A DNA stretch of 64,000 nucleotides from an uncultured bacterium (GTDB lineage Bacteria > Chloroflexota > UBA5177 > JANWHV01), in the NCBI GenBank assembly GCA_963827235.1, contig CAWHAE010000014.1, forward strand, positions 320,001 through 384,000. Direction: 5' to 3'. The notes under the pieces are model-generated. The model made no database searches, was not told where the DNA came from, and worked only from the letters and a program-made list of their open reading frames with translations. Made by a program: the position numbers and the translations under genes. Numbering within the stretch: the stretch's first letter is position 1; each line of letters begins with the position of its first letter. Positions 1 through 64,000 of the stretch are shown here, piece after piece.

Positions 1-482
1 AACGCCGGTGGCGTCGAGACCCGTTTCCGGAGGTCGGTGAGGGTGTTGAGCGTAGCCTTGCTCAGCTTGACGGCCTGTGTGTCGTACTGCACGGAAAACT
101 GGGCAAGCGTGCCACTCTGGGCGATGTCGCCCGGCATCGTGTAGGGGGAGTCGACGCTCAGCACATGCGGCAGCGCCCTCAGCTGGGGCAGCAGCGCGTT
201 GACCCGTTCTCGGGTGGACGCCGCCCGAATGCCGGCCGGCGCCTTGATCACGATCGTGGCGGCGTCACCGGCAGCCTGAGGAAAGCGACTCTGAAGCAGG
301 TCGAGGGCACGCTGTGCTTCGGTGCCGGGGATCTTGAATTCGTCGGCAAAACGGCCACCCGCGACGTCTGCGCTGCCGCCAAGCACGGCAAGGAAGAGTA
401 AAGCCCCGAGCAACACCTGCCAGGGGTGACGGGCGATGAAGCGCGGCCAGCGGCCAAAGAGCAAGGAGCGTGAGTCCAACAT
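1..482 (-). CDS. MMPL/RND family transporter, N-terminal part (runs off window start)
   Basis: Manual translation from ATG at 482 (SD AAAGGA upstream): MLDSRSLLFGRWPRFIARHPWQVLLGALLFLAVLGG...FADEFKIPGTEAQRALDLLQSRFP, a typical MMPL N-terminus. Not in the ORF track because it is open to the window edge. Confidence 0.8.
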   Translation of the reverse strand, partial: MLDSRSLLFGRWPRFIARHPWQVLLGALLFLAVLGGSADVAGGRFADEFKIPGTEAQRALDLLQSRFPQAAGDAATIVIKAPAGIRAASTRERVNALLPQLRALPHVLSVDSPYTMPGDIAQSGTLAQFSVQYDTQAVKLSKATLNTLTDLRKRVSTPPA

Positions 483-699
483 GAGCGAGCGTATCCTTTC
501 GTTGCGAACGTTCCCGAGCGGCGGCGCCACGTGATTCAGTCTCCATGCGGGCGATTCGCCAGCCCGGTCGCGCTATTCCCAAGAAATTATTGAGTCAGCA
601 TTTATTTCCATGGCGTCGTTGTGCCTGGACGAGATCATTCGATGCCTCCGCGCCGTCAGGCCTCGCTCAGCCGCATGTAGCGGCGAGGCGTCAGGAAAC

Positions 700-1344
700 C
701 TACCGTCGACCGGCTTCGCGCCGCTCTGGCTCCGGTGTCGCCAGACCGTTTACGATCAGGTCGACGAACTGGGCCACGAGTTGTTCAGGCTTGGTATGCG
801 GGTGTGTCCTGGTTCGCTGGGCCTGGCGGAGAGCGATACCGGAAAGCACGAGTGTGCAAAGCTCGGCGACCGTGTCGGGATCCAGCTCGCGGAAGCGGCC
901 GTCCGCGCTCAGATGCCGCAGATATGCGGCGAGCGGGCGGGAGAGACGCAACATTTCGGCTTCGAAGACGGTACCGACTTCCTCGTCGAGCATGCCCTCC
1001 ATCATCATCACACGGAAAGCCGGCCAGTTGGTCGCGTCACAGATATTCCTGACCAATTGCACTCCCCAGCGATACAGTTGATCTTGTGGCACCAGTTCTG
1101 CGTTTCCCACCGCCAGACTGGTGAGATCAGCGGCGAACGAGCCCCGCTCAGCCACGACCGCTGCCAGGAGCTCTCGCTTGGACGGGAAGTAGCTGTAGAG
1201 CAGTGGCGGCGTGACGCCCACCAGGTCGGTAATCTCCTTAATGGTCGCTGCGTCATAGCCATTCTCGGAGAACACGGTCATCGCCGCGTCAAGTATCTGC
1301 TCTCGTCGCTGCTCCGAAGTCGGTCCATCTGCGATGCGCGCCAC
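700..1344 (-). CDS. TetR/AcrR family transcriptional regulator
   Basis: HTH RREQILDAAMTVFSENGYDAATIKEI...LLYSYFPSKRELL; lies upstream of the MMPL gene. Confidence 0.93.
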   Translation of the reverse strand: MARIADGPTSEQRREQILDAAMTVFSENGYDAATIKEITDLVGVTPPLLYSYFPSKRELLAAVVAERGSFAADLTSLAVGNAELVPQDQLYRWGVQLVRNICDATNWPAFRVMMMEGMLDEEVGTVFEAEMLRLSRPLAAYLRHLSADGRFRELDPDTVAELCTLVLSGIALRQAQRTRTHPHTKPEQLVAQFVDLIVNGLATPEPERREAGRR

Positions 1345-2016
1345 GGTACCACCCCTCCCCAGTTATTTTATATAAATTAAATTACGCTGCCGTGCCGGAT
1401 CTGTCAATCACCAACCATGGTCCAGAGATCTGGCTGACACCAAGCCCGATCTCGTCTGGAGAGATTGGTTCGGCGCACAATTGGCAACGCCACTCTCTTG
1501 AAAAGACTTCGGCGCGGAAATGAGAAATGTCGCTGCAGCAGTGAGTGGCGGTTCCTCTGATGAGGCTCCTCGGAAGGCGCGCCCTCGCTCCGGGCAGGCT
1601 CGCCTATCGGGCGCACTCCTCGCCGGGGATCGTGATTTGGCGATCCTACCAAGGCACCGCTGGTCCATTCATAACACGAACAGCCAGTCGCATGGCCATC
1701 AATCGTGTCGACTCGAGTCCGCCCTCCGCGTGACTCAATGAATATGAATTGACGAGGTCGAGTAGGCTGTGGCAGATCTGTCGCTCCATGAGTTGCTGGC
1801 GCGCGATGCTACAGCCTCCGTGGCTTCACCGGGTACCTGTTTGGCGGAGGTTGGTGAAGCTTAGGTCGTGCACTGGCAGACTGAAGAGCACGGGAGCCGG
1901 CAGTCCAGTCCATATCTGCGGCGCTGCAAGATCCTTCGGCAAGGTGGCGCGGGACCTCTTTCGGACTCCTGACCCACACATGCGGAAATCCGGCACCAGG
2001 CTGGGCCGGTTTTCTC

Positions 2017-2092
2017 TGGAGCGGGAGACCGGGTTCGAACCGGCGACATCCTGCTTGGAAGGCAGGCACTCTGCCAACTGAGTTACTCCCGC
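2017..2092 (-). tRNA. tRNA-Gly(TCC)
   Basis: Reverse complement GCGGGAGTAACTCAGTTGGCAGAGTGCCTGCCTTCCAAGCAGGATGTCGCCGGTTCGAACCCGGTCTCCCGCTCCA; cloverleaf, TTCGAA T-loop, encoded CCA. Confidence 0.97.
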
Positions 2093-2403
2093 GAGCTCTG
2101 CCTCGTCGGCAAAAGCAAGGATAGCATACCGGCAGCGTAGCCGCTAGAGCGGAGCGTGGGACCGTCGGACGCCGTTCAGCGGTCGTCAGCACTTGCGTTC
2201 GTGCCGGCTCACCGTGCATCCGGCTGCCACGTCGTCCCACCAAGCGGCGAGCTGAACGAGCAGCCGCGACCTCACTCAGGCGCTTGTACTGGACGCCGGC
2301 GATGTCTCGGCGCCCAGCCAAGGAGTTGATGTTATCGCCAGTGGAACCGCCAAAGCTTGCATGCTGCCGGATCTCCGGCCAGCGGGCGAGACGGACCGGC
2401 TGC

Positions 2404-4077
2404 TCAGGCCGCTGCCGCCGCTGCCGCTTCCTGCTCGTGCACCATGTCTTTCCTCCTGGTCATGAACAGGGCCGCGATGGTGCCGGCCGCGACGATGCCC
2501 GTGGCCAGCCAGAACACGAACACGGTGCCGTCTACGAATGATTGGCGGGCAATGTGCTGCACCAGGGGGAAAACGGGAGAGTGCACCAGGGGCGTGGGAT
2601 TCGCCGGGTCGACCGGCAGCCCGAGACTGCCCGCTATCGTGCCTTTGCCCTGGACCTGCACGATCACGCTCTGCCGGGCACCGGCTGGGAGTCGCGACAG
2701 GGCACCTACGCGGCTTGACACGAGCCCGTTGTAGCGGCCGGTCAGCATGGCGCCCAAAAAGGCGACGCCGAACGCGGAGCCAATCTGACGGCACATTCCG
2801 TTGACGCCGGACGCCATGCCCGCGCGAGCGCGCTCGACGGTCCCCACGGCCACCGTGGAGATCGGCGGCTGCGCGAATCCCATGCCAAGACCGCCGGCGA
2901 TGAAGGCGGGCAACAGAATCACCCAGTCATTCTTGAGGTCGTGCGGCGAGATGCGCGTCATCAGGGCAAGCGAGATGGTGAGCAGCAGCATACCCACAGT
3001 CAGCACCGGCCTAGCGCCCAGGCGATCGATGACAATACCTCCCAAGGGCGCCGAGAGCAAGATAAGGCCACTCAGGGGCAGGAACCGCACGCCGCATTCG
3101 ATGGCGCTGAAACCGAGAAAGTCCTGGAAGTATATCGTCAGGAAGAAGAAGGCCGATATCATCCCGGCGCTCAGCGCGAACACGGTAATCGCCGCACCCG
3201 TGAAGCTGAGGTTCCTGAACAGTCGCAGGTCCACCATCGGATCCGCGATCCGCGGCTCGATCAGCACGAAGAGAGCAAGGGCCACGGCGGCTACCGTGAA
3301 GAGCGTCACGATATAAGGCGAGGTCCACCCCTTGTCGCTGTCGTTGCCCTGGATCAGTGCGAGGGTGAGACAGAACAGGCAGGCCGTGGCCGTCACGAGA
3401 CCGAATACGTCGATCGCGTGCGGGGCGCGGTCGTCTCTGGACTCGACGACCGCCCAGGAAGCCACGAGAACGGCCACGATACCGATCGGCACGTTGACGA
3501 AGAAAATCGACTGCCAGCCGACGTTCTCAACCAGGAAGCCGCCGGCAAGCGGACCAATTGCCGTGGCCAGACCGCTCACGCTGCCCCAGATACCTATAGC
3601 CCGGCCGCGTTCCGGCCCGTCGAAGGTCGCCGTGATGATGGCCAGTGTCATGGGAAACATGATCGACGCGCCGACGCCCTGAATGGCGCGCGCCGCGAGC
3701 AAAGCCTTCATGTGCGAGAAACCGCCGAAGGCGATGCCGCCGGAAAGTCCACACAGCAGGGAGCCGGCGGTAAATACCGTGAGACCGAGCATGAACACCC
3801 GCTTGCGGCCGAAGATGTCGCCCAGTCTGCCTGAGGTAACCAGGAATACGGCCAGGGTGAGGGCGTAGGCATTGACTACCCATTGCAGGTCCGAGAAGTT
3901 GGCATGCATGTCTTTCTGGATGGTGGGTAGGGCGACGTAGACAATGGTCATGTCCAGTAGTGCCATGAAGATGGTGAAGGCCATGGCCAGCAACGTCCAC
4001 CACTTGTGCCCCCGCGACGGGTTGCTGCCCGGTCGCGATGCACCGCCGGGTTCGCTCGCTTCCCTGTCAAGCTTCAC
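2404..4077 (-). CDS. DHA2 (EmrB/QacA) family MFS efflux transporter
   Basis: Motifs LDMTIVYVALPTIQ, WVVNAYAL, GRLGDIFGRKR, WQSIFFVNVPIG; about 14 hydrophobic segments; GTG start at 4077 after SD GGAGG. Confidence 0.93.
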   Translation of the reverse strand: MKLDREASEPGGASRPGSNPSRGHKWWTLLAMAFTIFMALLDMTIVYVALPTIQKDMHANFSDLQWVVNAYALTLAVFLVTSGRLGDIFGRKRVFMLGLTVFTAGSLLCGLSGGIAFGGFSHMKALLAARAIQGVGASIMFPMTLAIITATFDGPERGRAIGIWGSVSGLATAIGPLAGGFLVENVGWQSIFFVNVPIGIVAVLVASWAVVESRDDRAPHAIDVFGLVTATACLFCLTLALIQGNDSDKGWTSPYIVTLFTVAAVALALFVLIEPRIADPMVDLRLFRNLSFTGAAITVFALSAGMISAFFFLTIYFQDFLGFSAIECGVRFLPLSGLILLSAPLGGIVIDRLGARPVLTVGMLLLTISLALMTRISPHDLKNDWVILLPAFIAGGLGMGFAQPPISTVAVGTVERARAGMASGVNGMCRQIGSAFGVAFLGAMLTGRYNGLVSSRVGALSRLPAGARQSVIVQVQGKGTIAGSLGLPVDPANPTPLVHSPVFPLVQHIARQSFVDGTVFVFWLATGIVAAGTIAALFMTRRKDMVHEQEAAAAAAA

Positions 4078-4906
4078 GGTCGATTCCTCCTTGCCGTTTG
4101 TCGCCTGCGGATGCTCCACCAGAATCCAGGCTGGAGCCGGTCTGAGAGCGATATATGCCGTGATAGATGAAGTCGGCCAGGGCCTCACGCTGCAGGTTGA
4201 ATTCGTCCTCGCTGAGAAACTCGGGCCGGAGCTGCTGATGCCACACGTGGTCCATCAGCACGGTTATCGTCCAGGCGGTGCGCTCGACGTCCAGGTCGGG
4301 CCAGGCGGCACCGCCGGACACGACCCGCCGGATGGCGATCAGCATCTGATGGTAGATCCAGCGTTGTACCTCGACACCGTATCCTGCGAGCTCAGCCTCG
4401 CCTATCTCGAGCATCATCCAGGCCCGCTGCAGGCGGTAGCGCTCCGCGTCGTAAGGCAGTATGCCGGCCAGCAGCTCTCGCATCGCTCGGCGCGGGTCCG
4501 GTCCCTCCGTGGCGGACAGGATGTTCAGCTTGCTTATCGACTCTGCGGTGCCCGCCATGAGACTCAGCATGATCTGTCGCTTGTCGCGAAAGTAGCTGTA
4601 CAGCGTGCCCACGCTTACTCCCGCTGCCGCGGCGATGTCCGGCGTCGTCGTGGCGGCATAGCCGCGCTCGGCGAAGAGCTGGGCGGCGGCCTGTACGAGC
4701 GCCTCGCGCTTGGCTCGCGAACGTCGCTGACGCGGCTCTCGAGGCAGGTCCCCCGGGCTTGGCACGGCTGGAAAGTCGGCGCGACCCTCGTCGGGCGCAC
4801 CTTTCAGCGAAGGTGCCGGGCGCCAGCCGTGGCCGCCGAAGTGCTGCCGGCCTGCTACGGGCCCGGCGGTCGGTTGGCCGGGGTCGGTAGTCTTCCGGCG
4901 CGCCAT
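4067..4906 (-). CDS. TetR/AcrR family transcriptional regulator
   Basis: PRQRRSRAKREALVQAAAQLFAERGYAATTTPDIAAAAGVSVGTLYSYFRDK; overlaps the MFS start; ATG at 4906 after AGGAG. Confidence 0.9.
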   Translation of the reverse strand: MARRKTTDPGQPTAGPVAGRQHFGGHGWRPAPSLKGAPDEGRADFPAVPSPGDLPREPRQRRSRAKREALVQAAAQLFAERGYAATTTPDIAAAAGVSVGTLYSYFRDKRQIMLSLMAGTAESISKLNILSATEGPDPRRAMRELLAGILPYDAERYRLQRAWMMLEIGEAELAGYGVEVQRWIYHQMLIAIRRVVSGGAAWPDLDVERTAWTITVLMDHVWHQQLRPEFLSEDEFNLQREALADFIYHGIYRSQTGSSLDSGGASAGDKRQGGIDREA

Positions 4907-4935
4907 GCGTGCTCCTGTCTGCCGGTTTGCAGTAT

Positions 4936-4957
4936 ATGAATGTGAAGTCATCTTCAT
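4936..4957. promoter_or_regulatory. Imperfect palindrome, candidate TetR operator
   Basis: ATGAAtgTGAagTCAtcTTCAT (16 of 22 positions symmetric), about 30 nt upstream of the TetR-MFS operon. Confidence 0.5.
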
Positions 4958-5124
4958 GTCCTGAGTGCCATGCTAGTGCGAAGGTGATTTCACGTCAAGT
5001 ATTCGGCCAGCCGGGTCTTGCTGGGCGTCCTGCTTCGTGTGGTCTCGTGTCGATGGATTAGATCTGGCCTGAGCGAGGACCAACTCCGGGGCGTCTTCCA
5101 TGATGACCCGGCCCGCAACTACTC

Positions 5125-6174
5125 TCAGTAGGCGAAGGCGACCCTGAGCTGTTCGGGGTCCGACCGCTGAGCCAGCGCCAGGAGAGTCAAGAGAGCTACC
5201 AGCGGTCGCTCGTGGGATGGACGGGTCTTCAGCGCCAGGTCCGCCGCCACCAGGATCGACTGCGCATCCCCCAGCTCCCCGGCCGTGTAGGCGGGAAGTG
5301 ACCGCTCGAGCTGCCGGAGTCGCCAGACCGGCCAGGCTCTCTGGCGAGCCACCTCCTCGGGAGCGATGCGCTCCTGGCGGGCCGCCGCCAGCATGGCGAG
5401 ATCGTGAACGCGCGAGCCGACCAGAGCAAGAATCTGCTCCGGCGCCTGCTCCTCGAGGAGCTTGTCGCCCAGATCGGCCGTGCGCCGGGCGCTCTTGGCG
5501 CAAATCGCGTCCACCAGTGCGAACGCATTCGCCTCGACGCTATCCTTCACCAGCGCTTCGACGTCCTGGATGAATATGCTGTTCAGCGGCGACGTATAGG
5601 CCAGCAGCTTGTCGACATCCTGCGACGCCGACAACAGATCGCCGGCGCAACGCTGAGCCAAGAGCCTCCCGGCCCGGCCGTCGATGCTGCCGCCGCGCCG
5701 CTCCACCATCTCGCCGATCCGCTGAGCCGCCCAAGCTTCTCGCTCGCCCGCGTCCTTGGGCAGCGCAAAGTGCTGCACGTCTACCGATCCAGCGGGCAGC
5801 GCGACCAGCTCCTTGACGTACCGGTTGGCCGCCGAGAGGTCGCCTTCGTGGAGCACGAGCTCCGTCGTCGCGGGAAGCTCGGCTACGAACTTGGCGAAGT
5901 CGGCCGGGGAAGGCCGGCCGGATGACTGCTTGGCACTGCCCCCGCCCTCGCCTTTGCCCGTCCATGCCACGAGCAATCCACGTACCAGCACAACCTGCCG
6001 GGCAGCAAACAGCGACAGCGAGGCGCAGTCCTCGCGCAGTGCCGCCCAGGTCACCATGGCACCGTCGAAACGGGAAACGCTTTCGCCGATCGCGCTCTCA
6101 GCGAACCGGCGTCTGAGCGCCGCTACGGCCTCGGCTGCTCCATACTCGTCTGCCCCGTACACCAGGTGTAGCAC
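5125..6174 (-). CDS. holA: DNA polymerase III subunit delta
   Basis: MLHLVYGADEY..., SLSLFAARQVVLVR, DLLSASQDVDKLLAY, ANAFALVDAI, ADLALKT. Confidence 0.88.
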   Translation of the reverse strand: MLHLVYGADEYGAAEAVAALRRRFAESAIGESVSRFDGAMVTWAALREDCASLSLFAARQVVLVRGLLVAWTGKGEGGGSAKQSSGRPSPADFAKFVAELPATTELVLHEGDLSAANRYVKELVALPAGSVDVQHFALPKDAGEREAWAAQRIGEMVERRGGSIDGRAGRLLAQRCAGDLLSASQDVDKLLAYTSPLNSIFIQDVEALVKDSVEANAFALVDAICAKSARRTADLGDKLLEEQAPEQILALVGSRVHDLAMLAAARQERIAPEEVARQRAWPVWRLRQLERSLPAYTAGELGDAQSILVAADLALKTRPSHERPLVALLTLLALAQRSDPEQLRVAFAY

Positions 6175-6343
6175 GCCACTATGCCCCCACGGGCTTCGCC
6201 GGCCCGCGCTCGGCGCACTGCAAAGCTAGAGTCCACTGCAAACCTGGCCGAGCCGGCGCCTGGCCCCTGGCACCGCCGCAGTCGCGGCTCCCCGGCCCGG
6301 CTCGCCTGGTAGCGTGGGCAGAGGCGGGCACTACTGATCGAGG

Positions 6344-6416
6344 TCGGGGTGAGAGGACTTGAACCTCCGACCTCAGCGTCCCAAACGCCGCGCGCTACCG
6401 ACTGCGCTACACCCCG
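6344..6416 (-). tRNA. tRNA-Pro(TGG)
   Basis: Reverse complement CGGGGTGTAGCGCAGTCGGTAGCGCGCGGCGTTTGGGACGCTGAGGTCGGAGGTTCAAGTCCTCTCACCCCGA; followed by CCT rather than a full CCA. Confidence 0.95.
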
Positions 6417-6595
6417 CTGCCCTACAGCAGGTAGTCTAGAGAAGCCACGCCACGGCGTCAAGCGTGGCCCGCGCAATCGCGTTATAGCCCGGTCGTGCCG
6501 TTGGCATGGTGCCCGATTGCCTGCTATTCTGGCTCTGACATGTGATGGCTCGCGCGCTCCAGTGCTCGTTTGCTTTCTCGTGCCGCGGAGGCCCT

Positions 6596-6940
6596 ATGCA
6601 CGGCAGCCTATTGTTCGGGCCCGCATACGACGACCGCATGTTGCGGCACGGCACGGGTCGAGTGCAGCAGACTCTATCGTCCGGCGGGACGTTCGAGGTC
6701 GTGGAACAAGTCTCGCTCAGCCTGCCAATGCCTGCCGCTCGCAGTGATCGCAAGTGCTTCGACTGCTTCGGCCGGCTGGCGGCGCCTGCTCCTCGCAGGT
6801 TTCGTCCCGATGTGCCTCCGGCTGGCACCGCCCGCGCATGCGGCTCTGCGGTCAGTCCAGTGCGCTCAGTCTACACGCATAGTTCCGCAGGTGTGACACA
6901 TGCAACCATGAAGACGCCCGCTCGACGCGCGGATGCGTGA
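6596..6940 (+). CDS. Hypothetical protein (doubtful)
   Basis: GGAGG 4 nt before ATG 6596; fills the gap before the DUF2298 gene; contains a CFDC motif; no recognisable family. Confidence 0.3.
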   Translation: MHGSLLFGPAYDDRMLRHGTGRVQQTLSSGGTFEVVEQVSLSLPMPAARSDRKCFDCFGRLAAPAPRRFRPDVPPAGTARACGSAVSPVRSVYTHSSAGVTHATMKTPARRADA

Positions 6941-6977
6941 CGTGAGCCTATCTCCCCAGCAAAGGATGTGACGCTTC

Positions 6978-9291
6978 GTGGACAATCTGGCTCATGTACT
7001 CACCCTCGAGTGGCTGCAGTGGCTGCTCACCATCGAATTGCTGGGCTTGGCTGCGCTGCCCCTGGCGGCATTTCTCTTTCGATCGCTTCCGGACCGAGGC
7101 TACGGCTTCGCGAAGCCGCTTGGCCTGTTGCTGGTCTTCTTCGCCAACTGGTGGCTGGGCAGCGTCACCGGACTCGGAAACTACCCGGGAGTACTCTGGC
7201 TGTTCGCCCTCGTTCTGGCCGGCGCTGGAATGGCCCTTTATAGGTGGGGGCTGGCTTCGCCGCCTGATGATTGGCGCGTCCTCGGACGGCTCATCGGCTT
7301 GGAGGAAGCTCTGTTTCTGGTGGCTTTCGTGGGATGGTCGCTCGTGCGCGGGTTGGATCCCGATATCTTCGCGACCGAGAAACCCATGGACTTCATGCTC
7401 ATGCAGGTCTCCGGCGCCACGCATAGCTTCCCTCCACCCGACGCCTGGCTGAGCGGGCACACATGTGAACTACTACTACCTCGGATACGCGCTGTTCGGC
7501 ATGCTTGGTCGAATGGCCGGTGTCGACCCTCGCTTCGGCTTCAACCTGTCCAACGTGGTGGTCTTCGCGCTCGGCTGCTGCGGAGCTTTCTCGCTCGCCC
7601 TGGCCTTGACCAAGAGCAGGCTTTGGGGAACGGCGGGCGCGTTTGCCCTGATGCTGGCTGGCAATCTGGACACAATTCCGCAAGTGGTCTCGCAACTCTT
7701 CACGGGCGGCCTCAACGGCGAAGGACTGGACCTCTGGTGCAGCACGCGCATCATCGACGGCGGCTGCTCGTCCTACCACACGATCACGGAGTTCCCGATC
7801 TTCAGTCTGATCTGGAACGACCTGCACCCGCACGTCATGGCTATTCCCTTCCTGTTGCTGGCTCTAGCGCTCGGCGTGCAGGCCCTGCAGGACCCGCCTA
7901 CAGGGTGGATCTCACCGGTGCCCCGATATGTCTGGCTTGGATGCACGGCAGTCTCGCTAGGCATGCTCTTTGGCGTGAATTCGTGGGACTATCCAACCTA
8001 CACTGCCTTCGTATTGCTCTGTCTGGCCCTCGCCATCTGCCGCCAGTCGAGGCCGGATGCGCGCGCACTGCTCGAGACCGCGGCTGTCGTGCCGGTGAGT
8101 CTTCTCGTGTATCTTCCGTATCTGCTCACGGTGCACAATCCCAAGAGCATTGGCGTGCATGTTAACCCGACTCAGCTTGGAGACGCCTTGACCGTGATCG
8201 GCGGCGGGCTGATACCGGTAGCCATCTTCGCTGCCTGGCGAGGGTTCGCCACTCTGGCCCAACGCGCGGCGGGCCGGGATGAGCCAGAGCCGCTGGAAGT
8301 GCAGGCCCTGCGCGCCATGCCGCGAGGCAGCGGATGGTGGATAGTGTTCTGCTTGGCCCTGGCGATCGCGGTCTGGCCGGCCAGGATCGACGTGATCTAC
8401 GTCGTACTCCTGACCGCGCTCGTCTACATCCTGGTCGCGAGGCGGCGCGAAGAAGCGCCAGAGGTGCAGGCGATCCTTCTGCTGGCGACGATCGGCGTGG
8501 CGGTTCTGCTGGCAACTGATTTCGGCTACCTGAAGGACAACTTTGATAACTCGCCGAACTATCGCATGAATACGCTCTTCAAGCTGTACTATCAGGCGTG
8601 GATCCTCCTGGCCGTTGCCGCGCCCTTCTGCATCCGCGCGATCGGCATCGCTCTCGGTCAGGTGCGCGCCTACGCCCTGCAGATCGCGTGGTGGAGCCTG
8701 GCAGCGCTGCTCGCCGCCGGCACCGCGCTCTATCCTATCGAGGGCATTGGCAGCCAGAAGCCGTCCTACGCCACGAGCACTCCGGGACTGGACGGCCTCG
8801 CATACGTCCGCGACACGGCGCCGGGCGAATACGCCGCGCTGCAGTGGATCCTTCACAACACGAGTCAGTTCGACGTCGTCGCCGAGGCGTACGGCGGCGA
8901 CTACTGGACGGATCCGGTGCTCGCGCACGACTCCAACCTGTTCTCGGCGCTCACCGGCCGGCCGACAATCATCGGCTGGCCATACAGCCACGAGGCACTG
9001 TGGCGGGGCGACTTCGGAGCGGGCTCGCAGCAGGCATCGGCAGAAGCCATGATCACCAAAGCGGAGAATGACGATCGCGCGCTCTATACGGCTTCCACGA
9101 AACAGGCCGCGATCCAGCTTCTCCAGCAGTACAAAGTGAGCTACGTCGTGGTCGGTCCGTACGAGCGATCGGCGTTCGGCTCGGGAGCCAGTCTGACGAA
9201 TTTCGGATCGTTCCTGACTCCAGTTCTGAAGAATAGTGCCGTAACCATATATAAGGTGCCATGCCTATCCGCGTGCTTGGTAAAGCGGTAG
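6978..9291 (+). CDS. DUF2298 (Chlor_Arch_YYY) polytopic membrane protein, putative GT-C glycosyltransferase; frameshift near 7460
   Basis: EKPMDF...PPPDAWLSG then (other frame) NYYYLGY, TITEFP.FS...DLHPH, NSWDYP, RMNTLFKLYYQAW; ORFs 6978-8165 and 7465-9291 join at the YYY motif. Confidence 0.88.
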
Positions 9292-9508
9292 CGCGGCTCA
9301 AGCCGGTGGGGGGGAGTGCGTTGTGAAGCGCCGCGCCGGCATCACGTGCGGGCGAGATCCGGCGGGAATGAGGAGATCGACAGAGAGACGCCTGCGCCGT
9401 GTCCGCCCAGTGCCGGGTCGCCGGCACCAGGTCTTAGCCGACCACGCGCAGATCGGCTGTAGGGGTAGAGAGCACTTCCGCGCCGCCCACCTGACGACGC
9501 GACCAATC

Positions 9509-9538
9509 CTTGACAAAGAGTGGCTCAAGTTTTATACT
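9509..9538 (+). promoter_or_regulatory. Sigma-70/A promoter of the dnaK operon overlapped by a HAIR-like HspR operator
   Basis: TTGACA(9510)-17 nt-TATACT(9533); CTTGACA-N7-GCTCAAG (9509-9529) versus HAIR consensus CTTGAGT-N7-ACTCAAG; hspR lies in the same operon. Confidence 0.8.
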
Positions 9539-9571
9539 AGCAATGCATCATGGAGCCAAAGGAATTGACGT

Positions 9572-11346
9572 ATGGGCAGAGTGGTCGGAATCGATCTCGG
9601 GACCACGAACTCCGTCATCGCGACGGTGGACGGAGGAGAACGGCTTGTCATTCCGAACGTCGAGGGAAGCAGGCTGACGCCTTCTGTCGTTGCCTTCACT
9701 CGGAAGGGTGAGCGGCTCGTCGGGCAGCTCGCCAAGCGTCAGGCCGTCGTGAATCCCGAGCGGACCATCATGTCCATCAAGCGGCTCATGGGCACAGATC
9801 AGCGAGTGACCATCGACGGCCACCCGTACACGCCTCAGGAGATCTCGGCCATCATTCTGCAGAAGCTCAAGCGGGACGCCGAGGTATTCCTGGGCGACGA
9901 AGTGACGGGCGCGGTGATCACCGTGCCGGCCTACTTCAACGACGCCCAACGGCAGGCCACCAAGGACGCCGGTCGTATCTCGGGCCTCGAGGTCTTCCGG
10001 ATCATCAACGAGCCGACCGCGGCCGCCCTGTCGTATGGCCTCGACAAAAAGCGCATGGAGACGGTGCTCGTGTGGGACCTCGGCGGTGGGACGTTCGACG
10101 TGTCCATCCTCGACGTGGGCGACGGCGTCTTCGAAGTCAAGGCTACGTGCGGCGACACGCGCCTCGGTGGAGACGACTACGACATCAAGATCGTCGAGTA
10201 CCTGGCAGAGCAGTTTCTCCAGGAGTACGGTATCGACCTGACGCGTGAGCGCGAGGCCCTACAACGCCTGCTCGACGCGGCCGAGCGAGCCAAGATCGAG
10301 CTTTCGTCGGTCGTCACCACGACAATCAACCTACCCTTCATCACCTCGGACGCGACGGGACCCAAGCATCTCGACCAGGAGCTTACCCGCGCGAAGTTCG
10401 AGGAGTTCACTGGAGAGCTTACCTATCGCTGTATGCGCCCCTTCAGGCAGGCCCTGGCAGACGCCCAGATCACGGAGGACGAGATCGACGAGGTGATTCT
10501 GGTCGGCGGCTCGACGCGCATGCCGGTCATCCAGCAGCTCGTGCAGCAGCTCACGGGCAAGGTGCCATATCAGGGCGTCAATCCGGATGAAGTTGTGGCG
10601 CTGGGCGCTTCGGTGCAGGCCAGCGTGCTGACTGGCGAGCTCAAGAACGTGGTGCTGCTTGACGTGACACCGCTTTCGCTGGGCGTCGAGACGGTCGGTG
10701 GCGTATTCACCAAGCTGATTAACAGGAACACGACTATTCCCACGAAGCGAACTGAGATCTTCACGACCGGCCAGGACAACCAGATCGGCGTGGACATTCA
10801 CGTGCTCCAGGGTGAGCGCGAGATGGCGCAGGACAACCAGCCGCTCGGACACTTCAACCTCGACGGCATCGATCCGGTACCGGCCGGCGTGCCCCAAATT
10901 GAAGTGACTTTCGAGATCGACAACAACGGCATCGTCAGCGCCTCGGCTCGCGATCTCTCGAATGGGCGGGCGCAGCGGATCACGATCACTGCCTCGACCA
11001 ATCTGAGCCCGGAGGAGGTCGAGACGCTCGTGCGCGAATCGGCCCAATATGCACAGCAAGACGAAGTGCGCCGGCGGCATGCCGAACTCGCCAACAAGGC
11101 TCAGAGCCTGCTGTACGGGCAGACCGCTTCCTCGAGGCGCGGTCGATGCAGCGGCCCGCAGGAGCGTGCGCGCATCGAAGAAGCCGCGCGCGACGTGAAG
11201 CGGAGTCTCAGCTCGGGAGATCTACGAAGAATCTGGAGCAGGCATGCTGGCGACTGGAGCCGCTTCTTCCCAACGCCGTGCAGGCGCTTGCCGTGGGCCG
11301 GCTGGACGGAGCCACGTATCTGCGCGACGCGAGGCAAGGTGAGTGA
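9572..11346 (+). CDS. dnaK: Hsp70 chaperone DnaK (C-terminus frameshifted near 11110-11260)
   Basis: [47 protein letters not shown]; probable true end ...[10 protein letters not shown] at 11346. Confidence 0.95.
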
Positions 11347-11413
11347 GCCGGCGGGCCAAGCGCATACGCAAACCGTTGCGCGGCCCTGGGGACTGCGCAT
11401 GCGGGTGAATACA

Positions 11414-12532
11414 ATGGAATACAGGGACTACTATAAAGTTCTCGGGGTGCCTAAAGATGCCCCGACCGCCGAGATCAATAAGGCCTACCGCAAGCTGGCC
11501 AGGAAGTACCATCCGGACCTCAACCCCGGCGACAAGACCGCCGAGGCGAGATTCAAGGAGATCAACGAAGCCCACGAAGTGCTCAGCGACTCCGACAAGC
11601 GGCAGAAGTATGACCAGGTCGGCACGACGTGGAAACGTCCCGGCTTCGATATTCACACCTATACGACGCGCACGGGACGTCCGAGGGCCGGCGAGCGACC
11701 GACGCGGGCGGAGCGGGCGCCGATAGCTTCAGCGACTTCTTCCAGAGTATATTCGGCCAGGCCACGCGGCAGCAGCAGCAGCGGCCGACCATGGCGCCAC
11801 CCAAGCCGCGCCGCGGCGACGACATCGAGCAGCCGGTCGAGGTATCGCTCGAGGAGGCATTCACGGGCGGACAGCGCATGTTCACTTTGACCGGCCAGGA
11901 TCGGTGTCCTCGATGCGGCGGCAGTGGCCTGGATGCCGACGCCAAGCCCTGCCCACAGTGCAAGGGCTCCGGCTGGACCACGTTCTCCCGCCGCATCGAG
12001 GTGAAGATTCCTGCCGGCGTGCGCGACGGCTCGCGCATCCGCATCGCGGGTGAGGGAAATCCCGGCGCCGGCGCCGGGCCCCGCGGCGACCTCTACCTCG
12101 TCGTGTCGCTCAAGGCACACAGCAGGTTCCGTCGCGAGGATGACAACCTGGTCGAGGACGTGGAGGTGCCGTACACGACCCTGGTGCTCGGCGGGGAAGC
12201 GGTCATCCCCACGGTCAAGGGCAAGGTGATGCTCAAGATTCCTGCAGGCACCGCGAACGGGAAGCAGTTCCGCCTGGCCGGACTGGGCATGCCGAAGCTC
12301 AAGGACGGCGGCAAAGGGCGATTTGCTGGTCAAGGTGCACGCTATGCTGCCGGGCACCAACGGTGTGCCGCTCACGGCGCGCGAGCGCGAGCTGTTCAAC
12401 GAGCTGGCCGGCATCAATCACCAGCGCGCGGCGAGCCACGTGAGAGGTGGGGGACGAGGCATCTGGGCGCCGCCGCGGAGTTCGCCGACGTGCAGGTGGG
12501 CGGAAGGGGTGCTTCTAGCGAGACATGGATAG
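11414..12532 (+). CDS. dnaJ: DnaJ/CbpA-like co-chaperone (frameshifted; 3' end approximate)
   Basis: [12 protein letters not shown]...KYHPDLN J-domain; [10 protein letters not shown]; two CxxCxGxG repeats; [20 protein letters not shown]; spread over three frames. Confidence 0.85.
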
Positions 12533-12569
12533 CCCGATGAAGTCGCTGACTTCCGAACCGGAGAGGGAC

Positions 12570-12960
12570 ATGGAAGAGCGTCCCTTGGGGCTGCGCTTTA
12601 CGATCAGGGTGGCTGCCGAGGCAGTCAACGTGCACCAGCAGACGCTGCGGCATTACGAACGACTGGGCCTGATCAGCCCTCACCGGGGCACCGGCCGCAT
12701 CCGCTACTACACACAGCGAGACATCGAGCGGCTGCGCCTGATCCGCCGTCTCATGGACGAGCTCAAGGTGAATCTCGCCGGCGTCGAGGTCATTCTCAAC
12801 CTGACAGAGCGCATCGAGCAGCTTCAAAACGACCTCACGGAGCGCCAGGAGCGCATACGAGAAGCCTACGAAGCCGAGATCGACGACTTGCGCACTCGAA
12901 TATGAGACCGAGATTGCTCGCCTCAAGGACATCATTCGACGGGTCACCACCCAGTCGTAG
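12570..12960 (+). CDS. hspR: MerR-family heat-shock repressor HspR (frameshift near 12900)
   Basis: TIRVAAEAVNVHQQTLRHYERLGLISP.R...RYY...LMDELKVNLAGVEVIL; the coiled coil continues YETEIARLKDIIRR..* in another frame. Confidence 0.85.
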
Positions 12961-12994
12961 CCTGATGCCTCCCGGGGCTCAGCCCTAGGGAGCT

Positions 12995-14013
12995 TCAAGG
13001 CGGCATGGCTCCGGCAGAAGTTGTGCCGGGCCGGCCCGCTACTCCTGCGCTGGTCGCAGTGCAAAGCTCGGCCCCCTCGGTGTCCGGATCGATTGTGCAG
13101 GTACGGGCGACCAGGCCATGGTCCGGCCACGCGTGCAAAAGCAGCCTCAATCTGTTCGAAGCGATCCGAGGCCAGGGCAATAACGGATGAGCCTGCCCCA
13201 CTCAGCGAGGCCCCGTGCGCGCCGGCCTCGACCGCGGCGTCGATCGCCGGCATGAGGTAGCGAAACCCCTCGCCGCGATAGGGCTGGTGCAGGCGATCGG
13301 CCATGGCGACGCGGAGCAGATCACGCCTGTCATGCGCCATGGCGTAGACCATCAGCCCGACGCGTCCGGCGTTGAACACCGCGTCGCCGCGGGACGTACA
13401 TGCTGGCAGGGCGGCCCGTGACTCGGCCGTGCTGGAGGCGGCATCCGGGAATGAGCAGGATGGCGCGCAGTCCCGCAGGCGGCGCCACGCGCTGCACCAC
13501 CGTCTTCCCGCCATCCAGACGCCCAGGGTGAAGCCTCCCCAGAGGGCAGCCACGATGTTGTCCGGGTGACCCTCCATCTCCAGCCCAACCGGCAGCAGCG
13601 CCTCCGGATCGTGCTCGAGCGCCAAGCAACAACGCCGCCGCCATGGTACCGCCCGCGATGGCTGCCGCGCTGCTGCCAAGGCCGCGCCCGAGAGGAATCT
13701 CGTTGTGCATGGTCAGCCGCACTGGAGGCAGTTCACGCTGCCGGTCGAGGCAAATCGTTCCATGGCATCGATCACCAGGTTTGTGTCGCGCGTGCCGAGC
13801 GACTGGGCTCCCTCGCCGCTGATCGATAACCAAGCTGGTGGACCCTGCCGGCAGCACCTCCACGCTGATCTCGTTGTATAGACTGAGCGACAAAGCCAGG
13901 CAGTCGAAACCCGGCCCGAGATTGGCCGAAGTAGCTGGCACACGCACGCTAACCACGGTGCCCGGGCCGATAACACTCTTCAAGAACGTCTCACGTGCCG
14001 GCAATATGCTCAC
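12995..14013 (-). CDS. thrB: Homoserine kinase (several frameshifts)
   Basis: VRVPATSANLGPGFDCL, IPLGRGLGSSAAAI, EGHPDNIVAALWGG, DRLHQPYR, SLSGAGSS in alternating frames. Confidence 0.9.
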
Positions 14014-14083
14014 TCAACGCGCCCTGGCAGGCCGGCGCATCGGACGGTCCGGACCCGAATGGGGACCGCCCCACCAATATAAC

Positions 14084-14561
14084 CTAGGACTCCATCTGGA
14101 TGTTCGTCAGGTAGCCGCGCACGGTCTCGCGATCGGCAGCCGACCGCAGGGCAATGAAGATCGTGTCGTCCCCTGCCACCGTGCCGACGACCTCCGGAAA
14201 GGCGCAGGTGTCCAGCGTGGCGCACAGCATGTTGGCCATTCCCGGTGCCGTTCGCACGACGAGAAGCTGCGAGCTGTCACCGAAGGCGAGCGGGACGTCG
14301 CCGAGAAGATGCGCGAGCCTGCGCCGTGCCGCCATGCTGTCGGTCGGCGACACGGCTTCGGGCAGTGTGTACACCACCCGCCCATCCACCGCAGCGCGCA
14401 CCAGCCCAAGCTCTACCATGTCACGCGAGACGGTCGCCTGGGTCACAAAGATCTCTTGCTCTGGCCAGCGCGTCGACCAGGTCATCCTGGGTGTGCATCT
14501 CGCCTTCGGCCACGATCTTGCGTATGAGCCTGTGGCGCACCTGCTTCGAGTCACTCTTCAT
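14084..14561 (-). CDS. argR: Arginine repressor (frameshift near 14460)
   Basis: MKSDSKQVRHRLIRKIV...TQDDLV then VTQATVSRDMVELG...GTVAGDDTIF. Confidence 0.92.
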
Positions 14562-15742
14562 AGCGCACCAACGATGCGATCCAATCACGTCAAGCGCCTC
14601 TTCAACCTGGCCCTCGTCCAGGATGAGAGGCGGCACCATTCTGATCGTACACGGGCCCGTGCTGTTGACAAGGACACCATGCTCGCGCGCGCGGTCCACG
14701 AGCTCCGCCGCCTTCGGCTCCGTCAGGTCGAGCGCCAGCATGAGGCCGCGCCCTCTGACCGCGCTGATCGCGTCGTGCTTCACACGAAGCGACTCGAGCC
14801 CGCGCAGAAATACGTCGCCGATGCGAGCCGCGTTCTCCATCAGTCGATCTTCGACGATGACGTCGAGCGTCGCCACGCCGGCGGCGCACACCAGAGGGTT
14901 GCCTCCTTGCGTCGACCCGTGGTCTCCGGGCTCGAAACACGAGACGTCGCGGCGAGCCAGCACGGCCCCCGCGGGAAGTCCGCCGCACATACCCTTGGCG
15001 AGCGTCACGACGTCGGGCACCACGCCGTAGCCCTGCGCGGCGAGGAAGGTGCCAGTGCGGCCGATGCCGCTCTGGATCTCGTCGAGAATGAGAAGGAGGC
15101 CCTTGCGGTCGCACCACTGTCGCACCGCCTGCAGGTAACCGGCCGAAGCAGGATGGATGCCGCTCTCGCCCTGCACCGGCTCTAGCATGATGGCCACCGT
15201 CTCGCCTGTCGTGGCGGCCCGCAGCGCGTCGAGGTCGTTGTACGGCACGTGGGCGAATCCCGGTGGTAGCGGCGCGAAGGGCCGCTGGTACTTCTCCTGC
15301 CCGGTCGCGGCGAGCGTAGCCAGCGTGCGGCCGTGGAAGCTGTGGGAGGCAGTGATGATGCCGAACGCGCCGTCTCGCCGCGTCCTTCCGAACTTGCGAG
15401 CGAGCTTGATCGCGCCTTCGTTCGCCTCGGCACCGCTGTTGCCGAAGAACACCTGGTCCATGCCCGTCAAACGCGACGAGCCTCTCGGCCAGCTCGATCT
15501 GCGGTACCGAATAGTACAGGTTGGACACCTGGATGAGCGTGCTCGCCTGCTCGGCGATCGCCGATGCCAGCCGGCCGTGGCTGTGCCCGAGCACGTCCAC
15601 GGCAATCCCGGCCACCAGATCGAGGTATCTGCGGCCCGCATCGTCCCACACATAGCATCCCTGGCCCCGCACCAGCACAACGGGCTGGCGCCGGAACGTC
15701 GGCATGTAGACGCAGCTTTTCGCGTTCGGCTATGGTCGCCAC
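14562..15742 (-). CDS. argD: Acetylornithine aminotransferase (frameshifted)
   Basis: YLDLVAGIAVDVLGH, NSGAEANEGAIKLAR, SFHGRT, EPVQGESG, DEIQSGIGRTG, TLAKG. Confidence 0.92.
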
Positions 15743-15757
15743 GGCATCTCCTTCGTC

Positions 15758-16567
15758 CTACTGGGCGCCCGAGTCGAGCGCGGTAACAAGCGTACCGAGT
15801 GGTTGGTTGCCATCGAGCAGCGGTAGAAGCGCTCCGGGGTCGCGCCCGTCGCAGATACATGCCGCTTGCGCTCCGCTGGCCAGAGCCGCGAGACAGGCCT
15901 TGACCTTGGGCAGCATGCCGCCGTGTACGGTGCCGTCGTCGATCAGAGCACCGAGGCGGGCGCGCGAAAGGCGGGATAGCACGGCGCCCGATCCATCTCT
16001 CACGCCGGGCACATCGGTCAGGAACACGGTAAAGTCGGCCTGCAGCGCTCCGGCCAAGGCGCCGCAGACACTATCGGCATTGATGTTTCGCAGCGTTCCC
16101 GCTGGAGTCCGCGGCAATCGGTGCCACTCACCGGCACGAGACCGCGCTGCATGAGCACGTGCAGCAAGCTCGGGTCGACCTCACCAGCCTCTCCCACCAG
16201 CCCGAGATCGGGGTCTGGGTGCGGCCGCGCCGTGATCATGCCCCCGTCCACGCCGCTCAGTCCCACCGACGGTACGCCGTGCCGGCCCAACGCGGCTACC
16301 AAGCCGGCATTGACCTTGCCGCGCAGCACCATGGTGGCGATCTCCATGGAAGCCGGGTCGGTCACGCGCAAGCCGCTCCTTGAAGCGGACGGGGAGCGAC
16401 AGCCTGTTCATCCAGGCAGAGATCTCCTGTCCGCCGCCATGCACGATGGTGACGCCGAATCCGGCCTGCAGCAGATCGGGCAGCCCGAGCAGCGCTCCCT
16501 CCAGATCGGCGACGGCGCCGCCGACCTTGAGCACCACGTTTCTGTTCGCGGCAGGTGCGCCGCTCAC
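15758..16567 (-). CDS. argB: Acetylglutamate kinase (frameshifted)
   Basis: VVLKVGG, IVHGGGQEIS, RVTD, NINAD, FLTDVPGV, GGMLPKV across three ORFs. Confidence 0.9.
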
Positions 16568-17769
16568 GTAGTGTACTCGGCGTTGATATGCACGTACTCG
16601 TAGCTCATGTCGCAACCCCATGCCGTGGCGGAGCCATCGCCCAGGCCGAGCTTCAGGTGGAAGACCACGGACGGCTGCTTGAGCAGAGCCGCCGCCTGTT
16701 CACGGGCATACGGCAGCCCGGCGCCTTTGTCGAAAAGGCAGATGTCATTCAGGAAGAGGGTCGCCAGGTTGGGCTCGAATGCGCATTCCGCGTAGCCGGC
16801 CGCACAGATGACGCGCCCCCAGTTTGGGTCTCCGCCGAAGACTGCGGTCTTCACCAGGCTCGACTTGGAGATAGCGCGCGCGATGTTGCGCGCATCGGCG
16901 TCGCTGCTCGCGCCAGACACCTGAACCTCGATCAGTGTGCGAGCACCCTCTCCATCTGACGCCAGCTGCTTCGCCAGGTCGACGCACAGGTCGGTGAGCG
17001 CGCTGGAGAACTGGGTGGCGGCCGGGTGCGAGCCGTGCAGAGGCGAACCCCCGGAGGCGCCGTTCGCCAGCACCACGACGGCATCGTTGGTCGACGTGTC
17101 GCCGTCCACGCTGATCATGTTGAAGGAGCGATCGACCGCGGCGCTGAGTGCTGTGCGTAGGAACTCGGGCTCTACCCGTGCATCCGTGGTGAGAAACCCT
17201 AGCAGGGTCGCCATGTTCGGATGAATCATGCCCGAGCCCTTGGCGGCCCCACCGATCCGGATTGGCATTCCGTCTACCTCGAGGCCGACGGAGCAGCTCT
17301 TCAGGCGTGTGTCCGTGGTCATGATCGCACGCGCGAACTCGCGCCCGCCGTCGTGCGTGGCATTCAGTCGCTCGACGCCGGCCTCCACCCGGTCCATAGG
17401 CATCGGCACGCCGATCACACCCGTAGACAGCACCAGTACTTCATCCTCCGGAACGCCGAACCTTTCCGCTGTTCGGGCAGCCATCGCTCGCGCGTCCTGC
17501 AGTCCGGCCGCGCCGGTGCACGCGTTGGCATTGCCGCTGTTCGCCACGATCGCCGACGCACGGTGCGACTGTATTCGCTCTCGGCAGAGCACGATTGGCG
17601 CCGCCGCGGCCCTATTCTGTGTGAAGACCGCCGCCGCTGCCGCCGGCTGGTCGGAGACGATCACGCCCAGATCCGCCTTGGCGCTCCCATCCTTGATTCC
17701 ACAGGCCACCGCACCGGCGCGGTAACCCTGGGGCTCCGTCACTCCCTGATCGTCGTGCCGAACCTGCAC
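16564..17769 (-). CDS. argJ: Bifunctional ornithine acetyltransferase/N-acetylglutamate synthase
   Basis: NSGNANACTG, STGVIG, IMTTDT, KGSGMIHPNMAT, DTSTND, DGEGA, DPNWGR, INAEYTT. Confidence 0.97.
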   Translation of the reverse strand: MQVRHDDQGVTEPQGYRAGAVACGIKDGSAKADLGVIVSDQPAAAAAVFTQNRAAAAPIVLCRERIQSHRASAIVANSGNANACTGAAGLQDARAMAARTAERFGVPEDEVLVLSTGVIGVPMPMDRVEAGVERLNATHDGGREFARAIMTTDTRLKSCSVGLEVDGMPIRIGGAAKGSGMIHPNMATLLGFLTTDARVEPEFLRTALSAAVDRSFNMISVDGDTSTNDAVVVLANGASGGSPLHGSHPAATQFSSALTDLCVDLAKQLASDGEGARTLIEVQVSGASSDADARNIARAISKSSLVKTAVFGGDPNWGRVICAAGYAECAFEPNLATLFLNDICLFDKGAGLPYAREQAAALLKQPSVVFHLKLGLGDGSATAWGCDMSYEYVHINAEYTT

Positions 17770-17896
17770 TGCACCATCTCAATCTTCTCTCGACCTTGTG
17801 GGCCGGAATCTGAGCAGGCACTCTTCTACCGCGGGGCACGCCATGCTTGTGCCAACAATCGCCTTGCCGCCCGAGGAGCGCCGGCCCGCCGGCCAC

Positions 17897-17933
17897 CAGA
17901 ATCATTATACACATCAGTGCATCGCTATGCGCT
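17897..17933 (-). promoter_or_regulatory. Tandem ARG boxes overlapping the -10 of the arg operon promoter
   Basis: Minus strand cGCATagcgATGCAc and tGTATaatgATTCt (TGCAT/TGAAT-N4-ATGCA/ATTCA type); the second box contains TATAAT; argR is in the operon. Confidence 0.75.
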
Positions 17934-17945
17934 TCCCGAGACCGG

Positions 17946-18106
17946 GCCACGGCGCTCGCTCCTCCCCGTGGAGACCGGCCGCCTGAAGGCGTACACGGGC
18001 TCCACTCGGGCCCGGTGGTGCCGGCGGAGAGTAAAGGCGCGGCACGACACGGGACTGCGCCTGGCTGCGAGCGTCTCGCTAGTCTCCTGGGAGTGACGGG
18101 CGTGGC
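17946..18106. other. Extensively self-complementary intergenic element (candidate ncRNA)
   Basis: Nested arms GCCACG/CGTGGC, CTCCC/GGGAG, GGAGAC/GTCTCC, AGGCGTA/TGCGCCT, GTGCCG/CGGCAC; family not recognised. Confidence 0.4.
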
Positions 18107-18369
18107 GGGCAAGATGCCCGCGGCCCATGAAGAAGGCTCGCCGCTGTACTGCAGCGGCTTTCCAGACTACCGACGGGCGGGGCGGAAACCAGCCCCCGGT
18201 CCAGGCTGGAGGCAGATCACGCGCTCACCATTATTCCGCGGCGGCATCCTGATACCGGCGCACTCGTGTACCGCTCAACACGACCGGCTGTGCTTTCTGC
18301 CAATCCGGACGATTTCGGGCAGAATGACCGCGGTGCCGGGATCTGTGCCGGGTCGCTACCGTGCCGGCG

Positions 18370-20622
18370 TCAGCGGGAGTTCCCGTCTCGGTACACTTCC
18401 TGGACGTTCCGCACGCGCTCCAGCCGGGTGAACACACGGCTGAGCTGTGCGATGTCCATGACCTTTACCGTAAGGTGGATCATCGCGTAGCCGGTAGAAT
18501 GCGCATCCACTTTCGCCCCCGTGATCGCCACGTGTTCCTCGGTGACCGCCGCGCTGACGTCCCTTAGGAGGCCGTCCCGATCCCAAGCGCGGACCACGAT
18601 TCCGACCTTGTAGAGCGCCTTCTCCACTCGGTGGCCCCACTCTACCGGCACCAGCCGAGCCACGTCCTTCTCGTTGATTACGTGCCCGCAGCTGGTCCTG
18701 TGTATCGTGACGCCGCTGTTCCGGGTTACGTAGCCGGTTATGGCATCGCCAAGCGCCGGCTGGCAGCAGCCGGCGAGCCGCGTCATCAGGTCGCCCACGC
18801 CCATGACGGTCACGCCCACAGAGGGCAGTGCCTCGACCCGCTCGGCGCCGGGCACAGGCAGCATCGGATGCACTTCCTCGCGCGGCTGGAGGCGCATGAC
18901 CACGCCCTGCGGACTCACCGCACCGTAGCCCACCGCGGCAAAGAGATCCTCGGCTGTGCGGAAGTCGAGCGAGGAAGCCACCGTGGCGAGCATATCTGTC
19001 GTGATCGCGCTCAGAGCGCGCTGCTGCAGCCTGCCGAGCTCGCGCTCGACCAGCTCTCGCCCGCGGCTCACGTTCTTGTCACGGTCCTGGCGGCGAAGCC
19101 ATTGCCGTATCTTCTCTCGCGCGCTCGCCGATGCCACGAAGTCCAGCCAGTCGCGGCTCGGCCCGTGGGCCGTCTTGGTGGTCAGAATCTCGACCCGATC
19201 ACCATTCTGCAGCCGGTGATCCAGAGGCACCATAATGCCGTTGACCTTGGCGCCGATCGTCCGGTGGCCGAGCTCCGTATGCACGCGGTATGCAAAGTCG
19301 ACGGGCGTCGACTTTGCCGGCAGGTCGATGATGTCGCCCTTGGGACTCGACACGAATACCTGATCCTGAAAGACGTCGATCTTGACGGTATCCACGAAAT
19401 CCGTGGCGTTCTGGCTGAGCTCGTCCTGCCAGCTCTTCAGCATGGAGATCCAGCTAGTAAGTGCGGTCGGCAGCGATGCGGAGAGGCCCTGCTCCTTGTA
19501 GTACCAGTGCGTGGCCACGCCGTATTCTGCTTCACGGTGCATGTCATGCGTACGGATCTGTACTTCGGTCGGCCGGCCCTCCTCACAGATCACCGTGGTG
19601 TGCAGCGACTTATAGCCATTGGGCTTGGGCGTCGCTATGTAATCCTTGAAGCGAGACGGCAAAGGCGGCCAGTGCGCGTGGACGATGCCGAGCACTTCGT
19701 AGCACTCGTTCTTGGTCTCCACCAGCACCCGCAGGGCGAACAGATCGTAGATGTGGGACAGATCAAACTCACCCGCGCGAAGAAGCTTCTTGTAGATGCT
19801 GTAGAGGTGCTTCACCCGTCCCTTCACTTCCGCCTTGATGCGGTGTTCGTTCAGGGTTTGGCGTAGAAGCGCCGTCACGCGCTCGATGTATTCCTCTCTC
19901 TGCGCGCCTCGCGTCGCGAGCTCGGCCACGAGCTGATTGTACTGCTCTGGCTCCAGGTAGCGGAAGGCGATGTCCTCCAGCTCCCACTTAATCTGCGCCA
20001 TGCCGAGGCGGCCCGCGAGAGGGGCATAGATCTCGCGGGTCTCGGTGGCGATACGCTGCTGTTTCGCGGGTGGAAGCGCGTCGAGCGTCCACATGTTGTG
20101 AAGCCGGTCGGCCAGCTTCACCAGCACCACGCGCGGATCTTCGGCCATGGCCATGAACATCTTCTTGATGTTTTCGGCCTGCTGCTTCGCGGCACGCTCG
20201 CGGTTCTTGCGCTGCTCGTCATTGGCGTTGAGTTGCTGATCGGTCCAGTTGCGCTGGCGCCGGCCCAACTCTTCGAACTTCGTCACCCCGTCGACAATGT
20301 GAGCCACCGCGGGTCCGAAGCGCTCCCGGATCTCCGGCAGGGAGACCACCGTGTCCTCCACCACATCGTGCAGCAGAGCAGCCACAATGGTCGTCGCGTC
20401 CAGGTGCATGCTGGCCACGATCATGGCGGCCGCCAGCGGATGCATGACGTACGGCTCGCCCGATTTGCGGATCGCGCCGGAGTGCGCGTCCGCCGCGAGC
20501 TCATACGCCCTGGCTATGACGTCGAGCGACTGCCCAGGCAAATACGTGCCGGCCACGGCAAGAAGATCGTCAATGCCGGAGGCAAGCTGTGTATTGACTG
20601 TTGAAGGAGACGGAAGCGCCAC
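18370..20622 (-). CDS. relA: Bifunctional (p)ppGpp synthetase/hydrolase Rel
   Basis: HD motif LLHDVVED, KLADRLHNM, RFKDYIA.PK.NGYKSLHT, EVQIRT; TGS and ACT domains. Confidence 0.97.
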   Translation of the reverse strand: MALPSPSTVNTQLASGIDDLLAVAGTYLPGQSLDVIARAYELAADAHSGAIRKSGEPYVMHPLAAAMIVASMHLDATTIVAALLHDVVEDTVVSLPEIRERFGPAVAHIVDGVTKFEELGRRQRNWTDQQLNANDEQRKNRERAAKQQAENIKKMFMAMAEDPRVVLVKLADRLHNMWTLDALPPAKQQRIATETREIYAPLAGRLGMAQIKWELEDIAFRYLEPEQYNQLVAELATRGAQREEYIERVTALLRQTLNEHRIKAEVKGRVKHLYSIYKKLLRAGEFDLSHIYDLFALRVLVETKNECYEVLGIVHAHWPPLPSRFKDYIATPKPNGYKSLHTTVICEEGRPTEVQIRTHDMHREAEYGVATHWYYKEQGLSASLPTALTSWISMLKSWQDELSQNATDFVDTVKIDVFQDQVFVSSPKGDIIDLPAKSTPVDFAYRVHTELGHRTIGAKVNGIMVPLDHRLQNGDRVEILTTKTAHGPSRDWLDFVASASAREKIRQWLRRQDRDKNVSRGRELVERELGRLQQRALSAITTDMLATVASSLDFRTAEDLFAAVGYGAVSPQGVVMRLQPREEVHPMLPVPGAERVEALPSVGVTVMGVGDLMTRLAGCCQPALGDAITGYVTRNSGVTIHRTSCGHVINEKDVARLVPVEWGHRVEKALYKVGIVVRAWDRDGLLRDVSAAVTEEHVAITGAKVDAHSTGYAMIHLTVKVMDIAQLSRVFTRLERVRNVQEVYRDGNSR

Positions 20623-20753
20623 GGAAAACCCTCTAGAACGACCGCTTTACCAGAGTATACCCGGTAACAGCCACATTTTCATTGCCACTGTCGCGGCGGC
20701 GCCGCAGGATCCCCATGTGCAGGCTCTAGCTGGCCCCGACGTTCACATGCACG

Positions 20754-22457
20754 TCACGTCACGACGATGTCGTGTACGCGGAGCTGCAGCTTCGGCTCAC
20801 CGTCGCGCTCGGCGAGGTCAAGCGTAAAGATGAGATCGACCTCGGCATTCCTGCGCAGAGACTCGGCTACGCGCGCGTGACCGTAGGCGAAGGCATGCAA
20901 TGTCACGTTTCCACGACGCAGAGTCAGTTGCAGATGAGCCCCGCCAACAGATCTGAAGTCACAGACCCGGAGCCGTCGGCAAAGCAACATCGGCCTGCGG
21001 TTACCCGCGCCGTACGGCTCCAGTGCCTGCAGCTGCCAATACAGTTGCCAGTCGATCTCGTATGGGGATACTTCGGCGTCGATGCGCAGCTGTGCCACGG
21101 GGCTCGATGCGCACGCACAGGCGATGTAGTCGCGCAGGCGCTCGACCAGCCCGTCCACGACGCCTGGGACCGCGGTGAACCCGGCCGCCTGCGCGTGTCC
21201 GCCAAACTGGTCGAGCACCTCGCGATTAGCAATCAAGGCGTCGACCATCGAGCACCCGCCCGCAGCGCGTAGAGTACCTCGAACCAAGCCCGCACTCTGG
21301 TGAAACACAAGCGCGGCCACTCCGCATTTCTCCACGAGCTTGCCGGCCACGTATCCCGCGACCGGAGCCTCGGTGCGCTCTATTCGCACGGCAAGTAGGG
21401 AGTCGCAGTTGCCGGCATCTCGCTCGACGGCCTGCAAACAGCGGGTAAGCACCCTCCTACCAAGCTGCTGTCTGTCGAAGAAACGCTGCTCTATCGTCGC
21501 CAAAGCGATCGAAGCCTCCTCGTCCGTGCCGGCCGTTAGCAGTGCATGGCCAACGGAGCTTCCGTTGTGAAAACCGGCCGCGTTCAAGCGTGGGCAAATA
21601 CGGCAACCCACCGCCGTGGACGATATCGAGCCCAGGGACAACCCGGCCTGGGCAGCCAGCATGCGCAGCCCGGGACGTTCTGTGCTATTGAGCACGGCGA
21701 GCCCCTGCCATACCAGTGCCCGGTTCTCGCTGACCAGAGGAACCATGTCTGCTATCGTACCCAGCGCCACCAGATCCAGCAGGCTTCTGGCCCGATCGTC
21801 GGGAAGTCCAGCCGACCGGAACAGTTCCTGGGCAATCTTGAACGCCACGCCAACCCCGGCCAGATCTCTGCAGGGATACTTGCAGCCGGCGCGCTGCGGG
21901 TTTACTACCGCCGCGAGACCCGGCAGCACGGAGCAAGGGGCATGGTGATCGGTGACCAGCAGATCCAGGCCGGCTTGCAGACACAAGGCCACCACACCGG
22001 CATCCGTGATGCTGCAGTCAGCCGTGATAACGAGCGATATGCCGTCGCTCGCAAAGCGCCGGAGGGGCTCGATGTGAACGCCTATGGTCTCCTCGAGCCG
22101 GTTGGGCACATACGGCACGGTGTCGATTCCGAGCATGGTCAATGCTTCGTCGAGCAGCGCTACCGATGTGATTCCGTCTACGTCAGAGTCGCCGTAGATT
22201 GCCACTCGTTCGCGCGCGTCACGGGCCCGCAGCAGCCTCTCCGCCGCCCTGCCAGTATCCTCGAGCAGTCGTGGTTCAAAGATTGGTCCTCTGTCGGGTC
22301 CGAGATACGCCCCGGCCTCCTCGTCGGACGTGTCGCGCGAGTCGAGGATCTGGGCCACGATCGGGTGCGCAATCTCCTGCAGCCGCTGAAGACGCGAAGC
22401 CGCGGCACTTGCGTCGTGAGGAGCTCGCCAGACTGCACGTGTCGCCTGCACAACCAT
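20754..22457 (-). CDS. recJ: ssDNA exonuclease RecJ-like DHH phosphoesterase
   Basis: GDSDVDG, TDHH, LAGVGVAFK, ALGTIADMVPL..ENR, PRLNAAG, FGGHAQAAG, LEPYGAGN. Confidence 0.88.
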   Translation of the reverse strand: MVVQATRAVWRAPHDASAAASRLQRLQEIAHPIVAQILDSRDTSDEEAGAYLGPDRGPIFEPRLLEDTGRAAERLLRARDARERVAIYGDSDVDGITSVALLDEALTMLGIDTVPYVPNRLEETIGVHIEPLRRFASDGISLVITADCSITDAGVVALCLQAGLDLLVTDHHAPCSVLPGLAAVVNPQRAGCKYPCRDLAGVGVAFKIAQELFRSAGLPDDRARSLLDLVALGTIADMVPLVSENRALVWQGLAVLNSTERPGLRMLAAQAGLSLGSISSTAVGCRICPRLNAAGFHNGSSVGHALLTAGTDEEASIALATIEQRFFDRQQLGRRVLTRCLQAVERDAGNCDSLLAVRIERTEAPVAGYVAGKLVEKCGVAALVFHQSAGLVRGTLRAAGGCSMVDALIANREVLDQFGGHAQAAGFTAVPGVVDGLVERLRDYIACACASSPVAQLRIDAEVSPYEIDWQLYWQLQALEPYGAGNRRPMLLCRRLRVCDFRSVGGAHLQLTLRRGNVTLHAFAYGHARVAESLRRNAEVDLIFTLDLAERDGEPKLQLRVHDIVVT

Positions 22458-22620
22458 CCTAACTCTGCGACAGGATTGTCATGTCGCCGAGATAGCAACT
22501 CGCGGCACTCGGTGCCGGCACGTGGGGTCGAAACCAAGCACAACCATGTCTCAAGGAAATTCCTCTCACTTCGGATTGTAAGGTCGCCGCCTCGCCTTCG
22601 CAAGGCCTCTAGTAGGGTAC

Positions 22621-22629
22621 TGCTATAAT
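22621..22629 (+). promoter_or_regulatory. Extended -10 promoter (TGCTATAAT)
   Basis: TGnTATAAT about 35 nt upstream of the 22664 ORF, which has SD AAGGAG. Confidence 0.6.
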
Positions 22630-22663
22630 CAGTTAGGCTGTCGGCCGAAGGAGTTCCTCAGGT

Positions 22664-23116
22664 ATGTCGAGTGATTCTGACGCTCTGGCGATGAACCTGC
22701 AGAATGCCATCACGGCGCTCGCCGATATGGAGAGCCAGCTTCAGACCATCCAGTCGAAGGTGGCCGGCCTTGGGTTCTTCGCCCGTGGCTTCGTCGAGAA
22801 GGACATCAAGGGCGCAACGGGGCGCAGCTTCGCCGAGTGGATCAAGGCGGCAGAGCGAGTGCGGCAGATTCTTGCGCGAGCCGGCAACGGCGACCAGACG
22901 GAAGCCATGCGCGCGATCGGCGACGAATTGCCGCGCGTGGCCGTGCTGCGCGCATATCTCCAGAACGCGCCGAAGAAGCTCAACATGGTTCCCGCCGCGG
23001 TGCTGAAGCCTCAGCAGCGTGCCGTCCTTCTGAGCCAGGTAAGTCTCGAAGATGCCTCTCTTCAGTCTCTGGAGACCTTACTGCGCGACATATCCGCCGC
23101 CCTGCGCGGCGTGTAA
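22664..23116 (+). CDS. Hypothetical helical protein
   Basis: Promoter and SD present; natural-looking composition; stops 8 nt before dprA. Confidence 0.75.
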   Translation: MSSDSDALAMNLQNAITALADMESQLQTIQSKVAGLGFFARGFVEKDIKGATGRSFAEWIKAAERVRQILARAGNGDQTEAMRAIGDELPRVAVLRAYLQNAPKKLNMVPAAVLKPQQRAVLLSQVSLEDASLQSLETLLRDISAALRGV

Positions 23117-23124
23117 CCTCGCCG

Positions 23125-24213
23125 ATGCGTTGCGACGCCGGTTACTGGGTGGCCTGGAGCAAGGTCAGCGGCGTCGGGGCCATGCGTGTGCGCCGTTTAT
23201 GGGAGCACTTCGGCGACATGGAGCGAGCATGGCAGGCCGCGCCGGGAGAGTTGTTAGCCGCAGGCCTCGATCAGCGAACAGTGCAGGCTGCCGTGCAGGA
23301 GAGAGCGCTGCTCGATCCGGCGGCCGAGCAGAAGCGGCTCGCTCTCACTGGGGCGGAGCTGGTAACGATCGCCGACCCTGAGTATCCGGCGCTGCTGCGA
23401 ACCGCGGACGGTGGACCGGCCGCCTTGTCGTGGATCGGCACATTGCTGCCGTGCGACGAAGTGGCCATTGCCGTGGTAGGCAGCCGCAGCGTGACGGGGT
23501 ACGGGCGCCAGGCCACCCAGCATCTGGTCGAGGGGCTGGTTCGGAACGGCGTAACCATCGTGAGCGGCCTTGCCAGGGGAGTCGACGCGATAGCCCACAG
23601 ATCGGCGATCGACGCCGGCGGCAGAACGATCGCCGTGCTGGGCTCGGGCATCGATCAGATCTACCCGCCGGAGCATCGGGCTCTAGCCCTCGAGATCACT
23701 CGGCACGGCGCGGTATTCTCCGAGTTCGCAATCGGCACGAAACCCGACGCCATGAACTTTCCCATGCGCAATCGCGTGATTGCCGGTCTCAGTCTGGGCA
23801 CTCTGGTTGTCGAGGCAGGCGACACGAGCGGCGCCTTGATCACCGCTGCCCGGGCGGTGGAGCAGAACCGCGAGGTGTTCGCGGTTCCGGGCAGCATGTT
23901 TGCCCCTCGCTCGGTCGGCACCAATCGCCTGATCCGCCGGGGTGAAGCCAAGCTGGTCTGCTCCGTCGACGATATCCTGGAGGAGCTGCATATCGACGCG
24001 GCGCCTCACCAGATGGCCATGGAGCTGGTGCTGGCTCACGACGGAACCGAGGAGAAGCTGCTCGGCCTTCTCGGCAGCGAGCCCGTGCACGTGGATGCGC
24101 TGACTCGCGCCAGCGACCTGCCTATCAGCGTGGTGAGCAGCACGCTGGCCATGCTCGAGCTGCGCGGCGTCGTGCGCCAGGTCACGCACATGCAGTACGT
24201 CCGCGCGCGTTGA
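23125..24213 (+). CDS. dprA: DNA-processing protein DprA
   Basis: AVVGSR.VT.YG, IVSGLARGVDAIAH, TIAVLGSGID..YP, NFPMRNRVIAGLS, GALITA; C-terminal winged helix. Confidence 0.95.
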   Translation: MRCDAGYWVAWSKVSGVGAMRVRRLWEHFGDMERAWQAAPGELLAAGLDQRTVQAAVQERALLDPAAEQKRLALTGAELVTIADPEYPALLRTADGGPAALSWIGTLLPCDEVAIAVVGSRSVTGYGRQATQHLVEGLVRNGVTIVSGLARGVDAIAHRSAIDAGGRTIAVLGSGIDQIYPPEHRALALEITRHGAVFSEFAIGTKPDAMNFPMRNRVIAGLSLGTLVVEAGDTSGALITAARAVEQNREVFAVPGSMFAPRSVGTNRLIRRGEAKLVCSVDDILEELHIDAAPHQMAMELVLAHDGTEEKLLGLLGSEPVHVDALTRASDLPISVVSSTLAMLELRGVVRQVTHMQYVRAR

Positions 24214-24339
24214 GCGTCCGCACGAAGGCCCGCCCGGTTTCGGCCCGGAGCGTCTTGCCCGCCACGCCGTTGACGGGCGCTCTGGAGCCTGCCTGATAAC
24301 CTGGTCCCCTACAGTGCGAGATGACGGTACGATCCTGAA

Positions 24340-26427
24340 TCAGCCGACAAAGGTCGCTGTAGGTGCTCCTGGCGACACGGATGCCTCCGGCGTCGTGTTC
24401 GGCCCGGGTGTGACTGAGCCGCTTGTAGGCAGCGGAGACGGGCTCTCGACCGGCGTTTCCGCGGGCGACACACTCGCAAGCGGCGTTGCCGAGCCGACCT
24501 CCGAGCCGAGATCGGGCGTGGGCGTGTCGGTGCCGGCAGTGACAGAGAGCACCGGCGTGCCGGCCTCAGCGCTGCCGGTAGGCTCGGGCGATCCTGTCGC
24601 AGAGCTCTCCACAGGTGTCGGCGAGCCTCCGCTCGGCGTGGCCGTCCCGAAAGCCGGACTCTCCACAGGCGTCGGCGTATCGGACTCGAGGCCGACCGTC
24701 GGTGTCGGCGTGTCGGCCTCCGGGCTGCTGGGCGCCGTGGGAGTTGCCGACGGCAGTCTGACTATCTCGGCAGTGGGCGACGGTGTATCGGTCGGCGCGA
24801 CCGGCGTCGAGGTGGGCGGCTCGGTCGTAGCGGTGGCCGTGGCCGGCACCGGCGTGTCGGTTGGCGAGAACGAAGGAGTGTCGCTCGGCCTCGGCGTCGC
24901 CGTACGGGTCGGCGGCAGCGTCGGCACCGGCGTGGAAGTATGCGACGGCGTCGCGCTCGCTGTTGCCGTGGATGTGGACGTGGGAGTCGGCGTCACCGTA
25001 GCCGTGTCGGTGTCGCTCGGCGTGGCGGTGGGCGTTCGCGTCAGGGTAGGTATGGGTGTGTCGGTGACAGTCGCCGTGGGAGGCACCGGCGTCATGGTCG
25101 GCGTGAATTGGGCCGACGCGGTGGCCGTGAAGTACAGAATTGGCGTGCTGGTAAGCGTCGCGACGGGTGTCTCCGTGAGTGTCTTGGTCGCTTTCGCCAC
25201 GGTTCTGGTCGGCGTAGCGGTGGCAGTAGGTCGTCGCGTCGCGGTGGGTCGAGGTAGAGGCGTCGAGGTGCGCGTCGGCGTTTGGGCCACGCCCGGTGCA
25301 CCGCCCAGGCTTGGCGAGCCGCCCGAAGCCACCAGCGTCAACACAACGACAATCGCCAGGGCGCCCACCGTGCCAAAGCCGGCCCCGATCAGCGCCGAGC
25401 GACCGCCACCGCGGTGTGCCCGCGGCGCGTTTGCAGGCGTAGCGCCTGCGGGAAGCACGTTCACCGTCTGCGGCGCGGCGGTCACAGGCATGATGCGTGT
25501 GCGTGATGGTCCGGCCGACGTCGATCCGGAAGGCGCCGGTTCGACCGCGGCGGGTGCCGGCTGGGCGACCGGCGGCTCGACGGCCCGCATCACACGCGTG
25601 CTTCCTGAGGCGTGCCCAATAATGCTGCGAAGCGCCTCGGCCACCGCCGAGGCATCGGCGTACCGTTCGGCAGGGTTCTTAGCCAGCAGGCGCAGCACGA
25701 CTGCTTCCAGCATTGGCGGAATGGCGCGATTGAATTGGCGCGGATGCGGCGGAGCGCTCTGCACGTGTTGCATGGCGACGGCGACAGGGTTCTCGGCGTC
25801 GAATGGCAGGCGAGCCGTCAGCATCTCGAACAACGTCACGCCGAGCGCGTAGAGATCGGCGCGCGGGCCTGCCTCCTGGCCGGTGGCCTGTTCGGGAGCC
25901 AGGTAGTGCACGCTACCTAGCACTGTTCCGGTCTGCGTCATGGTCGAGCTGCTGGTGCGGCGGGCAATGCCGAAGTCGGCGACCTTGACCTGCCCACCTT
26001 CGGTCAGCAGAATGTTCTGCGGCTTGATGTCGCGATGAATGAGGTTGTGCGCGTGCGCCGCGCTCAGCGCGGCGCAGACTTCCAGCGCTATGCGAACAGC
26101 CTCGGCTACGGGCAGCGGCCCGCCCTTCTCGATTCGCTCCTTCAGCGACTGCCCGTCGACCAGCTCCATGACGATGAAATACGACGAGCCGTCCTGTCCG
26201 ACGTCGTAGACGCCGACCACGTTCGGGTGCGAGAGGCTGGCGGCCAGACGCGCTTCCAGTTGAAAGCGACGCAAGAAGTCGGCATCGGCCGTGAACTGCG
26301 GCAACAAGATCTTGACCGCGACCCGGCGGCCCAGCCGCAGGTCTTCGGCCTCGTGCACGCGGGCCATGCCGCCTTCGCCCAGGACACGGATCAGACGATA
26401 TCGGCCGCCGAGTACTGCGTCATTCAC
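24340..26427 (-). CDS. Membrane Ser/Thr protein kinase (PknB-like) with Pro/Thr-rich extracellular tail
   Basis: LGEGGMARV, VAVK, HRDIKPQN, DFG, APE; TM segment ALIGAGFGTVGALAIVVVLTLVA; long PT/TP repeat tail with no PASTA repeats. Confidence 0.93.
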   Translation of the reverse strand: MNDAVLGGRYRLIRVLGEGGMARVHEAEDLRLGRRVAVKILLPQFTADADFLRRFQLEARLAASLSHPNVVGVYDVGQDGSSYFIVMELVDGQSLKERIEKGGPLPVAEAVRIALEVCAALSAAHAHNLIHRDIKPQNILLTEGGQVKVADFGIARRTSSSTMTQTGTVLGSVHYLAPEQATGQEAGPRADLYALGVTLFEMLTARLPFDAENPVAVAMQHVQSAPPHPRQFNRAIPPMLEAVVLRLLAKNPAERYADASAVAEALRSIIGHASGSTRVMRAVEPPVAQPAPAAVEPAPSGSTSAGPSRTRIMPVTAAPQTVNVLPAGATPANAPRAHRGGGRSALIGAGFGTVGALAIVVVLTLVASGGSPSLGGAPGVAQTPTRTSTPLPRPTATRRPTATATPTRTVAKATKTLTETPVATLTSTPILYFTATASAQFTPTMTPVPPTATVTDTPIPTLTRTPTATPSDTDTATVTPTPTSTSTATASATPSHTSTPVPTLPPTRTATPRPSDTPSFSPTDTPVPATATATTEPPTSTPVAPTDTPSPTAEIVRLPSATPTAPSSPEADTPTPTVGLESDTPTPVESPAFGTATPSGGSPTPVESSATGSPEPTGSAEAGTPVLSVTAGTDTPTPDLGSEVGSATPLASVSPAETPVESPSPLPTSGSVTPGPNTTPEASVSPGAPTATFVG

Positions 26428-26717
26428 GGACTCAAGGGTAGCATGCGCCCGGCCATAACAGCGAATGGTCGTGGAACCACTATCACACGTTTCTCAGGCC
26501 GGGGTCGCCGCTCGCGGGAGTTGAGTCTCGCCGTGTTCGGCTCGCGACGAGACCCCTGTGACCGAACCTTCGCTATCGTGCGCACCTCCGGCGCCAACCC
26601 TGCAGATTCGGGTTCCGGCTCGGCGTAACTCCAGCGGATTCCGGTCGGCTAGCCGTGTCACGGCATCATCATATCCGGGCGGTACATCCGCCCGACGACG
26701 CACGAGCACGCATGCTT

Positions 26718-26744
26718 ATGTGGCCTGCACGAGGCAGGCCACAT
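26718..26744. terminator. Hairpin downstream of recA
   Basis: ATGTGGCCTGC-acgag-GCAGGCCACAT, perfect 11-bp stem with no clear U tract. Confidence 0.5.
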
Positions 26745-26778
26745 GTGCTGATCGCCTCGGAGCAGTGACGGGCCTCGA

Positions 26779-27816
26779 CTATTCGCCCAGTGAGTCGGCG
26801 ATCAGCGGCGCATGGAAGCTGTCCAGGTTGGCTCGAATCTGGCTGTCGATGTCGTCGCGAATCTCGACGTTCTGGCGCAGGAATTCCTTGGCGTTCTCTC
26901 GCCCCTGACCCAGCTTGACGTCTCCGAACGAGTAGAAGGCTCCGCTCTTCTTCAACAGACCGATCTCCAGCCCCACGTCGAGCAGGCCACCCTCCCGTGA
27001 GATGCCCTCGTTGTACATAAGGTCGAACTCGGCGACGCGGAAGGGAGGAGCAACCTTATTCTTGACGACCTTTACCCGGACCCGCCTGCCGATAGACTCG
27101 TTGCCTTGCTTGATCTGGTCGATGGCACGGATATCGAGCCGCACCGAAGCGTAGAACTTGAGGGCTTTCCCACCCGGCGTGGTCTCGGGATTGCCGTACA
27201 CCACGCCGATCTTCTCGCGCAGCTGGTTGATGAAGATAACCAGGCTGTTCGACTTGCTGATCGCCGCTGCCAGCTTGCGCAGAGCCTGCGACATCAGGCG
27301 TGCCTGCGAACCAACGTGCGGATCGCCCATGTCGCCTTCGATCTCGGCGCGGGTGACCAGGGCAGCCACCGAATCGACGACCACGGCGTCGACGGCGCCG
27401 CTGCGAACCAGCACATCCACGATCTCCAGCGCCTGCTCGCCCGTGTCGGGTTGCGAGATAAGCATCTCGTTGACGTTCACACCACAACGCGCGGCATATT
27501 GCGGATCGAGTGCGTGCTCGGCGTCCACGTAGGCGACGACGCCGCCCAGGCGTTGCGCCTCGGCAAGAATGTGTTGCGCCAGCGTGGTCTTGCCCGATGA
27601 TTCGGGGCCAAAGATCTCAATAATGCGTCCGCGCGGCACGCCGCCGATGCCCAGGCTGAGGTCCAGGGCGATAGAGCCGGTCGGGATCGCCTCGACGTTC
27701 ATCTTGGTGACTTCGCCGAGGCGCATGATGGCACCCTTGCCGAACTGCCGGTCGATCTGTGCCATGGCGGTTTCGAGTGCCTTGTCGCGATCCGATTGCT
27801 GAGTTGCAACGGCCAC
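26779..27816 (-). CDS. recA: Recombinase A
   Basis: [45 protein letters not shown]. Confidence 0.99.
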
Positions 27817-27834
27817 GGGTTCTCACCTTTCGTT

Positions 27835-27846
27835 GAACGTACGTTC
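27835..27846. promoter_or_regulatory. LexA (Cheo-type) SOS box
   Basis: Perfect palindrome GAACGTACGTTC (GAAC-N4-GTTC) 18 nt upstream of the recA start. Confidence 0.85.
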
Positions 27847-27881
27847 TAGAATCGCATGGTACCACAGGTATGGGCCTACAC

Positions 27882-28385
27882 TCAATGGGACTGCGATGAT
27901 AGGACCGGCTCGAGGAACAGAAGTGCTTGCCGCGTCGCTTCCCGAATGATCTGGTCGCGGTCTCCCCGCAGCCTCAGCTCTATCGCGTCGTCCCGACCCA
28001 AGCCGCATAACCCGACGTACACAAGCCCCACCGGCTTGGCGACCGAGCCCCCGCCGGGCCCGGCAATTCCGGTCGTCGACACCGCCAGGGCGGCGTGGAA
28101 CCGCTGGCAGGCGCCGCGAGCCATGGCGCGGGCGACTGGCTCGCTGACCGCTCCGTACGCCTCCAATGTCGAGGCCGGCACATCGAGCAGATCGACCTTG
28201 GCCCGGTTGGAATAGGCGACGACGCTTCCCAGATAGACTTCGGAGATGCCCGCCACCTCGGTGAGCAGATGAGCGATCAGGCCGCCGGTACAGGACTCGG
28301 CCGTGCAAATCGTCGACCCTGAGCGGATTGCCGCCACGGCCACTGCCGCCGCGATCTCGGGCAGAGAAGCCGATTCATCGATCAT
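27882..28385 (-). CDS. cinA: CinA C-terminal domain protein (NMN amidohydrolase PncC family)
   Basis: TAESCTGGLIA, GAVSEPVA..MA.G, STTGIAGPGGG..KPVGLV; lies upstream of recA. Confidence 0.92.
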   Translation of the reverse strand: MIDESASLPEIAAAVAVAAIRSGSTICTAESCTGGLIAHLLTEVAGISEVYLGSVVAYSNRAKVDLLDVPASTLEAYGAVSEPVARAMARGACQRFHAALAVSTTGIAGPGGGSVAKPVGLVYVGLCGLGRDDAIELRLRGDRDQIIREATRQALLFLEPVLSSQSH

Positions 28386-28631
28386 GTGGCGATGCTACAC
28401 GCCGTGGTTCCGCCGGTCAAATGGGGCCGGCCGTGCGCACGGCCGCGGCCGCGGGTCCCATTGCCGGCCAATGACGCCAGGCTTCGCCGAGGGACTCCCC
28501 GATCGCACGCGGATATGCACTTGGCCCCTGACACGGCGGGCACGGTGACCGCAGAGCGGCAGCAATCCCGACGAACGCTCGGTGAAGCACGCGCTTGACA
28601 CTTCCCTGAGCCGCAAGTACGTTACGAGTAC

Positions 28632-28888
28632 GGCGTTGCAGAAGAAGAGTAGCCGGGTTCCTACCAAACAGAGAGCCGCGGACGGTGTGAGCGCGGTTGG
28701 TCTACGTACCCGGCGAAGTGCCCTTTTGCCGGTGCCACGATCCTGAGAGCCCTAACATGGCGTATGGGTCGTCCGTTCGCGACGGTTATGGTGCGGCGCA
28801 TACTGTGCGCGTGAGAGGCCCGCCGGCCGGCGGGCAACAAAGGTGGAACCACGGGATGGCACCCGCCCTTTGGGGCTGGGTGCTTTTT
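28632..28888 (+). ncRNA. T-box riboswitch, Cys specifier, with intrinsic terminator
   Basis: AGAGA and GGTGTGA stem-I motifs; GAAG-TGC specifier at 28719-28721; T-box AAGGTGGAACCACG near 28840; terminator GCACCC...GGGTGC-TTTTT; TTGACA upstream; cysE downstream. Confidence 0.92.
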
Positions 28889-28925
28889 CGTTGAAGTGGC
28901 GTGCCATGCCGTTCACAGGGATGCG

Positions 28926-29516
28926 ATGATGCGCGGGATACTCTCTCAGATGCGGAAAGACATTGCCGTCGTGTTCGAGAAGGACCCGGCTGCAAAGAAC
29001 GTAGCCGAAGTTCTCCTCTACCCCGGTCTTCATGCACTCTGGGCATATCGGGTTGCCCACAGGCTTTACGTCAACAACGTACCGTTCTTCCCCCGGCTGA
29101 TAAGCCAGCTGGCCCGGTTGCTCACCGGCGGGATCGAGATCCACCCTGGCGCACAGATCGGCGACCGGTTCTTTATCGACCACGGATCGGGCGTGGTGAT
29201 CGGCGAGACCGCGGAGATTGGCGACAACGTGATGCTCTATCACCAGGTCACGCTTGGCGCCACGGGCTGGTGGAAGGACATGAAATCCGGGCGAGTCAAG
29301 CGCCACCCAACGATTGAGAATGACGTCGTGATCGGATGCGGCGCCAGCATTCTGGGACCGGTCACGATCGGTGCCGGCAGCAAGATCGGCGCCATGGCCC
29401 TGGTTATTGAGAACGTGCCGCCTGGCTCAATCGTGGTCGGCGCGCCTGGCACCGTGCTCAGACGCTCTAAGATGACCGAGGCGGAGGTGGCGGCGACGGC
29501 CAGGCACGTGAGCTGA
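28926..29516 (+). CDS. cysE: Serine O-acetyltransferase
   Basis: [48 protein letters not shown]. Confidence 0.96.
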
Positions 29517-29527
29517 GAGTGGCGCCG

Positions 29528-29950
29528 CTAATCGCAGTCTACTGTGGGAATCTGCCCTGTCAGTGCGTCGAAGATGAGCTGCGCTCCCAGGACGGTCGGC
29601 GAAATGGTCTGCAACCCCATTTCCGCGTAGATCTCGCCGCGCAACGGGTCACTGACACGCGATATGACCTTCGGTACCGCGAATATCTCTCGCGCGTATT
29701 GGCTCGCCGTCAGGTTGCGATTGTCGCCGTTGGTGCACGCCACGAAGACGTCCGCCACGGAGACACCAGCATCCAGCAACACGTCGAGGTCGAGCCCGTC
29801 ACCGTGCACTTTCTGGCCTTTGAAACCAGGTCCTAGCCGCGCGAAGGCATCGTTGGAGATATCCAGCACGATCACGTCGTGGCCCTTGGCCTCCATATCC
29901 TTTGCCAATCGCGCACCCATCCGGCCGCAGCCGAGTATGAACACTATCAC
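29528..29950 (-). CDS. TrkA-N (RCK) NAD-binding domain protein
   Basis: ILGCGRMGARLA, GDGLDLDVL..AG, TNGDNRN, ISRVSDPLR; single domain. Confidence 0.88.
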   Translation of the reverse strand: MIVFILGCGRMGARLAKDMEAKGHDVIVLDISNDAFARLGPGFKGQKVHGDGLDLDVLLDAGVSVADVFVACTNGDNRNLTASQYAREIFAVPKVISRVSDPLRGEIYAEMGLQTISPTVLGAQLIFDALTGQIPTVDCD

Positions 29951-30018
29951 AGATTTGCGCTCCCAGAGCACGATGCCATCGCCGCCCCTCACCTTCGTGC
30001 GGATTGCCGGCCCGTACA

Positions 30019-31887
30019 CTATACCTGATCCCATGCCTGCATCGCGGCTCGACCCAGGTCGCCGACGATGTACAGGTCACCCAGCCTGCCCGGGCGAGAC
30101 TCGATCAGGCCCCGGCTCACCAGTTCGTCTACCACGCCGGCCACACGCGCGCGATCGAAGGGCCGGCCCTCGTCTCGAAGGGCGCGCGTCACGATACGAT
30201 TGGCCGCGCCGCGCCTCATGGAGAATGGTACGCCCGCGAGCGCCTGTAGCGCCAGCACGAGGTCCGACGCCGGCCGCGGCGCCGAGTGCTCTGGGCGGCA
30301 GCGATCGCACCTGCCGCAAGGCGGCACGGAGGGCCACGAGAGCGCGACGGCGAGCGCCTGCACCCGGCAGGGTCCAGCAGTCGCAAGCAGAGCCGGCATG
30401 CTTGCCGCGCCACGAGTGGCAGCTGCGGACAGGGCGGCGACGATGCGTGACAGGTAGTGAGCAGCCCGCGGCGCCGGCTTTGACAGCTCATACAGACGCT
30501 GGCGACCGTGCGGCTGGTACTCTATCTCGCCGTCGCGGGCGTGCGCTAGCAGCGATCGCTGAAGGTACACGGGTGACTGGCGCAGCTGAGCAGCCATCTG
30601 CAGCGGTGCGAAGGCGCGAACGTCCTCCGCTCCTACTCGCAGCGCGGGCGGGAGAGCAGGCGGTGCGCCGCGCCCATCAACCGCCGTCAGTACCGCGGCA
30701 CGAGGGAACTCGTCCAGCCGGCTACAGTACCCAGCGAGCTCCAGCACTCCGAGGCACAGCCCGGTTCGACTACGGTTCGTGGAACGACGCCGGGCGAGGG
30801 CATCGCCGCTCGATGCAATCAGCGCGTAACCGCCGCGAGACAGCGATCTGAGTGCGTAGTATACCTCTCGCATCTCCGCCAATGTGGGGACATGGGTCAG
30901 GGCGCGGCCGGGCAGGGCAGCGAGGTCGCGTCCGGCGCACAACACCACGACCTCACCGACCCAGCTCGCAGCCCGGCAGATGCTCTCGGGCATCGCCGGC
31001 GGGTGCGAGAACAGGACCAGGTCCATCCCTTCCATGGCGGCCTCGGCCAGCGCCGTTTCGGTTGCGACCAGTCCGCGCAGTCGGCTCCCCACTATCGCCT
31101 CCAGAACTGTGGACCTCTCGGCGGCAGTGAGCCCGCCGTGAAGTAGGCCGCAGCTGAAACCGCGGTCGCGAAGAGCGTCCCGAAGCCGCGTCGCCGCGCC
31201 CCGTGTAGGCGCCACGACCACAATCGAGCGCCCGCGTTCTCGGCACAGTCGCCAGAGCCTGTCCAATCGCTCGCCCTCGTGCCTCACCCGCAACACGCGC
31301 AAGCGCAGCGCGGCCGGCACGACTTCCGGGTAGCGTACGCTCTTCAGCGTGGCGCCCTCCGGCAGCAGCCGTGTCGACCCCGGCGCAATGGGATCTGACA
31401 AGATCACGATCGGAGTGCCCGGCGTCTCGCGCTCGAAGCGGCGCACGATAAGCTGGGCGAATACGATCGACTCATACAACCCCGCGGAGAGGCCGGTCAG
31501 ATCGAGTGCAATCAACGTGGGTGGCAGCGAGCGCAGGGATAACACCACCTCGGGCAGCCATGCCTGCTGTGGCGAAACGGCGAGCAGCCTGAAAGTGCCC
31601 GTCTCGTACTGCGCCAGTCGCAGAGCGAACTCGGCCGGCTCGGTGGCCGGCGGCAGAATGCCGAACCGGCCCTCGGCCGTGCCCGCGCGCAGCAAGGCGG
31701 ACTTGAACTGACCGGCAAGGGTAGTTAGCACGACGACGGCGCCGGGCTGACCACCCGCGATAGCCGCCAGCAGGTCGGCACGTGCCGCCACTCCCGGCAG
31801 CTGAACGAGGCACAAGCCTCCAGAGCCGATGCTGTGCATCACACGATCGGCGAGACTGGTCGCGGTCGGTTCGCTCGCGCTTGCCAT
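30019..31887 (-). CDS. RecQ-like protein with degenerate helicase motifs
   Basis: Collinear with RecQ (LLAVSPQ, PTRGAA, LHGGL..AER, LVAT, CR...CGRCDRC, C-terminal winged helix) but GKS, DEAH and QxxGRAGR are absent. Confidence 0.7.
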   Translation of the reverse strand: MASASEPTATSLADRVMHSIGSGGLCLVQLPGVAARADLLAAIAGGQPGAVVVLTTLAGQFKSALLRAGTAEGRFGILPPATEPAEFALRLAQYETGTFRLLAVSPQQAWLPEVVLSLRSLPPTLIALDLTGLSAGLYESIVFAQLIVRRFERETPGTPIVILSDPIAPGSTRLLPEGATLKSVRYPEVVPAALRLRVLRVRHEGERLDRLWRLCRERGRSIVVVAPTRGAATRLRDALRDRGFSCGLLHGGLTAAERSTVLEAIVGSRLRGLVATETALAEAAMEGMDLVLFSHPPAMPESICRAASWVGEVVVLCAGRDLAALPGRALTHVPTLAEMREVYYALRSLSRGGYALIASSGDALARRRSTNRSRTGLCLGVLELAGYCSRLDEFPRAAVLTAVDGRGAPPALPPALRVGAEDVRAFAPLQMAAQLRQSPVYLQRSLLAHARDGEIEYQPHGRQRLYELSKPAPRAAHYLSRIVAALSAAATRGAASMPALLATAGPCRVQALAVALSWPSVPPCGRCDRCRPEHSAPRPASDLVLALQALAGVPFSMRRGAANRIVTRALRDEGRPFDRARVAGVVDELVSRGLIESRPGRLGDLYIVGDLGRAAMQAWDQV

Positions 31888-32075
31888 ACGAGCACTGTAG
31901 CGCACGGCGGGCGCAGCCGGCAGTTGAGCTACACTGCAAGCATGGGAGCCACCTCGGATAGTGTGGCTTGCGCTGTTGCCGGCGTGACTGGGATGCCGTC
32001 AGGGCGCCGGTCCATCCGTCGAGCCTCAAGCACTCGTCGATCGTGATCCGTAGCTCAAGATTTCGGAAATCGCAT

Positions 32076-33011
32076 ATGCGCGTCATAAAGATAAGTCCAA
32101 GAGGTTATTGTTACGGGGTGGTAGACGCCATGCAGCTTGCCAAACGCGTGGCTCGGGATCCCGCCGTGCCGCGCCCGATCCACGTGCTCGGCCAGATAGT
32201 GCACAACAAGCACGCGGTTGAAAGCCTCACCACGCTCGGCATAGTGTCCCTGGACGGCGCCGATCGCATGGCCCTGCTGGACCGGATTGACGAGGGCACT
32301 GTCATATTCACGGCACACGGCGTCTCGCCGGCCATAAAGGCGGCGGCCCAGGCCAAGGGACTGAACTGCATCGATGCCACCTGCCCGGACGTAACGCGGA
32401 CACACCACCTCGTCGTCGATCTGGTGTCACGCGGCTACGAGGTCATTTACGTGGGCAAGCGCGGCCATCCGGAGCCCGAGGGCGTGATCGGCGAGGCTCC
32501 GGAGCACGTCCATCTCGTGGAGACCGTGGCCGACGTCAACCTGCTGTCGCTGGACGCGCCCTTGCTGGCGGTGGCTACTCAGACGACGGTCAGCCAGTGG
32601 GATACCGCGGAAGTCATCGAGCGCATCAAGGCGCGCTATCCGCACGTGGAGGTCAACAACGACATCTGCCATGCCACGCTCGAGCGCCAGCAGGCCGCGG
32701 TCAGCCAGGTCTCCGACGCCGACCTCGTACTCGTGGTAGGCGACGAGCGCAGCAACAACTCGCGCCGCCTCGTACAGGTCGTCCAGCAGATCGCGAATAG
32801 ACCGGCGCGCCTCGTCGACTCCGTGTCGGACATCAAGCTCGAATGGCTCGACGGCGTGGAGACCGTGGCGGTCACGTCCGGTTCGTCCACGCCGACTGAG
32901 ATAACTCGTGCCGTCGTCGAATACTTGCAGAGCGTCGGTGGCCGGAGCGCAGGCGAGCCTGTCGACGCTGCCGGCGACGTGTCGAGACAGCGCGCGAGTC
33001 CGCGGGCCTAA
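32076..33011 (+). CDS. ispH: 4-hydroxy-3-methylbut-2-enyl diphosphate reductase
   Basis: PRGYCYGV, IVHN, TAHGVSP, DATCPDV, HPE, TQTT, ICHAT..RQ, SNNS. Confidence 0.97.
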   Translation: MRVIKISPRGYCYGVVDAMQLAKRVARDPAVPRPIHVLGQIVHNKHAVESLTTLGIVSLDGADRMALLDRIDEGTVIFTAHGVSPAIKAAAQAKGLNCIDATCPDVTRTHHLVVDLVSRGYEVIYVGKRGHPEPEGVIGEAPEHVHLVETVADVNLLSLDAPLLAVATQTTVSQWDTAEVIERIKARYPHVEVNNDICHATLERQQAAVSQVSDADLVLVVGDERSNNSRRLVQVVQQIANRPARLVDSVSDIKLEWLDGVETVAVTSGSSTPTEITRAVVEYLQSVGGRSAGEPVDAAGDVSRQRASPRA

Positions 33012-33099
33012 CGCCGTAGCGACCGGCGACGATCGGTGCCGCCGCAGGCGTGCCGCCCAGGATCCAACGCCGAAGATCGCGCCGCTCATGGGAACTTAG

Positions 33100-33730
33100 C
33101 AGTGCCGGCCTGAACGGCACCACGCCGGTCACGACCACCTATAGCTATGACGCCGACGGCAACCAGACGGGCAGCGTAGGGCCGACCGGCACGATCACCA
33201 ACACCTGCGGTCTGCGCAACGAGCTGGTGGGCATGCAGGGACCGGCTACCAGCGTCAGCTACGTCGTGGACGGTCAGGGGGACCGCCTGCGGGAGTACGA
33301 CACCAGCCGGCAGAACTTCCAGCTGGCCACGCTGGTGCAGGACATCCGGCCGGAGGCAGGCCTCTCCAGCCTGCTCAGCGACGGCACGAACGATTACGCC
33401 TACACCGACCTGGGCAGCGGGGCGGCGCCGGTGGGCGCCTGGGGCCTGGCCACCGGTCAGTCCAGCTACCTGACGACCGACCTGCTGGGCAGCGTGCGAC
33501 TGGTGAGCACCCAGGGCCAGCAGGTGATCGGGGCGGGCGCGTATGACGCCTGGGGCAACGCCCGGCCGAATACGACGGACCTGAACGGGCAGGTGCTGCT
33601 TGCGGGGATCCTGGGCAGCCAGCCCTTCGGCTACGCGGGGCAGTATCTGGACCCAGGTAGCGGCACCCTTGAGATGCGGGCCCGAAAGTACAGTCCGTAG
33701 CAGGGGCAGTTCGAGAGCGAGGACCCGCAG
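33100..33730 (+). pseudogene. RHS repeat-associated core remnant
   Basis: TTYSYDADGNQ, YLTTDLLGSVRLV, YDAWGN, PFGYAGQYLD...MRARKYSP* then QGQFESEDP past an in-frame TAG at 33698; no N-terminus or toxin C-terminus. Confidence 0.8.
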
Positions 33731-33875
33731 GCGTCGACCGACACTGCTCCAGTGACCATCGACCTATGCGGACGGCCTCGAGGTGACTGGGCGCCATGAA
33801 GACATATGTCATGCCCGACACGGCGTCCTACGCCCCGCCCGGCGAGACCCAGGGCACGCGAAGGCCCCGGCTCGA

Positions 33876-34349
33876 TCAACCCGATTCATCGCGTCCTTCG
33901 CGAGCGAGGGCCGCGGCCAGACCGCGAAGCGAAGGCAGCGAGACCGTGAGCAGCGCTCTCTGCTCCGCCGATAGCCCGGCCAGAGCACGGGCTACGATCT
34001 GCAGGCGGGTGCTGATTTCCACCGCCACTGCCTCGCGACCGGAGTCTGTGATGCTGACGCGAACCTGGCGCCAATCCTTGTCGTCATGCCTGCGGTCGAC
34101 CAGGCCTTTCCGGAGCAGAATGCGCACGGTCGCCGTCATGGTCGGACCGGTGACGCCGATCGCGGCCGCGAGATCCAGCATTGAACTGGGACCGCTGTCC
34201 GCCAGCCGGCGCAGCACCGCTGCCTGGCTCCTCGTGATCACCACACCGTGCGCCTCGACGTCTCGATCGGCGATATGGGCGATGGCCGCCGCGGCTTCAA
34301 GCAGAGCAGCGCCCAGTTCGTGCATATCGGAGGTACCGGTCACGTCCAC
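33876..34349 (-). CDS. MarR family transcriptional regulator
   Basis: [12 protein letters not shown]...[39 protein letters not shown]. Confidence 0.88.
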
Positions 34350-34664
34350 GCTGATCCTCCCGGCAGATATCGGTCACGTTCTCACGGGGCTCCGTGCCCG
34401 GCACACTTCGCAATCACCAAGCAGAAGCGGCCACGCCACCGGACCATCGGGCCCTGCCCCGCTGCGTGCGGTCTGGACAGCGTCGTGGCCGGCCGTCCCG
34501 GCCCACTGCTGTCTACCACTTTGTTTTACTGGCGAATAGATTGGAAGTCAATGCACTGGGCCAGCGGTGGCGGCGTTGGTCGTATCATCAGGGAGGCGCC
34601 ATCATGCCTGACGGGCAGTACTGCCGTCGTCGGCGCGGCGAGGAGACAAGTTGACGGAGGGACA

Positions 34665-35357
34665 ATGGCAGAAGTACTCCACTATCGGCCCGAAGGCATT
34701 CGCATCGCACCCTCTATCCTCACTGCTGATCTGGGCCGGCTTGCCGAGAGCATACGCGCGGCCGAGGCCGGCGGCGCGGACTGGATCCACCTGGACGTCA
34801 TGGACGGCCGGTTCGTACCGAACATCTCCTTCGGACCTCTCATCGTGGCGGCAGTGCGTAACGCCACCAACCTTCCGCTCGACGTGCATCTCATGATCGT
34901 GGAGCCAGAGCACTTTGTCCCGGCCTTTGTCGACGCCGGAGCAACATCGATCACGGTGCAGGCCGAGGCATGTTTGCACCTGCATCGCCAACTGCACCAG
35001 ATCCGCGATCGGGGAGCGCGCGCCGGCGTGGCACTCAATCCGGCAACGCCGCTCAGTGCGGTCGAAGAGGTTACTGCGGACATGGACCTGCTCCTGGTCA
35101 TGACCGTGAACCCAGGCTTCGGCGGCCAGTCGTTCATCCCGCATAGCCTCGACAAGGTCAGGCGAGCCCGGGACATGCTCGCCCGGCTCGGGTCGGCCGC
35201 GAGTTTGCAGGTGGACGGCGGTATTGACGCCGGCAACATCGGCACCGTGGCGCATGCCGGCGCCGACGTCTTTGTCACCGGGTCATCCGTCTTCAACCAG
35301 AAGCACACGGTCGCCGAGTCGATTGCCCTCTTGAGGCAGGCACTGAAAAACGGTTGA
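34665..35357 (+). CDS. rpe: Ribulose-phosphate 3-epimerase
   Basis: [41 protein letters not shown]. Confidence 0.97.
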
Positions 35358-35441
35358 CGGCAGGGGAGTCGGTCCACCACGGCGTGTCCGAAGCCCTGGT
35401 CGCCTCGGCGGAACACTCGACTGCTGGACAGATCGGTTCGA

Positions 35442-36197
35442 CTACGACCGAGCCTGCTGTTTGACTTTCAGCCTGTCTAGTATGACCTGCCTGGCCCGAA
35501 GCTCGGCCGAGTCGTCTAGGGCGCGCAAAGGCTCCTCGTGCCCGCTCCGACTCAGCGCCAGTTGGATCAGGTGGTCGGCAAAGTCCGGATTCTTGGGCAG
35601 CAGGGAGCCGTGCAGGTAGGTGCCGAACGCGTTGCCTTCCACCGCTCCTTCGTTGCCGTCCCGGCCATTGTTGCCGTTGCCGCTGACGACGCGGGCCAGC
35701 GGCGCGGACCCGGTCAGCATCGTTCGCCCGCCATGGTTCTCGAAGCCGACGAGCCAACCTGACTCCCGTCGAGCGACAACGTTGCCCACGCAGCGCTTGA
35801 CATGGCTCCCTGGATGGACCGTATGCGCCCGGAAGTGGCCCAGTCCCGGCAGCGGATCGCCGTCGGCAGGCTTGTAGTACTCGGCAAGCAGCTGGAAGCC
35901 GCCACATACGGCCAGGCAGACCAGGCCTGCACTGAGCGCCTCCTTTAGCCCATCAGCCTTAAACAGCAGGAGGTCGTCCGCCGCTATGGTCTGCTGGCGG
36001 TCTTCCCCGCCACCCATGAACGCGAGGTCGTAGTGCGTGAAGTCAGGCTGCTCTTTGAGGTCGACCTCGTCGATCCGGAGGTCGATGTCGCGCCACTCGC
36101 AACGTCGCTGCAGGCAGACCACGTTACCCTGATCGCTGTAGAGGTTCATCAGCTTGGGGTAGAGATACGCCAGCCGCATAGTGATCCGCGCGCTCAT
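35442..36197 (-). CDS. gatD: Lipid II isoglutaminyl synthase glutaminase subunit
   Basis: LYPKLMNLYSDQGN, GGGEDRQQ, AVCGGFQLL, GFENHGG, GTYLHGSLLPKNP. Confidence 0.9.
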   Translation of the reverse strand: MSARITMRLAYLYPKLMNLYSDQGNVVCLQRRCEWRDIDLRIDEVDLKEQPDFTHYDLAFMGGGEDRQQTIAADDLLLFKADGLKEALSAGLVCLAVCGGFQLLAEYYKPADGDPLPGLGHFRAHTVHPGSHVKRCVGNVVARRESGWLVGFENHGGRTMLTGSAPLARVVSGNGNNGRDGNEGAVEGNAFGTYLHGSLLPKNPDFADHLIQLALSRSGHEEPLRALDDSAELRARQVILDRLKVKQQARS

Positions 36198-37654
36198 CAG
36201 GCCCTCCGCCAGTACTGCTCGACATGGCCGGCTCGGGCGAGCTCCGAGCGCGCCGCCAGCATGGCCGTATACGTCGCCAGGATAGTCACACTCCTCTTCG
36301 CGGCCGTCATGTCGATCGCTCGCTGGACGGCCTGGCCCAGATCTCGAGAGACCACGACCGGCGCGCGAGTCTGACCGCCGTATTTCACGCGCAAGGCCAT
36401 GTCCTCGGCCCTCGTGCCTCCACATACCAGCGGCCCCGTCCACGGCAAGAGAATCTCCAGCGACGCGTCCCAGATCCAGCTCACGTCCTCTCCGTCCGCG
36501 GCATTGTCACTCAACAGCAGCACGAGAGTCGACTCGCGGTCGCCCGCTGCTACGAGGCGGAACACTTCGTCGGCGCCGGTTGGGTTCTTGATCAGGAACA
36601 ACCGGACCTCCTGGCCACTCACCATCACTCTCTCGCCGCGTCCGAACGCACCGTGCGCATCGCCCACCGCGCGCGCGGCAGTCTCAAGGGGCGTGCCCGC
36701 CGCCACCGCCGTGGCCACGGCTGCCAGCGCGTTATACACGTTGTAGCGACCGGCCAGGACCACCCGACAGGACACGCGATCGTCGAAGGCGTGAATCTCC
36801 ATGGCGCTGCCGTCCGCGTTCAGCACCGGCAGCGACGCGCAGACACCCGGCACCGGCCGGCCATAGCCGCATCCGTCACAGTGGTAGTGCCCGAGATGGG
36901 AGTATGAGATCATGGTGAACCGCAGCCCGGCGGAGCAACGCGGGCAATATATCGAATCGGCCGAAAGTGCCGGCTGCGAGCCGTTCCGGCTCTCCTCCAT
37001 CCAGCCGGACACGCCGTAAAACACTACCGGACCGGGAGCGCCTTGCGCGAGAGACGTAACCAGTGGATCGTCAGCGTTGAGAACGAGCGTCGACGTGCTG
37101 GGCAGCTTCGCCACGGCCGCTTGCCAGCGCGCCGCCGTCGTAGCGATCTCGCCGTAGCGGTCGAGCTGATCGCGAAACAGATTGGTCAGGGTGACGATCC
37201 GCGGCTTCAGCTCGTCCAGCACGGCGGGCAGCGCCGCCTCGTCCACCTCGAACAGGCCGGACAGATCCAAGGAACGTCTCAGGCGGCCGGTAGGGCTGGA
37301 CTCGCCCAGAAGAGTCGTGGCGATGCCGCGCATCATGTTGGAGCCGGCCCGGTTGTGAATTACCCGTCTGCCTCCTGCCCTCAGCGCTTCGGCAATCCAG
37401 GCAGACGTGGTGGTCTTACCGTTGGTGCCGGCCACGACGATGGCGCCGTCGCCGAGCTGCGACGCGAGCATCTGCACGGCATGGGGCTCTATACGCAGGC
37501 TGACAAGTCCCGGCAGGCTGGTAGCGCCATGGCCGAGCAGCCGGCTGACCACTGCCGCACCCCGCCCCGCCGCGAGTGCCGAAGCGAGCCGCAGCCTGCG
37601 CCCCGGCTCAAAAGGGAATCCTCTCCCGACTTCCTCGCCGCGCTTACCTCTCAC
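36197..37654 (-). CDS. murT: Lipid II isoglutaminyl synthase ligase subunit (Mur ligase + DUF1727)
   Basis: GTNGKTTT, GSNM, EVDE, NLFRDQLDRYGE, CPRC...CDGC zinc site, LIKNPTG, ADGEDVSWIWD, TYTAM. Confidence 0.92.
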   Translation of the reverse strand: MRGKRGEEVGRGFPFEPGRRLRLASALAAGRGAAVVSRLLGHGATSLPGLVSLRIEPHAVQMLASQLGDGAIVVAGTNGKTTTSAWIAEALRAGGRRVIHNRAGSNMMRGIATTLLGESSPTGRLRRSLDLSGLFEVDEAALPAVLDELKPRIVTLTNLFRDQLDRYGEIATTAARWQAAVAKLPSTSTLVLNADDPLVTSLAQGAPGPVVFYGVSGWMEESRNGSQPALSADSIYCPRCSAGLRFTMISYSHLGHYHCDGCGYGRPVPGVCASLPVLNADGSAMEIHAFDDRVSCRVVLAGRYNVYNALAAVATAVAAGTPLETAARAVGDAHGAFGRGERVMVSGQEVRLFLIKNPTGADEVFRLVAAGDRESTLVLLLSDNAADGEDVSWIWDASLEILLPWTGPLVCGGTRAEDMALRVKYGGQTRAPVVVSRDLGQAVQRAIDMTAAKRSVTILATYTAMLAARSELARAGHVEQYWRRA

Positions 37655-38131
37655 CAATTCACCTCGAAGCCGGAATGAATCCGCACCCGGCGCGCCGTGG
37701 CTCGGCGGGCTCATCGGATCGTGCCTACCCGGCCCAGTGTCGGGACGACCCGCCTTCAACGCACAGGCTGCCCAAGGTGCTCGTGGCGCCGTTGAACGTC
37801 GACACGCCGGCGCACCGCCACCACTGCAGCCGTGCAGCCGGCCGGCATGCGACAGGGATGCTCCTGTTCCACCGGCAACGGTCCATCGCTAGGTTCTGAC
37901 AGCATGGTGCCACCATCGCGCCTTCGGAGCAAGGCACAACTCGCTACCCCTGCGAGGCGTCGTGGTCCGGCCCGTGACCTGACTCGGGCCACACACGACG
38001 TGTCCCGAAAGGCGCGGAGCGTATATCATTTCGTTGTGCCGACGTGAACCGTGTGCTAGACTACCCCATGCCGTTCATGCTTCTTGCGCTCCTGTCAAGC
38101 GTGGTCGCTTGCCACTCATAAGGACGGGTTG

Positions 38132-40800
<2,669 letters not shown>

Positions 40801-40814
<14 letters not shown>

Positions 40815-41923
40815 CAGGATCCTCTCCCTGGACGAAGTTCGCGAGAAGATAGCGGCACTTCGGGCGCGCCTCGAAGGCCTCCTGGTGCGTCTTTGACGCG
40901 CCAGGAAAGCGCAGTCAGATACAGGAGCTCGAGCAGCAGGCGTCGGCCAGCACGCTGTGGGACGATCCGGCGCATGCCGCCGCCCTGATGCAGAAGCTGA
41001 CAGTACTCAAAGACAAGCTCAGCCGTTGGGACGCAATGTCGGACCATCTGGCGGAGCTGGGTGAGATGGTGGAGCTTGCCGATGGCGATCAGGGCTTCCT
41101 GAGCGAGATCGGCGGCCAGGTCGAGGAGGTTGCGGTTGACCTCGACAAGGGTGAGCTGGATCTCATGCTCGACAAACCTTACGCGGACCACAATGCCGTC
41201 GTGACGATCACCACCGGTGCGGGCGGTATCGATGCCCAGGACTGGACGGCGATGCTCACACGCATGTACCTCAGGTGGGCCGAGCGCCGTGGCTTCAAAG
41301 CGGAGCTCATCGAGAGCACCGAAGGTGAGGAGGCCGGCTTCAAGAACACGACCATCGAGGTCGACGGGCTCTATGCCTACGGATATCTGCTCTCGGAGAG
41401 GGGCAGCCATCGACTCGTCCGCCTCTCGCCGTTCGACTCGGCTCACCGGCGCCAGACGAGCTTCTCTGCCGTGGAAGTGCTGCCCGCCATCGACGAAGGT
41501 GCACCCGAGATCGTGATAGACGCCAAGGATATCCGCGAGGATCACTATCGTTCTACCGGCGCGGGAGGCCAGAATGTGAACAAGGTGTCGTCAGCCGTGC
41601 GGCTCACGCACCTGCCGACGGGCATCGTCGTCACCTGTCAGAACGAGCGCTCACAGCTACAGAACCGCCAGGTCGCGATGACTATCCTGCAGGCGAAGCT
41701 GCTGGACCTCGAGCTTCAGCGGCGGGAAGAGGAGCAGGCAAGACTGCGTGGCGAGCCGATCGCGGCGAACTTCGGCAATCGCGACCGCTCGTACGTGCTG
41801 CACCCCTACACGGCGGTCAAAGACGAGCGCACCGGCTACGAGACCACGGATGTCTACGGAGTGCTTGACGGCGATCTCGATCCATTGATGGAGGCTTTTC
41901 TCCGCGTTCAGATGCAAGTGTAG
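40801..41923 (+). CDS. prfB: Peptide chain release factor 2 (programmed +1 frameshift)
   Basis: ATG 40801 reads to CTT-TGA-C (40891-40897); the +1 frame continues DAPGKR...LWDDP; SPF and GGQ motifs. Confidence 0.97.
40884..40897 (+). promoter_or_regulatory. RF2 autoregulatory frameshift site
   Basis: GGTG-CGT-CTTTGAC: SD-like GGTG 3 nt before the canonical slippery site and stop. Confidence 0.9.
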
Positions 41924-41975
41924 TGCCGTTGTGCCCGGCTCCGCGAGGAGACCCGGGCGATAGGAACCGTGCTCC

Positions 41976-43193
41976 ATGCGTAACCAGGGTAACCGGGGCA
42001 TAGTCACTGCCGTCGCGGCGGTCCTCATTCTAGGTGTCATGGCTACCAGCTTCGCGGCAGGCGTGAGCATCGGCTCCACACACCAGGACGACAAGCAGTA
42101 TGCAATCGGCGGCCAGCCGGTGCCGGCCAACATGCGTCAGTCGTTGGATGAGCTTCTGCTCGCCTACCAGGCGCTGAACTCCGACAGCTACTGGCGGCCG
42201 TTCGACCAGAAACAGTTGCTCCAGGGCGCGATTGCAGGCCTGGTAGACGACTGTTGCCCAAGCGACCAGCACACTGTCTTTCTTCCGCCGGCAGACACCG
42301 CCTATCAGCTTCAGCAGCTCAACGACCAGCTCGTATACGGCATCGGCGCGAGCGTGAAGCAAACCAGCGGCGGCCTGCAAATCACGGCGCTAGGCTATGG
42401 ATCGCCCGCCGTAAGAGCAGGGCTGAAGCAAGGCGACGTAATAGCCGGAGTGGACGGCAAGGATATCAGGCACCTGACGTCGGACAAATCGCTGGCGCTG
42501 ATCCACGGCAAGAGCGGTACCGTAGTCAGGCTCTCCATCCAGCGCGCGCCGCGCCCGCTGCCCATTGTCGTAAGCGTCGTGCGCGGCGCCGTGCCCACGG
42601 TCATGTACTCCACAAGCGGATCGATAGGCGTGATCAGCTTCGCGGTGTTCAGCACGGACTCCGCGCAGGGCGTGCAGGGCGCGCTCCGTCTCTTGCTCAA
42701 CGTGCAGCATGTGAAGCGCCTGGTGATCGACCTTCGCAATAACCTGGGCGGGTACGTCGAACAAGCTCGCCAGATTGCCAGCGAGTTCCTGCCCAAGAAT
42801 GCGGTCATCTGGTGGGACAGGACTAATCAAGGCAACAATGTGTATCGCTCTACGGCCAACCGGGTGGTATCTCCGGGTATCGCCCAGCACGTCCCGATTG
42901 CCGTGCTGGTAAACGGTAGCACCGCCAGCGCCGCCGAGATCTTGGCCGCCGCGCTACAGGAGAACGGACGCGCGCAGGTCGTGGGCACGGAGACCTATGG
43001 CAAAGGAAGCGAGCAGGAGGAGAGACAGCTTCCCGACGGTTCGAGCCTCAGAATCACCACCACACTGTGGCTGACGCCCAAGCAGCATCAGGTGGAAGGC
43101 CAGGGCATCAAGCCGGACATCGTCGTGCAGCCGTCGAGCAGCGGGGATGCTCAGCTCCAGCGGGCCGAGCAGTACCTGCTGAAGGCCTCGTGA
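41976..43193 (+). CDS. ctpA: S41 family C-terminal processing peptidase (PDZ)
   Basis: N-terminal TM/signal; GIG..SPA..AGLK.GD PDZ; IDLRNNLGG, TASAAE, TYGKG, GIKPD. Confidence 0.9.
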   Translation: MRNQGNRGIVTAVAAVLILGVMATSFAAGVSIGSTHQDDKQYAIGGQPVPANMRQSLDELLLAYQALNSDSYWRPFDQKQLLQGAIAGLVDDCCPSDQHTVFLPPADTAYQLQQLNDQLVYGIGASVKQTSGGLQITALGYGSPAVRAGLKQGDVIAGVDGKDIRHLTSDKSLALIHGKSGTVVRLSIQRAPRPLPIVVSVVRGAVPTVMYSTSGSIGVISFAVFSTDSAQGVQGALRLLLNVQHVKRLVIDLRNNLGGYVEQARQIASEFLPKNAVIWWDRTNQGNNVYRSTANRVVSPGIAQHVPIAVLVNGSTASAAEILAAALQENGRAQVVGTETYGKGSEQEERQLPDGSSLRITTTLWLTPKQHQVEGQGIKPDIVVQPSSSGDAQLQRAEQYLLKAS

Positions 43194-43241
43194 TGAGCCG
43201 CGATCGCTCGGTCGCCGCGCGACGCGGTCGGAGCTGAGAGC

Positions 43242-43511
43242 GTGTCGCCTCAGCTCCTCCTCGTGCTAATCATTGCCTTCGTCGTCGCCAGCCTCGTCGG
43301 CCTTTCCACGCGAAAGCCCCTGTACTATCTGCCGGTGTATTGGGCCATGAGCGTCGTGGCGCTGCTGATCGGACAGGTGCTCGGACGAGCGGCCGGCGTG
43401 ACCTTGCTGTGTGTAGGCTCTGTGGAAGTGGGAGCCGGCTTGGCCTGCAACGTCGCCCTGTTCACCGGCCTGAGGGTTGCGGCCGTATGGTATAATCAGT
43501 CCCGTAGTTAG
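43242..43511 (+). CDS. Small hypothetical membrane protein (about 3 TM)
   Basis: Hydrophobic 89-aa ORF in operon context; its end contains an extended -10 TGGTATAAT (43488-43496). Confidence 0.7.
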   Translation: MSPQLLLVLIIAFVVASLVGLSTRKPLYYLPVYWAMSVVALLIGQVLGRAAGVTLLCVGSVEVGAGLACNVALFTGLRVAAVWYNQSRS

Positions 43512-43520
43512 GTCTGGAAG

Positions 43521-43853
43521 ATGGGTGTTGCCATGTCTCGGACCGGAGGACTAGTCTCTGGACTCGTGGTGGGCGCGGCGCTCGGAGGCGGGCTAGCCAT
43601 TCTGCTGTCCGTTCGCGCCAACGTCGCGATGCCTGTTTCCAGCGAACGTGGCTCGCGTCTTGCAAGGCCGACCCCGTTCGAGCCGATTAATGGTCTTGTC
43701 CAGCGGGTGAGACTGTTTGTCGACGACGTGAGAACGCAGATCCAACAGGCTGTCGAGGAAGGTCGTGCCACCGCCGAGACGACCAGGAAAGAGCTCACCG
43801 AGCAGTTCGAGGCGGCCAAGAAAGCTCCGAAGACAGACCAGAAGCCGCGGTAA
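43521..43853 (+). CDS. YtxH-like membrane-anchored protein
   Basis: GLVVGAALGGGLAILL N-terminal anchor followed by an amphipathic helix (IQQAVEEGRATA). Confidence 0.7.
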   Translation: MGVAMSRTGGLVSGLVVGAALGGGLAILLSVRANVAMPVSSERGSRLARPTPFEPINGLVQRVRLFVDDVRTQIQQAVEEGRATAETTRKELTEQFEAAKKAPKTDQKPR

Positions 43854-43976
43854 GCCGGCGCAATTCCTTCAAAAACGGTGGATAGCGCCTTTGCGGTGCG
43901 TTGCCATTCACGACACCATGGAGGGTAGGCGTGGCTCTGCCACACCTGCTCTCTTTTTTGTTCGCTATAGAGGTCG

Positions 43977-45242
43977 GTGCGCAGGACAATGCCGGTGTTT
44001 CCGCTCAGGTTCCACAAAGGCTCTCAGGTGGCCTGTGCCGCCCTCGACGTCGGCACGGAATACGCCAAGGCCCTGGTCTTCACACTCGAGAACGGCATCG
44101 GCGTGGTACGCGGCTTCGGCCGGCATAGGCAGAGCAGGACGGCCATGGAAGGAGGTCTGATCACCGACATCAGTGCTGTCGTGGAGAACTGCCAGGCCGC
44201 GTTGAGCGATGCGGAGCAGATGGCCGGCCTGGCAAGCAAGCGCGCGGTCGTCGGACTGGCAGGTGAGCTCGTCAAGGGAATGGCCACTGCCATGACCGTC
44301 GAGCGCGAAAGGCCCTCAGAGCCGCTCGGCAAGGAGGAGATAGAAGACGCGCTGGAGCGCGTACAGCGCCTGGCGCTGCGGCGTGCGACCGACCGGCTCT
44401 CGGCGGAGATGGATCAGCCCACCGTCGACGTCCGGCTGGTGAACTCGTCGGTTGTCTCCATGAAGATGGACGGTCATGCGGTCACCAATCCGCTCGGTTT
44501 TCAGGGCCGCTATCTCCAAATCACGGTCTTCAATGCCTTCGCGCCCCTCGTCCACGTAGGAGCATCGGAATCGATAGCGCGCCACCTCAGCCTTGAGCTA
44601 CTGAGCGTGGTGGCCGAACCTTACGCCGTGGCAAGCTGCCTGGTGCCAGCATTCGGTTCGGACTCAGGTGGTATCTTCATCGACATCGGCGGCGGAACAA
44701 CGGACATCGCAATGGTGCGGAACGGCGGCCTGGAAGCCACGCAGTCGTTCGCGCTGGCGGGGCGCGCCTTTACCCGTCGCCTGGCGATGGACCGCGGCAT
44801 CGATCTCGACGCCGCCGAGAAGCTGAAGCTCCAATATGCCCGAGGCGAGCTTGGCGTCGGTGAGGTACGCTCGATCAGGACGGTGCTCGAGCGCGACGTA
44901 ACGACGTGGATCGACGGAGTGCAGCTCATGCTCGAAGAGTTGGGCGGCGATGGTCGGCTGCCGCCCCACGTCTATCTATGCGGCGGCGCCTCAGGGCTGC
45001 CGGATATCGTGCAGGCGCTGAGGCAGTTTCCCTGGGTGGAGCAGCTTCCCTGCGCCCGTCCCCCGAGGATAATGCTCGTCGAGCCGGCCGACGTCACGTG
45101 TATGCACGATGAGACGGGCGGACTAACCACGCCGCAGGACATCACGGCTCTCGGCCTGGCTTTTCAGGTACTGGCTATGGAGCGCCCAGCCTCGATCGCC
45201 GCCGACGCGCTGGTCCGCGCCGTTCGCATTCTGAGGCTCTAG
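43977..45242 (+). CDS. FtsA-like actin-fold ATPase
   Basis: ALDVGTEYAKA (phosphate 1), GLITDI, VAEPYA, FIDIGGGTTDIA (phosphate 2), AEKLK, LCGGASGL (adenosine); no ftsZ nearby. Confidence 0.85.
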   Translation: MRRTMPVFPLRFHKGSQVACAALDVGTEYAKALVFTLENGIGVVRGFGRHRQSRTAMEGGLITDISAVVENCQAALSDAEQMAGLASKRAVVGLAGELVKGMATAMTVERERPSEPLGKEEIEDALERVQRLALRRATDRLSAEMDQPTVDVRLVNSSVVSMKMDGHAVTNPLGFQGRYLQITVFNAFAPLVHVGASESIARHLSLELLSVVAEPYAVASCLVPAFGSDSGGIFIDIGGGTTDIAMVRNGGLEATQSFALAGRAFTRRLAMDRGIDLDAAEKLKLQYARGELGVGEVRSIRTVLERDVTTWIDGVQLMLEELGGDGRLPPHVYLCGGASGLPDIVQALRQFPWVEQLPCARPPRIMLVEPADVTCMHDETGGLTTPQDITALGLAFQVLAMERPASIAADALVRAVRILRL

Positions 45243-47029
45243 TGGACGACCAGGATGACAGTGATATGCCGCTTTCCTCGAACGACGCGGCCGACCAGGA
45301 CGTGGTGACGCGCCCCACCGCTCCCGACCAGGCTGCCGGCTTGGGGAGCCCTGGTGCCGATGACGCCGTTCGCCTGATCTACGTCGACGCGGACGACGAT
45401 CTTCCCATGATGCTGGATCGCCTCGAAGAGGCTGCCGGCCCGGCCATCCTGGTGCTACCGGATAACTGCCGCGCGGTGCATGGCGTTGTGGCCGCCCGAC
45501 TGCTGGTGCGGCGAGCCAATGCCGCCGGCATCGACGTGGTAGCAGTCACCTCGGACCGCGTGAGCGTCGCTCAGCTGCAGCGCGAGGGTGTGCCCTGCTA
45601 CGGTACCGTAGGCGAGGCGCGGACCGGGAGGGCCCTTCAGGCCGCCCGAGCGGCTCCACAGGGAGCCCGCGGGCTGGGCCGGCAGGCTCGCGCAGTCCCG
45701 GGCTCGTCCGGGATGCCGAGTGCGGCGGACGACGAGGAGAAGACGAATGCGAGCTCGCCACCGGCTCGCTCTGCGCGGGAGGCACCCCCGGAGTTGATTG
45801 ACGACGTCATCGATATCGCCGACGATCAGCCGGATGCGGTGCGTGCTCAGGCTGCCCCGGGCGCGCAGCCCGTGGACGATCGATCCGAACTGCTGGCGCC
45901 CTATCTCCGCCACTCGCGCCGAAGATGGCCGTTTCGAGTCATTCTCGGGATGTTGTGTCTCGTGGCCGCCGGCGCCGCCTGGGCCGCCTTCTTCCCATTC
46001 GCGACCGTGTCGATCGTCTACTCCCCACGGCCATTCGACAGGACGTACCAGGCCACTGTAGGCTCGGCAAACCTCGACAACATTCCGCTGTACCACACAC
46101 GCACCACGCAATCTCTGACCACGGATGTGGCGGGCACGGGAACATTGCTGGTGCCGGACGGTCGAGCGAAGGGAACGGTTACGCTGGCCAATACTCTCCA
46201 GGGCGTTGTCGACGTGCCGGCAGGAACGACAGTTAGCACGCAGACCGGCCTGAGCTTTACCACGTTGCAGACGGTAAGCCTGCCTGGCGCCGTGAGCAGC
46301 TTCTCAGGAGTCACTAACGGTAAGAGCCTGGTACCGGTCCAGGCGACCACCGCCGGCACGGAATCGAACGTGGGTGCCGGCACGATTACGGTCGTGCAGG
46401 GTCGCCTTGCAGGCGTGGTGATGGTCACAAATAGCTCCGCTCTCACGGGAGGATCGGTCCGCACCGAGCTCACGCTGACGCAAAGTGATGAGAGCGCGGC
46501 GGTCGAGCGTGCACAGCACACACTCACCACGAGCGAGGTTGCCTGGCTCAATCAGAAGTACGCGCAGAGCCCGCTTCGCGCTGTGGTGAGCTCAGACCAG
46601 ACCGCGGGCTCAGAGACCAGATTTGTGCGTGACGGGCGGCCGTATGCCCGCATCACGATCAGCATGACCACGGTGATGGCATACTTGCACGCCGACGACG
46701 TCCAATCGACCGGTCTTCGCATGGCCAGAGCGGCCCTCGCCGGCACCAGCCAGTCCCTGATAGACGGCTCTACAAGCGTGAAGGTTCTGCAGGCTCAGGG
46801 CACGATTCCGGCCCAGATCGGCATCCGCGTGCTTGCACAGACGGAGCCCGCGCTGGACCGCGAGTCTCTGGCCGCGAGCATCGCTGGTAAGAGCGTGCAC
46901 GACGCCACAGCGATCCTTGACGCCGCTGGCCGGCGGGCCGGCTGGTCGGCCACCGTAAGCACCGATCCGCCTCTGGTACAGCGGCTGCCCTTGACGGCGC
47001 GGCTGATCACCATACACCTCGATAGGTGA
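45242..47029 (+). CDS. Bitopic membrane protein with baseplate J/gp47-like extracellular domain
   Basis: Small N-terminal alpha/beta domain, disordered linker, TM (VILGMLCLVAAGAAWAAFFPF), then AKGTVTLAN...VPAGTTV...FTT...VPVQATTAGTESNVGAGTI...VTNSSALTGG. Confidence 0.75.
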   Translation: MDDQDDSDMPLSSNDAADQDVVTRPTAPDQAAGLGSPGADDAVRLIYVDADDDLPMMLDRLEEAAGPAILVLPDNCRAVHGVVAARLLVRRANAAGIDVVAVTSDRVSVAQLQREGVPCYGTVGEARTGRALQAARAAPQGARGLGRQARAVPGSSGMPSAADDEEKTNASSPPARSAREAPPELIDDVIDIADDQPDAVRAQAAPGAQPVDDRSELLAPYLRHSRRRWPFRVILGMLCLVAAGAAWAAFFPFATVSIVYSPRPFDRTYQATVGSANLDNIPLYHTRTTQSLTTDVAGTGTLLVPDGRAKGTVTLANTLQGVVDVPAGTTVSTQTGLSFTTLQTVSLPGAVSSFSGVTNGKSLVPVQATTAGTESNVGAGTITVVQGRLAGVVMVTNSSALTGGSVRTELTLTQSDESAAVERAQHTLTTSEVAWLNQKYAQSPLRAVVSSDQTAGSETRFVRDGRPYARITISMTTVMAYLHADDVQSTGLRMARAALAGTSQSLIDGSTSVKVLQAQGTIPAQIGIRVLAQTEPALDRESLAASIAGKSVHDATAILDAAGRRAGWSATVSTDPPLVQRLPLTARLITIHLDR

Positions 47030-47093
47030 AACGGGAACTGCTGCCCAATGCCGCGCGGACGGAACATGAGGTTGCTGTGGTATCATGTCGCTC

Positions 47094-47528
47094 GTGCGCT
47101 ACCTGAGCCTGGACGTCGGTAAGGTATGGATTGGGATCGCTCTTAGCGATCCAACCGGGTTCCTGGCTACGCCGTTTCGAACGCTGAAACGGGCGGACGT
47201 TCATGGTGCCTATGTGCGGGGCCTGATCGAGGAGCATGAAGTTGGAGAAGTAGTCGTAGGTCTTCCGCTGAACATGGATGGAAGCAGCGGTGCTCAAGTC
47301 GAAGAGACCTACGCCTACGTCGAAGAGCTTGGCGTGCTCCCGGTGCCGGTCCGGTTCTGGGACGAGCGCCTTTCGTCGTGGGAAGCCGAGCAGGTGATCG
47401 CGCAGGTAAAGGGCCGCGATCCCCGGCGGCGCGAACGCCTCGACGCCATAGCCGCGGCCATAATGCTTCAAGACTTTCTCGACGATGCAGGGCGTCGCAG
47501 ACGCCTGGCGGAGGATGTCGCCGGCTGA
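47094..47528 (+). CDS. ruvX: YqgF/RuvX family nuclease
   Basis: YLSLDVGKVWIGIALSD, VVGLPLNMDGS, WDERLSS, DAIAAAIMLQ; the start may be 47085 or 47094. Confidence 0.95.
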   Translation: MRYLSLDVGKVWIGIALSDPTGFLATPFRTLKRADVHGAYVRGLIEEHEVGEVVVGLPLNMDGSSGAQVEETYAYVEELGVLPVPVRFWDERLSSWEAEQVIAQVKGRDPRRRERLDAIAAAIMLQDFLDDAGRRRRLAEDVAG

Positions 47529-47673
47529 ACGGCTGTGCTTGGTGCCGATGCAGCGTGACGGCAAACTCGCGATACGATACCGTGGTCAGCATGGGTACGT
47601 TGGGCCATATTCGCGGCCGAGCAGGCATCTTTACGCCTGGTCGCGTGGCATAGGCGATGAGGTGCATTCAGTA

Positions 47674-48897
47674 ATGTCGCAGGACCAGATGGACCGCCTG
47701 CAGAGGCTGCGAGCGGCGCGGGGCGAGGCCGCGACACATCCCGACACCTATCACGGCAGCCAGAACGGCGAGTTGCCGAGCGCCTTCTCTGCCAGGCGGA
47801 CCGGCTCGCGCGGCCGAGCCGGAGCACTGGTCGGATTGCTCGTGGTTGCCATCCTGGCAGTCCTTGTGCTTGGCGGCATTGGCTATGCCGTCAAGCAGAT
47901 CCACTCCTCGGTAGGTGGCCCGCGCAGAACCGTCCAGTTCGCCGTGCGGCAAGGTGAGAGCGTTTCTGATGTGGCGAATGAGCTGCAGAAGGACGGCCTC
48001 GTGTCGAGCAGTTGGCTGTTCGGAATCTACTATCGCTTCTTTGGCGGCTCGGGTAGCTTGATAGCCGGCGCCCACGCGCTGAACACCGACATGTCCATGG
48101 ACCAGATCGCCAAGAATCTCCAGACTATGCCCGTCGTCGTCGTGATCTCACCGTCGCAGAACCAGTACAACATCCTGGCCGGGAAGCGCGCCGAGGAGAG
48201 CGCCGCTATTCTGGACACGTACCATATCGCGTCCTACGCGGACTTCATGAAGCAGATCACGGATCCGTCGCCGAAGTATGACTACTGGTTCCTGAAGGAT
48301 CTTCCGGCAGGCGCGTCACTGGAAGGTTTCCTTGCCCCCGGAGAATATACCCTTCTGCCGCACTCTAGCGCTCACGCCGTCGTAGCGCTCATGCTGAGGA
48401 AGTTTGGCCAGGAGTTCACGCCTGCGATGCAGGCCGAGGCAAACCAGTCGCATCACACCGTTTTCCAGATCGTGACGCTGGCCTCGATCATCCAGCGGGA
48501 AAGCGCCTTCCCGAGGGTGCAGAAGGCGATCGCGGGAGTATTCTGGAACAGGCTCGATGCCAAGAACGATGCCGTCACAGGAGGCAAGTTGCAGGCGGAC
48601 GCGACTGTCCAGTACGCGATGGGATCGGCCCAGAGTGGGCAGGATTGGTGGCCGAAGATCCCCAGCCAGGACTACTACGCAAGCGTGGCGAGTGACTATA
48701 ATACCTATTTGCATCCTGGGCTGCCTCCTGGGCCGATTAGCAATCCCGGCCCGAGCGCCCTGGACGCGGCGCTCAACCCGACGACTTCGAATTGGCTGTT
48801 CTACGAGGTGCTGACCAAGGACGGCAAGCACTCACGCACGTATTTCTGCGAGACCCTCGAGTGCCAGACGAGCGAAGCCGGCGTAGCCGTGCAGTAG
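47674..48897 (+). CDS. mltG: Endolytic transglycosylase MltG (YceG)
   Basis: N-terminal TM; LEGFLAP..Y, LASIIQRE, NRL, LQADATVQY, YNTY...GLPPGPISNPG. Confidence 0.93.
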   Translation: MSQDQMDRLQRLRAARGEAATHPDTYHGSQNGELPSAFSARRTGSRGRAGALVGLLVVAILAVLVLGGIGYAVKQIHSSVGGPRRTVQFAVRQGESVSDVANELQKDGLVSSSWLFGIYYRFFGGSGSLIAGAHALNTDMSMDQIAKNLQTMPVVVVISPSQNQYNILAGKRAEESAAILDTYHIASYADFMKQITDPSPKYDYWFLKDLPAGASLEGFLAPGEYTLLPHSSAHAVVALMLRKFGQEFTPAMQAEANQSHHTVFQIVTLASIIQRESAFPRVQKAIAGVFWNRLDAKNDAVTGGKLQADATVQYAMGSAQSGQDWWPKIPSQDYYASVASDYNTYLHPGLPPGPISNPGPSALDAALNPTTSNWLFYEVLTKDGKHSRTYFCETLECQTSEAGVAVQ

Positions 48898-48920
48898 AAG
48901 TATTCACAAGGAGTTAGCGC

Positions 48921-49487
48921 GTGATCTCAACCGGTGACTTGAAGCGTGGTGTTTCGTTCGAAATCGATGGCGAGCTGTACCGCCTGATGGAGTTCAACCA
49001 CATCAAGATGGGGCGCGGGAGCGCTCAGGTCCGCATGAAGCTGCGCAACCTGCGTACTGGGGCTATCACCGAAAAGACTGTCCAGGCCGGTGAGCGGTTC
49101 CCGCGTGCCAGGCTGGATTCGCACACGGTGCAATTCCTCTACGCGGACGGAGATAACTACAACTTCATGAACACGGCCACGTTCGACCAGCTCTCCATAC
49201 CCGAGTCTCTGATCGGCGACGACGTCAAGTTTCTGAAGGAGAACATGGAGGTCGAGCTCATGAGCTACGGAGACGAGCCGATCGCTATCGAGCTTCCGCC
49301 CAACGTGGAGCTGCGCATCACCTACACCGAGCCTGGTGTTCGCGGCGACACCGCATCGGGCGCTACGAAGCCTGCGACCGTCGAAACGGGAGCCACAGTA
49401 CTGGTGCCGCTGTTCATCAATCAGGATGAGGTGATAAGAGTCGATACCCGGACCGGGCAGTACATCGAGCGCGTGTCGAAGGCATAG
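48921..49487 (+). CDS. efp: Elongation factor P
   Basis: HIKMGRGSAQVR, PGVRGDTASGATKPA, VPLFI, VDTRTGQY.ER. Confidence 0.97.
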   Translation: MISTGDLKRGVSFEIDGELYRLMEFNHIKMGRGSAQVRMKLRNLRTGAITEKTVQAGERFPRARLDSHTVQFLYADGDNYNFMNTATFDQLSIPESLIGDDVKFLKENMEVELMSYGDEPIAIELPPNVELRITYTEPGVRGDTASGATKPATVETGATVLVPLFINQDEVIRVDTRTGQYIERVSKA

Positions 49488-49495
49488 GTAATGCG

Positions 49496-49942
49496 ATGAC
49501 AGATGGCGCGCAGACGCCGCAGGGCAGCGCCGGCACGCTGCCGTCGATGACCGGTATCCGTGCCCTTGCCGATCTGTGTCTTCAGGCCGGAGTGGAAGAG
49601 ATCGAAGCTGCCAGCGGATCGTGGTCCGTGCGTCTGAAGCTGGATTTGACCGGGGTGGGCGAGGCGGGGCAGTTGCCGGATGAGCTCCTGCCGGAGGAGT
49701 CGGCCGGACCGCACGTGATGCTATCGCAGTGGGTCGGCGTGTTCCACCGGGCGGCCGAGTCGGGTGCAGCGGCCTACGTGGAGGAAGGGCAGCTCGTCGC
49801 CGAAGGCGAGATCGTCGGCGTGGTCGCCGCCATGCAGCTTCAGCACGAGGTCCTAACCGACCGCGCCGGCGTGCTTCGCCGATTCCTCGTGCAGGATCGC
49901 ACCGCGGTAGAGTACGGTCAGCCTCTGCTCGAGATCACATGA
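49496..49942 (+). CDS. Biotin carboxyl carrier protein-like (lacks the biotinyl Lys)
   Basis: AccB architecture (IRAL..L...VEEIE; SQWVGVFHRA; YVEEGQ.V; VEYGQPLLEI) but the motif reads AAMQL instead of EAMKM. Confidence 0.8.
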   Translation: MTDGAQTPQGSAGTLPSMTGIRALADLCLQAGVEEIEAASGSWSVRLKLDLTGVGEAGQLPDELLPEESAGPHVMLSQWVGVFHRAAESGAAAYVEEGQLVAEGEIVGVVAAMQLQHEVLTDRAGVLRRFLVQDRTAVEYGQPLLEIT

Positions 49943-50009
49943 TACTACAGATGTGGTCAATCACCGCCGTCTGGCCGGCGGGTTCTGCCCGACTGGCCGG
50001 GGTCTTCTG

Positions 50010-51278
50010 ATGGCGGGTTCCGCCCTCGGACTAGATCGTGGAGCTGACGTCGACGGTGTGTTCACCGTGGGCGAGGTCATACGTTACCTTGGCGACGTGC
50101 TCGGCGACGACGTCGTGCTTGCAGGTCTGTGGGTGCAGGGCGAGATCTCCAATCTCAGCCACTCGACCGCCGGTCACACGTACTTCACCTTGAAGGATGA
50201 GGAGTGCCAGCTCAAGTCGGTCGCCTTCCGGGGCAGCTCCGTGCACAAAGCCGTGCTCAGGGAGCTGAAGAATGGCGACCTGGTGTTGGCACACGGGCGC
50301 ATCGGAGTCTATGAGGCGCAGGGTGCCGTCCAGCTCTATGTCGACCACGTTCAGCCTGCCGGACTCGGCGTGCTACAGCAGCGGTTCGACGAGCTCTGCG
50401 CCAAGCTCAGGTCCGAGGGCCTGTTTGACGAATCTCGCAAGCGCCCGCTTCCGCCGTTTCCCCAGCGAATTGGCGTTGTCACCTCCGCGCAGGCCGCTGC
50501 CTTCCAGGACATCTGCCGCATTCTGAGCGAGCGGTTCCCGATCGTGGAGGTGGTGCTGGCACCCAGTCTCGTTCAGGGTGCCGAGGCCCCGCCCCAGATC
50601 GTGGCGGCGATAGACCACCTTTCGAACCAGGACAACGTGGATGTGATCGTCGTGGCCCGAGGCGGCGGCTCGATGGAAGATCTCTGGGCGTTCAACGACG
50701 AGTCGGTCGCTCGCGCCATCGCTCGCGCACGAGTGCCGGTCGTCACCGGCATTGGTCATGAAACCGACTTCACCGTGGCGGATTTCGTCGCGGACTTGCG
50801 CGCGCCTACGCCTTCAGGAGCGGCAGTCGCCGTGGTTCCCGACCGTGAAGCGCTGCTGGCCCAGATCCGATCCGGTCGCGAGGATCTCACCGCGGCCATC
50901 ATGGACCGTTTGAACGCGTCCCGACAGTCGCTGCTTGCGGCGCGCGATGAGCTTTCACGGCGGAGTCCCGAGCGCCGCCTCATGCAGTGGCGCCAGCGCC
51001 TGGATGAGACGGCTCAGGTGCTTGTCGAGCGGTCTGCGCGCCATGTTCAAATGAAGCGTGAACGCCTGATGGTCCGGCAGGCTGAGCTCGCCTTGCTGCA
51101 CCCCGCGGCGGCATTGCAGCGCGGCTATGCCCTTATCACCGACATGGCGGGAACGGTGCTTCGCTCTGCCGCCGCCTTCGACGTCGGCGACCAGGTGCGC
51201 ATCCGCCTGCGCGACGGCGTGGTTACCGCGACCGTGGACGACGTGGCAAGGTCGGCGGACGGCAGGCATACACCGTGA
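50010..51278 (+). CDS. xseA: Exodeoxyribonuclease VII large subunit
   Basis: WVQGEISN, GHTYFTLKD, ARGGGSMEDLWAFN, GIGHETD, RAPTPS, LQRGY. Confidence 0.97.
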   Translation: MAGSALGLDRGADVDGVFTVGEVIRYLGDVLGDDVVLAGLWVQGEISNLSHSTAGHTYFTLKDEECQLKSVAFRGSSVHKAVLRELKNGDLVLAHGRIGVYEAQGAVQLYVDHVQPAGLGVLQQRFDELCAKLRSEGLFDESRKRPLPPFPQRIGVVTSAQAAAFQDICRILSERFPIVEVVLAPSLVQGAEAPPQIVAAIDHLSNQDNVDVIVVARGGGSMEDLWAFNDESVARAIARARVPVVTGIGHETDFTVADFVADLRAPTPSGAAVAVVPDREALLAQIRSGREDLTAAIMDRLNASRQSLLAARDELSRRSPERRLMQWRQRLDETAQVLVERSARHVQMKRERLMVRQAELALLHPAAALQRGYALITDMAGTVLRSAAAFDVGDQVRIRLRDGVVTATVDDVARSADGRHTP

Positions 51279-51294
51279 GGGGGGTGAACCGACG

Positions 51295-51510
51295 ATGGAC
51301 GAGAGTCTGAATGAGTTGACTTTCGAGCAGGCGCTGTCGGAGCTGATGGCTGCAGTCGAGGAGCTGCGCGGTGACGACCTCAGCCTCGACCGCACGCTTG
51401 GCCTGTACGAGCGCGGATTGTCGCTGGCAAGCCGCTGCGACGATCTACTCACCAAAGCCGAGCTCCGTGTGAGCACGAGCGCGCCGGGCAGCCCAGCGGC
51501 TAATCTCTAG
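51295..51510 (+). CDS. xseB: Exodeoxyribonuclease VII small subunit
   Basis: TFEQALSEL...L...DLSLD...LYERG..L...C...L..AE.RV. Confidence 0.92.
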   Translation: MDESLNELTFEQALSELMAAVEELRGDDLSLDRTLGLYERGLSLASRCDDLLTKAELRVSTSAPGSPAANL

Positions 51511-51879
51511 CCGATCGCCGGCCGAGAGCGTTGTCCGCCGGGGCGCGCACGGCAGGTCCACTCGTCTAGTCTGGTTGCTGCCCAGATGCCGCGAGCGTCT
51601 CGCCCACGCCGAGGGGCTAACGGGCGGAGCGAACGTGGACGGCCCTGGAACCGGCTACAGACGGCTTGTCGCGCTCCTTCATCGGCCACTCTCGACACCG
51701 GGACGCCAACACCCGCCGTTGACACGGGACGAAGCACTCGCCGCCCAGGCGGCAGCGACGACTACGGGCTATACGCGACGGCGGGTTGGGATCGTCCGCC
51801 GGCATTGCGGTGGACGATCCCAACCCGCCCAGTCTATCCTGCGCAGTGCGACCTTTGAGAACTGCCTCCGCCGGCAAGT

Positions 51880-52926
51880 CTACCGGGCAGCCGCCGGGCG
51901 CGCAGCGCGGCGCTTCTTCATGCGCTCGATGAACTTGCCAATGCCGAGCTCGTCGTTTTCCCACACCACGAGCAGTGGGCTCGCATTGAAGATTGAGCTA
52001 TACGTGCCGCTCGTGATGCCGATCAGCAGCGTAATCACGAAGATGCGTATGCTGGCGCCGCTGAACAGCAGCAGCGCGGTCAGCGTCATGAGCACGGTGA
52101 GCGACGTGTTCAGCGAGCGCGCCATCGACTGTAGGATGGCGTTGTTAACGACCAGCTCAAACGGCTCGCCGATACGGCGGGCCATGTTCTCGCGTATCCG
52201 GTCGAAGATTACGATGGTGTCGTGCACCGAGAAGCCGATCACGGTGAGCACCGCGGTGACGAACAACGAATCCACGGTCACTCCCAGCAGGCGGCCGAAT
52301 ACGGCGAAGAGGCCCATGACCACCAAGACGTCGTGAATCAGCGCGATGATGGCACACGTGCCGTAGCGGAACGGGTGCGCCACCTTGCGGAAAGCAAACG
52401 AGATGTACAGCAGTATGAACACGGCAGCAATCACCACTGCCGTCGCCGCGCGACTGCGGATCTGCGACCCGATGGCGCCTCCGACGTCCGTCTCCTGCTG
52501 AAGCGTGATGTTCTTGCAGGTTGGCAAAGGCACTTTGTACTGCCCGTGACCCACTGTCTTGACCAGCGAGCCGCAACCATATTCCTGGTAGAGCGGTGCC
52601 AGCACGGCCGCCAGCTTCTGGGGCGAGTCGCCGATAAACGGTATGCGCACGAGATAGTGCGCGCCGGTGCCGCCAGCGCCGCCAAGCGGCGTCGAGGAGA
52701 CGACTTCGGCCTCGCTCAGTTTGGCATTGGTGAGTACCGCGTTACGGATCTGATCCTCGAGATGCGCGCTTGCCGGTGTGCTGCTGAACTGCAGCGTGAG
52801 CTCGGTGCCTCCCGTGAAGTCGATCCCCAGCTTCAGGCCCCCGGCCAGGAAGAAGATGAAGCCGGGAACGATGATCACCAGTGAAAACAGGAAGTACCAG
52901 TAGCGATATCTGATGATGTTAATCAT
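51880..52926 (-). CDS. secF: Protein translocase subunit SecF
   Basis: LGIDFTGGT, ALIHDV, GFSVHDTIVIFDRIREN, RSLNTS, GTYSSIF. Confidence 0.96.
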   Translation of the reverse strand: MINIIRYRYWYFLFSLVIIVPGFIFFLAGGLKLGIDFTGGTELTLQFSSTPASAHLEDQIRNAVLTNAKLSEAEVVSSTPLGGAGGTGAHYLVRIPFIGDSPQKLAAVLAPLYQEYGCGSLVKTVGHGQYKVPLPTCKNITLQQETDVGGAIGSQIRSRAATAVVIAAVFILLYISFAFRKVAHPFRYGTCAIIALIHDVLVVMGLFAVFGRLLGVTVDSLFVTAVLTVIGFSVHDTIVIFDRIRENMARRIGEPFELVVNNAILQSMARSLNTSLTVLMTLTALLLFSGASIRIFVITLLIGITSGTYSSIFNASPLLVVWENDELGIGKFIERMKKRRAARPAAAR

Positions 52927-52975
52927 GAGCCTAATCCCCTAGCCGCCATCTAGCCGGCCACTTCCACCACCAACG

Positions 52976-54376
52976 TCAGTCGTGCTGTCCCCTGGTCGCA
53001 CGCGGCTGAGAGGCAATACTCTCCATCCCGGCGCCGAACCACTTCGGGTCATAGCTGATGTTGCCTCGCACGAGCACCCGCAGGAATGTGCGCGTGATCA
53101 TGATCGCCGTGAACATTGAGACGGCAACGCCGATGCCCAGCGTGGTGGCAAAACCCGCGATAGTCGTGGCACCGTAGTTCTGGCCGAACCAGTACAGCAC
53201 GCAGCAGGTGATGATCGTGCTGACGTTCGAGTCGCGGATACTGGTCCACGCACGGTTGAATCCGGCCTCGATGGCAGCACCAAGCGTCTTCCCGGAGCGC
53301 AGCTCCTCTTTCAGTCGCTCAAAGATCAGTATGTTGGCGTCGACCGCCATGCCGATGGAGAGTATGAACCCGCCTATGCCCGCCAGGGTGAGCGTGATGC
53401 CGCTCGCGCCGCTGCCGCTGAATGGCCAGAGCTTGAACACGGCGACAGAAAGCGACGTGTAGATGAGCAGTGCAAGGTCCGCCAGCAGGCCGGGCAGCCT
53501 GTAGTTCATGACCATGAAGAACATCACGACGAGCATGCCGACGATGGCGGCCTTGACGCTGTCGTTGACATATTGGGACCCCAGCGTGGCGCTGATCTGG
53601 CTGCTGGCCTCGGCGGTAAACGCGATCGGCAAGGCACCATACTTGAGCCGGATTGCTATCGCCTTGGCCGTGTCGCTGCTGCCGATGTTGTTGATCTCGC
53701 CGTTGCCGCCGGTGATCGCCGACTGGATCTTCGGGTCAGTGACCACCTTGCCGTCGAGCACGAAGGCCATGTACTCGCCGACGTGATCAGTGGTGTAGGA
53801 AGAAAGCCGTCCACTGGCACCGCCCTTGGCGCCGAAGGTCACGATCGGCTGCCCGTACTGGTCGAAGGTCGAGCTGATCTGGCTGGAATCGAGCTCGTTG
53901 CCCTTCATGACGACGCAGGGAGTGGGGGCGTTCTTGGCGTCGCACAGCGTCGATGTGTTCGAGTATGGGAATGTGGCACCATCCTGGAGCACCGTCAGGC
54001 TGCCCATGCCGTACAGCACGAGCTCGCCGGTGCTGCCGATAGTCTGCCGCACCACCTCCGGGTCCCTCACGCCCGGCATCTCTACGTCGATAGCGTCGGT
54101 TCCCAGCTGCGTCACGATCGGCTCGGACACGCCGAACGCATTGACGCGCTTGGTAATGATGTCTATTGCCGCGCTCATGGCGTCGCTCGTGGCTGCTTTC
54201 GAGTTGCGTGCTTTGAGCTCCATGCTGAGGCCGCCGGTCAGGTCAAGGCCCTGGTGGATCGCGGTGCCGTGTCCAAACACCGTGAACTTGCCTGCCGTGC
54301 CCGCCAGATCCGCCAGGACGGCAGCAATCGTCAGCAGGATAATCCCGATCAGAGCTAAGTTAGCGTGTTGACGCAT
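52976..54376 (-). CDS. secD: Protein translocase subunit SecD
   Basis: GLDLTGG, RVNAFGVSEP, GALP, IGMAVDANILIFER.KEE, IRDSN. Confidence 0.96.
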   Translation of the reverse strand: MRQHANLALIGIILLTIAAVLADLAGTAGKFTVFGHGTAIHQGLDLTGGLSMELKARNSKAATSDAMSAAIDIITKRVNAFGVSEPIVTQLGTDAIDVEMPGVRDPEVVRQTIGSTGELVLYGMGSLTVLQDGATFPYSNTSTLCDAKNAPTPCVVMKGNELDSSQISSTFDQYGQPIVTFGAKGGASGRLSSYTTDHVGEYMAFVLDGKVVTDPKIQSAITGGNGEINNIGSSDTAKAIAIRLKYGALPIAFTAEASSQISATLGSQYVNDSVKAAIVGMLVVMFFMVMNYRLPGLLADLALLIYTSLSVAVFKLWPFSGSGASGITLTLAGIGGFILSIGMAVDANILIFERLKEELRSGKTLGAAIEAGFNRAWTSIRDSNVSTIITCCVLYWFGQNYGATTIAGFATTLGIGVAVSMFTAIMITRTFLRVLVRGNISYDPKWFGAGMESIASQPRATRGQHD

Positions 54377-54492
54377 ACGTGTACCTCTCAGTCTTCATCG
54401 CAGGAAACATGGACTGGGCCGGCCCGCTTCGCCGCACGGGCTGCGTGCCGCGGCGCGGCCGGTCGCGATCGCGTGCCTGGAGGGGATGAAAA

Positions 54493-54936
54493 CTAGGGAG
54501 CGCGTATGCGCGGCGGCGACTTGGCAGCGGAGGACGAAGGCACGACCTGAGACGCCGCCACCAGTGCTCTGTTCGTAGTACTGCCGGCGGTGTCCGAGGA
54601 CTTGTCGCCAAGCAACTGGACCGATCGCGGATCCCTCGCCCTGGGAGTGCGAGCAGGAGCGATGGCCGGAGCGGCGTCCAGCGATCGAAGGTGAGAGCCA
54701 TCCTGCTCGGGGCTTGAGAGCCCGGCCGAAGGCAGCAACAACGTCTGGCCGTCAATTGCCCCGGTGCTGATTGCCGATCGGGCCTGAGACACGTCCGACT
54801 GAAGCGCGGGCTGGACCGGAGCTTGCGCGAGATCGCGCGCACCGGCAATAGCGCCCACGCCGCCGCTGCCGGCGTGAAGCGAGGCGACGAAGATGGCGAG
54901 CGCGCGCACTAACGACGATACGGACCGCACACGCAT
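54493..54936 (-). CDS. Putative secDF leader (translation-arrest) peptide with N-terminal signal
   Basis: MRVRSVSSLVRALAIFVASLHA signal-like N-terminus; Ser/Ala/Pro linker; ends PPRIRAP*; CATAAT and GAGGTG upstream; 116 nt before secD. Confidence 0.65.
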   Translation of the reverse strand: MRVRSVSSLVRALAIFVASLHAGSGGVGAIAGARDLAQAPVQPALQSDVSQARSAISTGAIDGQTLLLPSAGLSSPEQDGSHLRSLDAAPAIAPARTPRARDPRSVQLLGDKSSDTAGSTTNRALVAASQVVPSSSAAKSPPRIRAP

Positions 54937-55056
54937 CAGGCTACTGTCACCTCGAGATTATGCTGCAGGCAGCCGGCACAGGCTGCCGAATGAGCACTCA
55001 CTAGTATCTTGGTCCAGGTGCCCGCGTGTCAAACGCGCAGAGCCCGTGGGGCGCCT

Positions 55057-55896
55057 TCACGGACGGTCGGTATACTCCACGCCGCGCAGCCTGCGTGACC
55101 TGGGACGCGGCGACGCAGGGCCCGCGTCGACGTCTGCGCCCACCCCGCCGCGAAAGTCGCGCGAATCAATGGTCACGCAGGTGCTAATCACAGGGTCCGA
55201 CATGCGAGAGGCGAGACGGCCGCCGATCTCGTCCAGCGAGCTATTCGTGGTGATCACCGTGGGCAGGCGATAGATGTAGCGGTGATTGAAAAGCTGATAG
55301 AGCTTCTCGGTCGCCCACTGCGTGCTGATCTGAGTACCCAGGTCATCAAGAATGAGGAGCTGAGCCTGGCGGACACCCTCGAAAAAGTCGTCGTAATCGA
55401 GCTCGCTTCCGGGCGCGTAGGCAGAACGCAAGTGGTCGAGCAGATCCGGAACGACCATGAACAGTGCCGGCTCTCCGATCGAGAGCCTGTAGTTGCCGAT
55501 AGCCGCGGCCAGATGGGTCTTCCCTGTCCCGTACCCTCCCATGATCACCAGCCACCCGTCAGGGCTGAGAGCGTACTGCTGGGCACGTTTGTGAGCATTC
55601 TGCTGCGGTGAGTCGACGATAAAGGACTCGAAGGTCATGCCGGCGAGAGCTCGCAAGTTGGATTTTTCCAGCAGTCGCTGCATCCGGCGCTCCGCTATCT
55701 CGCGCTCCTTGCAGGTGCAGGGCACGATACTGCCGAAGCGCGGATCGTCTACCGGCACGTCCAGGCGCAGGTACCCGGCACCGCGGCACTGGGCGCAAAC
55801 CGGAGTGAGGTCACGACTGGACGACGTGACCGTATCGGCCCCCGGTGTATTTCTCCGGATCTCCAGGCGCTTCAGGATGTCGCCGATCGATTCCAC
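55057..55896 (-). CDS. DnaC/DnaI (IstB-like) helicase loader AAA+ ATPase
   Basis: CAQCRG..Y...VPCTC zinc site, GGYGTGKTHLAAAI, LILDDLG, LFNHRY, TVITTN, RLASR; downstream of dnaB and dnaD. Confidence 0.88.
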   Translation of the reverse strand: MESIGDILKRLEIRRNTPGADTVTSSSRDLTPVCAQCRGAGYLRLDVPVDDPRFGSIVPCTCKEREIAERRMQRLLEKSNLRALAGMTFESFIVDSPQQNAHKRAQQYALSPDGWLVIMGGYGTGKTHLAAAIGNYRLSIGEPALFMVVPDLLDHLRSAYAPGSELDYDDFFEGVRQAQLLILDDLGTQISTQWATEKLYQLFNHRYIYRLPTVITTNSSLDEIGGRLASRMSDPVISTCVTIDSRDFRGGVGADVDAGPASPRPRSRRLRGVEYTDRP

Positions 55897-56545
55897 TGGA
55901 CTTCCCTTCAGCCTCCCACCGCTTGAGTATCGCTCCGACGTACGCCCAGTTGCGCTTGTTCTGCTCCACGGCCAGACGCATCGCGTCCCCGATCCACTCG
56001 GGCGGATAGCTGAGCTCCGCGTCGCGCAGCCGATCCGCAATTAGCGGAGTGAGCACGCCGATATTCCGCTCATATAATGTAAAGATATTTGGTCGATAGA
56101 TGCGAACCACCTCGACCGGCCCGGTATCCGCGCCGACCACCTCGGACGGGTCTATCTCCTCGCGCCGGAGACGCTCGATTGCCTCGCGGCTAACCGGCGT
56201 ATTGATCAGGTACCAGCGCTGCAGTTCCTTCTCGGACCTACCGAGCGAGACCAGGAGCACGGTGCCTCGGGTGACGGCAAGCTCCAGGCCTTCACGGAGG
56301 TAATCCTCGGCAGCACGCGGCCCCAAGCGCGGCTTCAGCGAGCGGAGCAGCACGTGGTCGGCTTGCAGCTCTTCGAGCGACATTGCCTTGGGCAGTCCTT
56401 TGCGCCGCGCCAGGCGCCAAAACAGATGGAGCGTCACTTTAAGCTCGACGAGCGATTCGATCTCGGGAAGCAAGATACTGAAAAACGCATCCGGCACCGG
56501 CGTGTTCGGCGCCCTGCTCGGGTAGAAGCCTGCGAAGCCGCTCAT
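55811..56545 (-). CDS. DnaD domain protein
   Basis: TPVPDAFFSILLPEI..L.ELKV.L, NIFTLYERNIG.LTP, WI..A...AV..NKRNWAYV.AIL.RW. Confidence 0.88.
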   Translation of the reverse strand: MSGFAGFYPSRAPNTPVPDAFFSILLPEIESLVELKVTLHLFWRLARRKGLPKAMSLEELQADHVLLRSLKPRLGPRAAEDYLREGLELAVTRGTVLLVSLGRSEKELQRWYLINTPVSREAIERLRREEIDPSEVVGADTGPVEVVRIYRPNIFTLYERNIGVLTPLIADRLRDAELSYPPEWIGDAMRLAVEQNKRNWAYVGAILKRWEAEGKSSGIDRRHPEAPGDPEKYTGGRYGHVVQS

Positions 56546-57891
56546 AGAGGCGTCCGAGCCTCGAGATCTCGGAATCTCGTCTGTACCTTGTCGAAATAGA
56601 GCGACAGCTGACCGGTCGGGCCGTTGCGGTGCTTGGCAACGTAGAGGTCCGCGATGTGCTGTTTCTCGGTCTCGGGATCGTACATCTCTTCGCGACACAG
56701 GAAGATGACGACGTCTGCGTCCTGCTCGATGCTTCCGCTCTCGCGCAAATCGGAGAGCAGAGGGACGTGAGAGGTCCGCGAGTCGACGCCGCGCGACACC
56801 TGCGAAAGCGCCACCACCGGCACGTTCAACTCCCGCGCCAGGACCTTGAGCGCGCGAGAGATGCCGCTGATCTCCTGCACGCGGTTCTCGGAGGCACGAC
56901 CCGACATGAGCTGCAAGTAGTCGACCACGATCAAGTCCAGCCCTTGCTCTGCCTGCAGCCTGCGAGCACGATTGCGCATCTCCGCGGGCGTGATGCCGGC
57001 CGAATCGTCGATGAAGATCTTGGTTTCGGAAAGCACGCCGGCCGCTTCGATCAGTCTGCCCCATTCGGACTCGTCAATGTAGCCCGAGCGCAGGCGCCCG
57101 CTGTCCAGTCGCCCTTGCATGCACAGGAGACGCTGCACGAGCTGTTCCTTCGACATTTCGAGGCTGAATAGCGCGATCCGATGCTTGAAGCGCACGGCCG
57201 CGTTATGGCACATGCCCAGCGCAAGTGCCGTCTTGCCGTGTGCCGGTCGTGCGCCAACGATGATCAGATCGGAGCGCTGCAGGCCGCCGAGAATCTTGTC
57301 GAGATCGACGAATCCCGTGGGCGTGCCGAGGATGGCACCTCGGTGCTCGTGGACATAATCGGCCTGTTCGAGTATGGTGGTCAATACCTCGCGGATCGGC
57401 ACGAAGCCGGCGCTGTTCCGGCCCTGGGAAACGGCGAAGAGCGTCTCCTCGGCGTCGTTCAGCGCCTCCTCGACTTCGACGCCATCACGTTGCGCGATGC
57501 TGATGATCTGCCCGCCGGCGCGGATCAGTCTGCGTAGCACCGCCAATCGCTCGACGATACGCGCGTAATGCTCCGCGTGCAGGGAGGTGGCGACCACGTC
57601 CACCAGCGACAGCACATACCCCCGCCCCCCGGACCGCTGGAGGAGGTCGCGTCGCTCGACCTCCTCCAGCACGGTGATCACGTCGACGGGCCGGCGCTGT
57701 TCGTACAGGTCTACCATGACGCGGTAGATCACCGCGTGCGCGTCGTGGGCAAAGTCATCCGGCCGCAGGATGGCAGTTATCTCGATAATGGCGTCGGGAT
57801 CGAGAAGCAGACTGCCAAGAACGGCCTGTTCGGCTTCAAGACTGCGCGGTAGGTGCTCTTCGCCTCCAGCCGCCAGTGTCTCCGTGATCAA
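56542..57891 (-). CDS. dnaB: Replicative DNA helicase
   Basis: EAEQAVLG, GARPAHGKT, FSLEMS, VDYLQL, LSQVSR, SDLRESGSIEQDAD, KHRNGPTG. Confidence 0.98.
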   Translation of the reverse strand: MITETLAAGGEEHLPRSLEAEQAVLGSLLLDPDAIIEITAILRPDDFAHDAHAVIYRVMVDLYEQRRPVDVITVLEEVERRDLLQRSGGRGYVLSLVDVVATSLHAEHYARIVERLAVLRRLIRAGGQIISIAQRDGVEVEEALNDAEETLFAVSQGRNSAGFVPIREVLTTILEQADYVHEHRGAILGTPTGFVDLDKILGGLQRSDLIIVGARPAHGKTALALGMCHNAAVRFKHRIALFSLEMSKEQLVQRLLCMQGRLDSGRLRSGYIDESEWGRLIEAAGVLSETKIFIDDSAGITPAEMRNRARRLQAEQGLDLIVVDYLQLMSGRASENRVQEISGISRALKVLARELNVPVVALSQVSRGVDSRTSHVPLLSDLRESGSIEQDADVVIFLCREEMYDPETEKQHIADLYVAKHRNGPTGQLSLYFDKVQTRFRDLEARTPL

Positions 57892-58346
57892 GCGGAGGCC
57901 GCCTCCTGCAGCGTGACGTTGATAGCTGCCTTAACGTCGTGCCCCAACCGCACCGGAACGGTGTAGCTGCCCAGTGTCTTCAACGCGTCGGGAAGATCGA
58001 TGTCTCGGCGGTCGATTGTGATCTCGGCGGCTCGAGCGAGCTCGTCGGCGATGTCTTTGCTCGTGATGGACCCATACAGGCGATTCTGCTCGCCCACTCG
58101 CACCTGGAACACGAGCGACACCCCGGCTAGGCGAGCGGCCAGGCCTTCTGCGTCCGTCCGTGCCTTCTCCTGAGATTTGGCAATCTGCGAGCGACGAGCC
58201 TCGAGGGACTTCAGCTCCCCGGCCGTGGCAAGCACCGCGAGGCCCTGAGGCACCAGGTAATTGCGCATGTACCCGGGCGAGACTTCCTTGAGCTCCCCCG
58301 CCTTACCCAGGTTTGCCACGTCTTTCTGCAGCACCACACGTACCAT
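57888..58346 (-). CDS. rplI: 50S ribosomal protein L9
   Basis: VVLQKDVANLGKAG..KEV.PGYMRNYLVPQG, RLYGSIT, KTLG. Confidence 0.97.
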   Translation of the reverse strand: MVRVVLQKDVANLGKAGELKEVSPGYMRNYLVPQGLAVLATAGELKSLEARRSQIAKSQEKARTDAEGLAARLAGVSLVFQVRVGEQNRLYGSITSKDIADELARAAEITIDRRDIDLPDALKTLGSYTVPVRLGHDVKAAINVTLQEAASA

Positions 58347-58595
58347 GCCTGCCAACTCCTAACCGACATTGTCTGCAATGAGGGTATGCCGGTAAACAAC
58401 GTTACCCACGGCATGCCCGCGAACATCTACAACGCTACAGTGTACCCGAGGGTAGAATCGGGCGTGGAGCGCGTTCAGGCCGCCGGGTCACCGGAGAGCG
58501 CGTCACGTCCGCCCGCTTGCCTTCCGGGGCCTGCGCTCCAACCGGCTCGGTTGTGGAAAAAATAATCTCACTCGCGCTCTGATAGAAGGCATCTA

Positions 58596-58624
58596 TTGAC
58601 ATTCGTCGGGTTCGGGTATATAGT
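58596..58624 (+). promoter_or_regulatory. Sigma-70/A promoter
   Basis: TTGACA-17 nt-TATAGT upstream of the isomerase gene. Confidence 0.65.
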
Positions 58625-58781
58625 CTCGATGGTCGTTCGAGCGGCACCGTGCGCCCGTGAGATGAGCCTCCGATGGCGTCGCACGCATGAGGACTCCGGT
58701 GTTCGGTGCGGGCGGTCGTGTCCCGTTGTTGTTTATCACTGCATAGTGACGGTGACTAGCTCACTCTTGTTAGGAGAGACC

Positions 58782-60248
<1,467 letters not shown>

Positions 60249-60651
60249 CGAGCGAGACGCAGCCGGAGTGATCTGTTCGTCGCCCTGTGAGACGGTTGGC
60301 CCGCGAAGCGTCGACACGCTACGACAAGGTATGACAAGCAGACCCGCATTACCGGGCACTGCGTTACAATCAGCCAGGCAGTAGTGTGAGAAGAGGTGCC
60401 GGACCGAAGGTAATCAGCGAGCAGGCAGCGCCAGCGACCGGCCAGCATGTGGAATCATCGTCGGAGCTACGCGCTCCATTGAACGCCACGTGACGACTCT
60501 TACCTAGGACGTGGTAGGCCGCCAGCCCGACGCAGCGTCGTAGCATGAGGGGGGTGCGCATGAGCGCAAGATGCAACCCGCCGGGTGGACGCTTGCTGCG
60601 AGTGTGCCTGACCACCCTGTCCCGGCGCGGTGCACTGCGCGATGCAGCAGG

Positions 60652-62775
60652 ATGGGTACGATCGTGAGTGTCCTGTGGTCCTACGTGCGCTTTGTCGGTA
60701 GCTCGCCGCGACTGATCCTTCAACTGGCTCTGAGCCTGCTGTTCGCCGCACTCGTCGGCGGCGTCTGCCTGGCCGGCCTGAACGCGGCGCAGGACAGGGT
60801 GATCACCGTGCCCACCGCCGGGATACCGACCCTGATCCATGCCGTCGAGTCCGACCGCATCGCGGAACGCCTGGGACTCGACTTGGTCGTGGCTGCAAGC
60901 GATTCCAATGCGGCGACCCGCGCACACGTAGACATGCCGCAAGTACTGGAAGATATCCGCTCGGCCTGGCAGCAACTGCAGCAGTACGACCCGCGAAGCC
61001 TTCGCGCGGACGGCCAGACAGCGCTGCTCGCGCGCGCCAACGCCCTCTTTCGCCAGGGACAGACGATGGCCAACCAAGCTGCCGCGCTTGACCGCACGGC
61101 AAAGGGGCGGCCAGAGAGCCAGCGCCTCCTGCACCAGATCGGAGGCGCCAGCGTCTTTCCGTTGCATCAGCAACTGGTATCACTCATCGCCCTGGACGAG
61201 GCCGCGGTAGCCCAGACCGGCAACGAGACCGCCTCGTGGCTGCAGGTCACGTCCTGGCGCGTTGTGGCCGCCGTTCTGCTTTCCGTGCTGACTGTCGACG
61301 CACTGTACGTGGTCATGGCAGCAAGAGAATACCGCCGCCGGACCACAACGCAGGAGATGGCAGACATGGTAGCGTTCGTGGACGGGCCGGGCGCTATCCG
61401 CTACGTAAGTCCGACCTTCGAGCAGGCGTTGGGTCGCCCCGCTGCCGCGGTGCTGAACCACCCCGTCCTCGAGTATGTGCATCCGGGCGACGCCGAGGCC
61501 GCCCGTGCGGCACTCGAGGGGCGCTGCAACAATCAGACCGATCCGACCGAGCGCGAGCTCCGAATCCACCACGCCGACGGTTCCTATCGTTGGCTGGCCG
61601 TCACAGCAGTCAGCAAGCTTCAGGACCCCCTTATCCGCGCTATCGTGGTGACCTGCCACGACGTCACGGCGCGCAAAGAGGCGGAAAGGGCGCTGCAGAC
61701 CAGCGAGGCGCGCCTGCGCACTGTGATCGCGCACGCCCCGATTCTGGTCTTCGCCCTGGACGGCGCCGGCCGCTTCACCCTTCTGGAGGGCGGGTCGCTA
61801 AGCGGGAGCGAGGACGTGCCGCGACCCTCCATGGGACAGTCGATTCAGGAATGGCTCCAGGAGGTGTCCGCCCAGCCCAGCGTCCGGGAGCGCGTACAGC
61901 GCGGCGAGGCGGTCTCCACCGATGTCACCGTGGGCGAGCAGGTATTCGACGTGTGGTGGTCGCCCGCTGCCGCGGACGAAGATGCCGAGGGTCAGGTGGG
62001 CACCGGCGTAGCCGTGGACGTGACCGACCGCGTACTGGCCCAACGAGAGGCGGACCGCGCGCGAACGACAGCCGAGGAGCTCGCTCGCCTGCGCAGCGAC
62101 TTCGTAGCCTCGATCAGCCATGAGCTGCGCACACCGCTGACGGCAATCGTCGGTTATGGCGAGCTCCTGCAGGCACACTGGGACCAGCTTGGCGACGCGA
62201 TGCGCAGGGACCGTCTGGGGCGCATCGTGGCCGCGGCCAACCGCCAGAAACGGCTGGTAGACGACCTCTTGTTGGTCTCCCGGCTGGACACACAGCGGCT
62301 CTCGCTGCGTGTGCAGGCGGTGCACCTGGCGAGCGTGATCGACCGCGCAGCACAGGAGATCGCCGGTGCCTATGCCCAGCAGCGATTCGAGCTGCTCGGT
62401 CCAGCAGAGCTGCAGGCGCGGGCGGACCCGGATCGCACGGCGCAGATCATTGCCAACTTGCTGGACAACGCGGCCAAATACTCCCACGAAGGCACTCGGA
62501 TCACGGTGACCTGGCAAGGTGCAGGCGACGCAGTGGTAGTGCGGGTCGCCGACCAAGGCAGCGGCATTCCGGAGGCGAGCCGGGAATTGCTGTTCACGCG
62601 GTTCGGCCGGGTGCCCGGTAGCCAGGTGAGATCCGGCCACGTAGGTACTGGCCTGGGTCTCTACCTGGGCAGAGATTTGGCTCGCGCCATGGGCGGCGAT
62701 CTCGAAGTGGAGAGCACTGGGCCGGAAGGGACGGTCTTCCGCTTGCGCCTGCCCGCCGTGCTCGCGCCTAGCTAG
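60652..62775 (+). CDS. Membrane sensor histidine kinase with PAS domains
   Basis: Two TM segments flanking a helical sensor; PAS (YVSP...VHPGD...DGSYRW...DVTARK); SHELRTPL, NLLDNAAKY, DQGSGI, GTGLGL; start approximate. Confidence 0.92.
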   Translation: MGTIVSVLWSYVRFVGSSPRLILQLALSLLFAALVGGVCLAGLNAAQDRVITVPTAGIPTLIHAVESDRIAERLGLDLVVAASDSNAATRAHVDMPQVLEDIRSAWQQLQQYDPRSLRADGQTALLARANALFRQGQTMANQAAALDRTAKGRPESQRLLHQIGGASVFPLHQQLVSLIALDEAAVAQTGNETASWLQVTSWRVVAAVLLSVLTVDALYVVMAAREYRRRTTTQEMADMVAFVDGPGAIRYVSPTFEQALGRPAAAVLNHPVLEYVHPGDAEAARAALEGRCNNQTDPTERELRIHHADGSYRWLAVTAVSKLQDPLIRAIVVTCHDVTARKEAERALQTSEARLRTVIAHAPILVFALDGAGRFTLLEGGSLSGSEDVPRPSMGQSIQEWLQEVSAQPSVRERVQRGEAVSTDVTVGEQVFDVWWSPAAADEDAEGQVGTGVAVDVTDRVLAQREADRARTTAEELARLRSDFVASISHELRTPLTAIVGYGELLQAHWDQLGDAMRRDRLGRIVAAANRQKRLVDDLLLVSRLDTQRLSLRVQAVHLASVIDRAAQEIAGAYAQQRFELLGPAELQARADPDRTAQIIANLLDNAAKYSHEGTRITVTWQGAGDAVVVRVADQGSGIPEASRELLFTRFGRVPGSQVRSGHVGTGLGLYLGRDLARAMGGDLEVESTGPEGTVFRLRLPAVLAPS

Positions 62776-63017
62776 CACGACGTGGCACCCGAGCATGGAG
62801 CCTCTGGGCCGGGCATAGCCGAGATCGGGGTCGATCAGTTGCAGGATGTCCCGAAGACACAACGTTGCGGTGGAGCAGGTAGTCTGCCGCGCACGGTGAA
62901 GCCGGATGCTATACTCGGGCCTGAGACCGCAAGGAGGCTATTGGGGCCGGAGCGAGGGCTATTGGTACTCGCCGCGGCCCACAGGTCTGAGCCGGATGCT
63001 CACAGGGAGGAACCAGC

Positions 63018-63437
63018 ATGTTTGGCCACGGAAACGATCAGGCAGCCAATCAAGCGCCGGTGCCGCACGCCGCAACGTCGGACCTCACCGGGCAGGAATT
63101 CTGGCTCGTCAATGACGCCGGCTTCCAGGTGCTCGGCTTGGTGTTGGGCAACTGCGTCTACTCAATGGGCGCCATGCGCAACTGGCTTGCCGGCTTCAAG
63201 GCGAATTTCAAGGGCGAGATCAAAGAAGTTACCCAGCTCATGTATGATGCACGTGAGCTGGCCCTCCAGCGCATGCAGGCCGAAGCGGACGCGCTCGGTG
63301 CGGATACGGTGGTCGGCGTGGAGATCAAGATCGAGTATCTCCACAATGACGAATGGATGGAAGTCACGGCCACGGGCACGGCCGTGCGGAAGTCGGGACC
63401 GGCGCAGCATCGAGCGCAGGTGACCATCCAGGCGTGA
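63018..63437 (+). CDS. YbjQ/UPF0145 (heavy-metal-binding) family protein
   Basis: TSDLTGQEFWL, GEIKEVTQLMYDARELALQRMQAEA..LGAD.VVGV, ATGTAV; SD GGAGG. Confidence 0.88.
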   Translation: MFGHGNDQAANQAPVPHAATSDLTGQEFWLVNDAGFQVLGLVLGNCVYSMGAMRNWLAGFKANFKGEIKEVTQLMYDARELALQRMQAEADALGADTVVGVEIKIEYLHNDEWMEVTATGTAVRKSGPAQHRAQVTIQA

Positions 63438-63665
63438 GCCGCCGGCAGCGCCGCGTGCGAACGTAGCTTGTGCGCCCGCCGGCACCGGCATTGACCAACT
63501 GAACCCGCTGCGACAACTGCCGTCGGAGCCCAGCCTGCTCGGCGGCAGGTAAGGCTACGCCCGCGAGCCAGCGAGCCGCTGAAGTCAGCGCGACCGAGAT
63601 GCCCGGAGATTGGACCAAAGCGCTGCTGCCGCAGAAAATGGAAATGTTTACCGGCCCCGGCCACA

Positions 63666-63694
63666 TTGACCGCGCGCAGGTGACGTGCTATGTT
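63666..63694 (+). promoter_or_regulatory. Putative promoter
   Basis: TTGACC-17 nt-(TGc)TATGTT; a probable gene start at 63924 (SD AAGGAG) runs off the window. Confidence 0.45.
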
Positions 63695-64000
63695 CGGTCC
63701 GCGAGCCCTCTCAGAGGGCCAGGGCATTCGCGGGGGGTAGCGAGCTCTGAGCAGCAGTGCCCGAGCCAGAGTGCGATGCCGGCCAGGCACCACGCTCGCG
63801 GTTGTGCATCGCGGCGTCCCGGGCGCGGCGGGAGGTAATGCTTCAGTGCGATCTACTTAGGACGCTCGCACGGGCCGAGACTGCAACCTGTAACGTGGTA
63901 GACCCCTGATTCAAGGAGCTTTCATGCTTGCGACTCTCCCTGTTCTTCGCACCGCGGTCCCTGGGCCGTGTTCGCTGGCGCTGTGGGCGCGCGAGGAGTC

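Follow-up and report, generated by a model that had tools for sequence, protein, structure and literature searches.

A conserved reading frame in front of secDF in a Chloroflexota genus as a candidate Sec-monitoring arrest peptide

The secDF locus and the frame in front of it

The window, a stretch of bacterial DNA of 64,000 nucleotides, carries secD and secF on its minus strand. The secD product is the sole SecD match in the genome and secDF is single-copy; the Pfam domains agree with the identities given to both genes in an earlier note, which had been made from the letters alone and had proposed a secretion-monitoring arrest peptide with an RNA switch controlling secDF. The uORF of 147 aa on which that proposal was built, with the C-terminus SPPRIRAP-TAG, lies directly 5' of secD where the note had placed it, and its end is 116 nt away from secD. 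Features are listed by position in the window.

51880..52926, minus strand: secF, 348 aa (Pfam SecD_SecF_C, 1.6e-50)
52976..54376, minus strand: secD, 466 aa (Pfam SecDF_P1_head, SecD_1st, SecD_SecF_C)
54371..54399, minus strand: 3' arm of the predicted long-range helix, with GAUGAAGACU, the SD GAGAGG (54384..54389) and the secD AUG (54374..54376)
54485..54511, minus strand: 5' arm of the same helix, spanning the five final sense codons of the uORF, its stop and a further 8 nt
54493..54936, minus strand: uORF, 147 aa and TAG, candidate monitoring/arrest peptide, starting MRVRSVSSLVRALAIFVASL and ending SPPRIRAP
54493..54495, minus strand: TAG stop of the uORF, A site of the proposed stalled ribosome
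54496..54504, minus strand: codons CGC GCU CCC for Arg145-Ala146-Pro147, the arrest core as proposed, its Pro-tRNA sitting in the P site
54838..54936, minus strand: signal-peptide-like N-terminus, residues 1-33, with a basic n-region (R2, R4, R11), the core ALAIFVASL and A-G-A before R34
54950..54953, minus strand: uORF SD GAGG, 13 nt 5' of the uORF ATG
54968..54987, minus strand: 5'-UTR hairpin GGCAGCC-TGTGCC-GGCUGCC, lying 3' of the promoter-like site and 5' of the uORF SD
55003..55032, minus strand: promoter-like site TTGACA, 18 nt, GATACT, between the stop of the DnaC-like gene and the uORF
55057: stop of the upstream DnaC-like gene

The uORF is preceded by signals of its own. The promoter-like site has 10/12 matches, and shuffled sequences hold 0.1 such sites on average. 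Across the four upstream regions compared (G000, the source genome, G001, G004 and the metagenome locus L058), TTGACA and (G/C)ATACT are kept amid variable flanks; the contig of a further genome, G003, stops short of the site. L058 is a truncated metagenome copy (residues 1-81) that was used for the upstream alignment only. Closer to the frame, CGAGG and the ATG are invariant in 5/5 aligned upstream regions. At the aligned place of the 5'-UTR hairpin G004 and G003 carry CGCGGC...GCCGCG, as judged by eye, and so the stem appears to be kept through changes on both sides. Within 54000..55400 Rfam gave no match at E up to 1. No similar uORF was seen 5' of secA or yidC in the source genome; secA lies in the window itself, at 38217..40814 on the plus strand, with no such frame in front of it.

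A lineage-restricted family with conserved ends

We found 26 distinct homologues of the uORF product, 142-166 aa long and 17-56% identical to the copy in the window. The frame was found in 5/5 genomes of one genus, versus 0/396 other genomes sampled from the phylum. It lies 5' of secD in all four genomes whose assemblies cover the complete uORF together with its neighbourhood, and the Pro codon of its C-terminal motif is 119, 114, 121 and 123 nt from the secD AUG in these genomes although the stop follows either 0 or 7 codons later. One family member, identical to the copy of a congeneric genome, carries the NCBI label 'Chloroflexota bacterium'; NCBI and JGI annotate members as 'hypothetical protein'. 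No Pfam family was hit by any of the 18 members scanned, no PDB chain matched the family profile at E up to 10, and scans of the genome collection returned no match for named relatives. Filtering 52 other genomes of the phylum for analogues upstream of secD passed two candidates, in G008 and G045. Both were rejected on visual inspection, one because it lies inside a 278-aa upstream gene, the other for want of a signal-like start.

Conservation is concentrated at the two ends of the peptide. All 26 homologues begin with a basic and then hydrophobic N-terminus, whose invariant columns are R11, F16, A18, S19, G26 and A33, the last at the putative -1 site. Residues 1-13 have a net charge of +2 to +5 and a 9-residue core has a mean Kyte-Doolittle hydropathy of 2.1-2.6 in 18/18 members scanned; the designation as a signal peptide is based on these two properties, charge and hydropathy. 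A lipoprotein was rejected for lack of a Cys near the signal, and a Tat signal for lack of a conserved twin-arginine motif. The linker that follows is hypervariable with many indels. In the C-terminal two-thirds of the 26-sequence alignment only P94, R145, A146 and P147 are invariant columns, and RAP is present in 25 homologues, the exception being P0008. Among the 18 members scanned, the 17 that carry RAP have 92-136 residues between it and the signal. The signal-like start described by the earlier note is borne out by the family, as are a conserved uORF and motif in relatives. Judged by these alignments, the uORF is a real conserved gene, and its pattern of conservation is that of a monitoring substrate.

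The position after RAP varies: it is a stop in six members, Cys in 11, Asp in four, Asn in three and Ser in one, and RAPP occurs in none of the 25 that carry RAP. Most often in the family RAP is followed by Cys and then by a tail of 5-8 residues. The RIRAP-stop ending of the window recurs in five other independent sequences (G001, P0001, P0002, P0003 and P0016) and is therefore no assembly artefact. These two results dispose of a caveat in the earlier note, according to which C bases missing from an indel-prone assembly could hide an RAPP. The codons themselves vary synonymously among the four DNA copies (GCU or GCG for Ala, CCC or CCG for Pro). In a tree, the RAP-stop members cluster together amid members with RAP-Cys; ending at RAP is a derived minority state of the family, and the tree suggests that it arose once.

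An alternative is that the uORF encodes an ordinary small protein, exported or membrane-associated and co-transcribed with secDF, for instance a lineage-specific accessory in which RAP serves the mature protein. The signal-like N-terminus would suit any exported protein. In many bacteria the gene position before secDF is often occupied by yajC, and in this genome the best YajC hit, at 20 bits, stays below the Pfam cut-off of 28.2. A divergent YajC was rejected, as 0/18 members scanned matched YajC (PF02699) or any other Pfam family at E up to 1. The stretch between signal and RAP, with P94 as its sole invariant residue and many indels, is unlike a folded functional domain, and the other conserved piece is a tripeptide identical to a known arrest core, followed by residues that support arrest. 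We consider an ordinary exported protein unlikely.

Base pairing over the secD start

The earlier note had pointed to a 10-bp helix abutting the secD SD. AGUUUUCAUC (54494..54485) is indeed complementary to GAUGAAGACU (54399..54390) over 10 bp with one G-U pair. The MFE fold of 54360..54530 (-71.1 kcal/mol, z = -1.84; 10/200 shuffles fold equally well) holds this helix and lengthens it. In this fold the secD SD is paired with CCCU, made up of the Pro codon and the stop's U, and the Arg-Ile-Arg codons (GCGCAUACG) are paired with CGUAUGCGU across the AUG. In G000, 12/17 bases from SD to AUG are predicted to pair into the 28 nt that would be covered by a ribosome whose P site holds CCC, and at least 12 paired bases were reached in 3/300 dinucleotide shuffles of the whole sequence and in 6/300 shuffles of the 5' part only.

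The pairing is less distinct in other members of the family. In G001, the other RAP-stop genome among the four, the SD pairs in another register and 9/17 bases are paired, a number reached in 12/300 and 48/300 shuffles and hence not significant. In a consensus fold of G000 and G001, 15 pairs still link the RIRAP-stop codons to the SD/AUG; no compensatory change was found in this shared helix, because both of its arms are bound by coding or SD/AUG function. In G003 and G004, the RAPD/RAPN genomes, no pairing of the SD with the arrest site was found, and the consensus fold leaves SD and AUG unpaired. Forcing the ribosomal footprint open raised the modelled mean unpaired probability of the SD-AUG region from 0.33 to 0.39 in G000 and from 0.23 to 0.25 in G001; it stayed at 0.48 in G003 and went from 0.38 to 0.42 in G004. 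The exact 10-bp helix thus exists but is specific to the source genome. Pairing of the arrest codons with the secD SD and AUG is predicted in both RAP-stop genomes and absent from those with RAPD/RAPN, and in the models the SD opens only a little. On these folds the switch is the weak part of the arrest-peptide reading and not a feature of the whole family.

The same pairing bears on a further explanation, in which the uORF is a leader ORF with ordinary translational coupling: any ribosome that finishes the frame would melt the helix, with no arrest and no sensing of secretion. Because the 5' arm lies within the last uORF codons, every terminating ribosome must open the helix, and a passage of Fujiwara 2024 describes that with an arrest-defective mutant the ribosome still transiently disrupts the stem. 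Plain coupling leaves the invariant RAP, the conserved signal and the spacer of 92-136 residues unexplained, however, and the clade of G003 and G004 keeps RAP although it has no helix. Coupling as the whole explanation strikes us as improbable.

The frame could also control transcription. TnaC stalls at Pro-stop, and by analogy stalling where the uORF ends would keep Rho from loading on the spacer and let transcription run into secDF. No intrinsic terminator was found in the spacer, and the first 15 nt past the uORF stop hold no G, as this explanation would have it. A Rho loading site was nonetheless rejected on base composition, which is not C-rich and G-poor: the spacers are G+C-rich and structured, with C/G of 1.14 and 1.26 where RAP is followed by a stop, as against 0.62 and 0.63 for G003 and G004. 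TnaC-like control appears very improbable. That the uORF is a chance open frame in G+C-rich DNA, as its GC3 of 0.73, only slightly above a GC2 of 0.62, and a second open frame of 162 aa at the same place might suggest, is hardly credible given 26 homologues with kept ends and start signals and given that the uORF frame alone stays open, over 142-147 codons, in four genomes.

Relation to known arrest peptides and a proposed mechanism

Peptides that monitor Sec and YidC are found in several phyla. No published Chloroflexota member turned up in full-text searches, and 'Chloroflex' occurs in the main text of neither Fujiwara 2024 nor Sakiyama 2021. We compared the uORF with the criteria by which Fujiwara 2024 screened for such peptides. 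As a short unannotated frame (criterion i, before secA, secDF or yidC) it has the same arrangement in 4/4 genomes; for an N-terminal secretion signal or TM segment (criterion ii) charge and hydropathy suit a putative Sec signal peptide in the 18 members scanned. The conserved motif stands out as RAP in 25/26 beside a largely unconserved linker, and the distance from signal to motif exceeds the 30 residues of criterion iv throughout its range of 92-136. The motifs of the family belong to the RAPP-like query set, with RAP*, RAPC, RAPD and RAPS in the Methods and RAPN in Supplementary file 6. The stem hiding the SD is non-random in G000, common to G001 and absent from G003 and G004, with a small modelled opening.

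We propose that the uORF product monitors Sec as a ribosome arrest peptide and belongs to the RAPP-like class, a reading that we hold to be probable from what the sequences offer. The earlier note's assignment to a Chloroflexota member of this class is supported as far as the NCBI label, RAP, the signal and the position before secDF are concerned, and is limited with regard to the helix. The peptide would be made from its own promoter and SD. Some 110 residues ahead of Arg-Ala-Pro, its N-terminal signal sequence would emerge and engage the Sec translocon. Once ...RIRAP-tRNA(Pro) occupies the P site, a non-productive geometry would be imposed on the peptidyl-transferase centre by the RAP core: in most members this would block transfer to Cys, Asn, Asp or Ser, all poor acceptors, and in the clade of the window, where UAG fills the A site, the release factor would free the peptide more slowly instead. 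The paused ribosome would cover the 27-nt 5' arm (54511..54485), which would otherwise be paired with the secD SD/AUG, and translation of secDF would go up; pulling by an active translocon would end the pause, and secDF would drop back. The steps from pause to secDF and of release are modelled for the RAP-stop clade only.

The nature of the A-site residue sets the family apart from the closest known peptides. ApdA and ApdP resemble the uORF product in their layout, which runs from a signal sequence through a variable linker to a C-terminal RAP, and in their place before secDF; ApdP reads ...CIRAPP. They differ in that their motif is RAPP, is dependent on proline and serves a second secDF copy, whereas the uORF family has no RAPP in 25 members and the genome of the window gave one SecD match. 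VemP, too, is reported to regulate a second secDF copy. Each substitution of the A-site proline of ApdA and ApdP led to more reporter read-through (Sakiyama 2021), and the structural mechanism of Morici 2024 involves the A-site Pro-tRNA itself. With Pro after RAP in 0/25 members, the family falls outside ApdA/ApdP as defined by RAPP/RGPP and A-site Pro-tRNA. Because RAPP is missing from all of these members, arrest in the uORF family may be weak or work differently.

Of the A-site residues measured in ApcA and ApdP, Cys, Asn, Asp and Ser rank among the best apart from proline, and in ApcA all four support arrest (Sakiyama 2021); natural motifs of the ApcA cluster include RAP*, RAPC, RAPD, RAPS, RAPA and RAPT (Fujiwara 2024 Methods, PMC10987492). 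ApcA shares with the uORF family a RAP core in the P site followed by a variable position that can be Cys, Asp, Ser or stop in both; it differs in having an N-terminal transmembrane segment rather than a signal-peptide-like start, in its place before yidC2 rather than secDF, and in its Actinobacteriota origin and RAPG motif, and beyond RAP the two have no sequence similarity. Members of uA_RQH_Bacteroidales read ...KIRAPS or ...KIRAPN (Fujiwara 2024 Supplementary file 6), so that, together with CIRAPP of ApdP, IRAP has precedent.

Toeprinting has shown ribosomes to stall on uDF_NAP-stop and uA_NSP-stop when a stop codon occupies the A site, and residues -3 and -1 matter in uDF_NAP-stop (Fujiwara 2024). 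The code of that study screened secDF uORFs for 'RAP$|RGP$' and kept the orders Rhodothermales and UBA7662. These Bacteroidota uORFs resemble that of the window in having a C-terminal Pro and then a stop before secDF, but they come from another phylum, mostly have Asn at -3 and are not homologous to the family described here. The latter has Arg at -3, ends at Pro in 6/26 and carries a Chloroflexota label, which places it outside uDF_NAP-stop; unlike there, its stop state is one derived clade amid members that continue past RAP. SecM (RAGP, before secA) follows the same logic of a signal, a C-terminal arrest motif and a stem covering the start of the next gene that the stalled ribosome opens, with a different motif and downstream gene, and the uORF has no match to its Pfam family (PF06558). 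A likeness to SecM in an Atlas feature search, ranking second at 0.85 and below threshold, was absent for the G003 homologue and was rejected as noise.

More tentatively, and with less confidence than in arrest as such, we suggest that in this one family the Arg-Ala-Pro core blocks both transfer to Cys-, Asn-, Asp- or Ser-tRNA and hydrolysis by the release factor at UAG, and that in the RAP-stop clade the arrest codons are themselves the strand hiding the secD SD/AUG. If so, the natural variants would be a ready-made series on how independent RAP arrest is from the A-site substrate. Should the uORF stall ribosomes, close relatives that differ only in a sense codon versus a stop in the A site would allow arrest of elongation and of termination to be compared, and a lineage-restricted case would be added to the "patchy" repeated invention of RAP-type arrest. 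The arrest reading is an extension of known biology and not a new principle. Of the codons in the 5' arm, Ile AUA and Ala GCU are minor ones, accounting for 14/143 Ile and 30/231 Ala codons in six neighbouring genes, and in the window TAG also terminates secF.

Features of the uORF and its locus

On balance we favour reading the uORF, a 147-aa minus-strand frame that ends in RIRAP-TAG upstream of secD, as an arrest peptide. Judged from its sequence, it is probably a RAPP-like Sec-monitoring arrest peptide of one Chloroflexota genus that joins the known class. Stalling, release by force and control of secDF are the properties we propose for this candidate.

Features of the secDF locus, in the order of transcription
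55057, minus strand: stop of a DnaC/IstB-like ATPase gene, first in order upstream of the uORF
55032..55003, minus strand: promoter-like TTGACA-18 nt-GATACT, between the ATPase gene stop and the uORF SD
54953..54950, minus strand: uORF SD, GAGG
54936..54496, minus strand: uORF, 147 codons, with TAG at 54495..54493
116 nt, minus strand: spacer between uORF and secD
54389..54384, minus strand: secD SD, GAGAGG
54376..52976, minus strand: secD (Pfam)
52926..51880, minus strand: secF (Pfam)

SecD, SecF and the upstream ATPase were all confirmed by Pfam; the uORF had no Pfam match, and an Rfam scan of 54000..55400 gave none. A hairpin lies in the 5' UTR of the uORF (54968..54987, minus strand), formed by GGCAGCC/GGCUGCC in the window and by CGCGGC/GCCGCG in the related genomes G003 and G004. 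By eye, in an alignment including loci L029, L031, L030 and L058, its stem seems preserved despite changes on both sides, and it might stabilise the mRNA. In the relative G001 (L029 946..2900, plus strand) uORF and secD share a reading frame, a 653-aa open frame containing one TAG; this uORF TAG is the sole stop across the 111-nt spacer, so that read-through would fuse both proteins. As the two frames differ in the window (560 nt between start codons), the shared frame is probably coincidence.

A family of peptides ending in or near RAP

A word-indexed search with the uORF returned two 147-aa relatives, likewise ending in RIRAP. Among 61 related genomes, G001 carries a full copy ending RIRAP-TAG and G002 a truncated one, and G003 and G004 have a 142-aa homologue upstream of secD that ends RARAPDAVTTGN and ARAPNAVSTGN. 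Profile searches added 13 proteins from 1.84 billion representatives (P0002 again and 12 new) and 8 more distinct sequences from 90% clusters. Protein P0015 is letter-for-letter identical to the G004 protein and is labelled 'hypothetical protein [Chloroflexota bacterium]' at NCBI (P0019 carries the same organism label). The search tool assigned G004 to the genus of the window genome, and on this basis we accept the phylum named in the earlier note. The final alignment holds 26 distinct sequences; P0015, being a duplicate, and the incomplete copies from G002 and L058 were left out.

Ten columns of this alignment are invariant: R11, F16, A18, S19, G26, A33, P94, R145, A146 and P147. N-terminal charge and hydropathy were computed on the 18 sequences of an earlier alignment, in which residues 1-13 have a net charge of +2 to +5 and are followed by a 9-residue hydrophobic core. 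The uncharged run there is mostly only 12 residues, a length that is too short for a membrane helix; by eye, the 8 later additions match this N-terminal consensus. The roughly 100 residues between signal and RAP are hardly alignable. RAP itself is present in 25 of the 26 members. The exception, P0008, adjoins RAPC sequences in the tree and may be a frameshifted or decaying copy. Across the four copies with DNA sequence, Ala is encoded by GCU or GCG and Pro by CCC or CCG, synonymous variation that makes selection on RAP appear to act on the peptide.

RAP is followed by a stop in 6 members, Cys in 11, Asp in 4, Asn in 3, Ser in 1 and Pro in none; those translated past it carry a poorly conserved tail of 6-8 residues. 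The worry that missing C bases hide an RAPP is thus answered, because six independent sequences end RAP-stop and none has RAPP. In a maximum-likelihood tree a single branch separates these six from all the other sequences (support 93/98). The tree has no outgroup and is midpoint-rooted, the direction of change being our inference; RAP-stop is nested among RAP-Cys and RAP-Asn, with RAP-Cys on both sides of the root, and so looks derived.

A C-terminal proline slows termination, and TnaC stalls at Pro-stop. In the published class, any change of the A-site Pro weakened arrest in ApdA and ApdP (Sakiyama et al., 2021, PMC7897499). Morici et al., 2024 (PMC10951233), who give the ApdP sequence QSKCI-RAPP, propose that RAP, when it occupies the P site, keeps a bond from forming with the Pro-tRNA accommodated in the A site. 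Fujiwara et al., 2024 (PMC10987492) define four screening criteria for such peptides, list RAP*, RAPC, RAPD and RAPS among natural ApcA-cluster motifs, and present toeprints of uDF_NAP-stop and uA_NSP-stop in which the stalled ribosome has the stop codon in its A site; the code of that study searches secDF uORFs with 'RAP$|RGP$' and retains two Bacteroidota orders. Given these criteria, motifs and stop-codon stalls, as described in those sources, the window's family appears to match the class on every sequence criterion, its N-terminus being signal-peptide-like. ApcA, with its tolerant A site and stop variant as described, is closest in expected behaviour, and ApdA and ApdP are alike in architecture (a signal peptide, putative in the window's family, and secDF downstream). 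Pfam and PDB searches gave no homology of the family to ApcA, ApdA, ApdP, uDF_NAP-stop and the like.

Pairing over the secD start

The earlier note had proposed a 10-bp helix abutting the secD SD. Its two decamers lie where described, are complementary with one G-U pair and are contained in the minimum-free-energy fold, where the helix continues beyond them: the SD has CCCU as its partner, and CGUAUGCGU, over the secD AUG, has GCGCAUACG. In the window genome a ribosome with CCC in the P site would cover a footprint of 28 nt, and 12 of the 17 bases from SD to AUG find their partners there; at least 12 such pairs arose in 3/300 full shuffles and 6/300 shuffles of the 5' part. The 10-bp helix belongs to the part that is not common to G001, which instead pairs CGUCUCCUC with GAGG.AGACG. 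The consensus of both genomes retains 15 common pairs between the RIRAP-stop codons and SD/AUG, none of which shows a two-sided change, since other functions constrain each arm.

The G001 pairing score is not unusual (reached in 48/300 5'-arm shuffles), and the consensus fold of G003 and G004 leaves SD and AUG single-stranded. Modelled opening of the footprint in the window genome costs ~10 kcal/mol, and the SD then finds alternative partners, so that accessibility hardly changes. On these grounds we grade the RNA switch below the arrest peptide: the specific switch is a tentative proposal, somewhat less likely than not, and applies to the RAP-stop clade only. The spacers between uORF and secD are not Rho-site-like, and a search for an intrinsic terminator found none.

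Distribution and other Sec genes

The family profile matches all five genomes of the window's genus (g1), the window's own included, none of 16 from two other families of the class and, in a sample of 401 genomes across the phylum, none of the 396 others. Of the 61 relatives, 57 gave a SecD match, with a settable start codon in 56; two non-g1 genomes had <300 nt upstream of it. A filter on the secD-upstream region (hydrophobic N-terminus and, within the final 12 residues, an R/Q/H-A/G-P motif) was passed by 4/4 g1 genomes and 2/52 others, and these two were judged false on inspection. The unpublished genome G018 is counted among the negatives and is used for no positive claim. G005, a member of another family in the class, has the same DnaC-like gene 280 nt before secD without the uORF (L032); the uORF may have originated in this intergenic space or have disappeared from it. 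Which gene precedes secD varies between families of the class (L032, L033-L044), and in family f3 it encodes ~270-330 aa ending ...FRFRARPE(V/L)T(L/F)xRL.

No YajC scored above the Pfam cut-off anywhere in the window genome (G000). The yidC locus (L064, contig C8, 1201..3041, minus strand) has no leader peptide and the usual order rpmH-rnpA-yidD-yidC. secA appears frameshifted (38084..38272 and 38217..40814, plus strand), its canonical N-terminus being encoded in a different frame from the other 865 aa, with an overlap near 38220..38270. The cause could be an assembly indel or a genuine break; the finding fits the earlier description of the assembly as indel-prone.
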